A stretch of 64,000 bases of DNA from Eledone cirrhosa (lineage: Eukaryota): NCBI GenBank assembly GCA_964016885.1, contig OZ024741.1, positions 270,816,001 through 270,880,000 on the forward strand. The letters are read 5' to 3'. Shown one piece after another: positions 1-64,000 of the stretch; the first letter of the stretch is position 1, and every line of letters starts with the position of its first letter. Made by a program: the position numbers and the translations under genes. Below the pieces are notes generated by a model. It was not told where the DNA came from, did no database searches, and worked only from the letters and a program-made list of their open reading frames with translations.

Positions 1-720
1 TACCAAACCCATAGCCTCCATGGATTCCGTCATAGCCGTCACAGTGTTGTCCAACGTGACCATTTAGGTCGCCAGCAATAATTATATAGTCACTGTCGGT
101 TATTTGGGAGGTAATGAGCATTAACAACTCATAGAATCTGTCTTTTATAATGCCAGGCAGTCCGGGTTGGGGTGCATACGCAAATATTATTGTCACAGTA
201 GTTCTATTGAGGACAAGTCTTATTTTAATTATTCTGTTGTTGACTCTATTTATGTCTATCATCTTATCTACCCATTTTTCTGCTAGCATGATTCGTACTC
301 CACCCAGCCCATTGTCATTTCCCACCCAGAAAAGCTTATAGCATCGTTTGTTACCCAGAATGAATCTAGCAGACCCACCCCTCCACCTGGTCACTTGAAT
401 ACAACAAACATCAACCTCCTTACGTTCAAGCATCTCTACAACATTTTGAGGTACCTACATTCATGGTACCAACTCCGAAGTTTTGGATTGTGTTTGGTGG
501 GTGGGAAGGACAGGGCGCAGGGAGGGGTGAGGGAGATAGGGCTATGTTAGCCGTCCGCGGCCTAAATAAAGAGGAGGAGTCCTTGCATTCTTGTCCGGCA
601 GCATGGGGGGAACTTGTCTTTATCTTTGGCATTGTCACTGAGTGTCCAGATTTTTTCAGACTCTCCAGAATTACATAGTCCATCCATCATATCGAAAGGC
701 AATCAGGTCTAAACTTAAGA
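1..720 (-). mobile_element. 5' end of an RTE-clade LINE (frameshifted APE endonuclease), continuing off the window
   Basis: Minus-strand translation gives VGTMNVGT, VDVCCIQVTRWRG, IIFAYAPQPG and AGDLNGHVG...GIHGGYGFG, which are RTE APE motifs; 5' boundary approximate. Confidence 0.8.
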
Positions 721-804
721 AGTGATAACATAGGCCGTCGACTTACGATTGGTCCAAATAATAATGGTGGTGGGTGGGGGGGAAGGGATCTGGGGTAGTT
801 AGCG

Positions 805-1575
805 AGAAGGTTATAAAATAAAATCCACGAAATTTTGGCCATAATTGAACGAGCATATAACTGTAATAAGGGAAGAATTATGGGATTTTAAAATACAAGA
901 AGATTATTTTGAACGATCAGAGAGAATTATCGAATAGCATTGAAAAAGAAAAGGTTGTATTCTGGACGATATGATACAGATAGATGAATGGACCAGGTAA
1001 ACATGAAGAGACGAGAAAATAGGAATTTGTACATTACATTTCACAGAAGAGCGGGCGAGCGATGTAGCCAAGAATATGGGTCGACAAATTCTGAGTTTCG
1101 TACCCCGCAACAGTTTATTTTATGTTTGAAGAGAGAGGGGATGGGATTGAAAGAGAGTCAGCAGGCATGTATACAATGGAGGGGGGGGGGGAGAATAGTA
1201 GGGAGCAGGAAGGTTATTTTATAAAATCCTAGAATTTCGACCATATTTAAGGATACATTATAGGAGGTAATTTTATAAAAATAAAAATCGAGAGAGGTTT
1301 ATAAAATAAAATCCACGAATTTTTGGCCATAATTGGACGAACATATAACTGTAATAAGGGAAGAATTAAATCAAACGAGCATATAACTGTAATAATGGAA
1401 GAATTATGTGATTTTATAATACAAGAAGATTATTTTGAATGGTCAGACAGAATTATCGAATAGCATTGAAAAAGAAAAGGTTGTATTCTAGACGATATAA
1501 TACAGATAGATGAATGGACCAGGTAAAAATCGAGAGTTGAGAAAATAGGAATTCTTACATTACATTTCACATATA
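805..1575. repeat. Partial tandem duplication (period ~490-530 bp) of a non-coding repeat, probably Penelope pLTR-like
   Basis: AGATTATTTTGAA...CATTACATTTCACA block near 901 and again near 1427; its end recurs inverted at ~4616-4660. Confidence 0.55.
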
Positions 1576-1585
1576 TATATATATG

Positions 1586-2390
1586 TGGTTGTACGATGCC
1601 TGCATACGAACAGCAATGCTGCATGGCAGTGAGACCTGGGCATTGTGTGCAGAGGATATACGCAGACTAGAGAGGAACGAAGCTTGCATGCTCCGCTGGA
1701 TGTGTAACAGTAATATACGTGAATGGCAAAGCATAAATGAACTAAGGAAAAAATTAGAGATAAGAGGGATCAGATGTTGTTTACTCGAGAGAAGGCTACG
1801 TTGGTATGGACACGTGATGCGCATGAAAGTCGATAGCTGTATAACAAAGTGCAGGGCAATAAAGATAGACGGTAGTCACGGAATAGGCAGACCTAGAAAA
1901 ACCTGGGACGAGCTGATAAACTCCGACATCACACACTTACACCTCTCCAAGACAATGTCACTGGACCGAGACCTTTGGCGGTACTCAGTAACAGAGAAGA
2001 CCCGCCTTACCTAAATATATAGTAAAACCTACTCCAGCCAGTAGGCATCTCTAACAAAATACACCCCGTCCCACCACCACCACCCCCACCCCATCCACAC
2101 CACCCCGTTCTATGTAAAGTTATGTTGGTGCCGCGCCATCGAGGCCGAAACAAATGAGATCGTGTAGGTGTCACGACAAAAAACACACAGTCCACGCTGT
2201 AATGTGGCCGTGTAGGCAACACGGTAAAAACCTCCCAGACCCACACTGTAAATGTGGTTGGTGTTAGGAAGGGCATCCAACTGTAGAAAACCTGCCAGAC
2301 AGTCCTATGCGAGCAAGACAATCACTCTTGCCTCAAGTGGGACTACCCCCGTCCAAACCCATGCAAGCGTGGAACACGGACGTTAAACGT

Positions 2391-2419
<29 letters not shown>
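1586..2419 (+). mobile_element. 5'-truncated RTE LINE 3' fragment with (GAT)n tail
   Basis: ORF 1583-2014 (LHGSETW, RRLRWYGHVMR, GRPRKTW) is nearly identical to the 3' end of the adjacent copy. Confidence 0.9.
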
Positions 2420-2421
<2 letters not shown>

Positions 2422-4180
2422 GGTAGCTTGGAAGTGTCACTATGAAAGGCTACTAAATGAGGAGAATAAATGGGAGAAAGACAGTCTCCCCCATATCGAC
2501 CCAATAGAGGGACCAGCAGTGTTAGTCGAGGGGAGTATAATAAGTAAGGCAATCAAGGATATGAAGACGGGTAAGGCGGCTGGGCCTTCGGAAATAGTTG
2601 CTGAGATGCTGAAGGCATCTGGCACGGTGGGACACACCATGGTCACCCGCATAGTTAACCAAGTCGTACAGAATGGGGTTGTTCCGAAGGACTGGCATAG
2701 CAGCATCATCGTTAACTGTTATAAGGGTAAAGGAGACGCCCTAGATAGGAGCAACTATAGAGGCATTAAATTAATCGACCAGGTCATGAAGGTCACGGAA
2801 AAAGTAATAGCGCAACTAATCAGAGAGAGAATTGACCTAGATGAAATGCAGTTCGGGTTTGTGTCAGGCAAAAGTACCACAGACGCTCTTTTCATAGTAC
2901 GACAACTACAGGAGAAGTACCTAGCTAAAGGTAAACCCCTCTACTTAGCTTTTGTCGACTTGGAGAAAGCCTTCGACAGAGTCCCCCGCTCCATTATCTG
3001 GTGGGCTCTTAGAAAACTAGGCGTTGACGAATGGCTTGTGAGGGCTATACAAGCCATGTATAAAGAAACAGTCAGCAAGGTTAGAATTAACAACGAATAT
3101 AGTGAAGAGTTTATCGTAAAAGTTGGCGTCCATCAGGGCTCTGTTCTCAGCCCCCTACTATTTATTATTGCCCTTCAGGCTATAACAGAGGAGTTCAAGA
3201 CAGGCTGCCCATGGGAACTCCTATACGCAGACGACCTGACACTCATAGCGGAATCAATGGCCGAGCTAGAGAAGAAATTCCAAACATGGAAGCACGGCCT
3301 AGAGTCAAAAGGACTTAAAATTAACCTGGCTAAGACCAAAGTTCTAGTTTGTAGGAAAGAAAACAAGGCGGCGGTCCCTTCTGGGAAATGGTCGTGCTCG
3401 GTGTGTAGGAAAGGCGTAGGTAGAAACTCCATTTTATGTCCTAAATGCAAAGTATGGGTGCATAAAAGATGTAGTGGGATCACAGGTAAGCTAACTAAGA
3501 ACATAGATTTTACATGTGGCCGGTGTTCTGGTGCAATAAGTAGCAGCAAGTGCCCACAAAATACTAGCTCTTTCAATTGCGCAGAGGGTTCTATAGAAAT
3601 AGTGGACAGCTTCCGTTACCTGGGCGATAAAATCAGCAGTGGGGGAGGGTGCTCTGAAAGTACTGTAGCTAGAGTCAGAACTGGTTGGAAAAAGTTCAGA
3701 GAGCTTATACCACTATTAGCTGCTAAAGGGTTCTCCCTAAAAATGAAAGGCAGGTTGTACGATGCCTGCATACGAACAGCAATGCTGTATGGCAGTGAGA
3801 CTTGGGCATTGTGTGCAGAGGATATACGCAGACTAGAGAGGAACGAAGCTTGCATGCTCCGCTGGATTTGTAACAGTAATATACGTGAACGGCAAAGCAT
3901 AAACGAACTAAGGAAAAAATTAGAGATAAGAGGGATCAGATGTTGTTTACTCGAGAGAAGGCTACGTTGGTATGGACACGTGATGCGCATGAAAGTCGAT
4001 AGCTGTATAACAAAGTGCAGGGCAATAAAGATAGACGGTAGTCACGGAATAGGCAGACCCAGAAAAACCTGGGACGAGCTGATAAACTCCGACATCACAC
4101 ACTTACACCTCTCCAAGACAATGTCACTGGACCGAGACCTTTGGCGGTACTCAGTAACAGAGAAGACCCGCCTTACCTAA
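2420..4180 (+). CDS. RTE reverse transcriptase fragment with an inserted PHD finger (the poly-M start of the ORF call is an artefact of the upstream tail)
   Basis: QFGF, AFVDLEKAFD, GVHQGSVLSP, YADD and FRYLG motifs; C4-H-C3 pattern at 3395-3526. Confidence 0.88.
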
Positions 4181-4566
4181 ATATATAGTAAAACCTACTC
4201 CAGCCAGTAGGCATCTCTAACAAAATACACCCCGTCCCACCACCACCACCCCCACCCCATCCACACCACCCCGTTCTATGTAAAGTTATGTTGGTGCCGT
4301 GCCATCGAGGCCGAAACAAATGAGATCGTGTAGGTGTCACGACAAAAAAACACACAGTCCACGCTGTAATGTGGCCGTGTAGGCAACACGGTAAAAACCT
4401 CCCAGACCCACACTGTAAATGTGGTTGGTGTTAGGAAGGGCATCCAACTGTAGAAAACCTGCCAGACAGTCCTATGCGAGCAAGCCAATCACTCTTGCCT
4501 CAAGTGGGACTACCCCCGTCCAAACCCATGCAAGCGTGGAACACGGACGTTAAACGTTGATGATGA
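2420..4566 (+). mobile_element. 5'-truncated RTE LINE with open RT domain and (GAT)n tail
   Basis: RT ORF, ~380-bp 3' UTR and (GAT)n tail. Confidence 0.92.
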
Positions 4567-4569
4567 TAG

Positions 4570-4601
<32 letters not shown>

Positions 4602-4738
4602 ATATGATGATGATATATGTGAAATGTAATGTACAAATTCCTATTTTCTCATCTCTCGAGACACCATAGTAAAAACCAATATATGGAACATTATATTATG
4701 TAACATTATCCCATTATTTTAATTTATATTCCTTTGAA

Positions 4739-4858
4739 GTTCCGATGAGCCACTCTGTTTTTTAAATATGTTAATTATTTTCAACTGAACCAGATCAATT
4801 ATGCTATATAGTCATCTGATCCAGAAATATTATATGGAGTAGCGAAACAATTGTAAAC
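4739..4858 (+). ncRNA. Degenerate type I hammerhead ribozyme
   Basis: gtt-CCGATGA-gccactc...gagtagc-GAAAC-aatt-GTA-aac; core U4 is C and stem I is short. Confidence 0.55.
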
Positions 4859-4983
4859 GGACATTATTATTATTAATATTATTATTATTATTCTCTACAT
4901 TCCTTACATCAAACTAAAATATGTTGACAATCTTTTAATAATGTCTTCCTTGTGAAATTTGTGGTCTTGTTTTGCTTAACTAA

Positions 4984-5031
<48 letters not shown>

Positions 5032-5234
5032 TATGTATACGTACATACATATATGTATACAGACGTACAGTAGTATGTATATATATATACACATACATGC
5101 ATACATTTATATATGTACGTATGGATTCACCGAACATTTATTATAATGCTCGGTGTATTTGTAAACAAACATCCCGTATTAAACCGTAGTGTCTAGCAAC
5201 CATCGTTGCTCATTTGTTCAACACTGACAAAGGA

Positions 5235-5277
5235 ACGCTGTTCTAGTTTCAAGCTTATTAGCTATCGTCAGCAACGT
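5235..5277 (-). ncRNA. Minimal type I HHR, copy 1 (cleavage triplet mutated to GAA)
   Basis: acgttg-CTGACGA-t agct aata agct t-GAAAC-ta-GAA-cagcgt. Confidence 0.7.
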
Positions 5278-5665
5278 ATACCTTCCTGCCAGATGAATGA
5301 ATGTCTGAAAGTATATACTTTCCTTATGCATATTAACGGCTGAGCAGCCTAATTTGCATATCGAGTGGGTTAATCGGCTGGGTGCACCGAAAACGATAAA
5401 CGGAAAAATGAAACAAAATTTCATTTCCCACTCTTAGTACTGCTGTTACTTAAATATAAGTATGTATACGTACATACATATATGTATACAGACATACAGT
5501 AGTATGTATATATATACATACATGCACCCATATATATATATATATGTACGTATGGATTCACCGAACATTTATTATGATGCTCGGTGTGTCTGTAAACAAA
5601 CATCCCGTATTAAGCCGTAGTGTCTAGCAACCATCGTTGCTCGTTTGTTCAACACTGATAAAGGA

Positions 5666-5708
5666 ACGCTGTACTAGTTTCAAGCTTATTAGTTATCGTC
5701 AGCAACGT
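5666..5708 (-). ncRNA. Minimal type I HHR, copy 2
   Basis: Same fold with a GTA triplet; one stem II mismatch. Confidence 0.8.
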
Positions 5709-6095
5709 ATACCTTCCTGCCAGATGAATGAACGTCTGAAAGTATATACTTTCCTTATGCATATTAACGGCTGAGCAGCCTAATTTGCATATCGAGTGGG
5801 TTAATCGGCCGGGTGCACCGAAAACGATAAACGGAAAAAATGAAACAAAATTTCATTTCCCACTCTTAGTACTGCTGTTACTTAAATATAAGTATGTATA
5901 CGTACATACATATATGTATACAGATGTACAGTAGTATGTATATATATATACACATACATGCACACATATATATATGTACGTATCGATTCACCAACCATTT
6001 ATTATAAAGCTCGGTGTGTTTGTAAACAAACATCCCGTATTAAGCCGTAGTGTCTAGCAACCATCGTTGCTTGTTTGTTCAACACTGACAAAGGA

Positions 6096-6138
6096 ACGCT
6101 GTACTAGTTTCAAGCTTATTAGCTATCATCAGCAACGT
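6096..6138 (-). ncRNA. Minimal type I HHR, copy 3
   Basis: acgttg-CTGATGA-tagctaataagctt-GAAAC-ta-GTA-cagcgt. Confidence 0.88.
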
Positions 6139-6621
6139 ATACCTTCCTGCCAGATGATTGAACGTCTGAAAGTGTCTACTTTCCTTATGCATATTAATGG
6201 CTGAGCAGCCTAATTTGCATATCGTGTGGGTTAATCGGCTGGGTGCACCGAAAACGACAAACGGAAAAAATGAAACGAAATTTCATTTCCCACTCTTAGT
6301 ACGGCTGTTACTTAAATATAAATATGTATACGTACATACCTATATGTATACAGACGTACAGTAGTATGTATATATATATACATACATGTACACATATATA
6401 TATGTACGTATGGATTCACCGAACATTTATTATAATGCTCGGTGTGTTTGTAACAGCCGTACTAAGAGAGGGAAATGAAATTTCGTTTCATTTTTCCGTT
6501 TATCGTTTTCAGTGGACCCGGCTGATTAACCCACTCGATATGCAAATTAGGCTACTCAGCCGTTAATATGCATAAGGAAAGTATATACTTTCAGACGTTC
6601 AATCATCTGGCAGGAAGGTAT

Positions 6622-6664
6622 ACGTTGCTGACGATAGCTAATAAGCTTGAAACTAGTACAGCGT
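6622..6664 (+). ncRNA. Minimal type I HHR, inverted copy
   Basis: acgttg-CTGACGA-tagctaataagctt-GAAAC-ta-GTA-cagcgt; palindromic stem III region ACTAGT. Confidence 0.88.
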
Positions 6665-6972
6665 TCCTTTGTCAGTGTTGAACAAATGAGCAACGATGGT
6701 TGCTAGACACCACGGCTTAATATGGGATGTTTGTTTACAAACACACCGAGCATTATAGTAAATGTTCGGTGAATCCATACGTACATATATATATGTGTAC
6801 ATGTATGTATATATATATACATACTACTGTACGTCTGTATACATATAGGTATGTACGTATACATACTTATATTTAAGTAACAGCCGTACTAAGAGTGGGA
6901 AATGAAATTTTGTTTCATTTTTTCCGTATATATCATTATATATGTATGTATGTATGTATCTATGTATGTATG

Positions 6973-7150
6973 TACAACCTGTCTCATGGTCGGGTCGTTG
7001 GCAACTAAACTGGCAACCCCACCAAGGTTTCTTGGTGAGAAGGGTGGCTGGACTAAAAAGTCACACTCGTACAGCGCATCGGTAGGGGTTCTCCTACATG
7101 GATATAAAGTAGTGGCCGTTCTCGAAAACGAGTTGGCAGCCACCACACCA
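6973..7150 (+). mobile_element. Further-deleted copy of the non-autonomous RTE-derived element
   Basis: 5' block joined directly to the GGCTGGACTAAAAAGTCAC 3' block; (TATG)n tail. Confidence 0.7.
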
Positions 7151-7187
7151 TGTATGTATGTTTTTATGTATGTATGTATGTATTTAT

Positions 7188-7785
7188 GTCAGGTCACCAG
7201 TTGGTGCTACTGGTAACAAGTATCCCAGTACAACCTGTCTCATGGTCAGGTCGTTGGCGACTAAACTGGCAACCCCACCAAGGTTTCTTGGTGAGGAGGG
7301 TGACTCTGGACATCCTCGAGGACTAAAAACAAAACCTGTCAAAGGGCAAAGGACTTCTTAAGAGTCAATGGCCATCCAAAATCACTGGGAGAGATGACCC
7401 CTTAGTCTTTGTCAAGGCAGAATTCTAGGAGAAGGAAAACTCTGATATAACACCTGCAACCCTGATGGTATCCAATGATGTTGACTTGTTCTTCTTTTTG
7501 GTAAATATCATCTTGGTTAAGAGAGTGGGACTGGCTTTGTGCAGTGCCTTTGCTCACTATAAAAGCTTCACGGCACAGGTATTGCTTTATATCTGGAGAT
7601 CTCTCTGCCCTTGTCGTCACATGGTACCATGGGCCCAGCACTATGTATCAATAATTGTCACAAGTGTAGAGTTTTCAAGTTGCTGGCTGGACTAAAAAGT
7701 CACACTCGTTCAGCGCATCAGTAGGGGTTCTCCTACATGGATATAAAGTAGTGGCCGTACTCGAAAACGAGTTGGCAGCCACCAT
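7188..7785 (+). mobile_element. ~600-bp non-autonomous RTE-derived element with (TATG)n tail
   Basis: Near-identical copies at 41960-42570 and 40105-40495 (minus); its 3' part encodes an LAGLKSH zinc-finger remnant like the RTE at 40.8 kb. Confidence 0.75.
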
Positions 7786-7872
7786 GTATGTATGTATGTA
7801 TGTATGTATGTATGTATGTATGTATGTATGTATGTATGTATATATGTATGTATGTATGTATGTATTAGTGTA

Positions 7873-8262
7873 TGGAGGCTCATGGCTTAGTGGTTAGAGC
7901 ATTGGGCTTGCAATTGAAAGGTTGTGAGTTCAATTCTCAGACCAGGTGATGTGTTGTTTCCTTGAGCAAGACACTTTATTTCACATTGCTCTAGTTTACT
8001 CAGCTGTAGAAATGAGATGTAAATGATGTACATTCCACTGCAAAGTGGTCGTGGAGGTGCCACGGCAAAAAAGCACCCAGTCCTAACTGTAAAGTGGACG
8101 TGTAGGTGCCATGAAAAAAAAAAAAAAAAAGCACCCAGCACTCACTGTAAATGAGGTTGGTGTTAGGAAGGGCATCCAGCTGTAGAAACCAAGCCATAAT
8201 CAGTTCCCGTCCCACCCTTGCAAGCAGGGAAAAGCGGACGTAAAATGAAATGATGATGATGA
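7873..8262 (+). mobile_element. tRNA-derived SINE with CORE-like domain and RTE-type 3' tail
   Basis: A box TGGCTTAGTGG, B box GAGTTCAATTC, CCTTGAGCAAGACACTTTA; tail matches the RTE 3' end at ~45445-45490. Confidence 0.75.
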
Positions 8263-8371
8263 TAGGAAAAGAGTCATGACTCCAATGACTGAGCTCCGGA
8301 CGTTTCGACAGTTAGATGTAGCTGTTGAAACGGCCGGAGCTCAGCCATTGGGGTCCTGACTCTTTTCCTAT
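8262..8371. repeat. Fold-back inverted repeat containing only a HHR 3'-half-like sequence
   Basis: ATAGGAAAAGAGTC...GACTCTTTTCCTAT arms; GAAACGTC on the minus strand. Confidence 0.75.
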
Positions 8372-8474
8372 TACCCACTCTACTACCCTAAGTATCGAGT
8401 ACTCTGGTGTGTTATGGACCTCCTGGTTCCTTACCACACTTCCTTTGTTTTATATATATATATATAGAGATAGA

Positions 8475-9515
8475 TACTAGCTCCTTCTATTGCACAGATG
8501 GTTCTATACAAATAGTGGACACTTTCCGTTACCTGGGTGACAAAATCAGAGTGGTGGAGGGTACTCTGAAAGTACAGTAGCCAGAGTCAGAACGGGATGG
8601 AAAAAGTTCAGAGAGCTTATACCGTTGTTGGCCACTAAAGGGTTCACACTAAAAATGAAAGGCAGGCTGTATGATGCCTCCATACGAACAGCAATGCTAC
8701 ATGGCAGTGAGACCTGGGCATTGTGTGCAGAGGATCTACGCAGACTGGAGAGGAATGAAGCTTGCATGCTCCGTTGGATGTGTAATAGTAATATATGCAA
8801 ACGGCAGAGCATAAATGAACTAAGTGAGAAAATAGGAATAAGAGGGATCAGATGCTGTTTACTCGAGAGAAGACTACGTTGGTATGGCCACGTGATGCGC
8901 ATGAAAGACGACAGCTGTATAAAAAAGTGCAGGGGGATCAAAATTGATGGAAGTTACGGAGTAGGTAGACCCAGAAAAACCTGGGACGATTTGATAAATT
9001 CCGACCTTACACACTTGCACCTCTCTAAGACAATGTCACTGGACCGAGATCTTTGGCGTTACACAGTAATACAGAAGACCTGCCTTGCCTAAGTTCAAAG
9101 CGAAACCTACAGTCAGTAGGTACCTCTTAACCAAATATACACCCCATCCCACTACCCCTACTCCACCCTCCCAGTCCCACCAACACCACCCCTTTCTCTG
9201 TAAAATTATGTTGGTACCACAACATCCAGTCCAAACTAATGAGAAAATGAGATGGAGATCGAAATCATGTAGGTGTCACGACATAAACCACACAGTCCAC
9301 GCTGCAATGTGGCCATGTAGGTAACATGGTAAAAACCTCCCAGTCCACACTGTAAACGTGGTTGGTGTTCGGAAGGGCATCCAGCCATAGAAAACGTGCC
9401 AGATAGTCCTATATGAGCGAGACATGGTCACCCGACTGATCTTAGTCAAGTGGTTCAACGCCCATCTAACTCATGCTAGTGTGGAAGATAGACATTAAAC
9501 GATGATGATGATGAT
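8475..9515 (+). mobile_element. RTE LINE 3' fragment
   Basis: ORF 8625-9092 homologous to the RTE C-terminus; (GAT)n tail. Confidence 0.88.
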
Positions 9516-9521
9516 ATATAT

Positions 9522-10051
9522 AGACCCAGAAAAACCTGGGATGATATGATAAAGTCCGACATTGCACACTTGCACCTCTCTAAGACAATGTCACTGGATC
9601 AAGATCTTTGGCGCCACGCAGTGTTACAGAAGAAGCGCCTTCCCTACGTAAAAAGTTAACCTACTGTCAGTAGGCCCTCCAAACCAAACACACCCCAACC
9701 CACTACCTCACTCCATCCTCCCACTCCTGCCGACACCACCCTTTCTCTATAAAGTTAAGTCGGTACCACAACATCCAGTCCAAACAAATAAGATTATGTA
9801 GGTGTCACGACAAAAAAACACAGAGTCCACGCTGTAATGTGGCCGTGTAGGTAACACGGTAAAAAGCTCTCAGTCCACACTGTAAATATGGTTGGAGTTA
9901 GGAAGGGCATCCAGCCGTAGAAAACCTGCCAGATAGTCCTATACAAGCAAGACACAGTTACCCGACCAATCTTGCCTCAAGTGGGACAATTCCCGTCTAA
10001 CCCATGCTAGCGAGGACGATAGACATTAAACGATGATGATGATGATGATGA
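9522..10051 (+). mobile_element. RTE LINE 3' fragment
   Basis: RPRKTWD-coding end, 3' UTR and (GAT)n tail. Confidence 0.85.
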
Positions 10052-10197
10052 TATATATATTATATATACATATATATATTATATATGCATATATATTATG
10101 TATACATATATATATTATATATGCATATAATCATCATCATCATCATTTTACGTTCGCTAATAAATATTATATATACATATATACATATTATATATAT

Positions 10198-10639
10198 GCG
10201 CTACGCAGTAATACAGAAGACCCGCCTTGCCTATGTACAAAGCGAAACCTAGTCAGTAGGCACCTCTTAACCAAATATACACCCCAATCCACTACCCCTA
10301 CTCTATCCTCCCACTCCCACCAACACCACCCTCTCTCTGTAAAGTTATGTTGGTACCACCACATCCAGTCCAAATTAATGAGATAAATGAGGTCGTGTAG
10401 GTGTCACGACAAAACCCACACAGTCCACACTTAAATGTGGCCGTGTAGGTAACATGGTAAAAAGTTCCCAGTCCATACTGTAAATGTGGTTGGTATTAGA
10501 AAGAGCTTCCAGCCGTAGAAAACCTGCCAGATAGTCCTATTATAGCGAGACACGGTCACCCAACCAACCGTGCCTCAAGTGGGACAACTCCCGTCTAACA
10601 CAAGCTAGCGTGGAAGATGGACATTAAACGATGATGATG
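10198..10639 (+). mobile_element. RTE LINE 3' UTR fragment
   Basis: Same 3' UTR and (GAT)n tail. Confidence 0.8.
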
Positions 10640-10707
10640 TTTTACATATATAATACATACATTTATATATAACACACACACACATACACACACATATATA
10701 TATATAT

Positions 10708-11993
10708 AGGCCTAAAATCAAAAGGCCTTAAAGTTAACTTGTCTAAGACTAAAGTCCTAATATGTAAGAAGGAGAATAGGGCACTGGTCCCATCTGGGAA
10801 ATGGCCATGCTCAGTGTGTAGGAAAGGAGTAGGTAGAAACTCCATTTTTTGTCCCAAATGCAAAGTATGGGTGCATAAAAGATGTAGTGGGATCACAGGT
10901 AAGCTAACTAAGAATATAGATTTTATATGTGGCTGGTGCTCTGGTGCAATAAGTAGCAGCAAATACCCACAGAATACTAGCTCTTTCAACTGCACAGAGG
11001 GTTCTATAGAAATAGTGGACACCTTCTGTTACCTGGGTGACAAAATCAGCAGTGGGGGAGGGTGCTCTGAAAGTACAGTAGCCAGAGTCAGAACAGGATG
11101 GAAAAAGTTCAGAGAGCTTATACCACTATTGGCCGCTAAAGGTTTCTCTCTAAAAATAAAAGGCAGGCTGTACGATGCCTGCATACGAACAGCGATGTTA
11201 CATGACAGTGAGACATGGGTCTTGTGTGCAGAGGATCTACGCAGACTGGAGAGAAACGAAGCTTGCATGCTCCATTGGATGTGCAATAGTAATATACGTG
11301 AACGGCAAAGCATAAATGAACTAAGTGAGAAAATAGGAATAAGAGGGATCAGATGCTGTTTACTCGAGAGAAGACTATGTTGGTATGGTCACGTGATGCG
11401 CATGAAAGACGACAGCTGTATAAAAAAGTGCAGGGCGATCAAAAAAGACAGTAGCTACGGAGTAGGCAGACCCAGAAAAACCTGGGACGACTTGATAAAA
11501 TCCAACCTTACACACCTGCACCTCTCCAAGACAATGTCACTGGACCGAGATCTTTGGCGCTATGCAGTAATACAGAAGACCCGCCTTGCCTAAGTACAAA
11601 GTGAAACCTAGAGTCAGTAGGCACCTCTTAATCAAAATACACCACCGTCCCACTAACCCTACCCCCACCGCCATCTACACAACCCCTTTCGATGTAAAGC
11701 TATGTTGGTACCACAACATCCAGTCCTAAATAAATGAGGTTGTGTAGGTGTCACAACAAAAAAACACACAGTCCATGGTGTAATGTGGCCGTGTAGGTAA
11801 CACGGTAAAAACCTCCCAGTCCACACTGTAAATGTGGTTGGAGTTAGGAAGGGCATCCAGCCGTAGAAAACCCGCCAGACAGTCCCGAGCAAAACAACCA
11901 ATCTTGCCTCAAGTGGGACAATTCCCGTCCAGACCCATGCTAGCGTGGAAGATGGACGTTCAACGATGATGATGATGATGATGATGATGATGA
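10708..11993 (+). mobile_element. RTE LINE 3' fragment including the PHD finger
   Basis: ORF 10739-11593 with CSVC...CPKC..H..C...CGWC. Confidence 0.9.
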
Positions 11994-12193
11994 TATGCAT
12001 ATAGATATATATATATACATATACATATATATACATACATATATATACTCATATATATATACTCATATATATATACTCATATACATATACTCTCTCTCTA
12101 TTTCTATATATGTATATATATATACATACATATATTATATAAACATACATATATATATTATATATATATATATACACATATATATATATTATA

Positions 12194-12249
<56 letters not shown>

Positions 12250-12290
12250 TAGGAATAACCAAGGAGTGCTTAGAAATACATTGTTTTATT

Positions 12291-12337
12291 AGCTAACAGT
12301 GTTTCATCCATACACCATGGCAGGAATCTTCAGAGCC
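12291..12337 (-). ncRNA. Minimal type I HHR candidate
   Basis: ggct-CTGAAGA-t tcc...gga t-GAAAC-act-GTT-agct. Confidence 0.65.
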
Positions 12338-13224
12338 TATAAACATGAGTATATCAGTAGTTGCATGCTCCATCCAGCTGCGTCACCAGAATAAGGTTAA
12401 ATGACCAGCAGGGGGGTCCCGAGGCTAGCGCTATATGGAAAAAGACAGAATACATGATGCACATAATCTCATAAAATGTCTTAAAAATAAAAAAATTAAA
12501 AGTTAAAAATTAAAAATTACACCAAAAATTTATCACTTAGATGGTACAATAGATGATAAAGAGGTCGGGAGAGGGTAGCAATGGATGAGTGAGGGTATTA
12601 CTCAGCATGAGCAGAAACAAGCAGAAAATATAAGAAAATAACATAAAAATAATAAAAAAGTACAAAAATACAGGGATAAGAAAAGAGATAAACACAAAAA
12701 TACAAAACAATTAATGAACAAAAAGCCTGGAAACCCCCCCAAAATTATATAAGACAAAGAAAAGCATGGATGCATCAAAGCACAAGCAGTGCAAAAGGGG
12801 GTGTACAGGCAGATCAAGAGAGTTTGCAAGCATGAGTCTGTGAAAAGAATAGTTGGTTAGCAGTGTTGCAGCCTTACATGTATGATAGTCCATAAGAGGG
12901 ATTGTGTACTCCAATTATATCACCTTGTAACAGGTCGATTCTCCTTATCATATCCGCACCCTACGAACCACATCGATATGTTCCAGTTCCGAACGCTAAG
13001 TGAGATAACACTATTTTTCCAAAACCTATAGCCAGCGGATTTATCACCATAGGCGAATGAAATTCACTGTATGTCCAAGCTGGCGTTCAACCAATGTATC
13101 GTACCGCAGAGAACTGTATATATAAATATGTGTGTGTGTCTGTGTGTGCGTGTGCGCGCACGTGTGTGTATATATATATATATACACACGTGCGCGCACA
13201 CACACACATATATATATATACATA

Positions 13225-13459
13225 TTTCGTTTCTGAATTTGTTTAGCAAGATTCTTTATCTGAAAACGTGTGTTGAAACCGATATTGTTATGCTTTGGGA
13301 GGGTCATGTTGCCAATAAGAAACACACGCACCAGTTGCTTTCACTTCAATTTGTTATAAATTAAATTTATAAATTTCCGGTTGGTTGGTTGGTTCCACAA
13401 CCAGACGATTGTTCATATATTGTCAAAGTTCTTTCGTCACACATTCTGTGACCTCTTCA
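13225..13459 (-). mobile_element. Penelope 3'/pLTR fragment, truncated inside its HHR core
   Basis: Homologous to 33585-33845; TGAAGA-g gtcaca gaatg tgtgac-GAAAG-aa-CTT-tgac at 13422-13459, then (TA)n. Confidence 0.7.
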
Positions 13460-13596
13460 TATATATTATATATACATATATATATATTATATATACATAT
13501 ATACATATATACATATTATATATATATGTATTTACATATATAACACATACATTTCCATATTAATATAACACACACACTCACACATATATATACATA

Positions 13597-16300
13597 TCAT
13601 CATCATCATCTTCGTTTAACGTCCATTTTCCACGCTAGCATGGGTTAGACGGGAGTTGTCCCACTTGAGGCAAGGCTGGTCGGGTGACCGTGTCTCGCTC
13701 ATATAGGACTACCTGGCAGGTTTTCTACGGCTGGATGCCCTTCCTTACACCAACCACATTTACAGTGTGGAACTGGGAACTTTTTACCATGTTACCTACA
13801 TGGCCACATTACAGCGTGGACTGTGCGTGTTTTTTTGTCGTGACACCTACACAAACTCGATCTCATTTTCTCGTGCTGTTGGTGGGAGTGAGAGGATAGG
13901 GTAGGGGTAGTAGATTGGGGTGTATATTTGGTTAAGAGGTGCCTACTGACTGTAAGTTTCGCTTTGTACATAGGCAAGGTGGGTCTTCTGTATTACTGCG
14001 TAGCGCCAAAGATCTCGGTCCAGAGACATGGTCTTAGAGAGATGTAAGTGTGTGAGGTCGGAATTTATCAGATCATCCCAGGTTTTTCTGGGTCTACCTA
14101 CTCCGTAACTACCATCAATTTTGATCGCCCTGCACTTTTTCATGCAGCTGTCGTCTTTCATGCGCATCACGTGACCGTACCAACATAGTCTTCTCTCAAG
14201 TAAACAGCATCTGATCCCTCTTATTCCTAATTTCTCACTTAGTTCATTTATGCTTTGCCGTTCACGTATATTACTATAACACATCCAATGGAGCATGCAA
14301 GCTTCATTCCTCTCCAGTCTGCGTAGATCCTCTGCACACAAGGCCCATGTCTCACTGCCATGTAGCATTGCTGTTCGTATACAGGCATCATACAATCTGC
14401 CTTTCATTTTTAGAGAGAAACCTTTTGTGGCCAACAGCGATATAAGCTCTCTGAACTTTTTCCATCCCGTTCTGACTCTGGCTACTGTACTTTCAAAACA
14501 CCCTGCACCACTGTTGATTTTGTCACCCAGGTAACGGAAAGTGTCCACTATTTCTATCGAACCATCTGTGCAATGGAAGGAGCTAGTATCCTTTGGACAT
14601 TTGCTACTTATTGCACCTGAGCATTGGCCACATATAAAGTCTATGTTCTTAGATAGTTTACCTGTGATCCACTACATCTTTTATGCACCCATACTTTGCA
14701 TTTGGGACATAAAATGGAATTTCTGCCTACTCCTTTCCTACACACTGAGCATGGCCATTTCCCTGAGGGCACCTGTGCCCTATTTTCCTTTCTACAAACT
14801 AGAACATTAGTCTTAGACAAGTTAACTTTAAGGCCTTTTGATTCTAGGCCATGCTTCCATGTTTCAAATTTCTTCTCTAGTTCAACCATTGATTCAGCTA
14901 TGAGCATTAGATCATCTGCGTATAGGAGTTTCCATGGGCAGCCGGTCTTGAACCCTTCTGTTATAGCCTGAAGGGCGATAATAACTAAGAATGGGCTAAG
15001 GACAGAGCCTTGATGAACGCCAACTTTTACACTAAATTCTTCACAATATTCATTGTTAATTCTAACCTCACTGACTGTTTCATTATACATGGCTTGTGTA
15101 GCTCTCACAAGCCATTCATCTACAGCTAGTTTTCTAAGAGCCCACCAGATAATGGAGCGGGGGACTCTGTCAAAAGCTTTCTCCAGGTCTACAAAAGCTA
15201 AGTAGAGAGATTTACTTTTAGCTAGGTACTTCTCCTGTAGGTGTCGTACAAGGAAAAGAGCGTCTGTGGTACTTTTACCTGACACAAACCCAAACTACAT
15301 TTCATCTAGGTCAATTCGCTCTCTGATTAGTTGCGCTATAACTCTTTCTGTGACCTTCATGACCTGGTCAACTAACTTAATGCCTCTATAGTTTCCCTTA
15401 TCTAGAGCATCGCCTTTACCCTTGTAGCAGTTAATGATGATGCTGCTACGCCAGTCTTCGGTATGACCCCATTCTGTATTACTTGGTTAACTATGCGGGT
15501 AACCATAGTGTGTCCCACCATACTAGATGCTTTCAACATCTCAGCAACTATCTCTGAAGGCCCAGCTGCCTTGCCTGTCTTCATATCTTTGATTGCCTTA
15601 CTTATTATCCTACCTTTAACTTGCACCGCTGGTCCTTCTATTGGATCGATTTGGGGCAGACTGTCTTTCTCCCATTTATTCTCCTTATTTAGTAGCCTTT
15701 CGTAGTGACACTTCCAGGCTAACTTCTTATCTGTATCAGTGAGCGCAAGTACACCATTATCATTACGGACACACTTCTCCCTGACAATATCACGGTTTTC
15801 CTTGACACATTGTCTAGCAATCCTGAACACCTCACGTTTTTGGTCCTCACGTTGCAGAACATGCTTGAAATTTCTATCCTCTGCTACCCTTTTTGCAAGG
15901 TACACTTGTCTCCTAGCTTCTCTCCTGGCCACTTGATAGTGCTCTCTACTTCCCCCATCCTGCCATACTTTCCAAGCCTGCTTTTTGGCCTTGATTGTCT
16001 CCTCCACCTTACTGTTCCACCACCAAGTTACTCTCCTCCTGCCAATAGGTCTGCTCCAGCCACAGATTTCATCCGTTGCTTTCAGCAGGTTCACTTTCAA
16101 GAATTGCCACTGTTCCTCTATATTGCACGTCTCTAATTGCTCTTCCTTATTGTCAAAGGCATCAAGTAATAAGCTTTGTCACTGGCTATGGGGTCCTTCA
16201 ACTTCCATATTCTTCTCCTCAAGGTAGGCCTCCTCTGTCGTCGAGTACCTCTATTCCTGACTATGAGGTCACTAACTACTAGGCTATGTTGGGAGGTGCA
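13597..16300 (-). mobile_element. Degenerate, longer RTE LINE (post-EN linker, RT, PHD, 3' UTR) with frameshifts
   Basis: ORFs 15402-16100, 14641-15285 and 13943-14548 are colinear with the 2420-4180 protein. Confidence 0.92.
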
Positions 16301-16439
16301 TTCTTCACATATGCATATACATATAAATACATATACATATATATATACATATACATACATATATATATACTCATATATATATACTCATATACGTAAACTC
16401 ATATATATATATATATATGCATATATATATGTATATATA

Positions 16440-16928
16440 TCATCATCATCATCATCATCACTGTTTTACGTCCGTTCTTCCATGCTAGCATGGGTTAGAC
16501 GGGTTGTCCTGTTGTGGGCAGTGTCTGGTCGGCTGACCATGCCTTGCTCATACAGGAACTGATTTTGGCTTGATTTCTACAGCTGGATGCCCTTCCTAAC
16601 ACCAACCTCATTTACAGTGTGTGCTGGGTGCTTTTTTCTGTGGCGCCTACACGTCCACTTTACAGTGTGGGCTGGGTGCTTTTTTGCCGTGGCACCTCCA
16701 CGACTACTTTGCAGTGGGAGGGTGTGGGGGCATATTGTCTATATGCTTCAGCTTGTACCCATGGGAGGTCAGGTACTCTGTATTACTGCGTGACGCCAGA
16801 GGTCACGGTCATGTGTCATCGCCTTTGAGAGGTGTAATTGGGTAAGGTCGGCTTTTATCACCTCATCCCAGGTCTTATTGGGTCTCCCCACTCCGCGGTT
16901 TCCATTGACTTCTAGTACTCTGGACCTT
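16440..16928 (-). mobile_element. RTE subfamily 3' fragment
   Basis: Homologous to 45953-46529; GGAAGGGCATCCAG module; (GAT)n tail. Confidence 0.8.
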
Positions 16929-17174
16929 TTATATATATATATATATATATATATAATTCAAGAAATAAGAATAACATGGTTGGCTGTACAATAAGGGATT
17001 TATTCACACACACACACATCCGCGAAGGGCTAGTTTCGGTTATTTGTCGGAAATTTCTTCATAGAAGCCTCATTCTTATAGCCTGGTCTATTCGATTTTT
17101 TTATATAGTTAATTATGCTAATTGGGAGAGGAAATGGTATATATTTTATCTTGTGATTCAATAGACATGTTTTA

Positions 17175-17237
<63 letters not shown>

Positions 17238-17312
17238 TATATACATATATATAAATTAATAAAAATAATGAATAAAAACAAAGAAACAGTTCCTTATATT
17301 AAAAAATTCATC

Positions 17313-17440
17313 ATTTTACGATCGTTTCTAGGATATATATGTGTGTGTTGGTATGTATATCATATAGATCTATGTAAAAATTTTACAAACTATCAGAGGG
17401 AATATACATACCTACACATATATATGCTGTCTTCAGAAAT
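17313..17440 (-). ncRNA. Type I HHR with long stem II
   Basis: attt-CTGAAGA-cagcatatatatgtgt...acacatatatatccta-GAAAC-gatc-GTA-aaat; homolog at 25778-25931. Confidence 0.78.
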
Positions 17441-17793
17441 ATTGATATTTGTTTATTGAAAAAAACCAATAAAGATTTAATATAATAGGTCTGTTTGGGA
17501 ACAGGTTTTGAATTGACCAATAGAAAGGTAGTAAGTGGTCAAGATGATAGAATAGTAGTAATAGAAATTTAATTTAGGGGTAGAGGAAAGCAGACTTCAG
17601 TTTGTATCATAAGAAGTAAGAATTCATCCTTAGAAGGTATTGGTATATTCTTTAAAGAAGTTCCCAAGTATTGTTTTTCCATTGTGATATGGATAATGGA
17701 CAAGAAAAAGAGCTCAACTATATATATAGGGAGTTATAAAATTATATATATATATACAAAAATATGAATACCTTTATAAAATTAGGAGCAAAG

Positions 17794-17979
17794 TATGTAG
17801 ATAAATCTACCAAAATATACGGTAGTGTCCAATCTGTATGAAGAACTCAATATAATCCAAATATCATGAAAAGAGAAGATGTATTTGAATACATCTTCTC
17901 TTTTCATGATATTTGGATTACATTGAGTTCTTCATACGGATTGGACACTACCGTATATTTTGGTAGATTTATCTACATA
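17794..17979. repeat. Near-perfect palindrome (~90-bp arms)
   Basis: TATGTAGATAAATCTACC...GGTAGATTTATCTACATA; the arm sequence recurs at ~25230. Confidence 0.9.
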
Positions 17980-18273
17980 TATATAAATATATGTTTCACA
18001 TTCCTACATTTAGAAATATGAAAATATCAATTGTTGTTGAAATACAGAGGGAAGTGTACTTTAGGAGATTTGTCATTGAGTATTGTTAAGAGAAGAGCAT
18101 TTAGCCAAAAATGTGGCATTATTTTCAGTGCAATGATTCCTGTTAAATGCTGATACAGGTAACACAAATGAACTACTGAAGCAGATTCTACTTCCAATTG
18201 GTTGTTAAATAATTATTGTATACAATATGTCTATCTATAAAACTCTTCCTGAATGGCAAAGAGGATTAATCCA

Positions 18274-18305
<32 letters not shown>

Positions 18306-18345
18306 ACATATATATAGTTATGTAATAAACAACATAAGATAATTA

Positions 18346-18406
18346 TTTCATTTACCAGTGGTTTCTTGAAAGCAAACAAAATTTGCTTTCAGTCATCAGA
18401 ATGAAA
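18346..18406 (-). ncRNA. Type I HHR
   Basis: tttcatt-CTGATGA-c tgaaagcaaa ttttg tttgctttca a-GAAAC-cactg-GTA-aatgaaa (7-bp stem I, 10-bp stem II). Confidence 0.88.
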
Positions 18407-18642
18407 AAATCCTGGTGTATTTATTGACAGTGGATTTTAAAAACAAAAATATAATCTATATGAAAGTGAGGCTGGAAAAGGAAGAAGGAAAGGAAAAAGA
18501 ATAAATATAAAAGTAGATAAACACACATGCACACACACACACACGCACACGCACACACACATATACATACACACATACATATATACATATATACACACAC
18601 ATATATATATATATACACACACACACATATATATACACATAC

Positions 18643-18694
<52 letters not shown>

Positions 18695-18822
18695 AAAAGT
18701 TCTATTTAAATTGTTGGGATACAACAAGCAAATATTTTTATAACTGATATAAAGCACTCAACAAATAATTGGAGTAAAAATACGATATTAACAAATGGAA
18801 ACTATATTTATAAAACCATATT

Positions 18823-18887
18823 TATTTCATTATACATATTTCAAGGACACCAAGTTAAATTATGGTGTGCTTTCATCAGATAAAATA
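18823..18887 (-). ncRNA. Minimal type I HHR
   Basis: tattttat-CTGATGA-aagcacacca...tggtgtcctt-GAAAT-atgt-ATA-atgaaata. Confidence 0.82.
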
Positions 18888-19024
18888 TAATATAGAGCAG
18901 TTTTATAAATAAATATTGACATACCCTTAAAGAATGCAACCATTACTATCCGGGAGCTTCCAACAGTAATGGTTGCATTCTTTAAGGGTATGTCAATATT
19001 TATTTATAAAACTGCTCTATATTA

Positions 19025-19089
19025 TATTTTATCTGATGAAAGCATACCATAATTTAACTTGGTGTCCTTGAAATATGTATAATGAAATA
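19025..19089 (+). ncRNA. Minimal type I HHR (inverted twin)
   Basis: tattttat-CTGATGA-aagcatacca...tggtgtcctt-GAAAT-atgt-ATA-atgaaata. Confidence 0.82.
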
Positions 19090-19128
19090 AATATGGTTTT
19101 ATAAATATAGTTTCCATTTGTTAATATC

Positions 19129-19179
<51 letters not shown>

Positions 19180-19258
19180 TACACATACACACAAATACAC
19201 AAACACACACATACACACACACACATATATATATATATATACATACACACACACACAC

Positions 19259-19331
<73 letters not shown>

Positions 19332-19652
19332 ATCATACAGATATACACACGTACATACACACACATACATACACACATATATACACGCATACATACGCAC
19401 ACACATATATAGATATATGTACACACACCTACATACGCACGCACACAATTAATTATAAGAAAAAATAAAAACAATGAACAACCATATAATGCAATATGCC
19501 GTCACATAAAAATAAAATTAAAAATATACGACTTAAGAAAAATAAAAATGATTATTAAGTTGACAGCGATACAGGAAAGGACACAAATAAATAAACAAAC
19601 ACACGTGGTAATACACACATTTACACATACACATACATATAAATATATACAT

Positions 19653-19691
<39 letters not shown>

Positions 19692-20194
19692 AAATACATA
19701 AATATTATATCTATATAAAAATAAAAAGGTGGAAGGGGTAAACAAATAGTTGGGAATACGATAAATAATAAATAAATAAATAGATAAAGGTATAAATGTT
19801 TATAGCAGATTTAGAGCACTCAACAAGTTCCTGGAGCAAATAATCAATGAAAATAAACATTAAATCACTCTGTATGTAATTATGCATATACATACACATA
19901 TATATACACACACACACACACAACCATACAAATACACACCCACACACACACAAATACACAGACACACACACACACACACATATATATATAAATATATATA
20001 TATATAGGAAAAAGTATGACCCCGACGGCAAAGCTCAAGCCGTTAAGATGGCTATTATATATATATACATATAAATATATATATATATATATATAGAAAT
20101 ACACATATACACACCAACACACTAATATACACACACACATATATATACAAAAAGTTACGTCACCACCTTAATAAAAATACACACACACACATAA

Positions 20195-20229
<35 letters not shown>

Positions 20230-20569
20230 CACATACATATACATACAGATATATATAAAATTATATACACATATATATATATACATATATACATATATAC
20301 ACATATACACAACACATACATACACACAGAAATAAATATCTATAAATAAAAAAGGTTGGTATGTAAAGGGTAAAGTAGAAAGTAGGGGGGGGGATAAAGA
20401 AAGTAAATAACATCGGCAAAAGTTTAAATATAAGGGGAGATAAGGGAGAAAAAGAATATAAGGGTACAGAAAGTGAGTTCAGAGAGTAATAAAAATCGTA
20501 GTGGATGTAAGGCGTAAAGAGCAGAGAAGAAGTTCAAGGTGGTTGAGTTATCGTAGGAATGTCAATCCA

Positions 20570-21165
20570 GTTACAGAGCAGATGTGATTTCAGGTGAGGA
20601 CAACATCTGAAGATCTCGGTCTTGGAGTTCAGGCAAGTTGAAGTGGCTTTCTAGTTTTGTAGAATTCTAAATTTTTCAGTGGTACACAAAGAACAATTCT
20701 TTGTGCCCCTTTGGTATTCCCTCGAATGGTCTAAAATAGACCAATCGATAGAGTACGGGATGTTTTTATCTTTGAATTCCCACACTTTATTTGCGAGAGC
20801 CGTTGCTGTTCTTTTATAAGAGTGTTTAAAAGAAGTGCATAAAACCTGGTTTTGAACCTGTCCTGAGTCATGCCAACATATCGTTCACTCCTGGCTGGCT
20901 GCTTGTTAATCAAAGGTGTCACTTTGGCCTCATATACAACGGATTTGGAATTACATTTGCCCTGTAATGGGCATTCATCCGGCTTCCTGAAACTGCATCC
21001 TGGATTTATTCTCGTACAATTAGAATTGGTGATTTTAGACTTCATTGATGGGCAGCAAGAGTAACTGATTTTAACTACATTTCTATTAAATATCTTATAA
21101 TATCTATGAATAGGGGGAAAATGTTTGTCTAAGAGGTCAAGGAATTTCCTTCCTACATTAGTTTT
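20570..21165 (-). mobile_element. Penelope-like element fragment (GIY-YIG region), frameshifted
   Basis: TNVGRKFLDLLDKHFP, IFNRNVVKISYSC, CPLQGKC..VVYEAKV...RYVGMTQDRFKTRF; same type as the 35.3-37.8 kb element. Confidence 0.85.
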
Positions 21166-21166
21166 G

Positions 21167-21197
<31 letters not shown>

Positions 21198-21276
21198 GTG
21201 TGCCTGATGGTAGGTAATATGCTTCCATAGGCGGTATGCCGGTTGAGCACTCTATGTTCTTACAGAGCAGAATATG

Positions 21277-21479
21277 ATATAATATAAAACGAAAAATCAG
21301 TGATGCATCTGAACTCAATTTATTGTGTGTTACAATTGTTTCGGAGAAATCATTAGATGTGTCCGTCAAACCTGCGGATCCAGAATCAGAGAAGAGAGAT
21401 CCACAGAATGATCGTGTCTCGAGCAAACAATTCTAACACACAATAAATTGAGTTCAGATGCATCACTGATTTTTCGTTT

Positions 21480-21490
<11 letters not shown>
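21277..21490. repeat. Fold-back repeat with a HHR 3' half (GAAACAATTGTA on minus)
   Basis: AAAACGAAAAATCAGTGATGCATCTG arms; same family as 24770-25117. Confidence 0.8.
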
Positions 21491-21515
<25 letters not shown>

Positions 21516-21657
21516 AGTTTATGTTGGTTGTATACCAACACCTCAGTATGCAGGCTGGAGCACTCGACGAAGTGCGCAGGTTGGTTTGGTTACTCCGGAG
21601 TAGTGTAAAATAAAGTTAAATAAAAGTCAAATGATTAAAATTTAGCTTCGTTTATTA

Positions 21658-21710
21658 CTGCTATATATATTTCAGTGACAGCCATCTTTGGCTGTGACCT
21701 CTTCAGGCAG
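21658..21710 (-). ncRNA. Minimal type I HHR
   Basis: ctgc-CTGAAGA-ggtcacagcca aaga tggctgtcact-GAAAT-atat-ATA-gcag. Confidence 0.82.
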
Positions 21711-21893
21711 TTTGAATTAGTATGGTATAGACAAGTACATATGTTGTTTAGGTGTATGATATTGTCAATACTCTGATATGCCCAGTTCCTTGTTGGGTTG
21801 TTAATTCACTGGGGAACTGGAGTCATATCAGAGTATTGACAATATCATACACCTAAACAACATATGTACTTGTCTATACCATACTAATTCAAA

Positions 21894-21946
21894 CTGCCTG
21901 AAGAGGTCACAGCCAAAGATGGCTGTCACTGAAATATATATAGCAG
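21894..21946 (+). ncRNA. Minimal type I HHR (inverted twin)
   Basis: Identical motif on the plus strand. Confidence 0.82.
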
Positions 21947-22255
21947 TAATAAACGAAGCTAAATTTTAATCATTTGACTTTTATTTAACTTTATATATAT
22001 ATATATATATATTAGAAAGATCGAGTATCGAAAAATCGGCGCACGAGTTCACGATAAACAATATTCGAAATGAGCGGCAGAGGGCTCAATAATTCAGATG
22101 AATCAGAGCTATAACTATCGTTAAAATACCGTCACACATAGAACAAGTCTAAAATCAACCATACGATAAAAAATCGATAATAGAAGATTCGGGACAATCA
22201 GATAAAAAATATCAATAAAACAATACATCAATAATTTAAATGAATGTAAAATCAT

Positions 22256-22391
22256 ACCCGGACCCACTAGAAAGGTGTTAAATCTAGCTTCTTGGGTTTC
22301 TGTAAATCCTTAGACTGTACTCTATCAGCTCACATATAAATATATAAGACTTCTAGAGCAAGCGGAATGGAAGTTTACTTCATCAACGAGC
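22256..22391 (-). ncRNA. Type I HHR variant (UUGAUGA core), unit 1
   Basis: gctcg-TTGATGA-a gtaaa...tttac a-GAAAC-cca..ctaga..tctag tgg-GTC-cgggt. Confidence 0.7.
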
Positions 22392-22871
22392 TTTTTCCTA
22401 GTGGATAAGAGGTTAACTACAAGCGAAATACGCACATGGAATCCGGCAAGGGAGATAACCTCTACATCCGCGAAAACTATTCGAGGAAATGTGGAAATAC
22501 ACATATCGAATAAGAGTGCTCAATAGACATGTTAAAATAAAACAGGAGCTATTCATCACTCAATAGAATCGACAAAAAATGAGCAATAAAATTAACTGGT
22601 GGATAGCTATGTCCAGAGCTAAAAATATTAGAAAGATCGAGTATCGAAAAATCGGCGCACGAGTTCACGATAAACAATATTCGAAATGAGCGGCAGAGGG
22701 CTCAATAATTCAGATGAATCAGAGCTATAACTATCGTTAAAATACCGTCACACATAGAACAAGTCTAAAATCAATCATACGATAAAAAATCGATAATAGA
22801 AGATTCGGGACAATCAGATAAAAAATATCAATAAAACAATACATCAATAATTTAAATGAATGTAAAATCAT

Positions 22872-23007
22872 ACCCGGACCCACTAGAAAGGTGTTAAATC
22901 TAGCTTCTTGGGTTTCTGTAAATCCTTAGACTGTACTCTATCAGCTCACATATAAATATATAAGACTTCTAGAGCAAGCGGAATGGAAGTTTACTTCATC
23001 AACGAGC
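22872..23007 (-). ncRNA. Type I HHR variant, unit 2
   Basis: Same motif as unit 1. Confidence 0.7.
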
Positions 23008-23488
23008 TTTTTCCTAGCGGATAAGAGGCTAACTACAAGCGAAATACGCACATGGAATCCGGCAAGGGAGATAACCTCTACATCCGCGAAAACTATTCGA
23101 GGAAATGTGGAAATACACATATCGAATAAGAGTGCTCAATAGACATGTTAACATAAAACAGGAGCTATTCATCACTCAATAGAATCGACAAAAAATGAGC
23201 AATAAAATTAACTGGTGGATAGCTATGTCCAGAGCTAAAAATATTAGAAAGATCGAGTATCGAAAAATCGGCGCACGAGTTCACGATAAACAATATTCGA
23301 AATGAGCGGCAGAGGGCTCAATAATTCAGATGAATCAGAGCTATAACTATCGTTAAAATACCGTCACACATAGAACAAGTCTAAAATCAACCATACGATA
23401 AAAAAATCGATAATAGAAGATTCGGGACAATCAGATAAAAAATATCAATAAAACAATACATCAATAATTTAAATGAATGTAAAATCAT

Positions 23489-23624
23489 ACCCGGACCCAC
23501 TAGAAAGGTGTTAAATCTAGCTTCTTGGGTTTCTGTAAATCCTTAGACTGTACTCTATCAGCTCACATATAAATATATAAGACTTCTAGAGCAAGCGGAA
23601 TGGAAGTTTACTTCATCAACGAGC
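23489..23624 (-). ncRNA. Type I HHR variant, unit 3
   Basis: Same motif as unit 1. Confidence 0.7.
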
Positions 23625-23684
23625 TTTTTCCTAGCGGATAAGAGGCTAACTACAAGCGAAATACGCACATGGAATCCGGCAAGG

Positions 23685-23717
<33 letters not shown>

Positions 23718-23729
<12 letters not shown>

Positions 23730-24590
23730 TGTAGTAAGAAACACAGTAAACCGTGCGTCTAATATTACGAGGGTTGAAAAACCACATTTGTTTGAAATAT
23801 TTAACCATGAAGCAGACAGAATGATAAAATAAAATTATATTATACAAACCGCCTCAATAACAGGCGAAACAGATTATCCCTAATCTGTCCGAGAGATGTA
23901 ATTGTTATTGAGGCGGTTTGTATAATATAATTTAATTTTATTTTATCATTCTGCTTCATGGTTAAATATTTCAAACAAATGTGGTTTTTCAACCCTCGTA
24001 ATATTAGACGCACGGTTTACTGTGTTTCTTACTACATATATATTATTATAATGCTCAGTATTTATACTTGGAGCTTATTGATTGCAGGGTTTCAGTAAGA
24101 GTTATTAACTCTAACTTTCATTTATATTTCGGCTCCCTCATGAGGTGAGCTTATTAAGTTGCGTGTGTTGGACTGTTGTTTCTAACCAATACACTCATAC
24201 CACTTTTGACTTACGGCGCACGAGGTGATAAATTCATCTTTCTGTGTGAACGTTGGTACTAGGTGTTTGTCGCAATTAATCAGATTCTCTCGCTGATGAT
24301 GCCCATGATTATCTGTTACAAACACACTCAGGGCGAAACAGATTATCCCTAATCTGTCCGAGAGATGTAATTGTTATTGAGGCGGTTTGTATAATATAAT
24401 TTTATTTTATTTTATCATTCTGTCTGCTTCATGGTTAAATATTTCAAACAAATGTGGTTTTTCAACCCTCGTAATATTAGACGCACGGTTTACTGTGTTT
24501 CTTACTACATATATTATTATAATGCTCAGTATTTATACTTGGAGCTTATTGATTGCAGGGTTTCAGTAAAGAACTCTAACTTTCATTTAT
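23718..24590 (+). repeat. Partial tandem (~469-bp period) with an inverted 5' segment; HHR-bearing pLTR/retrozyme-like insertion
   Basis: GAAACAGATTATCCC at 23866 and 24335; ~23718-23862 is the reverse complement of the downstream unit. Confidence 0.85.
24286..24365 (+). ncRNA. Canonical type I HHR
   Basis: tctctcg-CTGATGA-t-gccc...gggc-GAAAC-agatta tccc taatct-GTC-cgagaga; all three stems fully paired. Confidence 0.93.
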
Positions 24591-24615
24591 ATATATATAT
24601 ATAGATAGATATTTA

Positions 24616-24692
<77 letters not shown>

Positions 24693-24769
24693 GTGTATAG
24701 TGGTAGCTATGGTGCTTCCATAGGTGGTATGCCAAAATTAGCACTCAATATTCATCAGAGTAGAGTGTA

Positions 24770-25117
24770 GATATTATAAAGAAAACGAAAAAATCAGTGA
24801 TGCATCTGGACTTAGTTTATTTCGTGTTACAAATGTTTTGCCGGCATGTAGCTCGAGTCATGGTCCTTGTATGGATCTGGCTGATTCTACTTCTGCGGGT
24901 TCTTTCAGACATGGGTATTATGTCCGGAGCAAATTTTATCCCTTAGTGATAACATTTGCTCCGGACCTAACACCCGTGTCTGAAAGAACCCGCAGAAGTA
25001 GAATCAGCCAGATCCATACAAGGACCATGACTCGAGCTACATGCCGGCAAAATATTTGTAACACGAAATAAACTAAGTCCAGATGCATCACTGATTTTTC
25101 GTTTTCTTTATAATATA
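24770..25117. repeat. Near-perfect palindrome (~165-bp arms)
   Basis: Arms are reverse-complementary around ~24942; same family as 21277-21490. Confidence 0.9.
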
Positions 25118-25161
25118 TATATAAATATATATATATAGGTATATATTTTTATATGTGTGTA

Positions 25162-25230
<69 letters not shown>

Positions 25231-25777
25231 GTAGATAAATCTACCAAGAGTTTACGGTAGTGTCCAATCCGTATGAAGAACTCAATGTAATTGATACTTT
25301 CTGTATCTGGATCTAAATATGTGTGGCAGTGTTTATGTGCGCGCATTAATGTCCATATGCTTATGATAATAGTATATACACATATATGTGTGTGGGGGTG
25401 TGTGTGTGTATGTATGTTCGTGGTTGTGTGTATGTTTATGCGTATACGCGCGTGTGTGTGTGAATGTACGTATATGTGTGAGTATATGAATGTGTGTATA
25501 TATTTATTTTTTTATTTTTATATTTATATGTTTATATATTTTATCTGTAGATTATAAACATACAGAAACATTAGCCTTGAATTTTTGTATTTACATACAT
25601 CTTTTCGGCATGCGTATGCATGTGAACATATATTTTTATGCATATCTGTGAACGAAGTTACTTACATATATACACACACCTAACTGTATAAACTTTTTGT
25701 GTTTTCATTGGTCAATTTGAACTCTGTTCCCAAACAGACCTGTAATTTTGAATTGTTGTTATTATCAATAAATATAT

Positions 25778-25931
25778 TTCATTATTTCTGAAGACGGCAT
25801 ATATATGTGTTGGTATGTATATTTAATTTTGATAGTTTGTATAATTTTGTATAATTTTGTACATAGATCTGTTGAATATGCATGCCAATTCTAACACATA
25901 TATATCCTAGAAAGGATCGTTAAATAATGAA
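25778..25931 (+). ncRNA. Type I HHR homolog of the 17313 motif, with a stem III mutation
   Basis: ttcattattt-CTGAAGA...GAAAG-gatc-GTT-aaataatgaa (10-bp stem I). Confidence 0.68.
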
Positions 25932-26055
25932 CTTTTTTTGTTTAATATAAGGAACTGTTTCATTGTTTTATTCATTATTTTTTTAATATTTTATATATAT
26001 GTATATATATTACGCAATATTATGTTATAAAATGATAATATATATTTATTTACAC

Positions 26056-26086
<31 letters not shown>

Positions 26087-26175
26087 ATGTAAAAGGTAAA
26101 CAGAAATAACAACACAATCGGTACAGTGTATGGAAGGTATACATTAGGTTAACGCTTGATATAGCAGGAAGAGGG

Positions 26176-26211
26176 TCTTAACGTTTTGGACGCTAGTCTT
26201 ACATCAGAAGA
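26176..26211 (-). ncRNA. Decayed minimal HHR
   Basis: tctt-CTGATGT-aa gac tagc gtc c-AAAAC-GTT-aaga; two core changes. Confidence 0.35.
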
Positions 26212-26312
26212 AAGAATGAGAAATAAAATAGATTGAGGGGACGGGCGGGATAGAATTGGAAAAAATGTCTTTAGATAAAAATAACAGGTCCATTCATGTT
26301 GACATCTCTCGG

Positions 26313-26382
<70 letters not shown>

Positions 26383-26396
26383 CATATATATATATA

Positions 26397-27283
26397 CGAG
26401 GTGTGTCAGAAAAGTTCCAGGACTGATGTCACAAAAGATTTATTTCAAACCCAAACTTCACACTAAGAGTTTTCTCCTTCAAAGTAATCCCCTTGGAATC
26501 TAATGCACTTTTCCATCCTTTTCTACCATGCTTGCATGCACTCCTGGAAGGATTCTTCCGGGCTCCTCCACAGTTCCGTCGTCACAGCCTTTTTGATGTC
26601 GTCCACGTCTTCAAAACGCGTCCCCTCCGGGTCGTACTCAAAGATCCATGACTCATCACCGGGGATGACCCTCCCTAGCAAGTCTGGTTCGGTTTCAAGA
26701 CGCTCAAGGATGTCCTGGCACACTTGCATACGTCGACTCTTCTGGTCATCGTTCAGCAGTTTTGGCACCATCTTCGCGCAGACTTTCCACGTGTCCAAAT
26801 CTTCAGTGAGAATCTTCCAGACGCTGTCCCCATTCATGCCCAGCTCATTTGCCATCAGTCGAACAGTCAGCTGACGATCGCTACGCACCATCTGCCTGAC
26901 GTGCTCACCGTTGACCTGAGTCCTGGTTGTTGAGGGCCTTCCGCTCCTGGGGTCATCTTCCACGTCCTCAAAAACACGTGAGCTTGACATCGTCTCATCT
27001 CCATACACTTGCTGCAGCAATCCCAGTGCTTCTGACGGAGTTTTCCGCAACCCTACTAAAAACTTCAAGTTTGTTCGTTGCTCTGTGCTCATTGCTTGAC
27101 GACCTGAAACAGAGGACATGTATATAAAATTATGAAGAAAAAAGTTTGATCGCTGCAGAGAGCTAAGATTACAGTTACATACTCCAGGGGGATTACTTTG
27201 AAGGAGAAAACTCTTATTGTAAAGTTTGTGTTTGAAATAAATCTTTTGTGACATCAGTCCTGGAACGTTTCTGACACACCTCA
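26397..27283 (-). mobile_element. Internally deleted mariner (Tc1/mariner) DNA transposon
   Basis: ~55-bp TIRs (CGAGGTGTGTCAGAAA...) with TA flanks; ORF has an HTH, KMVPKLL and GDESWIFEYDPE fused directly to the C-terminal RFEDVDDIK. Confidence 0.92.
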
Positions 27284-27359
27284 TATATATATGTGGTGAC
27301 AGTCAAGTTTGCAATTTTCAACAGTTGAAAATTGCAAACTTGACTGTCACCACACATTA

Positions 27360-27398
27360 TGAACCTGAAGATTGCGAAAGCATGAAAGTACTTGTTCA
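27360..27398 (+). ncRNA. Minimal type I HHR just downstream of a 60-bp palindrome (27293-27353)
   Basis: tgaac-CTGAAGA-t tgc gaaa gca t-GAAAG-ta-CTT-gttca. Confidence 0.85.
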
Positions 27399-27576
27399 AT
27401 TAACACTTAACATTTAATACTCTATCATACTATTTCATTATAATACCATTATAAATTTTAAAGGATTGTAAATAAAACGAGTAAATCAGACAAAGTTGGA
27501 ATTCCTCTTATTAATATAATCTTCTATACACAATCATACACACCCGTGTATATTTATCTATCTATCTCTCTCTCTC

Positions 27577-27630
<54 letters not shown>

Positions 27631-27880
27631 ATATATATATATATATAGATATATAGATAGATAGATTTCTTTATTTACCATAAAGGCATAAAAAGAAGGG
27701 ACAAATACAAAGGGGGAGTTTACATATAATCGAGTAAAAAGGGTGTAACATGAAAATAATCGAAAATAACCTCAAAAGGGAGGGGACGTGATGGGGGTTG
27801 CACACACCCCCGAAAAAGTGTGCAATCCTTTGCCCGGGGAGCACATGGAGAAGGTGCTCCCCTCTCCTTTACTTCTTTAC

Positions 27881-30800
27881 CTACAGGATGGTATACAGAG
27901 AAGGCCCATTTACACGAGCCATTCTCGCCACTATCACCCACCTTTCATAAAACTGCCTGTGGCCAAGCACCTCTCTCTCCATTCTTATCCTTCTTCCGAA
28001 GTGATATCGGAAGAAGTAGACCAGACTATGGCCAGAGAGGAAGTTGCCTGACCTCAGACCTTTCAATCGTGTCCACCAAACAACCTCTTTCAACATGGCT
28101 ATTACGCACAGAAAAACCGCCTTTGCTTCCTTTGTGAAGAGGGGAGGCGGTTTGATTGTCATCACGGACTCGGCGGTCAATTTAATCGGCGCCACCCGCG
28201 ACAGCAGTTGTTCGGCGTAGCCCCACAGATCAGCCACGCCCGGACATTGCACCAATGCGTGCGCCACGGTTTCTTCGTGACGCACGCATCTAGGGCAAAT
28301 CTTTTTTGAGGGATCCCTGTCCGGGCGCCCGTGTCTGTAGAGCCTCTCTCGAACGGGTAGAGCCCCTCGGTAGCACTGCCAGGCCAGTGACTTCTGGAAG
28401 TTGTCCATTGGTCCTGGGCCGAAAGTCCTACCGAACAGGCTGGCCAGTTAGTCTTCTTCCATGTCCAGCGACTCTCCAAGGGTGTCATCGCCCCTGCTAG
28501 CCACCAGCCCTCTATAGAATGATGAGGTGGATTCTCCACCGATGGCCCGGCCCGCTTGCCAGAGAGCCCTGAGCGCCTGAGCACACTCAGTGTGCCAGTC
28601 TCCCAGTTTTCCGGATCTTTGCTTGACCCAGGACTGTAGCTCGGTGAGTGAGACGAGTCTCGGAAAGGCTCGTTTCACGAACGGAGCCCACACCGGTTGA
28701 CCAGTGAGGAATACCTGTAGGTGCCGTAGCCTTAATGCGTGCCTACGCATCATCAACCACGGCATCCCCAGCCCTCCTTTCGAAGGTTGTTGGTAGCAGA
28801 TGGATCTTCTCACCATAGGAGGACGCTTCTTCCAAAGAAATTGGAAGAGCATGCGTTCCATGGTGGTGAGTGTTTCCTTAGGGCAAGGCACGACAGTCAG
28901 GCGGTAGTAAGTGACGGACGCTATGTAAATGTTCGCCACCTCCGCCCGGCCTTTTAGGGACAGCTTACACTTGGCCCATTTCTGGGTTAGTGCAAACACC
29001 TTGTTCGTAACCTCGTTCCAGTTCTTTTCCACCTGGAGGTCCGGTCCAAACCAGACCCCAAGAAACTTTACCGGGCCCTCCGTCCAGTGTCCGACGACAC
29101 CGTCAGGAGGCATCGGTTTGCCTCTCCACGTTCCGAGTTGCAGCCCGATGGATTTTTCCCGGTTCAGTTTCGCTCCTGACAACCTTTCGTACTCCTCCAG
29201 TAAGGTACCGATCGCCTCGATCTCCGAGTCGGTTGATACCATTACTGTTACGTCATCGGCGTAGGCCGACACCGCTTTGCTCAATCCTGGTTCCAGGGGG
29301 ATACCCTGCAACAACTCCAACTTCCTCAGTAAAGGCTCGAGAGTCAATACGTACAGAAGGGAGGAGAGAGGGCACCCCTGTCGAATGGATCGTGTGATTT
29401 CGAACGGCTTCGAAAGGTAGCCGTTCACCTTGATCCTAGAACAGATGTGGTTGCTATGTAGGGCAGTGATCCAGCCTCTGAAAACAGGACCGAACCCAGC
29501 CGCCGCTAGCACCGCATCCAGGTAACCATGGTCGACCCTATCGAAGGCCTTAGACTGATCCAAGTTGATCAGGGCCCCACCGAAGCCGGGTTTGTTGCCA
29601 ACCCTCTCTATGATGTATCGCATGAGGTGGAGGTTATCGTGAATGGACCTGGATGGGATAGCACATGTCTGCGCATCTCCCACCAGGCCACCCACGACAA
29701 GCGCCAACCTCTTTGCTAACACCTTGGCCAAAATCTTTAACTCTGTGTTTAGCAGGGTTATGGGCCGAAAATTATTTATACTATCCCCCTTGTTCTCGTC
29801 CTTCCTCACCAGCGTGACTACGCCCTTGGCTACAGAACAAGGAATTCTCCCGTTCTGCTGCCAATTGCAGTAGACCGCTTCGAGGAGTTCGGAGAAGAAG
29901 ACCGGCATTGCTAAATAAAGTTCGTAAGGTATACCATCGAGACCTGGAGATTTGCGTCTGCTGCATTGGCTCAGCGCATCTCCGATTTCATCAGCCGAGA
30001 TTGGTCCCTCGCAGGACTCTGCCTCTTTGTTCGAGAGACGCGGCAGGCCGTCGAGGTATGGACCGAAATCCACGCCCCGGCCCGGACCCTCGCCTCCCCC
30101 GAACAATCGGGCAAAGTGCTTTTGAAAGGCCTCGCACATCTGCTTAGGCTCCCGGATCACTCGTCCATCTTCGTCTTGCAACGACCGGATGGTGGATCGA
30201 TTTCCACTTTTAGCTTCTGTCACGCGGGCCCATCCAACGGCTTTGGCGCCCTCATTACCTAGAGCACGTATTTTACTTCGAATGACGCAGCCTTCATGCT
30301 TTGCATCGAAAAACTGGTTCAAGGCCGTCCTCGATGCCAGCACTCTGGCCACATCTTCGCTCTTGATTGCCTCTTCTAATTTACCTGTTAATTCTTTCTC
30401 GTTTCTATTCCTATTGGCAGCTAACATCTTGCTATAACTTATTGATTCTGTTCTAATCTCTCTTTTGAGAGATGCCCACCATCGGTTGTTGACGATTGCA
30501 CCCGTCAACCTCTCCTTAACTAATCTGCTAATCCGGTTTCTGTAAGTCTCTTTTGCCGGTAAAGACAAATTAAGTTTCCAGTAACCGGGACCCTGTCTAT
30601 GTGTTTTCTCGAGATTGACCACGCAGGTCACTAATTTGTGATCCGTGTAGCCAACCGTGCGCATTTCTGGACAGCTTAATATGTCCCTATCCTTACTTCT
30701 AACTAAGAATCTATCTAAGTACGATCTAGCTTGACCACTGTGGTTTCTCCAAGTCCAGGTAGGCACAGTTGGAAAATCTAGTCGATATCTATCGACCAAG

Positions 30801-31318
30801 TTAAAACGGTCGAGTAACCCCTTGAGGCTGTTACACCCCCCTCTATTAGGACATGCTCCTGCATAGTCCCAACGTGCATCCAGGATGTCATTCCAATCCC
30901 CCGCTAGAAGCAGGGAACGCGACGTTCCCAGAAAAGTCTCCAAACGCTGGAAGAAGTCGGGCCGTTCAGCTCCGAAAGGGGAGTAGACGGCGACCAGTCT
31001 CAAGGCCGCACTTTCACTACTGCCAACGTCTAGCACCAACAAACGACCCTCCGGGTCCGAGTGCACAACCTGTACGGCAAGACCCAGGTGTTTTTGCAGC
31101 AGCACGACAACCCCACCCCCACCTCCAGGTTGACAGAGAGATGCATGCACCTCAAAGTCATCGAAGGTGGGGGCCAGCTGCCGCATGACGCTGATTCGAG
31201 TCTCACAGATAACCATTACATTTATACTACATGACCTGAGGTCATTTAGAAGCTTTGCTTGCTTCCAAGTTGAGCCCAGGCCACGTGCATTCAAACATCC
31301 TACTCTTAACACATCCAT
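27881..31318 (-). CDS. LINE ORF2 (APE endonuclease, RT, C-terminal Cys/His finger) with one in-frame TAA at 28448-28450
   Basis: LNARGL, GDWN, YLDRF, TDHK, WKLN, DQSKAFD, RQGCPLS, YADD and CPRC..EETVAHALVQC; the 956-aa and 175-aa ORFs share a frame. Confidence 0.9.
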
Positions 31319-31351
31319 GTGGGCGGCAGAGCCAAAGGAGAGTGTAGAGAC

Positions 31352-33229
31352 CTACCTTTCCGCTTCCCGGGGTTCGGGTTGCACGACTTCCATGGGGTCG
31401 GGGGTGTTGGGTGAAGGGGTGTCTTGTGGTGGTGTGGGGTCGTCGGTGTGTGGTGGGGTTGGGGTGTTTGGAGTTGTGTTGGGGAGGGGAAGGGGAGGGG
31501 GAAAGCTTTTTAGTAGGACGCGGTTTATGGGTTTGACAGAGGGTGGTCCTACGTCCTCCTTAAAATCCTTTTTTAGTTTTTGGTAGAGGTTCATTGGGAT
31601 TTTTATTAGTTTTAAATGTGGGTGGTTTTCTGATGAAACAAAGTTTACACCTTCGGTTTGTACCGAAGGATTATTGTATATGAGTTCATTTAATTTATTA
31701 TTGTTTCTGTTGATGTAAGTATATTGTAATGTCCTTTTTTCCGATGGTGTGAGTGTTTCGAAGAGGGGAGGGGCAGGTTTGGTTTTGTTTGTTGCTGGAG
31801 GGGTGTTTTCTGTTTTGTTAGATTGTGTTGCGATTTGGGTGGGGGTTGTTTGTCCTTGTGTGTTTTGCACATGTTTTCTTTTTTTCCTTTTAATCTGTCT
31901 GAAGGACTCCGTTTCTTCCTCCGAATTCGTTGGGTTATCTTCAGTGTTGGAGGGAAGAGGTATGTTTGCTGGTAATGTTTCCGTGTTGGTTTTCTTTGTG
32001 GGGGAGATGGATGTCACTATGTTAGACTGTGTTGTGTGTTGTGTCTGCGGTGGTTGTGTTGTTTTATTGAGTGAGAGGTTGGGTGGGCCTGTATTTTGTT
32101 TTGGGGTAATGTGTTGTGACTGTTTGTGTTGTGGTGGTGTTGTGGTGTTACTGAGGGACGGGTTGGGTGGGACTGAGTTTTGTTGTTTGTTTATCTGTTG
32201 TGGTGGTGGTGGTGGAGCTGGTGTTGGTAGCAGGGTTTTCTTTTTGTTGAGTTGGGGACAAGCGGCCTTCAGGTGCCCTCTGCCTGCACAGATATGGCAG
32301 GACGGCCTTCTCCCCTCCACGCTAATGTTTATATACCCGTGGTCCTCTAATAGGATTCTGTCGGGTATTTGGGCGATGCGTTCAGGCTTCATTTGTACTA
32401 CCAGCTCTATACCTGTTCCACTGAACGCATTGCCTGTGGTTTTCCCAATGGAAATCACGTTGTCATTCACTGGATCGATGAAGCCAGCTATGAGCCAGCA
32501 GTAGTCCACATCTGGCATCATTGCATCCAGCCATATGCGTTGAGTTTTTTTTCCCATATAAGATGGATAAAAGGTGAAATTTTTCGAACGAATCGGTGAC
32601 AAAGCACATTTTTTTGCCGCCGATTCGTTCTTCATGATAATTGCTAGGCTTCCATACAGTCTGTCTTTTCTTATGAAAGTTGTTTCATTCAGTACTTCTG
32701 CGAGTACTGTTTTGATATCTGCTTGAGAAGGCTGTTCAGGTTTTTTTGTACTGTTGTTGATGGTCCGAAACTTGACCGTTCGGCTTTCAATGTCTTTCGT
32801 GAATTCTTGAGGCATTTTTACCAATAAAATACCATTCTCACCTTCACTTATGTATTGTTTTGCGTCCGTGATCCTTCGTACCACATCTGAAATGTTTTCC
32901 GCTATATAAGTCAAAGATTTCTTTGTTTTCTGTGCAAATGAAATCTTGTCGTCTGCTTTGTTTTCTGATATGATGTTATTTTCAACTGTTATTTTTTTGT
33001 TTGTTGTGTCTTTGTTTGTGTTATTAGTATTGTCATGCAATTTTTCAAATTTTTTTTTTTCGTTGTTTTCGTCATTTAATTTTTTCTCCGCAGATTCGTT
33101 CGTTTTTATTTTCATTTTTCCTTCCTTCTCTATGACGTTAGTTGGGAAGGAAGGGAGGACTAAAGCGTGCGAGCTTACAACTCTTACCGCTGTCCCCCCA
33201 CCACTATTTTCGTTCGCTGCGTTTAACAT
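31352..33229 (-). CDS. LINE ORF1 (gag-like, CCHC zinc knuckle, Pro/Thr-rich C-terminus)
   Basis: 625-aa ORF directly upstream of ORF2; CHICAGRGHLKAAC. Confidence 0.88.
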   Translation of the reverse strand: MLNAANENSGGGTAVRVVSSHALVLPSFPTNVIEKEGKMKIKTNESAEKKLNDENNEKKKFEKLHDNTNNTNKDTTNKKITVENNIISENKADDKISFAQKTKKSLTYIAENISDVVRRITDAKQYISEGENGILLVKMPQEFTKDIESRTVKFRTINNSTKKPEQPSQADIKTVLAEVLNETTFIRKDRLYGSLAIIMKNESAAKKCALSPIRSKNFTFYPSYMGKKTQRIWLDAMMPDVDYCWLIAGFIDPVNDNVISIGKTTGNAFSGTGIELVVQMKPERIAQIPDRILLEDHGYINISVEGRRPSCHICAGRGHLKAACPQLNKKKTLLPTPAPPPPPQQINKQQNSVPPNPSLSNTTTPPQHKQSQHITPKQNTGPPNLSLNKTTQPPQTQHTTQSNIVTSISPTKKTNTETLPANIPLPSNTEDNPTNSEEETESFRQIKRKKRKHVQNTQGQTTPTQIATQSNKTENTPPATNKTKPAPPLFETLTPSEKRTLQYTYINRNNNKLNELIYNNPSVQTEGVNFVSSENHPHLKLIKIPMNLYQKLKKDFKEDVGPPSVKPINRVLLKSFPPPLPLPNTTPNTPTPPHTDDPTPPQDTPSPNTPDPMEVVQPEPREAER

Positions 33230-33584
33230 TTCTGTTAGACGATTGAAAGTTTTTACACAAAATTTTTTAAAACAGGTTTTTCACCTCTAGGAGGGGTAAA
33301 GATGAGCTGACCCACCGCCTGACAGTTCAGACGGAGGGTCAAGCTACACAATTGTATCAAAATTAAGTTTGAACTCACAAAATTTCCTCAATAAATTTGA
33401 ACAAAACTTCTGTGCGAAGTGAATGACATCCACACTGTAGAACAGACGACAGCTAGATTAATAGATATATAGATAGATAGATAGATAAATATACACGGGT
33501 GTGTATGATTGTGTATAGAAGATTATATTAATAAGAGGAATTCCAACTTTGTCTGATATATATATATATATATATATATATTTT

Positions 33585-35255
33585 ATTTCTGAATTTGTTT
33601 AGCAAGATTCTTTATCTGAAATCGTGTGTTGAAACCGATATTGTTATACTTTGGGAGGGTCATGTTGCCAATAAGAAACACACGCACCAGTTGCTTTCAC
33701 TTCAATTTATTATATATTTGTAAATTTACAAATTTACAAATTTACAAACTTATAAATTTCTGGTTGGTTGGTTGGTTCCACAACCAGATAGTTGTTTATA
33801 TATATAGTCATAGTCTTTTCGTCACACACTCTGTGACCTCTTCAGTGACTGGGGATTCCTTTCTTCGTTTCTGTGCCTTTCCTTTCTTCTATCCTACGCC
33901 ATTTTGTTTCTGTGTGTGTGTTGTGTGCTCAGTTTGCGCATGCGCCACATCCGGGTGTCTGTGTGTGTTTGTGTTCATTTTTCTATTTTTCTATTTATAT
34001 TTTTCTATTTGTTTATTTATTTATTTATTTATTGTTGGTTGGTTGTTTGTTCTATGTGTGTGTGTGTTTTCATTTTGTCCTGTGTGTGTTTTCATTTTGT
34101 GTGTGTTTTCAATTGTAAGTTGTTTGTTCTATGTGTGTGTGTGTTTTCATTTTGTCCTTAGTTGTAAGTTGTGATGTTGCTGTTCCACTCATATTTTCTA
34201 TTTAATTTTGGTTTTAATTCTTTTATGCTTACTGCCTCTGTAATTTGCCTAAACATTGCGTCTTTTCTGTGTGTGGATTCTATTTTTATTTCTATGCTCT
34301 CTAATCTACCCCTGTGTTCTATCTTAGCATGTTGGTAGAGCACAGATGATTCTTTATTATCTTGGAGGTCTCGCCAGTGTTCATTTATTCGTTCCCCTAT
34401 ACTACGAGCTGTCTCACCTATGTACACTATATTTTTGTTTCTACATTGTCCTTCAGTACATCTTATGCTATACACTACATTTCTAGTTTTACAGTTAATA
34501 TGGGGGCTTATTTTACAGGTTATACATTTCTTATCTATACATGAGGGTCTTTGGAACGGGTATGTCTTGCTAATAAGTGTTTTTACGGAGGTACCAGGTC
34601 TTTCTACTATCTTAATATTGAGATTATGTTTATTTAGGGCCCTTCTAAATTTGTAGGCTAGTTCGCCTCTAGGGGTTGTATTGATGAACATTACACTCTG
34701 GTATTTATTGCTATCATACCATGAGTTTATTCTATTGGCCTTGTTCCTAGTTCTTTCTATTCTATTCCAAAATTTGCTCCTATACAAGGGGCAGGTCCCA
34801 TTTATGTCATTATTTACCATTTTTCCCCATTTGGTTCTGGCTCCTTTATACACTCTGATTCTATCTCTCTGATTGTAGCCAGAGAACTGCATACGGTGGA
34901 TGAAGTGTTGTATGTGTCTCTCTAGTTCTTCGGGGTTGCACATGCGGGACACATTTCTCATCACCCGTACCAAATCCGCAATCAGTATGTTGATTTTGGT
35001 ATGGTCCGAAATGGCCGAGTTTCGGTGGATCAGATGTTTGGAAGTCATGGGTTTGGCATAATGGGAATGGAGGATTTGTTTTTGGTTGTTAATGGTATCT
35101 AACCAGAGCTCTGTGTCTAGTACAGGTAATCGATGGTTGGGGTGTCTACTTGGGTAGTCTATAGTAACTCAAATGCTCTGGTGGATGGAGTTTGCTATTT
35201 GCTGGATGCTTTCCATTGTGTTTTTCTCTAGTTCCTGACTGTTCTTTAGTGGGGG
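33585..35255 (-). mobile_element. 5'-truncated Penelope-like element (RT thumb, GIY-YIG, 3' region with HHR)
   Basis: RLPVLDTELW, KPMTSK, MQFSGY, NVVYSIRC...VYIGETARSIGERINEH and ITEAVSI...PKLN in or near ORF 34158-35048. Confidence 0.9.
33806..33850 (-). ncRNA. Minimal type I HHR in the Penelope 3' region
   Basis: agtca-CTGAAGA-g gtcaca gagtg tgtgac-GAAA-aga-CTA-tgact; stem III imperfect. Confidence 0.7.
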
Positions 35256-38200
35256 TGTCCACCACACAATAAATACTTGGAGGAATTCGTGACTTAAATG
35301 TATAACATAGTGTCCAACCTTAAGTTTAGGAAAAACCCACTCAGGAGAAAAAGTTACCTGAGACGACTGAATGGTGATCTAGTAAAATTGAAGAACTCGA
35401 CCGGCATTTTAGTGCACGCAGACAAGACTAATAACCTGTACAATATGGATAAAGTAACTTATGATGATTTGATAAGCAGAGAACTTAGGAAAAGCTACAG
35501 AAAAACTACACGGGCCAACCTGGATTTAATTAACACGGAGGCCAATAGCGTCATGATTAAACTGGGTATTGAGGATAAAACCGAACCCTTCCATCCTAGA
35601 ACCCCGAGGATTTTGATGAAGGACCACAAATTGAACTTTGAATCATTAAGACCTGTCAGGCTGATGGCCCCTTCGAAGTCGGACATAGGAATCGTAAGTA
35701 AAAACATCCTTGATAAAATAATCCCCACCCTAGTTAGGAGATCGAAGCTCAAGTTGTGGTCAGGAACTAGTGAGGTAATTAACTGGTTTGAGAAATCGCA
35801 GAATAAGAATAGCACTAAGTTTATACAGTTCGATATCTCTAATTACTACTCTTCAATCTCTCCAACTCTTCTAGGTAGGGCCCTTAACTTTGTTAGCTTA
35901 CACACCGACCTTACATCCGAGGAAATTAGCATTATTCTCCTAGCTAGGAAAACCTTAATTGAATTCAACGGTGACCTGTGGACTAGGAGGGATTGGCCAG
36001 ACAATTTCGACATCACCATGGGATCCACAGACTCGGCCCAGGTGACGGATCTGGTGGGCCTTTACCTCCTTGACTGTCTCGGAGCGGAAATGCCCCACCT
36101 GGGAGGCGGCGCTTACTGTGACGACGCCTTGTTTACTGTGTCGTTCCATAATAATAGTATGGTAGAGAGGGTGAGGAAAAAACTTAGCATATTCTTCAAG
36201 AGCATAGACCTAAGTATAGTATTTGAAGAGAATTTAAAAATAGTTAATTTTCTAGATGTTACACTTAACCTCAATTCAGACTCTTCCAACCTTACCACAA
36301 ACCCAACGAGAATCTAAATTATGTCAACGCAAAATTGAACCACCCTAGAATAGTCACTAACGGTATTACCAAAAGCGCCTCTAGAGAATTTCAGGACTAT
36401 CTTCCAATGTAGATACCTTAATAAGATCTCGAATTACTATAATAGCGCCCTGGAACGCGCAGGGCATAGCGAGGGAATCTCATTCAAACGTCCATTAAAT
36501 AGTAGAAGTAACATTACCCACGATAGCTTAGGCCTAAATAGTGACACTCTAGTTAACAGCAGGCGGGATACGAGGGAGGATTCATATAGTCTTCATGTTG
36601 TACTGCCGCCTAGTCCCAGTGCTGTTGGTACTAATAGAAACAGCCACCCAGGTACTAACACTGGGTCTGAGGAACGTAACGCCAGCGGAAACTCTAATGG
36701 TAACCTTAATTGTGGAACCGATAAAACTACCGTTGAACGCAGTATGGAACGAGGGTCGAGTAGGGGGAATAGGGACAGGTGTAGCAGACGCATAGTGGAT
36801 ACAACCCCAGCTATCGAGGGTAAGCCCAATAGCCGCACGGGGGGTACACCGCCCTGGAGACTTGGGACGATTCCGAACACAATCGTGACACCCCAGGACA
36901 CCATCGCTCCACAAGTAATTTCCAATTACAATAGACCAGTAACTACTAGGGAGACAGGTAATTCTAATATAGTTAGTAGGAACAAGAGGCATCGGACCAG
37001 AAAAATCGTGTGGTATAATCCCCCTTACTCCACTGGCCTGACCACTAGTATAGCTAAGCTTTTCTTTAGGGCCTTAGAAAAATGCTTCCCTAGATCGCAC
37101 AGATATGATAAAATATTCAATAGAAATACCATCAAGCTGTCCTACTCCACAACTAGTAACATAGCTCAGAATATAGCTAAGATGAATTATAGTAGACTTA
37201 GGACAGCCAATGAGGGAATTAGGCATGGCAGGAACAATGGCAGCTCTATTGAGGAACTGACTCATACACGTGAGGCGAGTCGGGTCTCCCCAACCCCAGG
37301 GAATTTACCCATAGAGCAGACTGGAACTGAGACCCGACCCCAAAGGTACTGTGGTCCATCCGAACTACCCAGATCGATAGCAAAAAATGTAACTGCAGAA
37401 GCACCGCCACCTGTCCCATGGCTGGGAAATGCCTTACCAAAAACATAGTCTACGACTGTAAGGTCTCCACTCCTGATAGAACCTTTAGGTATGTTGGGGC
37501 AACTGCCACGGAATTTAAGGGTAGATGGTATAATCACCGCCATACCTTTAATAGATTAGATTAAAAAAATAGCACGGCACTTTCGGAATTAGTCTGGAAG
37601 CTTAAACATCAGAATATAGAGCACTCCTTATCCTGGTCCATAGTTTGCTCAGCCCAACCTTATAACGGCAGCACGGGCGTCTGCAATTTATGTATAGCTG
37701 AAACTTTTAATATTATTAGAGGCGGCCCCCTATTAATTAATAGAAGAGCAGATTTTTTCAGCAACTGTCAACATAGAACCTCGAAAACATTCCGCAGGAT
37801 TTTTGGAAGGTAACCTACCAATAGCTCCTCCCTCTACTTTAGCCATAGAGTTCTCTACACGTAGGTAGTTAGACGGCTAAGATTGTTTGCGCACTTGCAA
37901 ACAATACTCGGCCTGTTTCCACAGAGTTCTCACAGCTGAGTGCTCTCTTTTAGAATACCTAGCTAGTAAATAGTTAGATTGATTACACACTTAGTTAGGA
38001 CCGATTACGCTCTCTATACATAGCTCTACACACAGTACCCGTTTCCTTTAGACATTGAGCTCCCACATTTACGACTGTCACGTTCCTACCGACTGAACAC
38101 TACACCAGGTTTTGATGCGTGATCATCTAACCATGGAGGACTCACTGTTACGGATCGAACAATAATACTGACACACCATTAATGGGCCTACACACATCCT

Positions 38201-39200
38201 TTGGATTTTACTGTCCTGTGTTTTCTTACTTCACCTTCTGTGTTGGATAACACACCTCCACCACTAAAACAACTATCTTAAAAGCTCATTGGCCCATGTG
38301 ACGGGAAATCGCACTTGCGGACGCATTTACCCAATACCCAACCCTACACGGAGCCCTTTGCCGGCCCACATTGCAGTTGCTTGCACGCACGGATTTGGTG
38401 ACACGGATTCTCAACGGGACAGCGGCACACAATGAGTTCGACATGAGCTGATTGCTTGCTCTTCACATTTTTTGGACGATTCGGATGCGTATATACCATA
38501 ACACACACTTGAAGATATGTATGTTACAATTCGATCTATACACGTATAGCAGAACACTGAACTGAACTTACTTGCGCGCACGTGTGTGTGGGTGTGTGTG
38601 TGTAACGTTGGTTAACCCAATATTTCCAATTTACATCGTCAAATTGAGATTTCACCGATATAACTAACTTTCGGTGAGTGCTGTGTTGGTACATTCTTAT
38701 ATGTGTTTTTTCTCGGACATCGCTTCGGTGTGTGTGAAAGTGTGTGTGTACCCACCCACGCTAATTCTACGGCTTTAATACTGTGTTGATGTGTGTATAT
38801 ATATGTATATATTTTTCTTTGACCTCGAGCCGATGTATGTGGATGTGGAGTGTGTGTGTACCCACTCACTTTTAACTGTGACTGACTGTATCCCTACAGA
38901 TTTGATTGATGTCCAGCGTCTTTTGCAGCGATAGAAATCTGAAAACTTTTATGACCTCAACTAAAGCTAATAACAGTCGCCATGTCTCTGACTGACTGGT
39001 GTGTCTTCATATGAGGGAATGAATTCTGTGAGAGAACATCGTTATTTTTTCTCCCTCATATCAAGAATTTGAAGACAATTCATTTTCACCTGATGAGGTC
39101 AGTGATAATCGATCATGGCTTCACAATCGATCTATCTCTTATTGAAACATGTGTCGTGATTAAATGATTGGAATTTTACCTTGCCTTCGGATTTTCATTT
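35255..39200 (+). mobile_element. Penelope-like element (RT, linker, GIY-YIG; frameshifted) with a long 3' region ending in a HHR
   Basis: HADKTNNLY, FDISNYY, FDITMGSTD, YCDD, NFLDVTL, KIVWYNPPYS, YVGATATEFKGRWYNH; assigning the 3' region to this element is inferred. Confidence 0.85.
39086..39159 (+). ncRNA. Type I HHR
   Basis: tcac-CTGATGA-g...gataatcgat...atcgatctatc...t-GAAAC-atgt-GTC-gtga. Confidence 0.75.
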
Positions 39201-39283
<83 letters not shown>

Positions 39284-39307
39284 TAAATGTAATCTGAGTT
39301 TTTCGAA

Positions 39308-39672
39308 TATTAATAATAACATTCGATTCGTTTGCAATTATGCCATGTCAGTAGAATGAACACTTCATTCTTGCTCTTGTGTTGGCATGCGAACAAAACT
39401 GCAGACACTAATGTTTCTGGGAATCACCCTTCATCAGTCCAGCTCACTGTTCACCTGCCAAACTGTCAGAGCTAGTGAAAATATATGCTATTTTCAAAAA
39501 TACACAGTGACAGATCGGCCTGATTTGCATATTAGCAGAAACATTAGTGTCTGCAGTTCTGTTCGCAATGCCAACATAAGAGAAAGAATGAAGTGTTCAT
39601 TCTACTGACATGGCTATAAAATTGAGGCTTGTTTGCATAATTGCAAACGAATCGAATGTTATTATTAATATA
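39308..39672. repeat. Diverged fold-back inverted repeat
   Basis: TATTAATAATAACATTCGATTCG...CGAATCGAATGTTATTATTAATA. Confidence 0.8.
39399..39442 (-). ncRNA. Minimal type I HHR
   Basis: ctgga-CTGATGA-a ggg tgatt ccc a-GAAAC-attagt-GTC-tgcag. Confidence 0.72.
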
Positions 39673-39865
39673 GGGCGGTGGATTGGCAGTATCGGTAGAG
39701 GGTTGGACGCCATGTTTTCTAGCACAGAGTTACGTCCCTTTACAGTCTGAGTTCAAATCCCGCCGAGGTTAACTTTGCCTTTCATCCTTACGGGGTCGAT
39801 AAAATAAAGTACCAGTAATGTACTGGGATAATTGCTGGCCTTGTGCCAAAAAGTAGAAACAATTA
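39673..39865 (+). mobile_element. tRNA-derived SINE with Meta/MESC-like central domain
   Basis: TGGCAGTATCGG A box, GAGTTCAAATCCC B box, GCCTTTCATCCTTACGGGGTCGATAAAAT. Confidence 0.85.
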
Positions 39866-40008
39866 TTAATATTCGAAAAACTCAGATTACATTTATTGTA
39901 TTCAGCCATGTAGAGCGAAATTTTCTTTTTTATACATATATATATATATATACATATTCCAATATATATACATATATGTATAAATACATATATATATACA
40001 TACATATA

Positions 40009-40104
<96 letters not shown>

Positions 40105-40105
<1 letters not shown>

Positions 40106-40495
40106 CTCGTTTTCGACTACGGCCACTACTTTATGTAGGAGAACCCCCACCGATGCGCTGAACGAGTGTGACTTTTTAGTCCAGCCAACGACTTGAAAAC
40201 TCTGGTACAAACACTTGTGACAATTACTGACACACAGTGCTGGGCCCATGGTACCATGTGACGACAAGTGCAGAGAGATCTCCAGATATAAAGCAATGCC
40301 TGTGCCGTGAAGCTTTTATAGTGAGCAAAGGCACTGCACAAAGCCAGTCCCACTCTCTTAACCAAGATGATATTTACCAACAAGAAGAACAAGTCAACAT
40401 CATTGGATACCATCAGGGTTGCATGTGTTATATCAGCGTTTTCCTTCTCCTAGAATTCTGCCTTGACAAAGGCTAAGGGCTCATCTCTCCCGGAT
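40105..40495 (-). mobile_element. Truncated non-autonomous RTE-derived element
   Basis: Homologous to 7390-7775. Confidence 0.8.
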
Positions 40496-40782
40496 ATATA
40501 TATACATGATGATGGCTGCCCCCTCGTTATCGAGTATGGCCATTGCACGAGAAAAAAAAAATATATAAGAATATATATATATATATACATACACACATAC
40601 ATACACATATACACACGCACATATACACACACACATACATTAATAACAATAATAATAATAATAATAATAACAACAATAATAATAACGACAACAACAATAA
40701 TAATATACATATACATATATATATACACATACACGCACACACATAAGCATATCTACACACACACACACACACACGATAGCAA

Positions 40783-41885
40783 CTAACAGCGCTGCGATCG
40801 AATGTGGCTTTTTAGCCCAGCCAATGATCTAAAATGTTTTGCACAGAGTCGGCAACCAAAACATTCACTGGGAATAGTCGGCTGTGGTTGGAGTTTGTGT
40901 ACTTTTGCATGTCGCTTGAGCCCTCCTGCTGATTTACATTCTCTACCACATGTTTGGCAAGCATGATGAGTAGCATCTCCAACAGCAGCCTGGTAGTCAA
41001 CCACTGGTCTTACTTTATGACTGCGAAGATGACTTTCGAGTCCAGCTTTGCTTAGGCAGAGTCTCGCACAGACGCTACATGTCAGCACCATAGGAGGACC
41101 CTCGCCGTCTGGAAGTGCAACAGCAATGCCCTTCCTCACATCCCGCTTTACTTTCTCGTATGCGATTCGAGATGCCTCAAAGGCAACTTTTCCCTCATAT
41201 ACAGTCTTTCTCCATTTATTATGATCAGCAGCAATATTTTCCCATGTATCAGCAGAGATGTTAGCGTCTTTCAGAGAGGCTTTCAAGGAATCCTTATACC
41301 TCTTTTTTGGTTTATGTGGCGGTCGTTTTCCTTTAACCAACTCTCCATAAAAGAGTTGTTTTGGTATTCTAGAATCCTTCATCCTGGCAAGGTGACAACT
41401 CCAACGGAGTCGTTGCTTAAGCACAAGAGCTTCTATACTGTCACACATAGAGCCTTCCAAAATCTCGATATCACTGATGTGGTCCATCCAGTGAACGCCA
41501 TGGATCCCTCTGAGACACATCTGATGGAAACGCTCCAATTGCTTAAGGTGGTGTCGATATGTGACCCAGGTCTCGCAGGTATAAAGAAGACAAGAGAGCA
41601 CACATGCCCTGTACACCTTTACCTTTGTCCTCCTGCATATGTCTCGCCGACCCCAGAGTCGCCTTTCTAGCTTTCCGAAAGCATCAGTTGCTTTCCTAAT
41701 CCTAAGTAAGATTTCACTGTCAAGGTTGCTGTATCGATTGACAGTGCTTCCTAGGTAGACAAACTGATCAACCACTCCAAGTCGTTTGCCATACACATAG
41801 ATGTTTGGTTCAGTGTACTGCTTACCAGGGGCAGGTTGGTACATGACAACGGTTTTCTTGAGACTGACAGTCAAACCTAGGGCAG
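40783..41885 (-). mobile_element. RTE (BovB-like) LINE 3' fragment with three C2H2-type fingers
   Basis: GLTVSLKKT, FVYLGS, LLYTCETW, RIPKQLFYGEL; CSVC..H..H, CQTC..H..H, CRLC..H. Confidence 0.88.
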
Positions 41886-41959
41886 TGCATACATACATAC
41901 ATACATACATACATACATACATACATACATACATACATACACACATATATATATATACA

Positions 41960-42570
41960 TGGTGGCTGCCAACTCGTTTTCGAGTACGGCCACTACTTTA
42001 TATCCATGTAGGAGAACCCCTACCGATGCGCTGAACGAGTGTGACTTTTTAGTCCAGCCAGCGACTTGAAAACTCTGGTACAAACACTACACTTGTGACA
42101 ATTATTGACACATAGTGCTGGGCCCATGGTACCATGTGACGACAAGTGCAGAGAGATCTCCAGATATAAAGCAATGCCTGTGCCGTGAAGCTTTTATAGT
42201 GAGCAAAGGCACTGCACAAAGCCAGTCCCACTCTCTTAACCAAGATGATATTTACCAAAAAGAAGAACAAGTCAACATCATTGGATACCATCAGGGTTGC
42301 AGGTGTTATATCAGAGTTTTCCTTCTCCTAGAATTATGCCTTGACAAAGGCTAAGGGTTCATCTCTCCCGGTGATTTTGGATGGCCATTGACTCTCAAGA
42401 GCTCCTTTGCCCTTTGACAGGTTTTGTTTTTAGTCCTGCAGGATGTCCAAAGTCCCCCTCCTCACCAAGAAACCTTGGTGGGGTTGCCAGTTTAGTCGCC
42501 AACGACCCGACCATGGGACAGGTTGTACTGGGATACATGTTACCAGTAGCACCAACTGGTGACCTGACAT
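41960..42570 (-). mobile_element. ~600-bp non-autonomous RTE-derived element
   Basis: Homologous to 7188-7785; flanked by (TATG)n. Confidence 0.8.
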
Positions 42571-42612
42571 AGTATACATATACATACATACATATATATA
42601 TATATACATATA

Positions 42613-42674
<62 letters not shown>

Positions 42675-42869
42675 CACACATATACATATGTATACATATA
42701 TATATATATATACATATACATACATACATACATACATACATACATACATACATACATACATAGATACATACATACATACATACATACATACATACATACA
42801 TACATACATACATACATACATACATACATACATACATACATTCATACATACATATATGTATATGTATAT

Positions 42870-43295
42870 ATATCAAAATGAAAATCCGAAGGCAAGGTAA
42901 AATTCCAATCATTTAATCACGACACAAGTTTCAATAAGAGATAGATCGATTGTGAAGCCATGATCGATTATCACTGATCTCATCAGGTGAAAATGAATTG
43001 TCTTCAAATTCTTGATATGAGGGAGAAAAAAATAACGATGTTCTCTCACAGAATTCATTCCCTCATATGAAGACACACCAGTCAGAGACATGGCCACTGC
43101 TATTAACTTCAGTTGAGGTCATAAAAGTTGTCGGATTTCTAACGCTGCAAAAGACGCTGGACATCAATCAAATCTGTAGGGATACAGTCAGTCACAGTTA
43201 AAAGTGAGTGGGTACACACACACTCCACATCCACATACATCGGCTCGAGGTCAAAGAAAGAAATATATACATATATATACACACATCAACACACC
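42870..43295 (-). repeat. Inverted copy of the HHR-bearing segment at ~38780-39205
   Basis: Reverse complement of the Penelope-adjacent terminal ~430 bp. Confidence 0.88.
42917..42990 (-). ncRNA. Type I HHR (twin of 39086)
   Basis: tcac-CTGATGA-gatcag...ttatt-GAAAC-ttgt-GTC-gtga. Confidence 0.72.
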
Positions 43296-43350
43296 ATATA
43301 TATATATATATATATAGTATAAAATTGAACGGGAACAAAACAGAGAGGCA

Positions 43351-43466
<116 letters not shown>

Positions 43467-43599
43467 TGTGTTGATGTGTGTATATATATGTATATATATG
43501 TATATAGATATACATATATATATATATATAAATATATATACATATATATATATACTCTTTTACTGTTTTACCTGGTCCAGCCATCCGGCTGAGGCCAAT

Positions 43600-44100
43600 A
43601 TATATATTGGAATTTCGTATTTCTAAAGAAATACGGAATGTTTATAAATAAACATTTAGAAAGCCGTAGCTATGCAAAGGCATCGGCAGCGACGCCACTT
43701 GTCGGTGTCCAGCAGAAACAAGGAGGACAATTGTCGTTGCATTTTGAACTAAATTGGTACTCATCAGGACGATCCCTCTTGCTCTTGCAACTGATGGACT
43801 TTGCAAACAGGCGATGATATCTGTAAATGAAGTGATTAATCTCATTTGCAGAGAAAATTGTATATTCTCAAGAAAACTATATATTATCGTCTGTTTTCAA
43901 TGTCCAGCAGTTGCAAGAGCGGGAGGGATAGTCCTGATGAGAACCAGTTCAGTTTGAAATGCATCAGTGATTGTCCCTCTTGCTTCTGCCGGACACCACC
44001 AGGAGGTGTTAGCTGCTGGTGATTTTGCATAACTACGGCTTTCTAAATGTATAATTATAAACATACCATATTTCTTTAGAAATACGAAATTCCAATATAT
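43600..44100. repeat. Old, diverged fold-back repeat with decayed HHRs in both arms (43733-43770 minus, 43931-43968 plus)
   Basis: Arms ATATTGGAATTTCGTATTTCTAAAG / CTTTAGAAATACGAAATTCCAATAT; combined consensus gtc-CTGATGA-gaac..gttc-GAAAT-gc-ATC-gac. Confidence 0.7.
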
Positions 44101-44171
44101 CTGTATACAGCTATGCTCGAAGCTAAATTCTAATTCAATATATATATTTAAAATTACATATGTAAATATAG

Positions 44172-44550
44172 TGCAGGGCGATCAAAATTGATGGAAGTTA
44201 CGGAGTAGGTAGACCCAGAAAAATCTGGGACGATTTGATAAATTCCGACCTTACACACTTGCACCTCTCTAAGACAATGTCACGACAAAAAAAAACACGT
44301 GTGACGACAAAAAAACACACAGTCCATGCTGTAATGTGGTCGTGTAGGTAACACAGTAAAAAGCTCCCAGTCCACACTGTAAATGTGGTTGGTGTTAGGA
44401 AGGGCATCCAGCCATAGAAAACCTGCCAGAGAGTCCTATACAAGCGAGACACGGTCACCCGACGAATCTTGCCTCAAGTGGGACAATTCCCATCTAACCC
44501 ATGCTAGCGTGGAAGATAGACGTTAAACGATGATGATGATGATGATGATG
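44172..44550 (+). mobile_element. RTE 3' fragment with an internal deletion
   Basis: AAGACAATGTCAC joined to GACAAAA through a TGTCAC microhomology; (GAT)n tail. Confidence 0.8.
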
Positions 44551-44904
44551 AATATACATACATATCATCATCATCATCACCATTTAACGTCCATTTTTCA
44601 CACTAGCATGGGTTAGATGGGTTGTCCTATTTGTGACATACTTATACCTAATTTTGTCTCATTTAAAAATTTATTTTAACAATAGCTTCATTGATTCCAT
44701 ATTTCCAATGGACCAATCATTTGTGTACTCTATTTACAACGATGAGAGTGATAAGGGAGCAACTGTGTAACTTGGTGCAGAACTATTATTACCGTGTATT
44801 TTGCGTTCAAAATTACTGTTCATCCGTTTCTTTGTTGATCTTTACATCTTTCACTGATATACAATGGCAAAAAAGTATCCACATATATATAAATATATAC
44901 ACAC

Positions 44905-45500
44905 ATCATTTTATGTCCGCTTTTCCCTGCTTGCAAGGGTGGGACGGTTCCTATTCAGCACAGCATCACTCCACTTGTCACAGTCCTTCGTCATCTCCAT
45001 CATGAGCTTCAGCGATCGTACGAAAGGCTGGTTATATGATGCCTGAGTGAGGAGCGCGATGCTGCATGGTAGAGAGACATGGGCAGCAACTGCAGAGGAT
45101 ATGCGACGGCTGGAGAGAAATGAGGCAAGCATGCTCCGTTGGATGTGCAATGTCAATATGCGTGAACGACCCAGTATGAATGTGTTGAGAGAGAAACTGT
45201 GTCTGAGAGGGAGAGAATGTAGTGTGCGAGAGAGGAGACTGCGGTGGTATGGACATGTGATGCGCACGGAGGATGACCGATGGGTGAAGAAGTGCCAGGA
45301 AATGCCAGTTAAAGGAAGACGTGGTAGAGGTAGACCACGAAAAACATGGACGGAGGTGGTGAGAACAGACCTCAGATCGCTGAAGCTCACGGTGGAGATG
45401 ACGAAGGACCGTGACAAGTGGAGAGATGCTTGTTGAAAAAGACCCGTCCCACCCTTCCAAGCAGGGAAAAGCGGACGTAAAATGATGATTATGATGATGA
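44905..45500. mobile_element. Two divergently oriented 3' fragments of a short-3'-UTR RTE subfamily
   Basis: ORF 45047-45436 on plus; an inverted 3' end at 44905-45018. Confidence 0.8.
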
Positions 45501-45952
45501 TATATATATATATATATATATGTGTACACATATACACACACACACATTCGTGTTTACTTCTCAACCCATTGCCACCATTATGTTTACACACACGCTTGTA
45601 CTTTTCACCCTGAGTTCCTATGGCTTTCTTATAGTCAGAAACATATCCTCTTACAGCTGATACAGACCAACAAAATATGCTTACACACACCTCTACTTTT
45701 CCCTTCACAGCTCTACACACACACACACACTCCCTTATATTAACATACTTTTGTTCACAGCTTCGTATGAATGTATAACAAACACACACACACACGTATA
45801 CACAGGTGCACACATATAGCTCTATATACAAAATGTTTTTTTTCCCCTTTCAGATAGACATGCTCCATCATCAACTTTTCTAAAAAAGTATATCATAGTT
45901 TTCCAAGAGATGGCAACATCAAAGGACCTGTTATTTTTCTCTAAAAAATGTT

Positions 45953-46529
45953 TAGAGAGAGAGGCTGAGCATAAGCGGAATCAAAAGCTGTGTGCAGGAG
46001 AGGAGGTTGCGTTGGTATGGACATATGATGTGTATGAAGGATGACAGCTGCATAAAAAGGTGCAGAGCACTAGAAGTCGATGGAAACTTCGAAGTGGAGA
46101 GACCCAAGCAGACCTGGGGTGAGGTGATAAAAGCGGACTTTACCCAATTGCACCTCTCAAAGGCGATGACACAGGACCGTGACCTATGGCGATACACAGT
46201 AATACAGAAGACCCGACCCCTCACGGGTATAAGCCAAAGCTGAAGCATACAGACAATATGCCCCCACCCCTTCCCACTGCAAAGTGGTTGTGTAGGTGTC
46301 ACAACAAAAAAGCACCCAGCCCACACTGTAAAGTGGACGTGTAGGCGCCACGGAAAAAAAGCACCCGGCACTCACGGTAAATGAGGTTGGTGCTAGGAAG
46401 GGCATCCAGCTGTAGAAATCAAGCCAAAATCAGTTCCCGTATGACAAGACAAGGTCAACCGACCGGGCACTGCCTACAACAGGATGGAAGAACGGATGTA
46501 AAACGGTGATGATGATGATGATGATGATG
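45953..46529 (+). mobile_element. RTE subfamily 3' fragment
   Basis: ORF 45992-46243; GGAAGGGCATCCAG module; (GAT)n tail. Confidence 0.85.
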
Positions 46530-47460
46530 CATACACATTAGGGTTTCAGTAAAGTTTCTGTCTACCAAATTTCACTTGCACGGTACTGGTCAACTTGAGC
46601 CTACAGTAGAAGACACTTGCTTAAAGTACTGCAGATTGGGATTGAACGCAATACATAACTTACCTTATTAGAATTAAACTAAGAGCATTATAACATACTA
46701 GCAGAAAAACCACCCATCGTGTGGTTTTCTGCTAGTATGTGCAGTGTGCATATTTATATTATATGCAAATATACATGCATGTAGATATATGTCAAATAAA
46801 ATCACAATTGTCAATATGCACAGAAATTAAAGAGAGACTGTGTTAATCTCCCTCCTGTAATCAGTAAAGTAATCCATGATACATTTAAAAAAGATATTAT
46901 ATATAAACTGCATTACGGTGAAATGTAAGGAAACCTTATATAATGGTGCAAATATATGGATGTTTATATAAGCGATGTAATAAGTGTTATTATATAACAG
47001 TAATAAGTACCAGTAATGCACTGGGATAATTGCTGGCCTTGTTCCAAAAGTAGAAACAATTATTCTATGTACTATACATGCACTTTTGATGAGTTGTAGT
47101 GCACCTGTGCACTGTACACATAACTTTCAATATTATATTATTATATGAGTTCAAATCCCGTCGAGGTTAACTTTGCCTTTCATCCTTACGGGGTCGATAA
47201 AATAAAGTACCAGTAATGCACTGGGTAATTGCTGGCCTTGTGCCTAAAGTAGAAACAAATATTATATTATTATACATTATTATGTACAAATTGGTATCTG
47301 TCTCTTGTCAGCCATTGTTTGGTCCATAAGTACTTATTTCTATGTATAATGATGCAGATATGTTGGTGCATGAGGAGTTAAATCACCACCACACATCCAC
47401 TAACTCACAATAGTCTATATAAATTATATTTCTAGAATGTCAGACTGTCAACAAACACTG

Positions 47461-47686
47461 TTAACCCTTTAGCATTTAAACCGGCTGTCTGGCCAGAATT
47501 CTCTCATCTCTTTCAGTTCAAACTAGCCATAACTAGCTGCTCATACTGATGTTAAGGTATTGTTCTCAAAATAAATAACATCAAAATCTCGTGCATTCAA
47601 TATTATGTGGGATATTATGTGAGGTAAAGCCTTTACCATGAAAATACAATAGTAAATATAGAGTAATGTAAATTGTAAAGGGTTAA
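47461..47686. mobile_element. piggyBac-type (TTAA) MITE
   Basis: TTAA-CCCTTTAGCATTT...TAAAGGG-TTAA. Confidence 0.75.
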
Positions 47687-48302
47687 ATGTTCAAATATCT
47701 TTAATATTACCAATGAATTGTCAGTTTGTTGACCCCCCAACCCATCCTATTTTATAACGAATGGGATTTCTAGTAATGTACTTTGTTTTATCATGTATAA
47801 TGTTTTGTGAATGTCTAAAGAAAATTAAATGTCACAAGAATGCTTCCATTTAAAATAAAATTTTGCTGGAGATAGATGAGCAAAATTTGATAAGTGGTAG
47901 TGTGGGGGTGGAATAAGAGCGGGGAGGGAAAATCTGAAAAATTAATAAGCGGGGGAATGTGGATGACGATGATTATTTGAGACCCAAGAGTAGTCCATCA
48001 ATGCCACAAGGTGAAAGTTTTAAAGTAACTTAGCAACACAATTACAATATCTTCAGATTTCAAAATAACACTCTATTAACCGTTTTGATATCAACCCACC
48101 TGACAAAGATTCTTTGTTTGAAAATGTTTATATTTATCTAAAAATCCTTCCATTGTAAATTTTTTTATGAAAACCTTTCTTAAGTTATGTTCCAAACACC
48201 AATGTAATAATGAGAACATTAACTATATTAGTAAATCCCTCAAAATGCTTGATTATTTTGAAAATAACTAGTAGTGTCTTACATTAGAAATACTGTCTTA
48301 AA

Positions 48303-48635
48303 GGCTTGCTTCGGGCATGAATGACCATGGCGTTTGCACCTAGAAAGTTTCCCCTCCGAGGTACAAGTCCGGGCAAGGTACATTTATGGAAGACCAGCAG
48401 TCACCCATGCATACAAGCCTCCTCTCTCCACGCCACTGATGTTGTCCAAGGGAAAGACAATGGCCAAAACAGCTTGGCACTAGTGACCTCACAACTCATT
48501 TCTACAGCTGAGTAAACTGGAGCAATGTAAAATAAAGTGTCTTGTTCAAGGGTGCAATGCACCACCCAGTCTGGCATTCGAATTCACAACCTTCAATTGT
48601 GAAGTCAACACAACTCCTAAACCACACTCCTTCAC
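48303..48635 (-). mobile_element. CORE-like tRNA SINE (related copies ~52425-52600, ~57715-58028)
   Basis: Reverse complement of the 7873 head/core (ATAAAGTGTCTTG..CAAGG). Confidence 0.7.
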
Positions 48636-48666
48636 TAAAAATACGGTAACATAAGGTTAAATAGCT

Positions 48667-49125
48667 TTAAAACTTTAACATTTAAACCGGCTGTATCTGG
48701 CCAGAATTCTCTCACTTCATTCTGTTCAAACTGGCCATAACTGGTCACTAATACTGATGTTAAGGTATTGTTCTCAAAGTAAATAATGGTTTCTTATATA
48801 GGCACAAGGCCAATAATTTTTTTTTGGGGGGGAGGGGAAAGTCGATTAAATCGACCCCAGTGCGTGACTGGTACTTTATTTTATCGACCCCATAAGGATG
48901 AAAGGCAAAGTTAACCTCAGCGGGATTTGAGCTCAGATCATAAAGTACCGTAACTCTATGCTGCAAAGTATGGTGTCCGACCCTCTACCGATACTGCCAA
49001 TCCACCGCCCTCAAAGTAAATAATGTCAAAATCTCAGATTTGATATTATGTAAGATAATTATGTGAGGTAAAGTGTTTATTGTGTTAATACAATAGTATA
49101 TATATAGTGTAGTGTAAAGGGTTAA
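48667..49125. mobile_element. TTAA MITE interrupted by a SINE
   Basis: Same internal sequence as 47461-47686; AAAGGGTTAA end. Confidence 0.7.
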
Positions 49126-49404
49126 AGAATATATATGTTGGAGAAGCCTGGGTTTACGTAATTATTGCGTAGGGACTGTGTTGAGAGAAGCATTATGGTT
49201 TGTAATGGCTACAATCAATTGTTAAATAATTGTTTCTACTTTTGGCACAAGGCCAGCAATTATCCCAATGTATTACTGGTACTTTATTTTATCGACCCCG
49301 TAAGGATGAAAGGCAAAGTTAACCTCGGTGGGATTTGAACTCAGAATGGCTGCAAAGCATGGCGTCAGACCCTCTACCGATACTGCCATCCACCGTGACA
49401 ATTG

Positions 49405-49990
49405 ATAGGGAGTGACAGACGCTACACTCCTATCAAGGTGATATATCTCAGCTGTGGTAGACTCTACACCCCAGTCTAGGTGGTATATTTCAGCTGTGGT
49501 AGGGAGTGACAGACTCTATACCCCTGTGAAGGTGATATATCTCACTGTGGTAGGCTCTACACCCCAGTCTAGGTGGTATATCACAGATGTGGGTGGGTGG
49601 CTCTACACCCTAGTCTAGGTGGTATATCACAGCTGTGAGTGGCTGACTACACCCCAGTCTAGGTGGTATATCTCTGCTGTGGTAGGGAGTGACAGAATCT
49701 ACACCCCAGTCTCGGTGGTATATCTCTGCTGTGGTAGGCTCTACACCCCAGTCTAGGTGGTATATCTCAGCTATGGTAGGGAGTGTTAGACTCTACACCC
49801 CAGTGTAGGTGGTATATGCCAACTGTGGTAGGGAGTGACAGACTTTACACCCCAGTCTAGATGGTATGTCTCAGCTGTGGGAGGGGACTGGTAGACGCTA
49901 CACCCCTGTCAAGGGTATATATCTCAGCTGTGAGAGGGGAGTGATAGACTCTACACCCCAGTCGAAATGGTATATATATATCAGCTGTGC
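49405..49990. repeat. Degenerate minisatellite, ~40-52-bp units
   Basis: CTCTACACCCCAGTCTAGGTGGTATATCTCAGCTGTGG repeated ~12 times. Confidence 0.9.
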
Positions 49991-51238
49991 AATGCCTCAA
50001 AATGACTTAGACATTGCCACATGTACGAGCTAGCGACACCCACTGCTTCAGCCACTCACTGGACTCCATCCACAGGTGGGATGTACTCTTCCAGATTTTG
50101 TAGAGGAAAATGGCAATTCAACTGATACGAAAAGAAAGCGGTCGGTCAAGTCGCAGTATTTAGCTAACGCCCTCTCCTTCATGTTATGGGTAACATGAAG
50201 GGTAATAATTTAGTGATTCCTTGCGGTATATTCAAGTTGAAGTCTTTGTTCTAAATCAGGAAGAGAAAGAGTAAGAGGGATGGGGTGGAGAGCGAGAAGA
50301 AATAAATAGCGTCTTACCCTTTTTCTTTATCCATAGAGAAAGACTGAGATAGAATTAGATAAACAGATGCAGAAATAAGGATGGATTTATTAAATTTGTA
50401 TTTCTCTATCTGCTGGATCCAAAGTAGTTTGAGGTGCATGGATAATTTGAAATTTGTAATGTTGAAATCCAAATGCAGAAATTGCTATATGTAATAATTA
50501 AATCTTGAATATGTTGTATGAATGCTCCTGTAACTCTCGAGGGAGTCCTAGGGGCGCCACATTGATATACAGTGTTTCTTGGACATTTTAAAACCTGGCA
50601 GAGCCAATCCCCTCTCCAGGTCTGAATACAGCAGATTTCTTCCAGAGAAGGATAGAGAGAGTGAGAAAAAGATATAGACGAAGAATCAACCTCAGTATTT
50701 GACTGGTACTTTTTTCTTATCAACCTAAATGGATGAAAGGCAAAGTTGTTCTCGGCGGTATTTGAATTCAGAGAGCATAGAGCCGAAACGAATAACACAA
50801 AGCATTCCGACGTTCTAACGACTATGTCAACTCACGACCTTGATCTGTATTCGAGATGTTTGGGGGAGTCGGGCTACGGACTTCGAGGTTCTTATCTTCA
50901 CTGGCGGCTTGCCTAATTGAGGTAACTGGTGATACTCTTGAGGATGCTTAGGTGTTCCAGTGCATCAGCCTCACCATCACTCGGGGCAATGCTGCGAGCA
51001 TGCTGGCTTGCCTCAAAATTTATTAGAGAGGTTTCCCAATGCTCCTCGCGATATTGTTATTTTTTGTTCTGGCAGTGGTTCATTTGTCCACCACTTTCGC
51101 CTGCCTTTTGATGTATGTGGTCCTAGATGTGTTTATCACCTGCTTGTATGTTGTTTTTTCTATTTCTCTTTCTTTTTCCTTTCCCTTTTCTTTCTTTTTC
51201 TCTCTCTCTATTAGCAATATTATGTTGACGGTTATGCC

Positions 51239-51464
51239 TTAACCCTTTAGCATTTGAACCGGCCTTATCCGGCCAGAATTCTCTCACCTCTTTCTGTTCA
51301 AACAGTTCATAACTGGCTGCTCATACCGACGTAAAGGTATTGTTCTCAAAATAAATATCAAAATCTCATAGGTTCGATATTATGTTAGATAATTATTTGA
51401 GGTAAAGTCCTTTCTGTGAAAATACAATAGTAAGTCCAGAGTAATGTGAATGCTAAAGGGTTAA
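51239..51464. mobile_element. piggyBac-type (TTAA) MITE
   Basis: TTAA-CCCTTTAGCATT...AATGCTAAAGGG-TTAA, perfect termini. Confidence 0.82.
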
Positions 51465-53239
51465 TAAAACTCACTGTAACATATAATAGACATATGTTCT
51501 ACATGTTTATGTGTTATGAGTATAGAGTAGAGAGTAAGATAGTGAAGCCCTTCAGTCATATTCGAGATATAGTGTTCGTTCTAAATTAGAGAAAGATAGA
51601 ATAAGAAAGAAATGAGGTGAGGAGAACAAAAGGATTTACTTCACCTTGAACAGATAAAGGAATATAAATTTTAGTAAATCCAACACATCATTCTTTTCTC
51701 TCTCACTCTCTCACTTTCTTTTTTTTCTCTCTCTCTCTATGTTTCTATCTCTCTCTCTTTGTTTCTCCCTCACTCTCTCTCTCTGGCTAAAGAAATATAA
51801 AGAAAAGCATGAAAGACCCTATCTTTTTGTTCCCCCTCCTTCATCATCATCATCATCATCATCGTTTAACATCCATCATCAATATATGGGAAATGAACAG
51901 CTAGTAGAATGATAGATGAGTGTTCCAGTTGATATGATCAACGGAACAGCAAGTGACTGAGCATTCCACAGACATGTGTAACTTACTTTCAGTTCTTGAA
52001 TAATCGTCCGTCCCCCGCTTATAAATTTTTCAGCTCCCACCTCCCTGCTTATTAAATTTTGCTAATCTATCTCCGGCAAAATTTTATTGTAAATGATTCA
52101 TATTGATACAGTAGCTGAAGAATCTAATAATTGTTTCTACTTTTGGCACAAGGCCAGCAATTACCCAGTGCATTACTGGTACTTTATTTTATCGACCCCG
52201 TAAGGATGAAATGCAACTAATAATAATTATATTTTATATTAAAAAAAACAATATATATGACAAAAGAAGAACATTTCAAGAAATTCCATATTTAGGAACG
52301 TACACTGTACAATTACAGATCTCCCTCCCACTGCTTTTAAGAATTTAAGCAAATGTCCAACCGCCCCACTTATTTCAACCTCTCCCCGCTTATTCCAAAC
52401 CCCCTATTATTTGGGACCTGATAGTTCTCAGGGAGATTCAGCATGACCCAGAATGTGACAAGTCTAGCCCTTTGAATTACAGGTACAACTCATTTTTTGC
52501 CAGCAACATGAAACAAAGTGTCTTGTTTAAGGACACAGCGCACCGCCAGGAATCAAACTCATGATCTTACCCTAACCCCAAAGCCACGCACCTTCATAGA
52601 TCTTGAGCAATGTTTAAATCTATAATAATTAGTTGTTTCAACTTTTGGTACAAGGCCAGCAATTCCCCAGTACTTTACTGGTACTTTATTTTATTGACCC
52701 CGTAAGGATGAAAGGCAAAGTTAACCACGACAGGATTTTAACTCAGACCATAAAGGGACATAACTATGCTGGAAAGCATGGCGTCCGACCCTCTACCGAT
52801 ACTGTCAATCCACCGCCCTTTAAAAATCTATAATAATTAGTAATAATTCTTCCTTCTTCCGTGAAATGAAACCTTTCTCTCTTGCCAAAGAAAAAAATTA
52901 TAAAGACTATCACTTTGTTCCCCTTTCCCCTCTCCTTGAGTACATGGGAAATGAACAGTTAGTATGATGATAGACTGAAGAGCTACGTATGTTTAGACCC
53001 TGAGCTATCTTTAAATCTAATACCTTTAGTTTAATAATATTTCCATGTTTAATGAAAAGAAACCTTTTTCTTATTTGAACACAAAGTTCAACAAAGAAAT
53101 TCAAGTAATCAGATTTAAATCATTTACAACATTGATTTTATCATCAGAAAGTTTACTAACTCGGGGTTTCCCAAACTTTTTCAAACGCGGAACCCTTTTT
53201 AGTTCAGAAACTTTCTAATACTGTTAAATTATTGAAATA

Positions 53240-53753
53240 CTAGCAGTGGTACCTGGCGTTGCACGGGATAATGTATTGTAAAATATTAAACCGCCTTAAC
53301 TAAGCTTAGTATTGCCACAACCACGGCACAGAAGTAAGGGTCTGGTGGTACGTAAGTAAGCAACACTGTGGCTTAAAACGTGAGGAAGAAGTTGTGTACA
53401 CTTACCAACTGTTTGGGGAATGAGTGTGAGATTTGTCTCGAGCAAGGGTGGTAGAATAACCGGATGCGGCAGACAGCCAGACATACAGACAGATATTATA
53501 AGGGCGCGACGTTATATGTATGTATCTATCTAAAAAGAGAAGACTAAGAATGATAGAGAGAGATCGCTAAATCGCCTAATGCGGTTCCTAGGGCATTGAA
53601 AATTTGAATTTTTTTTTTGGCTCAGAACACTCCCTGAAACATAAGTATTACATGTGTAAAGTTTGAAAATAGTCGGTTGGGTGCTTCTCTAGTTTTAGAG
53701 ATTCAAACTCACACACACGCACAGACAGACATCCTCAGTTTTATATATAAAGA
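53240..53753 (-). mobile_element. Non-autonomous Helitron
   Basis: Minus strand: a|TCTTTATATAT...(CTGT) repeats...CCCGTGCAACGCCAGG...CTAG|t. Confidence 0.7.
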
Positions 53754-56169
53754 TAAATATACTCCTCTACCTTTTTTCACAGAACCACTGCACTAACTAA
53801 CCCTATCGCCTTTCCTACAATGTAAACATCTTTTAACGATTGTCAAGCTACTTTCATTAATTTTATTATTATTATAATTTAAACAAAGGGCGGTGGATTG
53901 GCAGTATCGGTAGAGGGTCGGACGGCATACTTTGCAGCAAAGAGTTACGGCCCCTTATGGTCTGAGTTCAAAGCCCGCCAAGGTTAACTTTGCCTTTCAT
54001 CCTTACAGGGTTGATAAAATAAAGTACCAGTAATACACTGGGATAATTGCTGGCCTTGTGCCAAAAGTAGAAACAATTATAATTTAAACAAAGGTGTTTA
54101 TGTAAAATATATTTTACAAACAAAAGTTATACAATTATGGAAAATATTTAAAATAAAAGGATAAAAACAAAATTAAGTAATGAAAAACAAAGAGAGAAAG
54201 GCAGCTTTGGCTGTATGGGAAAGTGGAGGAGAGGACTATAAATGCTATAAATGAGAAGAAAAGGGGGGAAAAAGCAAGGACTATAGGGAAAAGTTTAGAA
54301 CTAAGGAAGGGAAAGGAGAAGGGTGACAGACTCTACACCTAGGATGGAGCGGTGTTTCAGTTGAGCCCCACGGACAAAACTGCAAAGGCATTTCCGCAGA
54401 CAATGGCCAGCGACACCCGCTACAACAACCACCCCACTTCACGGGAGTTAGATACATCATCATCATCGTTTAACGTCTAAACGATGATGATGATGATGAT
54501 ACGTTCTTCAGTAATTCGTCTTTAATAAGGAAAAAACTCAAGAGATTTTTCTCTTCTGTTAATACCATAAAATATAAATTATGGAACCTGAAATGTTCAG
54601 ATTATGTCATCATTCAGTAAATTGATCATTCCCCCCCCCCTTCTGTAATACATACATGTATGGTCCTGTAACTCCTGAAGGAATCCTAGGGGCACCGTTT
54701 TGACATACAGCGTTTCTAGGGCATTCTTTTAAAAAAACCCTGACAGAGCCCATCTCTTCTCCAGGTCTGAATACAGCAGATTTCTTCAAGAGAAATATAG
54801 ACAGAATGAGAGAATGGAAGTGAGAAAGAGATATTGAGGGAGAATCGACACCAGTACTAGACTGGTTCTTTCTTTTTATCGACCTCGAATGAATGAAAGG
54901 CAATATTGACCTCAGTGGGATTTGAACTGAGGGAGTAGAGAACGAAAACGAATACCACAAAACTTTCTACCCAACGTTCTAATGACTGCCAATTCACTGC
55001 GTTTTCTGTTCTACATACTGAAGGATAAGTTTGGTTCTGTGATTATTTAATAAGTCCCAAATTCTGTTGATGTTGACGCCATCAACTTGTCGACTTTCCA
55101 TTCATCTTTGAGGCAAGTAAAGCATAAGGTTGTTCTTTGGGTTGGCAGTATCTCTGTGCTTTACAGCACAGAGTTACACCCCTTTATGATCTGAGTTCAA
55201 ATCTCACCGGGGTTCACTTTGCCTTTCATCCTTCTGGGGTCGATAAAATATAGTGCCATTAATGCACTGGGATATTTGCTGGCCTTGTCCCAAATGTAGA
55301 AACAATTATTATAATAATTATTTATTATATTAACAATACATAGTGTATCAAAAAGAATCATCCCATTTTATTTACAATTTTTACAAATTCTCAATATGTA
55401 AATAACTTTATAAACATTTATAATAGTTATAAAAAAAAAGAATAAAACTTTATATTTAGACATATACTCTAGGGTTTCGAATATCCTTCCCCTTCCCCCT
55501 TTACTTAATATTTCAGACTTTTTCCAGCCCCCTGCTCTTATTCCACCCACCCCGCTTATTAAATTTTACCTAATCTATCTCCGGTGAAATTTTATTTTAT
55601 GTAGTAGCATTCCTGCGACCATTCATTTTCTTTAGACATTAAAAAACATTATACATGACAAAAAAAATACGTTACAAGAAACGCATAAATAGGATGGGTT
55701 GGGGGGGGGGGGAGGGGTCTCAATATGTAAACTAAATGACTAATTCTGGTTTAAAAAATAATCAACGGCGACAACCTAGAAAAATTATCGATTTTCTACC
55801 CCATCCCCGCTTATTCCCCCCTCCTATTATCTGGGACCTGAGAATTATCGCATGATTATATGATCATTTGTTTAAAAAAATACTGCCTTTTGAAATATAA
55901 CCTTTTTTTGATAGACCCTGTATTTTCTAATTTAGTCACAAAGCCACCAAATCTGGGAAAACAGCAAAGTTGATTAAATCAACCACAGTACTTAACTGGT
56001 ACTTTATTCTAACAATTTCGGAAGGATGAAAGATAAAGTTGACCTCCACACAATTTTACCTCAATCTGTAAAGAGCCAGAATAACTACCACAATTGTATT
56101 TTAGCCGACACTCTACCAAATCTGCCAATCCGTCTCCATCCTTCATTATTATCCTCCCTTCTCACCTCA

Positions 56170-56535
56170 TCCTCATATCTGAGGGTCAGGGGCTCATGGA
56201 CTTATGGATCAGCACTCTCCATCTTTTCCTGTCTCTTGCCAGTGCCGTACATTCCACCAAACTCCTTCCTGTCCATTCCTTAATATCATCTGTCCATCTC
56301 CTTTTCTACTTTCGCCTGGCCTGTTTCCCCTGTATTCGTCCCTCAAGGATGTCGGTAGTCAAATTTGGGGCCCTGATGACATGACCAACATACTGAAGTT
56401 TCCTCTTTCTTATTGTTTCAACCAACTGTCGATTGGTACCAATATCTTCCAGGACAGATTTATTTGTTCTGTGAGCTGTCCAACTAATTCTAAGTGCATG
56501 CCTATAGCATGACATTTCAAATGCACTCATTATTA
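56170..56535 (-). mobile_element. Old RTE-type LINE 3' fragment
   Basis: AFEMSCYRHALRISW...RKLQYVGHVIR...ILEGRIQG. Confidence 0.75.
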
Positions 56536-58465
56536 TATTGATTTCTTATTTAGGCACAAGACCAGCAAATTTGGAGAATCAATCCTAGAAGTTATCGAAC
56601 TGGTACTTTATTTTATCGACCCCAGAAGGATGAAAGGCAAAGTTAACCTCGATGGAATTTGAACTCAGAATGTAAAGAGCCAGAACAAATGCCACAATTG
56701 TATTTTATCTGATGCTCTACAAATTCTGCCAATCCACCACCACCATTATTATATTAATGTTATATCGTGAAACATTAGTTGTTTTATGGGAGGTTGTCTC
56801 AACCACGCTTCTGTGAGATAAAATAAGGTGTCATTTTTTGAAGCCTCTAAATGCAAGCCCGACAGCAAAATGGCAGAATTATTACAACATCGGATAGGAT
56901 GCTTTGTGCCTTTCGTTCCGGCTCTGAGTTCAAATCCTGCTGAGGTCAACTTTGACTTTTATCTGTTCGGGGGTCGATAAAACAGTATCTACCAAGTATT
57001 GGAGTCGATTCTTCCTCTATGTTCTATATCTCTTTCTCACTGCCATTCTCTACAAGTACCATACTGAGGTAGATAAAAAACAAGTTCCTTATTAGGGTAG
57101 ACTCTTCCTCTATATATCTGTCTTACTCCTTCTCTATCACTCGTTCTCTCATTCCTCTGGAAGAAATTGGCTGTGTTCAGATCTGGAGAAGAGATAGACG
57201 CCGCCAGGTTTAAAATGCCCAAGAAACGCCATATGTCACTATGACATCTCTATGACACCACCAGGAGTTATAGGTCAAGAAAAAGAAGAACACAGTATTA
57301 GCTCCATATGCTGTCAGCTCTTATTTTTGGTGCCAATTATGGAATAACAGTTATCGGTTACGAATACAATATTATTTTTCAAAGGGTGGTGGATTGGTAG
57401 AATCAGTAGAGCGTCGGACAACATGCTTATCGGCATAGAGTTACAGCCTTTTATATTCTGAGTTCAAATCCCACCGAGGTTAGCTTTGCCTTTCATACTT
57501 ACGGGGTGGATAGAATAAAGTACCAGTAATGCACTAGGGTCGATTTAATCGACTTTCCCCTCCCCAAATTGTTGGTCTTGTGCATAAATCAGAAACTATG
57601 ATTTACGAAAGAAATATACCCGTATATTATATTTTGTGTAACGTAGGTTTAGCAACACCACGAAAACCAAAAACTGTTCCATTTTCAACAACTACAGTAT
57701 CTATCTAACTGACTGGCATTCAGTCGGTTACAACGACGAGTGTTCCAGTTGATCCAATCAATGGAGCAGCCTGTTCGTGAAATTAACGTGCAAGTGGCTG
57801 AACATTCCACAGACATGTGTACCCATAATGTAGTTCTCAGGAAGATTCAGCGTGACGCAGAATGCGACAAAGCTAGCCCTTTGAATTACAAGTACAACTT
57901 ATTTTTGCCAGCTGGAGCAACGTGAAATAAACTGTCTTGCTCAAGGCACAACTCGTCGCCAGGATTTCTAACTCACGACCTTACGATTGTCAGCCGAATA
58001 CCCTAACCCCAAAGCCATGCGCCTTCATACTACAGTAGCTAACTGTACATCTATGACATAATTGTTTCTACTTTTGGCACAAGACCAGTAATTAAGTAAT
58101 TATCCCAGTACATTACTGGTACTTTATTTTATCGACCCCGTAAGGATGAAAGGCAAAGTTAACCTCGGCGGGATTTGAACTCAGATCATAAAGGGTCATA
58201 ACTCTTTGCTGCAAAGCAGGGTATCCGACCTTCTACCGATACTGCCAATCCCCCATCTACGACATAATGCATATTCAAATTAATGTATCTGACAATCATA
58301 GCTCAAGTTTGAGCGACTGACTGTAAATCCATCAATTATTAGGATAGAAAACTTTTGTTTTGTAGATATCTATTATCTTCCATACAAAATGACATAGAGA
58401 AGCTTTCTTCTTTTCAGTGATAATGTCTTAGCTATGTTACTGTCTGTAAATATATATATATATAT

Positions 58466-58885
58466 ATCATCATCATCATCGTTTAACGTCCATCTTCCAC
58501 GCTTGCATGGGTTTGGACGGGAGTTTTCCCACTTGAGGCAAGATTGGTTGTCTTGCTCGTATAGGACTGTCTGGCGGGTTTTCTACGGCTGGATGCCCTT
58601 CCTAACACCAACCACGTTTACAGTGTGGACTGGGAGGTTTTTACCGTGTTGCCTACACGGCCACATTACAGCGTGGACTGTGTGTTTTTTTGTCGTGACA
58701 CCTACACGACCTCATTTATTTCGGACTGCATGTTGTGGTACCAACATAACTTTACATTGAAAGGGGTGGTGTGGATGGGGTGGGGGTAGTGAAACGGGGG
58801 GGGGGGGGTATTTTTGTTAAGAGGTGCCTACTGACTGTAGGTTTCGCTTTGTACTTAAGCAAGGCAGGTCTTCTCTATTACTATG
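58466..58885 (-). mobile_element. RTE 3' UTR fragment
   Basis: Homologous to 11575-11990. Confidence 0.82.
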
Positions 58886-58914
58886 TAGTATATATATATA
58901 TATATATATAAGTT

Positions 58915-59024
58915 GAAAAAAAATGAAAACGAAATTTCATTTCTCACTCTTAGTACGGCACTTACTTAAATGTAAGTATGTATGTATACGTACATACATA
59001 TATGTATACAGACGTACAGTAGCA

Positions 59025-59070
<46 letters not shown>

Positions 59071-59149
59071 TACACATACATATATGCACGCATCAGTTTA
59101 GCTACTGTACGTCTGTATACATATATGTATGTACGTATACATACATACT

Positions 59150-59155
<6 letters not shown>
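58915..59155. repeat. Fragment of the 430-bp unit family (no HHR) with a short inversion
   Basis: Matches ~6265-6390; ~59103-59150 is inverted. Confidence 0.75.
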
Positions 59156-59185
<30 letters not shown>

Positions 59186-59510
59186 CAGAAGACAGAAGAT
59201 CAATATTTTCTTTTCAGTGATAATTTCTTAGCAATGTTACCTTCTGGACATATATATATATTTTTGAAAAAAAGGAAAAGAATGACTTCACTTGTAGTTC
59301 TAAATAATTTGATTTAATTTTATAATATTATAATAATTGTTTCTACTTTAGGCACAAGGCCAGCAATTACCCAGTACATTACTGGTACTTTATTTTATCG
59401 AAACCGTAAGGATGAAAGGCAAAGTTAACCTCGGTGGGATTTGAACTCAGACTGTAAAGGGATGTAACTATGCTAGAAAGCATGGCACCCAACCCTCTAC
59501 CAATACTACC

Positions 59511-59684
59511 ATGAGTTGGTAGATCTAGTAAGTTCCTTGTTAACTTCGGTGGGAAGAATTTTAAAGATTCCTGTTTGGATTTCAGTTTGACAATCGTCAC
59601 CGATGAATGCGAGAAAGTTCTCCAAGAAAGTTTAAAATTCTTCCCACCAAAGTAACAAAGAACTTACTAGATCTACCAACTCAT
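59511..59684. repeat. Imperfect fold-back inverted repeat
   Basis: ATGAGTTGGTAGATCTAGTAAGTTC...GAACTTACTAGATCTACCAACTCAT. Confidence 0.8.
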
Positions 59685-59785
59685 ATTATTATAATATTAT
59701 AAAATTAAATCAAATTATTTTTTTTCAAATATACCTAACTGTACCAAGGACCTCACACATTTCCAATATATATATATTATATATT

Positions 59786-59821
<36 letters not shown>

Positions 59822-59826
<5 letters not shown>

Positions 59827-60160
59827 TGTCAGAAGATAGAAGATCAAGACAGAAGTTGATCAATGTCTTCTTCTTTTAAGTGATATAAAGTAATTAAGTA
59901 TGAAGTGTCCGATTTTGAATTGAAAGTTTAGTTTATTTGCGGACATTTCATACTTAAAGACTTGATAATTTCTTCGTAATGTTACTGTCTGGAAATGTGG
60001 TCTTATATATTGTCAGAAGATAGAAGATCGAGACAGAAGATCATCAATGTTTTCTTTTCATTGATATAAGATAATTAAGTATGAAATGTCAGATTTTTAA
60101 TTGAGAGTTTAGTTTATTTGCGGACATTTCATACTTAATGACTTAATAATTTCTTAGTAA
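59822..60160 (+). repeat. ~185-bp hairpin-containing unit in tandem (related copies ~59180, ~61440-61640)
   Basis: ATTGTCAGAAGA(T/C)AGAAGATC starts; TTAAGTATGAAATGTC...GACATTTCATACTTAA stem. Confidence 0.7.
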
Positions 60161-60186
60161 ATCTCACTGATAAAATGACAAGTCAG

Positions 60187-60590
60187 TCAATCATATTGGT
60201 GGCCTCCCCAAAGCCCTGGGAGAAGGTGTTTCCCCGGAGGACAGCAAGGGAGGCGCGCTGAAAGAGCCATTCCAACTCGGGAGGCGCGCTGAAAGAGCCA
60301 TTCCAACTCGCGAGGCTCACACCTGAGGCTGGCCAGTTCAGCACCTATGGTGGTGTGTAGGGAGGTATCCCTAGGGCCGAGGACACCAGAAGTCTCCACT
60401 GCCAAAGGTACAACCGCAAACCTGTCGGAGAGTGACCGGTATTTGGAGAGTTTGGCCTCCTCAGCCCGACGTGCAGCAGAACCTGGGTTAGTTGCAGACT
60501 GCACCAGGTTGCGGCTGGAGAAAGTGTTGGTGCAAGTGGCATCCCAGACGAGGGGTTTGCCCCCGCAGAACGGGAAGATGGTCATCTTAT
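60187..60590 (-). mobile_element. Restriction-like endonuclease fragment of a CRE-type non-LTR retrotransposon
   Basis: GKPLVWDATCTNT...AEEAKLSKY...PLAVETSGVLG; internal ~32-bp direct duplication. Confidence 0.7.
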
Positions 60591-61887
60591 CTATGATACA
60601 GTATGAAAGATGAATGTATGTATAGTATATTTGGCAGTATACTGTATGTTTAATTAAAAAAACATTTTGAAGACCATTCACTATGAGTTTTAAAGTAGTG
60701 ACTATGTCACTTACTTATTTTTGGCAAAAACAAAGTATATTGCCAAATATACTCTACATACATTCATGTATACACCGCTATTTCAGAGCACCAATACTAA
60801 TACCTCTATGAAAGATGTTTAACAAATGATGTTTATTTAGCAGTATCCGTAGGACGTTGGACAACATGCTTAGCAGCATAGAGTTACATCCCTTTACGTT
60901 CTGAGTTCAAATCCCGCCGAGGTTAGCTTTACCTTTCATCCTTACGGGGTTGATAAAATAAAGTACCAGTAATGTACTGGGGGTTGATCTAATCGACTTT
61001 CCCCCTCTCCCCAAATTGCTGGCCTTGTGCCTATAATAGAAATCATTATAAAGGAGCAGAAACTTGGAGTTACTTGGAGACTGGCTTTAGATGACTTCAG
61101 AAAATAATCGTTTCTACTTTTGGGACAGGGTCAGCAATTACCCCAGTGCATTACTGGTGCTTTATTTTATCGACCCCATAGGGATGAAAAGCAAAGTTAA
61201 CCTCGGAGGTATTTGGACTCAGACAGTAAAGGACCGTAACTATATGCTGCAAAGCATAGTGTCTGACCCTCTACCGATACTGCCAATCCACCGCCCTTCA
61301 GAAAATAATGTATTCACAGTTGTATAATAACATTACAAATAACAACACTACAGATATTTAAAAATGGAAAATAAAGAGAAGAGCAAGGGCTCTGGGGTCA
61401 CAGAAGAACTATGATATTGATTGGAAATATATATATATATATTGTCAGAAGACAGAAGATCAAGACAGAAGTTGATCCATATTTTCTTCTTTTCAGTGAT
61501 ATAAGATAATTAAATGTCCGATTTTTAATTGAAAGTTTAGTTTATTTTCGGACATTTCATATTTAATGACTTAATAATCTCTAAGCTATGATATTGTCTG
61601 GAAATGATGTCATATATATTGTCAGAAGACATTAGATGGTCAATGTTTGCAAAGTGAATATTATGTTGAGTAAAAAAAGTTCATATTTGGTTTGTTTGTT
61701 GATTCTCCATTGACTTCGTTTGAGCCATGGATTAAGTGATATCTGTTTCTAATTTAGACACAATGTCAACAATTCTTGGGTGGAAAGGAAAGTCGACTAT
61801 ATCGCTGAAGGGGGTTTACCACTTCATATGTACTGTGTACTTTATGATACTAATACAGTATCAATTAACTAAGACCAGCTACTAATT

Positions 61888-62140
61888 TCTTCTTCTTCTT
61901 CTTCTTCTTCTTCTTCTTCTTGAGAGGGTCGTGGGTGGGGCCAGAGTCCTCAAACACTCCTTCCAGCAGGTCCCATCAGAAGCAACTGTCTCCAACTGAC
62001 CCGGCTGGATCTCCAAGCGAGACCAGCCAAGCTCATGGATGTTATCCAACCATCTTGCTCGGGATCTACCCTTGGGTCTCCTGCTGATTGGTTTTGCCCG
62101 TAAAATCTATCCAACCATTCTTTTCTGAGACATTCTATTA
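61888..62140 (-). mobile_element. LINE 3' fragment with (AAG)n tail
   Basis: Minus strand encodes RRPKGRSRARWLD...W; (CTT)n run on plus. Confidence 0.55.
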
Positions 62141-62659
62141 ATTTAATACTTTTAATAGTAAACTACCTAAAACCACCCTTGTTACTATCACACAAAACTG
62201 TTTATGTAGCATTTATAATTATCAGCAAACTTTCGATTGTAAGTCTATGTAAGTAGATATCGACCCCGGAAGGATGAAAGTCGAAGTTGATCTTGGCGGA
62301 ATTTGAACTCAGACACTTGAAGAGACGTAACAAATGTTACACACGGCATTTCATTCAATGCTTTACCGATTCTGTCAATCCACCACCCACAATGACTTGA
62401 GGAATATCAACACTAGATTTATTTACCCAAGACAAAACATTTCTATGTTTTACAGAAGTTTGGCAAGAAGGCGGTGGATTGGCAGTATCGGTAGAGGGTT
62501 GGACATCATGCTTTGCAGCAAAGAGTTATGGCCCTATATGGTCTGAGTTCAAATGCCGTTGAGGTTAACTTTGCCTTTCATCCTTACAAGGTCGATAAAA
62601 TAAAGCACCAGTAATACACTGGGATAGTTGCTGGCCTTGTGCCAAAGGTTTTGTCATAT

Positions 62660-64000
62660 TATCATAGACCAGGAGTCTCTGTCTTACAGAAGTTATGTTA
62701 CCTTATCATAGACCAGGAATCTCTGTCTTACAGAAGTTATGTTACATTATCATAGACCAGGAGTGTCTACTCTGTCTTACAGAAGTTATGTTACATTACC
62801 ATAGACCAGGAGTGTCTACTCTGTCTTACAGAAGTTATGTTACCTTATCATAGACCAGGAGTGTCTACCATGTTTTACAGAAGTTATGTTACATTATCAT
62901 AGACCAGGAGTCTCTACTATGTCTTACAGAAGTTATGTTACATTACCATAGACCAGGAGTCTCTGTCTTACAGAAGTTATGTTACATTACCATAGACCAG
63001 GAGTCTCTGTCTTACAGAAGTTATGTTACATTATCATAGACCAGGAGTGTCTACTCTGTCTTACAGAAGTTATGTTACATTACCATAGACCAGGAGTGTC
63101 TACTCTGTCTTACAGAAGTTATGTTACCTTATCATAGACCAGGAGTGTCTACCATGTTTTACAGAAGTTATGTTACATTATCATAGACCAGGAGTCTCTA
63201 CTATGTCTTACAGAAGTTATGTTACATTACCATAGACCAGGAGTCTCTGTCTTACAGAAGTTATGTTACCTTATCATAGACCAGGAGTCTCTATGTTATA
63301 CAGGAGTTATGTTAGATTATCATAGACCAGGAGTCTCTACTATGTCTTACAGAAGTTATGTTACCTTATCATAGACCAGGATTCTCTACTATGTCTTACA
63401 GAAGTTATGTTACCTTATCATAGACCAGGAGTGTCTACTATGTCTTACAGAAGTTATGTTACCTTATCATAGACCAGGAGTGTCTACTATGTCTTACAGA
63501 AGTTATGTTACCTTATCATAGACCAGGATTCTCTACTATGTCTTACAGAAGTTATGTTACCTTATCATAGACCAGGATTCTCTACTATGTCTTACAGAAG
63601 TTATGTTACATTATCATAGACCAGGAGTCTCTACTATGTCTTACAGAAGTTATGTTACATTATCATAGACCAGGAGTCTCTACTATGTCTTACAGAAGTT
63701 ATGTTACCTTATCATAGACCAGGATTCTCTACTATGTCTTACAGAAGTTATGTTACCTTATCATAGACCAGGATTCTCTACTATGTCTTACAGAAGTTAT
63801 GTTACCTTATCATAGACCAGGATTCTCTACTATGTCTTACAGAAGTTATGTTACATTATCATAGACCAGGAGTCTCTACTATGTCTTACAGAAGTTATGT
63901 TACATTATCATAGACCAGGAGTCTCTACTATGTCTTACAGAAGTTATGTTACCTTATCATAGACCAGGATTCTCTACTATGTCTTACAGAAGTTATGTTA
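62660..64000. repeat. Satellite of 44/48/49-bp monomers extending past the window end
   Basis: TATCATAGACCAGGAGTCTCTACTATGTCTTACAGAAGTTATGTTAC(A/C)T, ~28 copies. Confidence 0.97.

Follow-up and report, generated by a model that had tools for sequence, protein, structure and literature searches.

The window analysed here is a stretch of 64,000 nucleotides from a 3.0-Gb genome, and it carries on its minus strand a tandem insertion at 22011..23689. Period analysis of the window gave 616 as the best repeat period for this array, which amounts to 2.7 head-to-tail units in 1,679 bp because its third unit is partial. Unit 1, the 3'-most (22011..22626), and unit 2 (22627..23242) are both 616 bp long and differ at 4 positions, as expected from the original prediction of 2.7 near-identical tandem copies. 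Unit 3 (23243..23689) spans unit positions of about 170-616 with one extra A, the insertion being 5'-truncated at about 23689. The array appears to be non-coding, its longest stop-to-stop frame being 70 aa.

The fixed 3' end of the insertion (22011..22030, minus strand) presumably marks the main start of reverse transcription, as judged from 2,450 genomic matches of this end plus (AT). Both ends of the array sit in (AT)n. The target at the 3' end (21993..22010) is the end of an adjoining two-armed element, and no target duplication could be read at the 5' junction, where (AT)n covers 23688..23730. At the unit-to-unit junctions inside the array the sequence runs on with AT and would match an (AT)n primer.

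Hammerhead-bearing elements lie on either side of the array. The two-armed element (21512-21994) has perfect inverted arms of 171 nt, one of them with about 100 nt more, and contains a minimal canonical hammerhead with C3 at 21898 (plus strand); the array is inserted in its (AT)n end. On the other side, an inverted and repeated element (23720-24514) contains a canonical C3-G8 type I hammerhead, and the hammerhead at 24286-24365 (plus strand) gives a clean fold (z -3.0). Elsewhere in the window, a decayed mariner-like transposase frame could be read by eye at 26523-27302 (minus strand; weak HTH_32 match, E 0.004), and other tandem arrays occur at 5025-6453 (430 bp), 49406-49975 (42-52 bp) and 62658-64000 (49 bp).

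Predicted hammerhead fold and core of the 616-bp unit

Each unit contains one TTGATGA on the minus strand, with U3 at 22386, 23002 and 23619, and a motif search of the array found no CTGANGA. The replacement of CTGATGA by TTGATGA in every unit, as first noticed, therefore holds. Fold prediction and family variants place a type I hammerhead at 22256..22391 in unit 1 (minus strand). It is predicted to consist of a 5-bp stem I (22391-22387 with 22260-22256), the core segment U3-A9 (22386-22380) followed by an extra A at 22379, stem II (22378-22302) followed by an extra A at 22301, G12-A15.1 (22300-22297) and a stem III that runs up to U16.1 at 22262, with C17 at 22261. The second hammerhead (22872..23007, U3 at 23002) was likewise placed by fold prediction and the third (23489..23624, U3 at 23619) by motif match, both on the minus strand. 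Cleavage (GUC|C) is predicted between unit positions 366 and 367, that is at 22260..22261 on the minus strand and at 22877/22876 and 23494/23493 in the other units. We take this position from the hammerhead consensus, which we regard as established.

The isolated motif of 149 nt folds unaided into a three-way junction with a stem I of 5 bp, a long stem II, a bulged stem III and the GUC site, with a z of only -1.7, 14 of 200 shuffles being equally good. RNAalifold on 53 distinct family variants returned a three-way junction identical to the single-motif fold. The named structure was paired in 98.0% of 2,276 cells, versus 28-51% in slid controls. Covariation is sparse: changes on both sides of a pair were seen for 3 pairs, mostly in one sequence each, and at the 3-8 pair they are confined to one side. 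The features of a type I hammerhead are present (open stem I, three-way junction, A15.1-U16.1 and an NUH site), and stem I and stem II both have candidate bulges through which a tertiary contact between the two stems might form. An alternative fold that blocks stem III was seen in a 179-nt fragment and was absent from whole-unit folds. Rfam gave no hammerhead match for the array, either at the gathering threshold or at E up to 10.

The core departs from the canonical C3UGANG8A...G12AAA, since nearly all family cores have U3 together with G8 or A8; U3-A8 is a natural variant already published, and U3·G8 retains only a wobble. The adenines that had been described as an A-A pair at the base of stem II are real, but a more fitting reading is a G10.1-C11.1 pair with a single additional base on either side, which separates this pair from the core. 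The G10.1-C11.1 pair is kept in 53 of 53 variants. Across the family the extra base on the 5' side is A or C, and the one on the 3' side is always A.

A dispersed family and its insertion ends

The proposed recent insertion of a large retrozyme-like unit is supported. The array is a member of a family dispersed over at least 2,450 insertions, which share a single fixed 3' end in (AT)n, vary at their 5' ends and range from dimers to multimers. The figure corresponds to 2,450 genomic occurrences of the fixed 3' end followed by (AT), with at most one mismatch allowed, and excludes the older lineage, whose 3' end differs. Reversed-pattern controls gave 0-2 matches, compared with hundreds to thousands for the real patterns. 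A DNA search with the unit returned 91 matches from the 39 scored of 2,159 candidates. The common 3' end and the differing 5' ends were seen in the best 30 loci and in 60 loci among the first 100 listed ends. The lineage of the window itself is represented by at least 132 loci with the exact 62-nt end and by 154 exact cores. Related units, all of them from related lineages, were found in contigs of four other organisms, with A8 cores in two. The units in contigs from three of the other organisms are ~90% alike and some fall near the youngest lineages, which may reflect close kinship, transfer or contamination.

The predicted cut after unit position 366 precedes the fixed 3' end by 250 nt, and directly past it lies a 29-nt zone (unit 367-395; 22232..22260 on the minus strand) in which the 5' ends of family copies accumulate. 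This zone was first noticed in an initial sample. The test sample then consisted of 60 new loci from the U3·G8 lineage to which the window's array belongs, taken among the first 80 listed after leaving out 20 loci that had been retrieved before. In 24 of the 60 new loci the 5' end falls at unit 367-395, at most 29 nt past the predicted cut. Counted by pass, 24/75 ended in the zone, against 1/76 in the next, more AT-rich downstream window and 1/51 upstream. For the pooled data the zone holds 25/82 and the rest of the unit 37/1,072 (p about 1e-14). When the 20 left-out loci, which are biased to long copies, are added by hand, 25/80 end in the zone, which makes up 4.7% of the unit.

The upstream edge of the pile-up lies within 0-3 nt of the cut (367, 370, 371, 372), and one copy, L034, begins exactly at unit 367. 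Upstream of the cut, none of the 60 new loci has a 5' end closer than 22 nt; in three other copies it lies 5-9 nt upstream, two at 361, both among the 20 left-out loci, and one at 358. Most ends in the zone are scattered 3-28 nt past the cut and do not sit on the cut itself, a scatter that would be expected from trimming to a short match with (AT)n. A pile-up just past the cut is the footprint expected if the reverse transcriptase ran off cleaved RNA. Because so many copies end there, the hammerhead with its U3·G8 core likely cut in living cells.

The other end features of the family resemble those of non-autonomous Penelope-like elements: a fixed internal 3' end, 5' truncation, an AT-rich target and an inverted arm. 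An inverted second arm was found in 2 of 237 loci (L172 and L237), in both cases starting near unit 511, and these two insertions define a putative second fixed start, which in the array corresponds to 22114..22120 (minus strand). A second start at unit 517 had given 0 matches, and the site near 511 was then read from L172 and L237. In L172 both arms end at about 381-383, just past the cut. Penelope-like elements are known for internal and paired start sites, for inverted arms and for AT-rich targets (PMC11167929, PMC8557442). The internal start, the two starts, the inverted arms and the (TA)n targeting seen here thus point to Penelope-like enzymes as the likely mobilising enzymes, possibly of the Hydra clade.

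The window also contains, at about 20600-21200 (minus strand), the 3' portion of a Penelope-like ORF, which is frameshifted and shows Hydra-clade motifs. The family of this fragment is very large in the genome, with 45,957 first-look candidates and long open frames of up to 733 aa. Its Hydra label comes from RWK, DKT and CxCX5C motifs read by eye in a relative, and these motifs are given for the (TA)n-targeting Hydra clade (PMC8557442). Pfam returned no family for two neighbouring Penelope-like frames in the window. A comparison of the 616-bp unit with 30 loci of one Hydra-type family revealed no homology, and the helper is therefore inferred rather than identified. In L002, L122 and L149 the flank immediately 5' of the insertion repeats, in inverted orientation, the sequence that follows the (AT)n on its 3' side, which looks like a reverse duplication of the target flank.

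Core lineages, array length and alternative readings

The original prediction suggested a tally of C versus T at core position 3. We ran this genome-wide with a core pattern in which positions 3, 7 and 8 and the extra base were left free, and obtained 2,357 cores, counted as units and not as insertion events, so that long arrays weigh heavily. Position 3 is T in 2,355, C in 1 and A in 1. U3 is thus no local mutation, and a local C-to-T decay of the core can be ruled out. Among the 2,355 T3 cores, position 8 is G in 816 and A in 1,539 (by subtraction) and never a pyrimidine, an absence that says little per copy because the copies are young, position 3 itself having 2 exceptions. Position 7 takes U, G, C or A depending on the lineage. 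Core positions 3-6, 9 and 12-17 are constant at the lineage level across 13% divergence, over which position 7 varies.

Trees with one unit per locus (59 and 98 rows; loci without a full unit were left out) are both stepwise ladders, and arrays are uniform for lineage variants. The older lineage (UUGAGGA, UUGAAGA) is 87% identical. When it is included, the midpoint root falls inside the window's lineage, with low support near the root. On the midpoint-rooted tree G8 is followed by A8 (UUGAGAA, UUGAUAA, UUGACAA) and then by G8 again (UUGACGA), giving two changes of position 8, between G and A only. Differences within arrays number 0-4 per unit in the window's lineage and are mostly 0 in the UUGACAA lineage, which fits the lineages' order on the tree.

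We consider it probable that the array is one insertion of a young, non-coding family, that its predicted U3·G8 hammerhead likely cleaved RNA in vivo and that the copying was likely done by Penelope-like enzymes. In the proposed cycle, the array would be transcribed and the hammerheads would cut the transcript into 616-nt monomers, some of which would then be circularised by ligation. The RT-endonuclease of a Penelope-like element would nick (TA)n DNA and prime internally on the RNA, at unit position 616 and, as a second start, near unit 511. On a cut linear RNA, copying would end 250 nt on and give the common copies of 220-250 bp; on a circle or an uncut multimer it would run on and give arrays like 22011..23689. 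In L053 and L088, variants confined to one or two loci are shared by all units of an array, which requires a bottleneck of one unit, such as a circle or template jumping. In an array of 13 units (L038, L134; G000:C1:44.27-44.28 Mb), T stands in place of one G in 5 units that do not adjoin each other, in one case together with a change next to it, and the array is otherwise nearly invariant. This could stem from a damaged base in one circular template, from gene conversion or from an assembly error.

The original prediction suggested that the U3·G8 wobble could attenuate cleavage and thereby preserve multimeric templates; on this model, multimeric linear templates kept in this way would yield tandem arrays. 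A wobble in the 3-8 pair is indeed expected to lower the rate, going by the established structure and a mutant scan (PMC9901934), and the in-vitro rate of U3·G8 may be lower. Many templates were also copied through the site (38/59 on first pass), and a G8 revertant array of at least 20 units and an old-lineage G8 array of about 40 kb are known. The first-pass stops at the site point the other way. They number 21/59 in the window's lineage, 5/12 and 2/16 in two A8 groups and 1/20 in the youngest group, which has the long arrays and in which 18 of 20 loci are not G8. The contrast between the window's lineage and the youngest, mostly U3-A8 group is significant (Fisher p 0.009) and is weaker by phase alone (25/64 vs 2/15). 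The mean lengths of the same four groups are 0.9, 0.65, 1.9 and at least 7.3 units, the last with 5 of 20 lengths censored. The assignment of short copies relied on 3' markers, and 3 loci could be placed in no group. The wobble lineage thus shows the strongest footprint together with short arrays (longest 5.2 units), and arrays of 13-20+ units occur with U3-A8 as well as with U3·G8 in other lineages, so that length does not track the 3-8 pair. Arrays can gain or lose units once inserted, which makes their length an imperfect measure. Growth of this kind is suggested by the interspersed variants of the array of about 40 kb at G000:C1:81709747-81748762, some of which are compensatory in stem III; this array, of the old UUGAGGA lineage, likely grew into a satellite after insertion. 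The attenuation idea is accordingly unsupported, and we regard it as quite unlikely.

The pile-up of 5' ends might alternatively arise in a Penelope-mobilised repeat through a transcription start near 367 or a stall of the reverse transcriptase at the base of stem I, with a weak or vestigial hammerhead. The fact that the ends lie 3-28 nt inside the predicted end would fit such a reading, and so would the full mutant scan of another hammerhead, as presented in the portion of the report available to us, where all single and double changes in the core motif except a G-C swap had low activity (PMC9901934). Yet the pile-up begins on its upstream side at the cut site, no such accumulation of ends is seen at stems II and III or at the longer hairpins predicted in unit 396-616, and core positions 3-6, 9 and 12-17 have stayed unchanged across the lineages. 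We therefore find a start or stall unlikely. That the repeat is a DNA-level satellite or DNA-transposon-like repeat with an incidental hammerhead shape appears very improbable. Some arrays probably did grow after insertion, and Rfam finds no hammerhead, but thousands of dispersed loci share one 3' end with variable 5' ends, the tree is a ladder with arrays uniform for lineage variants, and the pile-up sits at the ribozyme site. The end structure largely refutes this reading already. Within the preferred reading of a hammerhead that cut in vivo, we put forward tentatively a dated series from U·G to U-A and back to U·G, in which the ends of the copies would record cleavage in vivo, the U3·G8 ribozyme would have cut efficiently in cells and the youngest lineage would have been left largely uncut and copied many times round closed RNA circles; we think this somewhat doubtful.

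Relation to known systems

Judged by its sequence, the 616-bp family works like the animal non-LTR retrozymes and shows their testable features. In the accessible text of two reports (PMC7229834; 10.64898/2026.07.22.740005), these are likewise tandem arrays of non-coding units that each carry a single type I hammerhead, are low in GC, range from dimers to large multimers and occur together with Penelope-like elements, and 616 bp falls inside the range of 51-972 bp given in the latter. The ribozyme differs: the 616-bp family has a U3·G8 or U3-A8 core where theirs is C3-G8, an additional base on either side at the foot of stem II, a stem II of about 77 nt and a bulged stem III. Expression as linear and circular monomers is a trait of animal non-LTR retrozymes, and for the 616-bp family circular RNA is a prediction. 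Insertion ends have been mapped to the cut site here, and no such mapping appears in the available parts of those two reports. According to the second one, 8 of 9 Xenopus retrozyme dimers showed no in-vitro cleavage (10.64898/2026.07.22.740005).

PLE hammerheads offer a parallel for the core. Covariation to U3-A8 is published for Schistosoma elements and other natural ribozymes, and minimal PLE hammerheads have been described with an additional base after position 9, ahead of 10.1, and with conservation of the G10.1-C11.1 pair, as in the 616-bp family (PMC4209133, PMC3088659, as far as available). They have a tiny stem III and are proposed to act as dimers, whereas the 616-bp family has full stems. 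Anolis Poseidon (PMC11167929) and the Hydra clade (PMC8557442) resemble the family in their internal RT start, two starts, inverted 5' arm, AT-rich or (TA)n targets and tandem copies. Unlike these, the 616-bp unit has no ORF, and its starts lie about 105 nt apart, compared with a tail of 30-40 bp. In the part of the Anolis study consulted, the Penelope element did not require cleavage in vitro, reads starting at the cut were absent and uncut RNA dominated the assay (PMC11167929). In contrast, cut RNA seems to be a common template in the 616-bp family.

Whether Penelope-type hammerheads cut in vivo, and whether the template is cut, uncut or circular, is unsettled in the literature as far as it was accessible, and insertion ends supply a genome-scale footprint that bears on in-vivo cutting. 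If the reading is right, cutting in cells would tolerate a wobble at a pair regarded as requiring Watson-Crick geometry, and hammerhead families of this kind would escape standard descriptors and Rfam entirely. In the main texts of the literature searched, we found neither a mapping of ends to a hammerhead cut site nor a natural, spreading U3·G8 core, of which supplements may list cases. What makes the family valuable is the footprint left by its ends and its natural series of cores, rather than the window's own copy.

A distinct family, found in the flanks of L128, L046 and L132, combines a canonical CUGAUGA core with a long stem II whose basal G-C pair has an additional base on either side, as in the 616-bp family; it is a possible model for the ancestral C3-G8 state. 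In L147 (2745-2800, plus strand), an unrelated-looking sequence contains UUGACGA-A-GUAAA and perhaps represents a further U3·G8 family.
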